15,342 nt of DNA. Source: Verrucomicrobiota bacterium. Its GTDB lineage: Bacteria > Verrucomicrobiota > Verrucomicrobiia > Limisphaerales > Palsa-1400. Location: assembly GCA_049510745.1 (NCBI GenBank), contig JBEKYR010000071.1, forward strand, positions 1-15,342, read 5' to 3'. Of the stretch, positions 1-15,342 are shown piece by piece; positions within the stretch are counted from its first letter, which is position 1; every line of letters begins with the position of its first letter. Under the pieces are notes generated by a model that was given only the letters and a program-made list of their open reading frames with translations, searched no databases and was not told the DNA's origin. A program made the translations under genes and the position numbers.

Positions 1-119
1 TTCGTGACCGTGAAGGTGGCCGCCGCCGCCGGACGGCCCAGCGCCAGGAGCCAGCAGCAGAAAAGCGGGAAAACATGCTTGGAAACTCGGATCCTCCGAG
101 TCACACCCTGGATTTTCAT
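1..119 (-). CDS. Secreted protein, N-terminal fragment (runs off the window edge; not in the ORF track)
   Basis: Manual translation from ATG at 119: MKIQGVTRRIRVSKHVFPLFCCWLLALGRPAAAATFTVT. It has a basic n-region, hydrophobic h-region and AxA cleavage site. The following ATFTVT is the typical start of TFTVTNtnDsG-type extracellular beta-helix/CSLREA-like proteins. Confidence 0.75.
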   Translation of the reverse strand, partial: MKIQGVTRRIRVSKHVFPLFCCWLLALGRPAAAATFTVT

Positions 120-131
120 TTGGTTTCTGGC

Positions 132-148
132 AGCACTTTTCACGCCAG
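132..148 (-). promoter_or_regulatory. Putative sigma54 -24/-12 promoter
   Basis: Minus strand CTGGCGTGAAAAGTGCT has exact GG-N10-GC spacing and three mismatches to YTGGCACGrNNNTTGCW. It lies just upstream of ATG 119. Confidence 0.4.
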
Positions 149-192
149 ATTACTGATTTTCGCCCATTTTTCTTTCTTCCGTCGTGTTGCAT

Positions 193-228
193 TCAAAAGT
201 TCACTTTTGCGTGCGATCAAAAGTTCAC
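193..228. promoter_or_regulatory. Putative transcription-factor sites (palindrome plus 12-bp direct repeat)
   Basis: Perfect palindrome CAAAAGT-TC-ACTTTTG at 194-209. TCAAAAGTTCAC occurs at both 193-204 and 217-228. Intergenic. Confidence 0.45.
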
Positions 229-285
229 AACCGGATTTCAGCACAAAGCGCTCCAAACCGCCTTTTTCGCGAGGAATCCTTCAAT

Positions 286-1500
286 TCACAAATCGTCTCG
301 AAGTCCCTCCAGGACGCCAATCAGGCTTGGCAGCAAGACTTTCTTCGAATAGGCGCCGACGACTATTGTTGACAATGGCCGGCGGCTGCTTGCCATTTTT
401 TGCCGCAAGTTTTGAATTTGATCCGCCAGAATCTCGCCTTCTCCATGTGTGACACGGATGGACGGATATTCATCACCGAGACGATTCAGGATTTCGGTGA
501 CGTGGCTGGGCGTTGGGCCGATGTAGATGACCGGCGCGCCTACGGACAGGATGTTGTAAATCTTGCACGGATGCACCAGGCCAAGCATGGCTTCGCCCAT
601 CACCACGACATGGAGGTCGCCGGCCGATAACGATGCGGCAAGCTGGTTCAGCGGCTGATAGGGAAGGCACAACGCGTTTCCTTTCCCGTCTTTTGCCCAT
701 TGTTTGACACGTTCAAATTCACTTCCGCCACCAACAAAGCAAAACACAATATCAGGATTCCCCCGCATGTTCTCCGCCGCCTTAAGCAATGTATCCAACG
801 GATGCACCGGGCTATGATTCCCCGAATACATCACCACGAACTTCCCCTCCAAACCGTGCGCCTTCCGAAATCGCGCGCGACCGGACGGATCAAAACGCAC
901 CTCATCATCGTGCGACCATGGCGGAATCACCGTGATTTTCTCCGGCGCAATGCCTTTCGCCACAATCCGATCACGCATAAACCGATCCAAAGCGACGATG
1001 GAATCCGCCTGTCGAAGACTGAAGCGCGACATTCTCTCCAAAACCCTGGCCAGCGCAGAATCCGCCCGCAACCAACCCGCCGCGATCGCCTCATCAGGAT
1101 TGAAATCCATCACCCAGTAACAGAATCTCGCCCGCCATAATTTTGCCCTCCACGCGCCGATGAATGAGATTAACGGCGGCGTCGTCAACGCAACGACCAC
1201 ATCGTGCCGTGGCAACATGGCCAACCGCGCACAGCACGACAGAATAAACGTTCCGAAGTCCATCGCCCTCCGCCATTTCGTTTTCTTGCGATAGCCCGTT
1301 GAATAGACCCGGTAAATCTCCACCCCGCTCCAACTCTCCCGAGGAGGAAAAGTCACCTGGCGATTATCATAAGCCTGGCGTCCCGTGACCACCGTGACCG
1401 AGTGTCCCCGCTTCACCAGTTCCGACGCCAACTCGCTCAGATACTGGCCGGTAGCCATAACGTCCGGGTAAAACGTCTGGTTGAGCAAAAGAATTCTCAA
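286..1500 (-). CDS. Glycosyltransferase family 4 (WcaI/WbuB-like)
   Basis: 404 aa with N-terminal RILLLNQTFYPD, VALTTPP, WVMDFNPDEA, VMYSGN and PCKIYNILSVGAPVI, typical of GT-B GT4 WbuB/WcaI-like enzymes. TTG start. Confidence 0.92.
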   Translation of the reverse strand: MRILLLNQTFYPDVMATGQYLSELASELVKRGHSVTVVTGRQAYDNRQVTFPPRESWSGVEIYRVYSTGYRKKTKWRRAMDFGTFILSCCARLAMLPRHDVVVALTTPPLISFIGAWRAKLWRARFCYWVMDFNPDEAIAAGWLRADSALARVLERMSRFSLRQADSIVALDRFMRDRIVAKGIAPEKITVIPPWSHDDEVRFDPSGRARFRKAHGLEGKFVVMYSGNHSPVHPLDTLLKAAENMRGNPDIVFCFVGGGSEFERVKQWAKDGKGNALCLPYQPLNQLAASLSAGDLHVVVMGEAMLGLVHPCKIYNILSVGAPVIYIGPTPSHVTEILNRLGDEYPSIRVTHGEGEILADQIQNLRQKMASSRRPLSTIVVGAYSKKVLLPSLIGVLEGLRDDL

Positions 1501-1539
1501 ATCAAGATGGGTTCGTTTGGCAAAAATGCTCTTTTTCGC

Positions 1540-2433
1540 TCAAGGTCTTTCCGACACCTCCATCGTCAGTGGCGGCGGCACCGCCTCCCCCTGGCGCATC
1601 CGCTGCAACCGTTCCAACTGGCTCATGGCGCGATATTGCTGCCTCTCCAGCTTCGTTTCATACCGAAGGATTTTTTCCAACACCTCCATGGATGGCAGCA
1701 CCGCTGCCGCCTGCCGCGCCTGCTCTTCCGCCGCTTCCCGCTTCTCACAACGGGTCTGGCGCCATCTCAACATACCCAATTCGCGGTCAATATAAGCCAG
1801 CGCCTGTTTCTTGTTTTCTTCCTTTCGGATGGCTTCATCCACCCCGTTGGAGTTTTGTGACAATCGAAGACGCAACTTCTCCAATTCCCGCGAGAACCAG
1901 TTCGGTTTGTCATGGTACGGGAATTTTTGTATGGCCGCTTCGGTTAATTCCCCGTCTTTTTCCACCTGCGCACGAACATCGCGCAGCCAGTCTGTTAGAA
2001 TGGAATTCCCAAAAGCAGAATCTTGCATGGCCGCCACTCGATCACTCGAAAATTCCCATCGCATGACCTCCATTTTCACATCGGGCCGGCTCCGATTCCA
2101 CTGGCCCTCGTCCACGCTCAAGGCGATTTCTCCCGATTCCGCCCTCAACGCCCGCCTTAACCGCCAGTGCGCCGTCACTATTTGGTCCACCAGCATCTCC
2201 TCCACTGGCCCGACCGGGTTTAACTCCTGGCAGAACCGCTCATGCAGGGCGGCCAACTCCCGGCTGCTTTCCTTGATGTTCAGACCTTGCACCAGCACCT
2301 CCTTGGACAAGATGCCGTGCTTGAGCGCGTTCATTTTGGAAACGGCGCGGCCCTCCGGCGTTTTCGGCCCGGTGGATTTCTGCGCGTTGCGCCCGTTGGC
2401 GGCAAGTTGTTTCAACGACATCGTTTTATGCAT
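1540..2433 (-). CDS. Conserved hypothetical protein with N-terminal ANxRNAQKSTGPKTPEG..S..NALKHG motif (STGP family, reminiscent of HGGxSTG proteins)
   Basis: Motif KQLAANGRNAQKSTGPKTPEGRAVSKMNALKHGILSKEV, central PVGPVEEMLVDQIVTAHWRLRR, C-terminal KILRYETKLERQQYRAMSQLERLQ. ATG 2433 or 2421 is preferred over the track's TTG 2451, which lies inside the junction repeat. Confidence 0.85.
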   Translation of the reverse strand: MHKTMSLKQLAANGRNAQKSTGPKTPEGRAVSKMNALKHGILSKEVLVQGLNIKESSRELAALHERFCQELNPVGPVEEMLVDQIVTAHWRLRRALRAESGEIALSVDEGQWNRSRPDVKMEVMRWEFSSDRVAAMQDSAFGNSILTDWLRDVRAQVEKDGELTEAAIQKFPYHDKPNWFSRELEKLRLRLSQNSNGVDEAIRKEENKKQALAYIDRELGMLRWRQTRCEKREAAEEQARQAAAVLPSMEVLEKILRYETKLERQQYRAMSQLERLQRMRQGEAVPPPLTMEVSERP

Positions 2434-2442
2434 AAACTTTCC

Positions 2443-2470
2443 GCTTTCCAAATTTCAAATTTCACCTTTC
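2443..2470 (-). repeat. CTGAAA junction motif, copy A (degenerate)
   Basis: Minus strand GAAAGGTGAAATT-TGAAATTTGGAAAGC aligns with copies B and D with one gap. It lies between the KTSC stop and the STGP gene start. Confidence 0.55.
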
Positions 2471-2478
2471 TGTTTTTT

Positions 2479-2682
2479 TCAGCGATACTTCCCGCGAATG
2501 AAACGATTGTAATACGCGCCAATCGAACCGGCCTGCATCAGGCCAAGATAAACGTGATAGGGAACGTTTGGGTGATCATAAACGCGCCCGGTATGAAACT
2601 CGACCGTCAACGTGCTGCCGTCGTATCCAACGGCCCGGATGGCGGAGGAATCCACCGGAATCATGACAGTAAATCCGCTCAT
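2479..2682 (-). CDS. KTSC domain protein
   Basis: 67 aa; PVDSSAIRAVGYD..TLTVEFHTGRVYDHPNVPYHVYLGLMQAGSIGAYYNRFIRGKY matches the KTSC pattern. Purine-rich AGGGG lies upstream. Confidence 0.92.
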   Translation of the reverse strand: MSGFTVMIPVDSSAIRAVGYDGSTLTVEFHTGRVYDHPNVPYHVYLGLMQAGSIGAYYNRFIRGKYR

Positions 2683-2726
2683 AAGACACCCCTACGCCCT
2701 CCATCTCAGACGCGCAAAAGCTGTTT

Positions 2727-2757
2727 TTAGGGAAAACCGCCATGCGATTTTCCCTAA
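2727..2757. promoter_or_regulatory. 31-bp near-perfect palindrome upstream of the KTSC gene
   Basis: TTAGGGAAAA-C-CGC-[CAT]-GCG-A-TTTTCCCTAA: 10-bp perfect arms plus 3 inner pairs. The function (operator or RNA hairpin) is unknown. Confidence 0.5.
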
Positions 2758-2783
2758 GAGCCTGTTTGAAAACTTGTATCCAA

Positions 2784-2808
2784 CGCCGCGTGAGGCCACG
2801 CGGCCTAC
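2784..2808 (-). repeat. GTAG-type REP-like hairpin 1
   Basis: Minus strand GTAG-GCCGCGTG-GCCT-CACGCGGC-G: GTAG tetranucleotide followed by a perfect 8-bp GC-rich stem. Confidence 0.7.
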
Positions 2809-2834
2809 AGAAAACGGTGAGGATTCCAATTTTT

Positions 2835-2859
2835 GCAGGCCCGGTCCCCTGACCGGGCG
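2835..2859 (+). repeat. REP-like hairpin 2 (GCAG variant)
   Basis: GCAG-GCCCGGTC-CCCT-GACCGGGC-G: perfect 8-bp stem, same layout as hairpin 1, inverted orientation. Confidence 0.65.
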
Positions 2860-2875
2860 AGTTTTCAAACAGACT

Positions 2876-3817
2876 CTACGGAGGGTCATCTCCGTAGAAT
2901 TCAAGTCCAGTAGCTCGCCTCTTATTTGTGGCGGCCATCGTTTTAAGAGCGGCCAGAATGTCCTTGAAGATCGCATGCCGGACTGCGCCCTTCTTTGCGC
3001 CGTTGGCGTACCTCCGCCCGTCACGATACTTCTTCCACTCCGGCCGAAGGTGGAAGTCGGGCATCTCCTCCAAGATCATTTCCTTCCCCTTGCGCCAAAA
3101 TTGCAAGACAGTATCAGGCCGAATAGGGACCGGAATTGCTTCGATTCCGTTTATGAATTTGGGGAAAGGCAGCACAACGGTGCGAAGTCGTTCCTTGCGG
3201 TCAAATTCACGCCAACCTTTCTGCTGAACCTCGACAGATTCCAAATTCCGGTTCATCTCGATGCTATGGATAATTGCCCGGGCATAAATATTCGCCGCGG
3301 TGTCACTCAGAAAATAGGCTTTTGAGTCAACCAGTGGTGCGTCAGAGGTTCTGGAGCCGAGGTGCGAATCGGCTTTCATTTGGCGAACGACGGTGGCAGT
3401 CTCTGGATGGATTGAGAAGAACGCGGGTAATATTCTGCGACGCGGAGCAATTTGATCGAAGAGTTCGCGATGGCGCAGATATAATGAAAGAACATCACGA
3501 GCGGCGCTTGTCGCGATGGCGTATAAAGTCTCTGCGGCCTTCAAGTCATTTTCCTTGTAAATGCGATTGTCCAATTCTTGAAGGATCATATTGGCCTTTG
3601 TTCCCTCAGTCTCCTGCCGCCCCCAGAGAAAGTCATCCGTGTCATTTAGCTGCAACTCGCAAGTCCTGGCAATATGATCATCCACACCCCAGCTCTCAAA
3701 GTTCGGATTTGATGTCCCTCGGACAGTATAGCCGACTAGGTCCACAAAGCGCTTATGCGAAGGCCAATAGCAGGCATTCGCGGCTTTGGCCGTCTTGACA
3801 TCTTTTCGTTTTTGCAC
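2876..3817 (-). CDS. Hypothetical protein (313 aa, no family recognised)
   Basis: Long ORF co-oriented with its neighbours; GTG start preceded by AGGAG; protein-like composition. Its TAG stop overlaps the right inverted repeat of the MITE. Confidence 0.75.
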   Translation of the reverse strand: MQKRKDVKTAKAANACYWPSHKRFVDLVGYTVRGTSNPNFESWGVDDHIARTCELQLNDTDDFLWGRQETEGTKANMILQELDNRIYKENDLKAAETLYAIATSAARDVLSLYLRHRELFDQIAPRRRILPAFFSIHPETATVVRQMKADSHLGSRTSDAPLVDSKAYFLSDTAANIYARAIIHSIEMNRNLESVEVQQKGWREFDRKERLRTVVLPFPKFINGIEAIPVPIRPDTVLQFWRKGKEMILEEMPDFHLRPEWKKYRDGRRYANGAKKGAVRHAIFKDILAALKTMAATNKRRATGLEFYGDDPP

Positions 3818-3830
3818 AGATTCTCCTGTC

Positions 3831-3859
3831 TCTTTCCCAGTTTCAGAATTTCAGCTTTT
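3831..3859 (-). repeat. CTGAAA junction motif, copy B
   Basis: Minus strand AAAAGCTGAAATTCTGAAACTGGGAAAGA is 25/29 identical to copy D (6028-6056). Confidence 0.7.
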
Positions 3860-3861
3860 AA

Positions 3862-3891
3862 CACAATGGCCGTGGCGTCCACCACAATCAT
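3862..3891 (-). pseudogene. vapC: Truncated PIN-domain (VapC/FitB-like) toxin, first ~10 codons only
   Basis: ATG at 3891 overlaps the antitoxin stop (ATGA) and reads MIVVDATAIV, the canonical PIN first strand with its catalytic Asp. It then enters the CTGAAA repeat, and the frame closes at 3736 after 51 aa with a non-PIN tail. Confidence 0.72.
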
Positions 3892-4127
3892 TTCCGTCCC
3901 TCCCGGATCGCGGCCCGCGTTTCGGCCAGTGACAAGCGCGCCTTCGATGGAATTGAAAGGATGACGCGGCGCAACTCCGATTCGCTCATGCGCGGAGCGT
4001 CCAGGGCGTTTTTCAAAACGACGATGGTTTCCGAATTGAGGCTGCGCTTGTGGGCTGCGGCGCGCTCACTGAGGGCCTGGTGGACCTCAGCCGGACAATC
4101 CCAGATTGTAAGGCAGACTGACTTCAT
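3888..4127 (-). CDS. FitA/Arc-like ribbon-helix-helix antitoxin (VapB-type)
   Basis: 79 aa. MKSVCLTIWDCPAEVHQALSERAAAHKRSLNSETIVVLKNAL fits the LTIRxxPxEVHxALxxRAxxHxRSLxxE RHH pattern. It ends RAAIREGRK and is coupled to a PIN-type start. Confidence 0.88.
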   Translation of the reverse strand: MKSVCLTIWDCPAEVHQALSERAAAHKRSLNSETIVVLKNALDAPRMSESELRRVILSIPSKARLSLAETRAAIREGRK

Positions 4128-4133
4128 GCGGCC

Positions 4134-4154
4134 ATTATAGTGCATGCGACTGCA
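4134..4154 (-). promoter_or_regulatory. -10 box and putative autoregulatory operator of the TA operon
   Basis: Perfect TATAAT (4134-4139, minus) 6 nt before ATG 4127, with no Shine-Dalgarno. TGCA-N6-TGCA inverted repeat at 4141-4154. Confidence 0.55.
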
Positions 4155-4182
4155 AAATGAAAGCGCAATTTCGGCACGGCCT

Positions 4183-4195
4183 CAATTTCAGTTTT
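4183..4195 (-). repeat. CTGAAA junction motif, copy C (partial)
   Basis: Minus strand AAAACTGAAATTG is identical to 13 nt of copy D and lies 4 nt from the hairpin array. Confidence 0.5.
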
Positions 4196-4199
4196 CCTT

Positions 4200-4372
4200 G
4201 GCCCGTGAAATCGGCTTGATATTTCACTGAGCCTTGGCCCGTGAAGTGCGGAGCTACTTCACCGGCCGAGGCCCGTGATGTCTTCAGTTTGCTACTTCAC
4301 CGGCCCGTGAAATACCCTGGTCTATTTCACTGGGCATCGGCCCGTGAAATGGCCTCGACTATTTCACAGGGC
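4200..4372. repeat. Tandem array of five palindromic units GGCCC-GTGAART-(8-12 nt)-AYTTCAC-N-GG
   Basis: Units start at 4200, 4236, 4270, 4302 and 4339. Stems are GTGAAAT/ATTTCAC (three units), GTGAAGT/ACTTCAC and GTGATGT/ACTTCAC. All loops differ. Confidence 0.9.
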
Positions 4373-4376
4373 AGCC

Positions 4377-4425
4377 CTCCGTTCTCTAGCCTCTGGCTTC
4401 TGACCTCCGACTTCTGACCTCTGCT
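4377..4425. repeat. Degenerate heptamer tandem repeat (7 units, YTCYGAC-like)
   Basis: CTCCGTT CTCTAGC CTCTGGC TTCTGAC CTCCGAC TTCTGAC CTCTGCT, directly downstream of the O-antigen ligase stop. Confidence 0.75.
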
Positions 4426-5945
4426 CAAGAATTGTGGGACAAGGTGAAAAGCGCCGCACACAGGACAAGGAAAAGAAAAACTACGGAATAAATTTGAAAT
4501 GGGAAATCGTATCGCGCATAAAACAGGCAGCCGGCCAAAGCAGCCCAGAATAGCAGCATCAAATACCAGGAACCGTGAATGCCGCGCGCCACAAACCAGT
4601 GGGAGAGCGCGATGAAAAGGGCCAACGCAATCAACACGCTGCCCAGCACCCCGAATGTAATCAGCGTTTCCAGCCAGTCGTTGTGGAGTTGTTCAGGCCA
4701 ATAGTCTTCCATGTTAGACCGATAGAGCTGAAATAGCACCCCGAACGTTCCAGGCCCAGTTCCGAATAACGGGCAATCGTCCGCCATCGGACGAGCTATA
4801 TCGTAAAAATTATTTCTACCTTCCAAATTCATTTCAAATTGATGTTCTTCGAATCGTGGCGCCAGTTTGTTCCATTCGATGCATGCACTCAACCCCAGAA
4901 CCACCGCCACAGCAACAACGATACCGACCTTGGTCTGGCGGTCCCCTTTGTGTTGGACACTCCACAGGACCACCGCCGCCACCGCCAGATTCATCACTGC
5001 CACAACCGCCCCAAGCCGGCTGGCGGAAATAATTGGGCACGCTGCCATGAGCATCGCGCACACCAGAATCATGTGCCGGGCGCGCAGCCCAAACGCTTTG
5101 CTGTCGCGCAAACCGCGCCGGGCCGCTCGCTCCAGGCTCCACCACAGACCCAACGACACTGGCCACAGCAAGTTGAAGTATTGCGCCGCATTGGAGCGGT
5201 AGGCGTACGGGCCGAACTGGTCGAACGCATCCTGGTTCGTATGCGTTGGCATGACAAAGAGGAGATAAGGCGTTCCATTCAGGCGCTGGAGAATGGATTC
5301 AACTCCCAGGAGCCCGCCGTTAACACTTAAAACCCAAAGCAGCCGCCTTAGACGATCCGGCAGGAGAGATGCACGGCGCCCTTTGGAATTGAAAGGTTGG
5401 CTTCGTTCAGCCAGCTCTTCCGCGCTGGTTTTTCCGAGAAGCCAGTCGCGCAGTGCCCAAAATGAAAGGGCCATCGCCAGATAATTATAGAAAGCTGACC
5501 AGGAACTGGATTGGGCATAGCTGTGTGGAAGCCAGGAAATGACGTCGTGATACTCGAACGTGGCGGTCTCACGATTGTACGTGACCCGGGCGTTCAAGGC
5601 GCTAGCCAGGCAATAACCAAGAATAATCGCGGTCAAGATCGCCAGAGCTTGGGTGAGAACGCGTTGGGCTGAAAACTCGTCTCGGGAATCAGATTGATCT
5701 TCGATGCCGCGCTCGCCCCATCGCGGATTGCGATAGCCAGTCAAAAAGCGGATAGCCAGCTTGATCGCCAAGAAGAAACCCGCCAGATAACCGACTCCGT
5801 TCATCACCCAGATGGACCAAAGTTGGGTGGTGCCGAAAGCCCAGGGACTGAAGATCACCATGAAGTAGAACAACTTCTCTGATGCATCGTCACACACCCG
5901 GTGCATCCGCAACATTCGCAACGAAAGACTTAGGGGTCTGAGCAT
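4425..5945 (-). CDS. O-antigen ligase / Wzy_C family membrane protein
   Basis: 506 aa with many hydrophobic segments and the motifs FGPYAYRSNAAQYF, SASRLG, PLFGTGPGTF, HNDWLETLITFGVLG and DFPFQI. Confidence 0.9.
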   Translation of the reverse strand: MLRPLSLSLRMLRMHRVCDDASEKLFYFMVIFSPWAFGTTQLWSIWVMNGVGYLAGFFLAIKLAIRFLTGYRNPRWGERGIEDQSDSRDEFSAQRVLTQALAILTAIILGYCLASALNARVTYNRETATFEYHDVISWLPHSYAQSSSWSAFYNYLAMALSFWALRDWLLGKTSAEELAERSQPFNSKGRRASLLPDRLRRLLWVLSVNGGLLGVESILQRLNGTPYLLFVMPTHTNQDAFDQFGPYAYRSNAAQYFNLLWPVSLGLWWSLERAARRGLRDSKAFGLRARHMILVCAMLMAACPIISASRLGAVVAVMNLAVAAVVLWSVQHKGDRQTKVGIVVAVAVVLGLSACIEWNKLAPRFEEHQFEMNLEGRNNFYDIARPMADDCPLFGTGPGTFGVLFQLYRSNMEDYWPEQLHNDWLETLITFGVLGSVLIALALFIALSHWFVARGIHGSWYLMLLFWAALAGCLFYARYDFPFQIYSVVFLFLVLCAALFTLSHNS

Positions 5946-6027
5946 GAGTCACTTGCGCTCGCTGATTTTACAATTTCCACCCGCTCGACATAAACAAAAC
6001 CGGATTCACGGGCATATTCCTAAAAGG

Positions 6028-6056
6028 TCTTTTCCAATTTCAGTTTTTCAGCTTTT
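6028..6056 (-). repeat. CTGAAA junction motif, copy D
   Basis: Minus strand AAAAGCTGAAAAACTGAAATTGGAAAAGA begins 5 nt after the YdcF stop. Confidence 0.7.
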
Positions 6057-6061
6057 GGGTT

Positions 6062-6697
6062 TCAAAAGGGAGACACCCCATACCGCACCCAATAGCCCAG
6101 CAATTTGACGTATTCGGCGCGGAAGTGTACTCCAAACCCGTTCCGGGACCATTGGGCACGGTCCAGACCGGCATAAGAAGGGCGCGAGTAAAATGCAATT
6201 TCAGGAGCAACTTTTTCGAAGCACTTCAGCGCCCGGCGGGAATGATACCACGATGTGACAATAATAACCCGCTTTGCTCCCATGCGTTTCAGAATTGGAA
6301 GACAGTATTTGGCATTTTCCATTGTATTGCGCGATTCGGTTTCAAGTTGGATGGCGCTTTCCGGGACGCCGCCGGTGAGAAGAATCTGTCGGTATATCTC
6401 TCTGCCGCTGGCAACGATATTCGATGCGCATCCTTGCCGGAACAAAGCCGCGGCGTGCTCCGGCCGCCCGTTCGTATCCCCGCCCAGAACCACGATGACA
6501 TCCGCCTTGATCGGCCCGGTGTCAATGCAGAGCAATTGCGGCGAAAACCAATATGCTCCGAGACATGACAGGGCCAGTCCCAAGATGACTGCCAAAGCGA
6601 TAATTTTCCTTCGATTTGCCTTTCGGCGACTCGGAAGAACCTCAGGATGCTCAGTTTGTGGGTCCTGTGGATTCGAAGGGGCAGGCTCGTCATTCAT
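6062..6697 (-). CDS. YdcF/ElyC/SanA family protein (DUF218)
   Basis: N-terminal TM anchor; ADVIVVLGG, GVPESAIQLETESRNTMENA, IIVTSWYHSRRA, EYVKLLGY. ATGA overlap with the upstream gene. Confidence 0.92.
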   Translation of the reverse strand: MNDEPAPSNPQDPQTEHPEVLPSRRKANRRKIIALAVILGLALSCLGAYWFSPQLLCIDTGPIKADVIVVLGGDTNGRPEHAAALFRQGCASNIVASGREIYRQILLTGGVPESAIQLETESRNTMENAKYCLPILKRMGAKRVIIVTSWYHSRRALKCFEKVAPEIAFYSRPSYAGLDRAQWSRNGFGVHFRAEYVKLLGYWVRYGVSPF

Positions 6698-7992
6698 TGG
6701 TCTATTGCTGATACCTCGGAAGTTGTTGTAACAATGTTCGAGACATCCAGCACATGCATCTGCCGATGGCCATCGTCGGCGGAATCAATGCAGATTCGTT
6801 TTCCATCGGTGCTCCAACGCGGATGCAGGTCGCACCGGACCGCATCTTCCAGTTCGGGAGGTGAGGTCGCCCAAGCGACCTCAAACGCTTCGCCCGTCTC
6901 CCACTTGTAGAGCATGAGGCACGTCCGCCGGCTGCGATCCGGGTAGGTGTCCGTCACCATCCATTTGCGATCCGGTGAAAACGAACAGTGACCGTCGCTG
7001 GACAAAAGCGGATGCGAAAGAACCTGTTTCGTGCCCAAGCGATCATTCAAGACGAGATAATGGTCCTTGAGGAGCCGCTGCTTCAGGAAACGCGGCTTGC
7101 CCAAGGCCCGGTAAACGAACCGGAGCATTTGCCCCACAGGCAACTTCCGGGCAGCACCATGGACGGTTGAATCCAGCAGTTTTCGTTCACCGGCCCAAAT
7201 GACCAATTCGTCTTCCGTGCGCCAGTCGAAGTGCGACGCCATTCCACCGAGCAACACCCGCAGGCCAGATCCGTCGCGGTTACAAGTCAGCAGGCGCGTG
7301 TAGGTTGTTCCGGCGGGGTTCCTAAAACGGTGGAGAAAACAAAAGCGGTGGTCGGAAGGATTGAACAGGAGGTGATTGAACCAGTGGAACGCGCCCGGCA
7401 CGTCGCCGTGTTCACCGAACGAAGCTACATCCCGCATTGATAAAAGCAACCGCGCCCGTCCGGTCTCCAAGTCCACGGTCCAGATGCCATCGCCAGATGG
7501 ACACGCCTCTTGGGCGAAAGCGTCCTCCACACCAGCATAACCGTAGCCCGCACTGGCCAAGTTCAAGCGGCCAAAATTCACGCCCAAAGCCGTGCGCCCG
7601 TCGTGAGAAAGCGTCGCAATGGGACCTTCAAGCGTCCGTTGCCGACCGGAATCCAGATCAAGGACGACTCCAATCGCCCTCGTGCCAGAACGGTCGTTAA
7701 ACACAATCTGACGCCCCCTGCCTGGCACCCATTGCAACATGGCCCCCTGCTGGAAATTCCAAGCTCGGCTTTCCCCGACCTGGGTGAAGCCGCCGCCAGA
7801 TTGCAGATCCATGTAACCAATGCCCGCCACATCGTCCGGGCCGGGCAGTTGGTCGTGCCGCGCCGTTTCGTGCGCCAACACAAGATCCGAACCGGGCAAT
7901 GCCAGCCAAGGTGACTTGTCGAAATACCCAAAGAAGTGAAAACGCGGCCCCCTGGTAATCGCCTGCGCCTTGATTCGATGTGCCAGTTTCAA
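6694..7992 (-). CDS. Beta-propeller protein (TolB-like / oligogalacturonate-lyase-like), polysaccharide-locus associated
   Basis: HFFGYFDKSPW, AWNFQQGAMLQW, HWFNHLLFNPS, DGHCSFSPD.KWMVTDTYPD, RCDLHPRWS.DG. TTGA overlap with the GT2 gene. Confidence 0.8.
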   Translation of the reverse strand: MKLAHRIKAQAITRGPRFHFFGYFDKSPWLALPGSDLVLAHETARHDQLPGPDDVAGIGYMDLQSGGGFTQVGESRAWNFQQGAMLQWVPGRGRQIVFNDRSGTRAIGVVLDLDSGRQRTLEGPIATLSHDGRTALGVNFGRLNLASAGYGYAGVEDAFAQEACPSGDGIWTVDLETGRARLLLSMRDVASFGEHGDVPGAFHWFNHLLFNPSDHRFCFLHRFRNPAGTTYTRLLTCNRDGSGLRVLLGGMASHFDWRTEDELVIWAGERKLLDSTVHGAARKLPVGQMLRFVYRALGKPRFLKQRLLKDHYLVLNDRLGTKQVLSHPLLSSDGHCSFSPDRKWMVTDTYPDRSRRTCLMLYKWETGEAFEVAWATSPPELEDAVRCDLHPRWSTDGKRICIDSADDGHRQMHVLDVSNIVTTTSEVSAIDQ

Positions 7993-8816
7993 AATCGCTT
8001 CTCCTTTGTCAGCGCCTCCCGCACCTTCAGGGCGATCTGGTATTCATAGCAGGATTGCAGCAGGCAGTAATGGAACCCGGGCATTCCGTCCAACAAACCA
8101 AGCCGGGCAAAATACATGTAGAAAAACTTCATGAGCGGACGGGCGGGCATTCGAAACGACAGCTTCTTGAGCGCTTGCCGCCGGGTCGCTGGATCGCGGT
8201 GCCACAGATTAGCCCACCGAAACGTCCGGTTCTCCAGTTCTTTCAAGGTCTCCACGGCTTCGTAGGACGAGTATTTGTTGTGCTTGGCAAACCAGTCGGT
8301 CATACCCTTCCGGAATGAGTAGTGGAGAAAATGGCCGGCGAGTTTGCCCTCGGGACCATCAACGATGGCCAACGGATTCGCACCGCGCTCCCACCGAATG
8401 CGATCCGGCTTGAACAAACGAGGCACCCACGTGGGATACATGCTGCTGTGACGCAGGAACCGTCCCATAAACATATTCTTGAACCGCACGCGAAACAACA
8501 CCTCGGGCCGGCTGGCATCGCTCGTCACCCGCAGGATTTCCTCCCGCAGCTCGTCCGTCACCACTTCGTCCGCATCGGAATAGTAAACCCATGGATACTT
8601 GAACTTGATGTTCTCGACGGCCCAGTTCTGGTTTGCCGCGCGGCCCTCATATTTGCGTTGATACCAGCGGGCGCCTGCTTGGCGGCCGATCTCCTCAGTC
8701 CGATCCGTGCTGAACGAATCCAGCACCACAATGTCATCGGAGAAGTCAAGGTGTTTCAGGCAAAGCGGGAGGTTCTCCTCCTCGTTTAACGTCTGGATGA
8801 AAAGAGATACGCTCAC
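7989..8816 (-). CDS. Glycosyltransferase family 2 (beta-1,4-glucosyltransferase-like)
   Basis: TLNEEENLPLCL, VVLDSFSTDRT, QNWAVEN, DADE (DxD motif), KHNKYSSYEA, GLLDGMPG. GTGA overlap with the upstream gene. Confidence 0.93.
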   Translation of the reverse strand: MSVSLFIQTLNEEENLPLCLKHLDFSDDIVVLDSFSTDRTEEIGRQAGARWYQRKYEGRAANQNWAVENIKFKYPWVYYSDADEVVTDELREEILRVTSDASRPEVLFRVRFKNMFMGRFLRHSSMYPTWVPRLFKPDRIRWERGANPLAIVDGPEGKLAGHFLHYSFRKGMTDWFAKHNKYSSYEAVETLKELENRTFRWANLWHRDPATRRQALKKLSFRMPARPLMKFFYMYFARLGLLDGMPGFHYCLLQSCYEYQIALKVREALTKEKRF

Positions 8817-9424
8817 GTCGCTGGACCGGTAATAGCCGGATTCTCACCGCCTGAGGAGCGAATCACCCGAGGGCGGACCGGCTTGGCCGGCGAACCTACG
8901 GCAACCTGCCACGCGGGAATATCCGAAAACACGCTGGAGCGGGCCCCCACCACCGCCCCTTGATGAATCGTCACCCCCGGCCCGACAAAGACATCCGCCG
9001 CAACCCATACTTGGTCTTCAATCGTTATGGGCTTAGGCACGAGCGGAAAGCGAGGATGCTCGAAATCGTGAGTTGCGGCGCAAAGGTATGAGTACTGCGA
9101 AACGGTAGTATGTGCGCCGATACGAATTGGCGCCACGCAATAGCAGTCCACACGCGGCGCCAGCGTCGCTTCCTCGTCCATGGTCAAGTTCCACGGGGCC
9201 CAAATCACGACGCTGTTATGCACCTTCGCTGTCGGGGCCATGTGGGCGCCAAACAACCGGAGCAGGAAACGCCGCCACGCCAGACAGGGCCGCGGCGAGG
9301 GACGGAAAAGCAGGGTCCAGACAAACAGCCAGGCCAGCCGCATCAACCGGTTCGCCTTCCCGTGCGGACTCGGCTTTCTGCTAATATCCACTTTCGACAT
9401 GTTCGTCATCGGCTCCAACTCCAC
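8813..9424 (-). CDS. wcaF: WcaF-like hexapeptide-repeat O-acetyltransferase
   Basis: LFRPSPR..WRRFLLRLFGA, IWAPWNL, VSQYSYLCAATHD, GAVVGARSSVFSDIPAW.VAVGSPAKP. The start may be a downstream ATG (9409 or 9400). Confidence 0.88.
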   Translation of the reverse strand: MELEPMTNMSKVDISRKPSPHGKANRLMRLAWLFVWTLLFRPSPRPCLAWRRFLLRLFGAHMAPTAKVHNSVVIWAPWNLTMDEEATLAPRVDCYCVAPIRIGAHTTVSQYSYLCAATHDFEHPRFPLVPKPITIEDQVWVAADVFVGPGVTIHQGAVVGARSSVFSDIPAWQVAVGSPAKPVRPRVIRSSGGENPAITGPAT

Positions 9425-9439
9425 ACACTCATCACCTGA

Positions 9440-10627
9440 CTATAGCACAACGTCGGCAGGCTTGTCCCCTTCACCGAGCAGCCACAGGTAAACCGCCTCC
9501 ATCCGTTCCGCGACCCTCGCCCAGGAATAACCGGATCGAACCAATTCCAGTCCTGCCCCACCCATGCTCCGCCGCCCGTCCACGTTCATCGCCATTATTT
9601 GGAGCAGCGCGCCTGCCAGAGCCTCTGCTGTTGGTGGGGCTTCGATTCCGCCACCCATCCGGGCAAGTTCGGGAAAATTGCAACCGGGAGTTAAAACCAC
9701 AGGAACAGCATGGGCGCAAGCCTCAAGCACCGCCATGGAAAAACCTTCGCTCAGGCTGGGCAATACAAAGCAGTCCGCAGCACTCAACAAGTCGCTCTTC
9801 ACCGTCCCATAGATACCGCCCAGAAAACTCACCTTTTCCGCAATCCGCAGTTCGGCCGCCTGTTTCTGAAGTGCCTGCACATAACCGGCATCTCCTTCGC
9901 CTGCGATGCCGAGAAGCCAACCCTCCGCATCGGGTTTTCCGCCGAGGCTTGCCCAAGCTTGCAATAGGACGGGAAGATTCTTCTTTGGATGCAAACGTGA
10001 CAGAAACAGGCACAGCCGCTTTTCCCTCAATTGGGGAAACTGGTTCCCGGTCCTTTCTCGTCCTGCCTGGAGTGGATCGCCGGGCAAATCAGTCCCATTT
10101 GGAATAACCGCCACGGGCTGGCGCAATCCTTCGCCGCGAATTTCAGACAACTCTTGCGCCGTCAACGCATGAAAAAGAGCGCAACGCTTCAGGTAACGAT
10201 CCACCACGAATGACCGGAGCAACCGCTTCCTGGCGCCGCCACGCTTCATGGCCCAGGGTTGAAACATGCCGCGCGGAGAAACCACCACCGGACAGCCTGC
10301 CTGATGCGCCGCTTTGGCGGCAGCCCACTGAGGATGCATCCAGATGCCGTGGCAATGTATCACCGCCTTCCCTTGGGCTGTGATCCGCACATACCGCGCC
10401 AGCGATGGCGTTATGCGAAATTTATTCGGACCAACAAAGCGCAGGGTTCTCAACGAGAATCCATTCTTCAGGCCGTCGAATGGCTGCTCGCCAAGTTCGG
10501 CGGGAATGATGAGATGGATTGTTGCGTTACCGCGGTTGGCCAATGCCGAACAAAGCTTCGGTACACTTACCGAAGGCCCCCCGTATGCCGACCCAATACT
10601 GCCCAAAGTGTGGATGACGTGTGTCAT
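9440..10627 (-). CDS. Glycosyltransferase family 4
   Basis: GGPSVSV, IHCHGIW, SPRGMFQPW, IPNG, LFLSRLHPKKN, FVLPSLSEGFSMAVLEA (EX7E motif). Confidence 0.94.
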   Translation of the reverse strand: MTHVIHTLGSIGSAYGGPSVSVPKLCSALANRGNATIHLIIPAELGEQPFDGLKNGFSLRTLRFVGPNKFRITPSLARYVRITAQGKAVIHCHGIWMHPQWAAAKAAHQAGCPVVVSPRGMFQPWAMKRGGARKRLLRSFVVDRYLKRCALFHALTAQELSEIRGEGLRQPVAVIPNGTDLPGDPLQAGRERTGNQFPQLREKRLCLFLSRLHPKKNLPVLLQAWASLGGKPDAEGWLLGIAGEGDAGYVQALQKQAAELRIAEKVSFLGGIYGTVKSDLLSAADCFVLPSLSEGFSMAVLEACAHAVPVVLTPGCNFPELARMGGGIEAPPTAEALAGALLQIMAMNVDGRRSMGGAGLELVRSGYSWARVAERMEAVYLWLLGEGDKPADVVL

Positions 10628-10785
10628 GTTTGTGCCCCGAATGGCCGCTGAATTTCACGCAAACATCGGGCTCGATTTCCTGCCCACAACATTGCGGGAG
10701 GCATGCCTTTTGTTAGCCTCAGCCCGCCCTGGAAGATTGCTCTTGAATGTTTGGCATGGTGATTCTTCGATGCTTGCGAATCCGC

Positions 10786-11616
10786 TCAGGCAACGGGACC
10801 AACCTCCGTTTTCTGGAACAGTGCGACCCAGGTGTTTGCCAGAAGTGGCGCGAAAGGATACGCCCGCTCTCCTGGGATGCGGCGCAATAGTCGAATCGGC
10901 GGAAAACAAACGCCTCCAATCAATGTGGCGGGAAAAGTGAACCGCGCCTCCACGCAAAACATCCTGTTTTTGCCCATCACTGCCCTAACCCGGGCCAAAG
11001 ACATTGGCCGGTGGGCGGCGGGCGCCACCTGAGAACGGCGCATGCGCAGCAGCCATCGGGCGCAGCGCTCCGGCCAGACAAAAGGGGAAATCACGTTGGG
11101 CATCGAGAGCAAGAAGTAGCCGCCCGGCCGAATGCCAGAACCCAAGCGCGCAATTGAGCCGGGCACGTCGCGCAAGAACTCCAAACAGCCCAGCGCACAG
11201 ACGGCTGCGAAATGCGCCGGCGCGAGTTCATAACTGTTGAGGTCTGCGCATAGGAAGCAGACCTTGTTTGCAGCGTGTTGGCGACCGGCCAGCTTCTGTT
11301 CGGTCAATCGAAGCATCTCCGCCGAGTAATCCACGGCGGTGACATCGAAGCCGCGGCTGAGGAGTTCGGCGGTGAGTTGGCCCGCGCCGCAACCGAGATC
11401 TGCGACCGGACCGCCGCCCGGCTGCAAGTGCCGATCCAGCAATTCAAGCGCGCAAGCCAGACGGCGGCGGTACAACAGACCCTTCCCGGATTCCTGGCCA
11501 CCGTAATAGCTGTCCCAGGAAGCCGCCTCGGCGCGGCTGTACGGTTCAGGATGAACAGGGGGCATCAAAATCAACCTTGATATGCGATCGTGAGGAACAA
11601 ACGCATTAATGGCCAC
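10786..11616 (-). CDS. Class I SAM-dependent methyltransferase
   Basis: Motif I VADLGCGAG, VTAVDYSAEML, FAAVCALGCLEFL, IRPGGYFLLSMPN. Start uncertain. Confidence 0.88.
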   Translation of the reverse strand: MAINAFVPHDRISRLILMPPVHPEPYSRAEAASWDSYYGGQESGKGLLYRRRLACALELLDRHLQPGGGPVADLGCGAGQLTAELLSRGFDVTAVDYSAEMLRLTEQKLAGRQHAANKVCFLCADLNSYELAPAHFAAVCALGCLEFLRDVPGSIARLGSGIRPGGYFLLSMPNVISPFVWPERCARWLLRMRRSQVAPAAHRPMSLARVRAVMGKNRMFCVEARFTFPATLIGGVCFPPIRLLRRIPGERAYPFAPLLANTWVALFQKTEVGPVA

Positions 11617-11682
11617 ACTTTACGGTTCGCCACAAGGAGCTTCCTTCGCTACGACCCAGGCCTTGTCAACGGGAATTGGCCG

Positions 11683-14091
11683 TCACCACACGTCCGGATA
11701 AATTGCGGCGCCACTTGCCACAACGGCTCGGCTACGGGCACCACGCGGCCATACGCCAGAAGTGTAAACAAGCACGAAACCAAACGGATCGCTGTCGCCA
11801 ATCCACCCCAAGTCGGCTCCATTGGCATCAACATTTCCACTGGCTATCGGAAACCAGTTGGTGTCCAAGGCGGCGTTGGCGATGATGTCGCTGGCCGATG
11901 TCGTGTATCCTGTAATAGCCGGACCGAGGGTGTTGTTGCCTTCCTTCATAATCGCATCCGCCCCAGCCGAAAAGTTGACGGAAGTGGAGTTTGATGCGAA
12001 AGCGTTGTTTGTCAGAAGACACGCATAATTGGTCAAAACGTCATAGACACCTGTATTGCCAGAAACGATGGTGTTGTTTAAGAAAGAGATCGGAAAAATG
12101 TTGGTGTCTGTATAGGTGTCAATACGGACAGCACGATAAAAGCCCTGGCACACATTACCGATGAAATCACCGCCGCTCGATGGCGACCAGAACGCCGAAC
12201 CACCCCCATCTATCGAAAGAAACCGATTATGGCCGACAATAATCGGTGTGCAAATCAAAAGGCCCTCAGTCGTGTAACTGTTGGTCAAGGTGTATGAATT
12301 GAACAAGTGATAAGTGATTCCCTGGACAAGAGCTTCTGTATTAATGGCCGATCTTCCGCTATTCCAAGTGCATCCAAACAAACTACCTAACTGCATAGAA
12401 GCGCTAGAGGCACCGCCGATGATTTGCGTGAAGAAGCAAAAGACGTTCGCGCCGTAGCCGCCATTGATGGCGTTCGCGGCTGCGTTGACCAGGCTTCCGC
12501 CATAAACCTCCGGAAACACGTCGTAAAGCGCCATCAGCAGATCCCCGGACACAGGTGTCACGGTGTTCATGTTGGTACAATCAATAATGCGGATACGCGT
12601 GCCTGCGTTGGTTGATCCCGCCGTTTGTTCTCCTGAGAATGACAATTGCCTCCCGGCGCTGCCATCGAACTGGCAGTTCAGAAAATTGACAACATTGGTG
12701 ATTCCATCCTTCTGGTCGTTGAAGAAATACACGTTGCCCTCGCCGTCAGTATCAACAGGCCCTGCGCCGAAGAAACGGCAGTTCTGAAACTGCCACCAGC
12801 CGCCCCAAATCCGCATATAGTTGCTTGAGCCGCCGGTGAAGTTCCAGGAGAGATTCACGAACGTCGCCGGATTCATCCACGCATGGCTGAACTGGTAAGG
12901 TGCCAGATAAAACCTCCAGCCTCCGGTATTGGTGGTGGCGCCCACAAAGACGCAGTTCGTTGGGTTTCCACTCTCGCCATAGAACGTGATCCCCTCCGCC
13001 CCGGCATGTCCAGCAATTTCGTTTGAGGCAAAAGAGTAGTGGGTCAGATTTGTCGCTATGGCATACGTGCCATCCGCCAGTACAATTTCATCGCCTGACA
13101 CCGCGTTACTAATCGCCGTCATGAAGCTCGCCGTGTTCGTAACATTGTACTGCTTCCCAATGACTGACCATGAGAGCGACATGGAATGATTAATGCCTCC
13201 GATCGATGACCCCAGCGGAGCAATGACTGAAACCGGGGTCCCGCCGTAGTTCGCCAGCGCGATGGAACGATAGTTGCAGCGAATGGTGGTGGTGGCGTTG
13301 GACTGCAGGATCAAGAACTGAACCGGACTCCATTGCGTGCCATCAAACTGTGCAATAAACACGGTTTGCTCGTTAGTTGCGACAATGGAAAAACAACTGG
13401 AGTTGGACGGCAAAATAACGTGGGGCGCCACGGGCTGCCACAAAGGCGGTCCGGCCGTGTCGCAAAAAGCCAAGTTGGTAACGCCATTGGGAATCTCGGT
13501 AGTGTCGGGCACATAGAGCGGCGCGACTGTCAACGGCCGGCCATTTGACGTACCTAGGGCCACGGGATTTGTGCCTGTGTAGAGGATGCGGGCCTGCCAG
13601 CGATACACCTGAACGGTCTGCACACTGTTAGTACCCACTTTCACATATATGTCAAAATATGGTTCGCTGGCCGGTTGGGTCCCCGTCCAAATCCGCAGGG
13701 CATTGCAGGGCGAAGCGACTGTGATGGTAGGCACCGATGGGGTGGTTGTGGCCGCAGTCGTCACCACGCTGATAACTGGCGACGGGTTCGTTTGATAGCA
13801 GCGGTAAAAACGCTGCCCGGCCCCCGCCAAACTCGGATCGGAGAAAGACATCGCGTTGCTCCAGACCAAGTTGTTACTAATTACCGTCCAGTCCATCAGG
13901 TTGGTCGAAGCCTCCACCTCTACCGGCAGCCCCGGCGCAAGATTGGTGATGATGCACTCGAACGAACCGTCCGGCCCCACCGCTGGGCTGGCCAGAACAG
14001 GAGGTCCCACAGGTTGAGCACTCGCCCGGAGGCAAAGCATGATTATCCAGAGGACTCCCAGGTTGAGGATTTGATTCAATCGTTCTTTCAT
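11683..14091 (-). CDS. Secreted 802-aa protein with a parallel beta-helix region and an N-terminal STNL...RFYR module
   Basis: Signal peptide ending ASA-Q; Thr/Pro linker; AISNAVSGDEIVLADGTY beta-helix cap; Asn-ladder repeats (FQNCRF, FLNCQF, FIGNVC, FLNNTI, LTNNAF). Confidence 0.82.
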   Translation of the reverse strand: MKERLNQILNLGVLWIIMLCLRASAQPVGPPVLASPAVGPDGSFECIITNLAPGLPVEVEASTNLMDWTVISNNLVWSNAMSFSDPSLAGAGQRFYRCYQTNPSPVISVVTTAATTTPSVPTITVASPCNALRIWTGTQPASEPYFDIYVKVGTNSVQTVQVYRWQARILYTGTNPVALGTSNGRPLTVAPLYVPDTTEIPNGVTNLAFCDTAGPPLWQPVAPHVILPSNSSCFSIVATNEQTVFIAQFDGTQWSPVQFLILQSNATTTIRCNYRSIALANYGGTPVSVIAPLGSSIGGINHSMSLSWSVIGKQYNVTNTASFMTAISNAVSGDEIVLADGTYAIATNLTHYSFASNEIAGHAGAEGITFYGESGNPTNCVFVGATTNTGGWRFYLAPYQFSHAWMNPATFVNLSWNFTGGSSNYMRIWGGWWQFQNCRFFGAGPVDTDGEGNVYFFNDQKDGITNVVNFLNCQFDGSAGRQLSFSGEQTAGSTNAGTRIRIIDCTNMNTVTPVSGDLLMALYDVFPEVYGGSLVNAAANAINGGYGANVFCFFTQIIGGASSASMQLGSLFGCTWNSGRSAINTEALVQGITYHLFNSYTLTNSYTTEGLLICTPIIVGHNRFLSIDGGGSAFWSPSSGGDFIGNVCQGFYRAVRIDTYTDTNIFPISFLNNTIVSGNTGVYDVLTNYACLLTNNAFASNSTSVNFSAGADAIMKEGNNTLGPAITGYTTSASDIIANAALDTNWFPIASGNVDANGADLGWIGDSDPFGFVLVYTSGVWPRGARSRAVVASGAAIYPDVW

Positions 14092-14146
14092 AGGCGTGTT
14101 AAGGCGATGTTCTTGGTTTCGGTATCAGAGTGGGACTATCTCGCGC

Positions 14147-15342
14147 TCACGGCAGCATGGACAGAGGCGGGGAGGCGGGACGCCAGAACGGGATTTCCGG
14201 CAGCGGCTCATAGTGGCGTCCTTCCTGGTCGAACCTCTGTCGGTGGTTGCCCCAGAAGCGCGTTCCACTGCCCAGGTCGAGCAGCGGGTGTTCCACCTCC
14301 CAGAATGAGTTGCCCGTAATGAACGTCCGGTCACTGTTCTCAAAGATCGCCACACCCACCGGAGATTTGGAAAAACTGTTATTCTCGATGAAAGCATACG
14401 CCCCGTAAACGAGCGGATTCGGCGGCACCTGGGCCCTCTGGTCGTTTCCAAAGCGTGCCGAGGCGAACAGGATCGCTCCCTGGAGTCCAGGCCGGATGGG
14501 CACCGCGGCGCTGCCAGTGAAGCTGTTGTGGTTTGGAAGGCTGTCACGGAAGGTGCAGCCGATCACTTTGTTTCCCATTTGGGTGGGCGCCCGGCGCACA
14601 TTGCCTTCGACCGTTTGGAACAGGAACTTGATGGAAGCGTGGTCCAAGAGGCAATTGCGTATTTCGTTGTACCATCCCAAAGAGTATTCGGTGTCCTTAT
14701 CGGGTTTGCCTTGCTGGCTCCCGTCATTAGTGAGCACCGAGATACCCGCCGAACGGTCGGTCTCGTTGCCGTCCACCACGTTGGCAATACTCCCCTTGTA
14801 AAGCCCCATCCAGCTTCCGCTCCCGGTCGTGTTGTAAAGGAACGTGTTCTCGACAAACATGCCCGCCGCCAGGTAGCGACTGGTGGCATCGGGTATCACC
14901 GCCCAAGGACGATCCAGCTTGACCGTGTCGCGAGTGTTGCTGATGATCAATCGGTACTGCCCCCGGCCCCGGCCGCTGATGATCGCGACGTGGTTCCACT
15001 TCATCTCGTCCTCGGTCCATGTGGCCGCTCTGTCGGTGAGGGAGAACTCGGTTGCCGATGTCACTTCGCCGACGCGGCGCCCAAACTTGGTTCTCCCCTC
15101 CCCATGCATGAGGATCTCCTCGCCGTCGGAACCTTCGCGACCGCTGGCTACGTCAAACACCTCGTTGAGCACATAAAGGTTATGGTAGCTGCTGGACGGC
15201 CAGATCGAGGCGAGCATTCCTTTTATGCCGCCATGCACCCGATTACGGGCGAAATAGCAATCAATCTGGGACCTCCCGCCGATGCCCATGGTGTCGCACC
15301 GGACAATGCGGGCGCGCCGGGCGAGCCGGCCGAGTCCGATGC
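14147..15342 (-). CDS. Right-handed parallel beta-helix (pectin-lyase-like) protein, 5'-truncated by the window
   Basis: The frame stays open from ATG 15289 to the edge (IGLGRLARRARIVRCDT). Repeats FARNRV, FVENTF, VDGNET, IENNSF, ITGNSF; insert GRGRGQYRLIISN...LDRPWAVIPD. Confidence 0.8.
   Translation of the reverse strand, partial: IGLGRLARRARIVRCDTMGIGGRSQIDCYFARNRVHGGIKGMLASIWPSSSYHNLYVLNEVFDVASGREGSDGEEILMHGEGRTKFGRRVGEVTSATEFSLTDRAATWTEDEMKWNHVAIISGRGRGQYRLIISNTRDTVKLDRPWAVIPDATSRYLAAGMFVENTFLYNTTGSGSWMGLYKGSIANVVDGNETDRSAGISVLTNDGSQQGKPDKDTEYSLGWYNEIRNCLLDHASIKFLFQTVEGNVRRAPTQMGNKVIGCTFRDSLPNHNSFTGSAAVPIRPGLQGAILFASARFGNDQRAQVPPNPLVYGAYAFIENNSFSKSPVGVAIFENSDRTFITGNSFWEVEHPLLDLGSGTRFWGNHRQRFDQEGRHYEPLPEIPFWRPASPPLSMLP

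Follow-up and report, generated by a model that had tools for sequence, protein, structure and literature searches.

A tandem array of five bulged hairpins in a heptamer tract of a Verrucomicrobiota genome belongs to a dispersed cross-phylum family of ~36-nt repeats

Five short hairpins with similar stems and different loops stand head to tail beside a polysaccharide gene in the stretch of DNA analysed here (the window, 15,342 nt, which is the entire contig C71 of genome G000), and the question is whether they were placed there by insertion of a small mobile palindrome, by copying during host repair, or as a template for small RNAs. Our analyses make it highly probable that the array consists of five copies of a non-autonomous mobile palindrome of ~36 nt, piled up at one heptamer-tract site by repeated arrival of distinct copies beside a resident copy and afterwards altered by small deletions and point damage.

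The array and its surroundings

The array occupies positions 4197-4372, with left arms starting at 4202, 4238, 4272, 4304, and 4341, periods of 36, 34, 32, and 37 nt, and loops that all end in T (Table 1). A sequence-only reading of this DNA had given the units, periods, and loops correctly but placed the start at 4200; with the unpaired 5-nt tails on the 5' side included, the boundary lies at 4197. It had also assigned GTGAART and a GCCC/GGGC outer stem to the units, whereas units 1 and 3 are damaged, unit 1 ending in GAG and unit 3 reading GTGATGT, and units 2 and 3 each lack one G. The CGAGG tail of unit 3 is a junction form that recurs in other arrays, and this unit received no covariance-model score.

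Table 1. Features of the array and its neighbourhood (positions in the window)
Feature	Position	Strand	Description	Covariance model (bits)
FitA-like ribbon-helix-helix antitoxin gene	3888..4127	-	70 nt from array; PF22513, E 3e-8, on longer ORF 3888-4145	
Partner toxin gene, first seven codons	3870..3891	-	match to homologous L607 and L429 genes ends here	
Host heptamer tract, left part	4183..4196	+	two units, last base is the C target base	
Unit 1	4197..4232	+	tail CTTGG, A-T type stem, 9-nt loop, T bulge, outer stem damaged	40.4
Unit 2	4233..4266	+	tail CTTGG, G-C type stem, 8-nt loop, 3' end minus one G	31
Unit 3	4267..4303	+	tail CGAGG, one stem mismatch, 12-nt loop, last GG common with unit 4	
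Unit 4	4302..4335	+	no tail, A-T type stem, 10-nt loop, T bulge, outer stem intact	33.9
Unit 5	4336..4372	+	tail ATCGG, A-T type stem, 10-nt loop, A bulge	33.4
Host heptamer tract, right part	4373..4421	+	seven degenerate 7-mers, phase matching left part	
O-antigen ligase/polymerase (Wzy_C) gene, polysaccharide locus	4425..5945	-	PF04932; stop codon 53 nt from array	
Matching contig, run X4	3459-4949		0 differences	
Matching contig, run X7	4212-4426		0 differences	
Matching contig, run X13	4228-4491		0 differences	
Matching contig, run X8	4264-4627		0 differences	

The left-arm 9-mer occurs 57 times in the 5.6-Mb genome, and five occurrences within 180 nt correspond to a Poisson probability of ~5e-18. 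Folded as DNA, the array stretch gave a z of -5.8, with none of 200 shuffles as low, and these two values together exclude chance. When units were folded singly, units 2, 4, and 5 were significant (z -3.1, -4.2, and -3.9), and units 1 and 3 were no better than shuffles (z -1.3 and -0.2). Contigs from four other public runs (2017-2025; 24 were listed) match the array without a difference, so it is no assembly artefact. These runs show no visible growth of the array, a weak point, since contigs drop rare variants. The runs holding this DNA are peat or wetland metagenomes, and the closest arrays are found in records titled Verrucomicrobiota from peat, which makes a peat-dwelling Verrucomicrobiota the probable source. 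In the 5.6-Mb genome, no further copy was retrieved by patterns or by the covariance model, which scored 150 of 1840 candidates and misses unit 3. Rfam offered no family for the array, its single match being due to chance (MIR6146, 19 bits against a cut-off of 59). No host function has been shown for the five copies, and in this genome the array looks like inert passenger DNA.

The array lies exactly in phase within its tract of degenerate 7-nt repeats, and genome G000 holds 28 heptamer tracts stronger than this one. Its neighbours are the wzy and fitA genes; no promoter or terminator match was found within 4050-4500, and the Pfam and NCBIfam matches of the window ORFs include no effector gene. 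Homologous fitA cassettes carry five tandem units (the window), a nested array upstream (L607), or one unit upstream (L429); unit number, which the sequence-only reading had suggested comparing across strains, differs among these cassettes, and the array is unchanged in the contigs of the four runs. An empty allele of the exact site was not found among relatives, the paralogue, or the four other runs: neither tract nor array accompanies the Wzy gene of G017 (78% identical) or a paralogue on contig C75 (67%), both of which have other neighbours, and the fitA region had no full match among 300 relatives.

Several minor features were observed around the array. At 3835-3891, the toxin gene that follows fitA, which we presume to be of the PIN type from an N-terminal motif (there is no family match), resembles the L607 and L429 genes for seven codons only and gives way to a short heptamer-like remnant, leaving an orphan antitoxin. 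Between a GT4 gene and fitA there are two ORFs without Pfam or NCBIfam matches (1540-2451 and 2876-3817), the former having DNA relatives in L436, beside a unit, and in L396. In view of these relatives, the segment 1500-4400 may be a cargo block within the polysaccharide locus. In other Verrucomicrobiota exosortase/polysaccharide loci (L428-L607), heptamer tracts divide many small toxin-antitoxin, ORF6N, and four-helix-bundle genes, and the tract-separated genes resemble a cassette array without attC sites.

A dispersed family with a common plan

The hairpin unit is a dispersed cross-phylum repeat of ~36 nt, made up of a 5-nt tail and a bulged hairpin. A two-arm pattern retrieved at least 122 stretches from GTDB, in records titled Desulfobacterota, Chlorobium, Cloacimonadota, Bacteroidota, WOR-3, Patescibacteria, Planctomycetota, and Verrucomicrobiota, and 95 of these listed matches have the family form. 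The same pattern found 39 stretches in viral contigs, some of them by chance, and plasmid and phage record sets gave no unit match. Most copies are singletons. Five genomes, chosen because they held the unit, contain 72, 24, 19, 18, and 15 copies against none for the reversed-pattern control, and inside any one of these element-rich genomes the loops are near-identical. The distribution is patchy in the window's order, where 6 of 301 genomes hold the unit. For the window's own subtype, a further 103 stretches were found in GTDB and at least 138 in metagenomes, giving 240 distinct copies with 150 different loops. The sequence-only reading had suggested scanning for both singletons and arrays, and both are indeed present in many genomes, while G000 has this locus only. 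Open frames of at least 300 codons (mechanically called) contain 17 of 343 copies, including exosortase genes (L037, L423). A tandem-junction pattern run over GTDB proved too loose, with a real unit in 2 of 120 stretches. The viral contigs L169-L207 carry mostly an A-bulge variant with GTGGAGT/ACTCCAC arms, which forms a tandem pair once (L184).

The conserved region extends from five bases 5' of CCCG to one base 3' of GGG. The plan is an X1-X5 tail followed by CCCGTGRRRT, the loop, AYYYCAC, the bulge, GGG, and N', the last base pairing with X5. The change from GTGAAAT/ATTTCAC to GTGAAGT/ACTTCAC had been called compensatory, and across the family this holds, the A-T/G-C position being Watson-Crick in 233 of 240 copies. 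Among 56 selected copies whose loops measure 9 nt, four of the eleven stem pairs vary on both sides (51 cells against 17.9 after shuffling), and the remaining seven pairs, set by the search pattern, are uninformative on covariation. The outermost X5:N' pair, absent from the search pattern, is Watson-Crick in 61 of 74 pyrimidine-bulge copies against 29 expected, which fixes the register of the bulge. Within the tail, X1:X4 is T-A in 41 and C-G in 40 of 111 copies, and the tails found across the family include CTTGG, CCTGG, CTCGG, TTTAC, CTTGC, and others.

The loops, described earlier as unique, are so within the array, but other loci contain three of the five, either exactly or with one edit. 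The unit 3 loop is found exactly in L623 and in the L484 array, and three further loci have it with one edit (none of 200 shuffles came as close); the unit 5 loop is one edit from a common family loop (3 of 200), and the unit 2 loop has a match at one edit (23 of 200). Shuffle tests on this family, including that on the stem pairs, overstate, since its copies are related by descent and its lineages are not independent. The locus L623, which shares the unit 3 loop, could come from the same population as the window.

This recurrence bears on the second origin put forward in the sequence-only reading, namely a processed small-RNA or guide-like array. In the form considered here, the array would be transcribed and processed into ~35-nt guide or regulatory RNAs in a TIGR-like or CRISPR-like manner. 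Stem-loop units of ~36 nt and in-frame tolerance also occur in stem-loop TIGR arrays, where each unit has two 9-nt spacers bounded by box C and box D (10.64898/2026.09.09.750476). In addition, a comparison with 276 loops gave nothing close to those of units 1 and 4. However, a hairpin unit has one variable segment instead of two spacers, the whole array contains one box C-9 nt-box D interval, and the 94% complete genome G000 has no Nop-family match (PF01798, a profile that may miss divergent Tas). The family consists mostly of singletons with loops common to several genomes, the window has no effector gene, and the array is without promoter or terminator matches nearby and is the same in the four runs. 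The recurrence of three of the five loops and an orientation that follows the tract strand and not transcription make a guide or small-RNA array unlikely, and with the other observations we allow it only the slightest likelihood. CRISPR arrays have identical repeats, unique spacers of even length, and cas genes; here, 0-5 nt separate the hairpins, the 8-12 nt loops recur, and none of the 15 window ORFs matches cas. The attC sites of integrons have the consensus boxes RYYYAAC and GTTRRRY, which are found here on neither strand, and the units show no association with integron integrases. The sequence-only reading had rightly set the array apart from both systems.

Insertion sites, nesting, and candidate routes of movement

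Cutting out the segment from the tail to N' restores the 7-nt period in 95 of 240 copies (27 and 23 at offsets of +/-1, at most 8 at any other), and restores the heptamer phase in the window too. The tract heptamers that carry such phase-preserving inserts are unrelated in sequence. Pyrimidine-rich sequence flanks 221 of 232 GG-type copies, whose orientation follows that tract strand. In 44 of 74 copies across phyla, N' is identical to the base that stands 5' of the insert (25.8 expected), and in the window's subtype this 5' base is C in 224 of the 240 copies. All four bases occur as the shared junction base, each with a complementary X5 (C 169, G 24, A 5, T 3; n = 273). The junction rule is kept in only 24 of 44 copies with X5=C and 5 of 16 with X5=T, and the A-bulge class is without it (6 of 37; 7.8 expected).

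Some copies were inserted in unrelated unique DNA with one shared base, and others in hairpins. For example, at L150 a unit lies in the stem of a variant unit, which in turn occupies the hairpin repeat belonging to a Y1 gene, the shared bases being G and A; L013 and L047 present similar clean insertions into foreign hairpins. When host-hairpin restoration was scanned over every offset, the proposed ends did not stand out (20 there, up to 28 elsewhere; n = 404), and the foreign-hairpin insertions are therefore cited as individual cases only. One subtype is nested in another at L241, L601, and L603, and units found in loops of their own kind were inserted after C in 35 of 38 cases. Once the inner unit is peeled away, the host loop measures 2 or 5 nt in 18 of 27 cases, against 1 of 307 intact loops of 6 nt or less, which indicates slippage or replacement. 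The region L013:1290-1560 contains a run of partly nested stem variants (GTGAGAT, GTGGGAT, and GTGAAGT). The Y1 gene lying ~200 nt away is flanked by hairpins of its own, which differ from these variants.

Across 107 clusters (both strands counted), arrays at other loci take tandem, nested, or unbalanced forms, and the unequal arm counts of L640 (five left, three right) and L130 (two left, five right) show that arm duplication also shapes arrays. The earlier argument against slippage was thus too strong. The serial insertion of a small palindromic mobile unit at a hotspot, which the same reading had proposed, is borne out by the dispersed singletons and arrays, the defined ends, the nesting, and the differing unit numbers beside homologous fitA genes.

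The same element might spread with no dedicated enzyme, host repair or replication (template switching, microhomology-primed patching, and gene conversion among tracts and hairpins) scattering the copies and arm slippage enlarging the arrays. The unbalanced arrays and short residual loops are consistent with this route, as are the lack of a mobiliser linked to the units, the dependence on heptamer tracts seen in the pyrimidine-rich flanks of GG-type copies, and the Chlorobium copies in which the unit replaces four loop bases of the host hairpin. At L067, moreover, the junction base is G, a base found there in none of the 75 empty host hairpins of that genome, as if it had been co-copied from the donor, and the CGAGG junction is the reverse complement of a left end, as fold-back copying would presumably produce. 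Against it stand the exact phase-preserving ends in tracts of unrelated heptamer sequence, the insertions with one shared base in unrelated unique DNA and foreign hairpins, and the bulge and 5-nt tail, which are kept across phyla while loops and stem pairs vary and so suggest recognition by a protein. On balance, we consider spread by host repair somewhat unlikely. In the Chlorobium genome G062 (L262-L265), the hairpin whose four loop bases are replaced by the A-bulge variant is REP-like and of the CGTC type, and the same spot is also taken by related hairpins with other stems.

The search for a mobiliser covered several sets of loci. The sequence-only reading had anticipated a consistently co-occurring HUH, recombinase, Nop-domain, or RT protein, and none was found in cis at the unit loci scanned. 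Y1 genes occur in 2 of 293 unit loci; conversely, a unit lies near 1 of 37 Y1 loci (from 6 genomes), there inside that Y1 gene's own different hairpin. No transposase, integrase, recombinase, or RT was detected at E 1e-7 in 144 of the 211 nearest ORFs (G061 loci, already identified ORFs left out), and the Pfam search of neighbours gave one Y1_Tnp in 196 of 207 listed ORFs plus 11 ORFs from six other loci. Among 38 long arm pairs, none encloses a gene as a matched pair, and no gene-bearing parent with these ends was encountered. Recurrent neighbours include exosortases, glycosyltransferases, toxin-antitoxin pairs, ORF6N, and four-helix-bundle genes. A link to integron integrases, apparent in five hand-picked genomes, vanished against an order-wide control, full-length TIGR02249 being present in 111 of the 301 genomes of the order and in none of the six unit holders in that sample; outside it, an integron integrase was found in G027, G061, and G063, with fragments at contig ends in G034. 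In G000, tandem copies of a common non-palindromic repeat, unrelated to the unit, precede two long Y1-domain genes (C8:660-986 and C6:131326-131649).

The four-helix-bundle genes (TIGR02436) lie in 17 of the 293 loci, 40 to 2765 nt from the unit, and one of them has a weak Avd match (E 1.7e-4, below the cut-off). They would suit movement by way of an RNA copy that is reverse transcribed or serves as a template for repair, with possible help from the four-helix-bundle (23S-IVP, Avd-like) proteins of heptamer-flanked cassettes. An RNA route has reportedly been proposed for the Nostoc SDRs. The S23p ORF of the Coxiella intervening sequence is flanked by heptamer repeats (PMC4990558). However, the units show no link between orientation and transcription (27 sense and 20 antisense for the GG type, 8 and 16 for the other types), there is no RT among the scanned neighbours, and the six four-helix-bundle genes of G000 are all off the array contig, one of them sitting between two unit-free heptamer tracts, so that the gene link may be to the tracts and not to the hairpin. 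We regard the RNA route as quite improbable.

The footprints are not uniform among subtypes, which is evidence against one clean mechanism. In G061, a 3-nt direct repeat (CTA, CTT, or CCA, varying among copies with the same loop) borders all 16 CTWGC-type copies and none of the 27 GG-type ones. The former would accord with an ultra-short MITE moved by a DDE transposase with a 3-nt target duplication; the window's units, however, are of the GG type, no gene-bearing parent has these ends, and a length of 36 nt probably sets the ends too close for a paired-end complex, all of which makes a DDE origin highly improbable. The CTWGC-tailed subtype of G061 (L208-L247) also has an extra C, a mismatch and not a bulge, and is inserted in unique DNA.

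Movement in trans by a HUH/Y1-like strand-transfer enzyme is the mechanism that we favour, without rating it as probable outright. The strand that carries the tail would fold while single-stranded, and its hairpin would be read by an enzyme encoded at another place, of the HUH/Y1-like kind that acts on REPs and IS200/IS605 ends. This enzyme would cut 3' of N' and, without target duplication, join the unit to the 3' side of a target base that matches N'. The tail may serve as a guide, in which X5 would pair either with N' or with the target base, and X4 would pair with X1. We favour this enzyme class because of the bulge, the 5' tail, the strand-specific orientation, the absence of duplication in the window's subtype, and the way X5:N' and X4:X1 fit the guide rule of REPs; like the enzyme class, the single-stranded intermediate and the tail's role as a guide are inferred. 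Under the REP rule (PMC8266576), the cut site has its first base paired by the fourth guide base and its second by the third (GTGG with CC, GTAC with GA/GT), and a stem bulge is required for TnpA-REP activity. The X1:X4 and X5:N' covariation appears to fit this rule at the left junction only, and two old lineages could give it too; the base 3' of the insert follows the rule poorly.

A bolder version, which we judge unlikely, would make the unit a transposon of ~36 nt, present across phyla and consisting of one hairpin, with a 5-nt tail that picks the insertion base by pairing and has been retargeted in nature to each of the four bases. The enzyme moving it in trans would be one that has so far been linked to no mobile element and may be encoded in heptamer-flanked cassettes. 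If this were true, the same machinery could explain other tiny hairpins in heptamer tracts and the toxin-antitoxin cassettes found there.

Relation to known repeats and significance

The closest known systems are Nostoc SDR4-6 and the REP/BIME elements. Both SDR4-6 of Nostocaceae and the unit are very small gene-less repeats with precise insertion. Described by Elhai and collaborators in 2008, SDR4-6 reportedly insert in heptamer tracts, are tolerated in frame, and keep their structure while their sequence varies, like the unit, and are said to measure 21-27 nt against its ~36 nt. Precise insertion in heptamer repeats or at a fixed short site, reportedly typical of SDR4-6, is found for the unit as well. 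The unit, unlike SDR4-6, forms tandem and self-nested arrays, a comparison that takes SDR4-6 by description and not by sequence. SDR5 inserts between bases 3 and 4 of HIP1, as cited in PMC4390886, PMC5861425, and PMC3116915.

The REP, BIME, and REPIN elements (TnpA-REP/RAYT) resemble the unit in being short bulged palindromes with a conserved 5' foot, in their high copy number and clusters, and in their insertion in frame within genes and into other palindromes (PMC8266576, PMC6006769, PMC3733652, PMC3116915). The unit is, like a REP, a short imperfect palindrome dispersed in many copies. The sequence-only reading had held that the array does not fit the REP layout; GTAG is indeed absent, but unit and REP are laid out alike, each having a bulged hairpin with a short 5' tail at its foot. 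The REP foot is GTAG/GTGG or CGTC and REPs stand in inverted doublets, whereas the foot of the unit is a variable 5-mer (CYYGG, TTTAC, CTTGC, and others) and its copies are head-to-tail or nested. A REPtron, i.e., a tnpA-REP gene flanked by unit repeats, was not found in the 37 Y1 loci from 6 genomes or in the 293 unit loci, and a term search of the supplements of PMC6006769 and PMC3733652 returned no unit motif. With no GTAG/GTGG or CGTC foot, and no REPtron found in these loci, the unit falls outside the REPs.

The insertion sequence IS608, like the window's subtype of the unit, is not known to make a target duplication. According to PMC6006769 and PMC8266576, the ends of IS200/IS605 elements (IS608, ISDra2) share with the unit an imperfect hairpin with an unpaired base, a short 5' sequence that may guide the cut, and insertion 3' of a fixed base. 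In contrast, they have two ends and a tetranucleotide target, and the unit has a single hairpin, no tnpA, and a one-base target with heptamer context; none of the 38 long arm pairs is a pair of subterminal hairpins enclosing tnpA/tnpB, and membership in this group was rejected. The 23S rRNA intervening-sequence/four-helix-bundle cassettes (TIGR02436, PF05635; PMC4990558) have the heptamer-tract habitat in common with the unit, which, unlike them, has no ORF inside it and no fixed link to rRNA or a four-helix-bundle gene. A literature search by motifs and class found the family undescribed within its scope, which excluded subscription journals and bioRxiv supplements and compared SDRs by description only, so that the unit may yet match an SDR.

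The unit works like a REP or an SDR: it is a very small mobile palindrome, ordinary in kind and unusually informative on ends and target choice. How repeats shorter than 40 nt move has been a standing question since the Nostoc SDRs were described, and this family provides hundreds of copies with defined ends, natural tail and junction variants, and nested series that order events. It thereby makes sub-40-nt movement a specific biochemical question, namely cutting 3' of N' and its dependence on X5 and the bulge. Annotation is affected too: the arrays look like guide-RNA arrays in both their size and their shape, and exosortases and other proteins gain spurious peptides from in-frame copies. Finally, in a Patescibacteria record, double-hairpin copies (L006:557-621 and 1501-1565) flank two type IV secretion pilin genes and adjoin a Phd/PIN pair.
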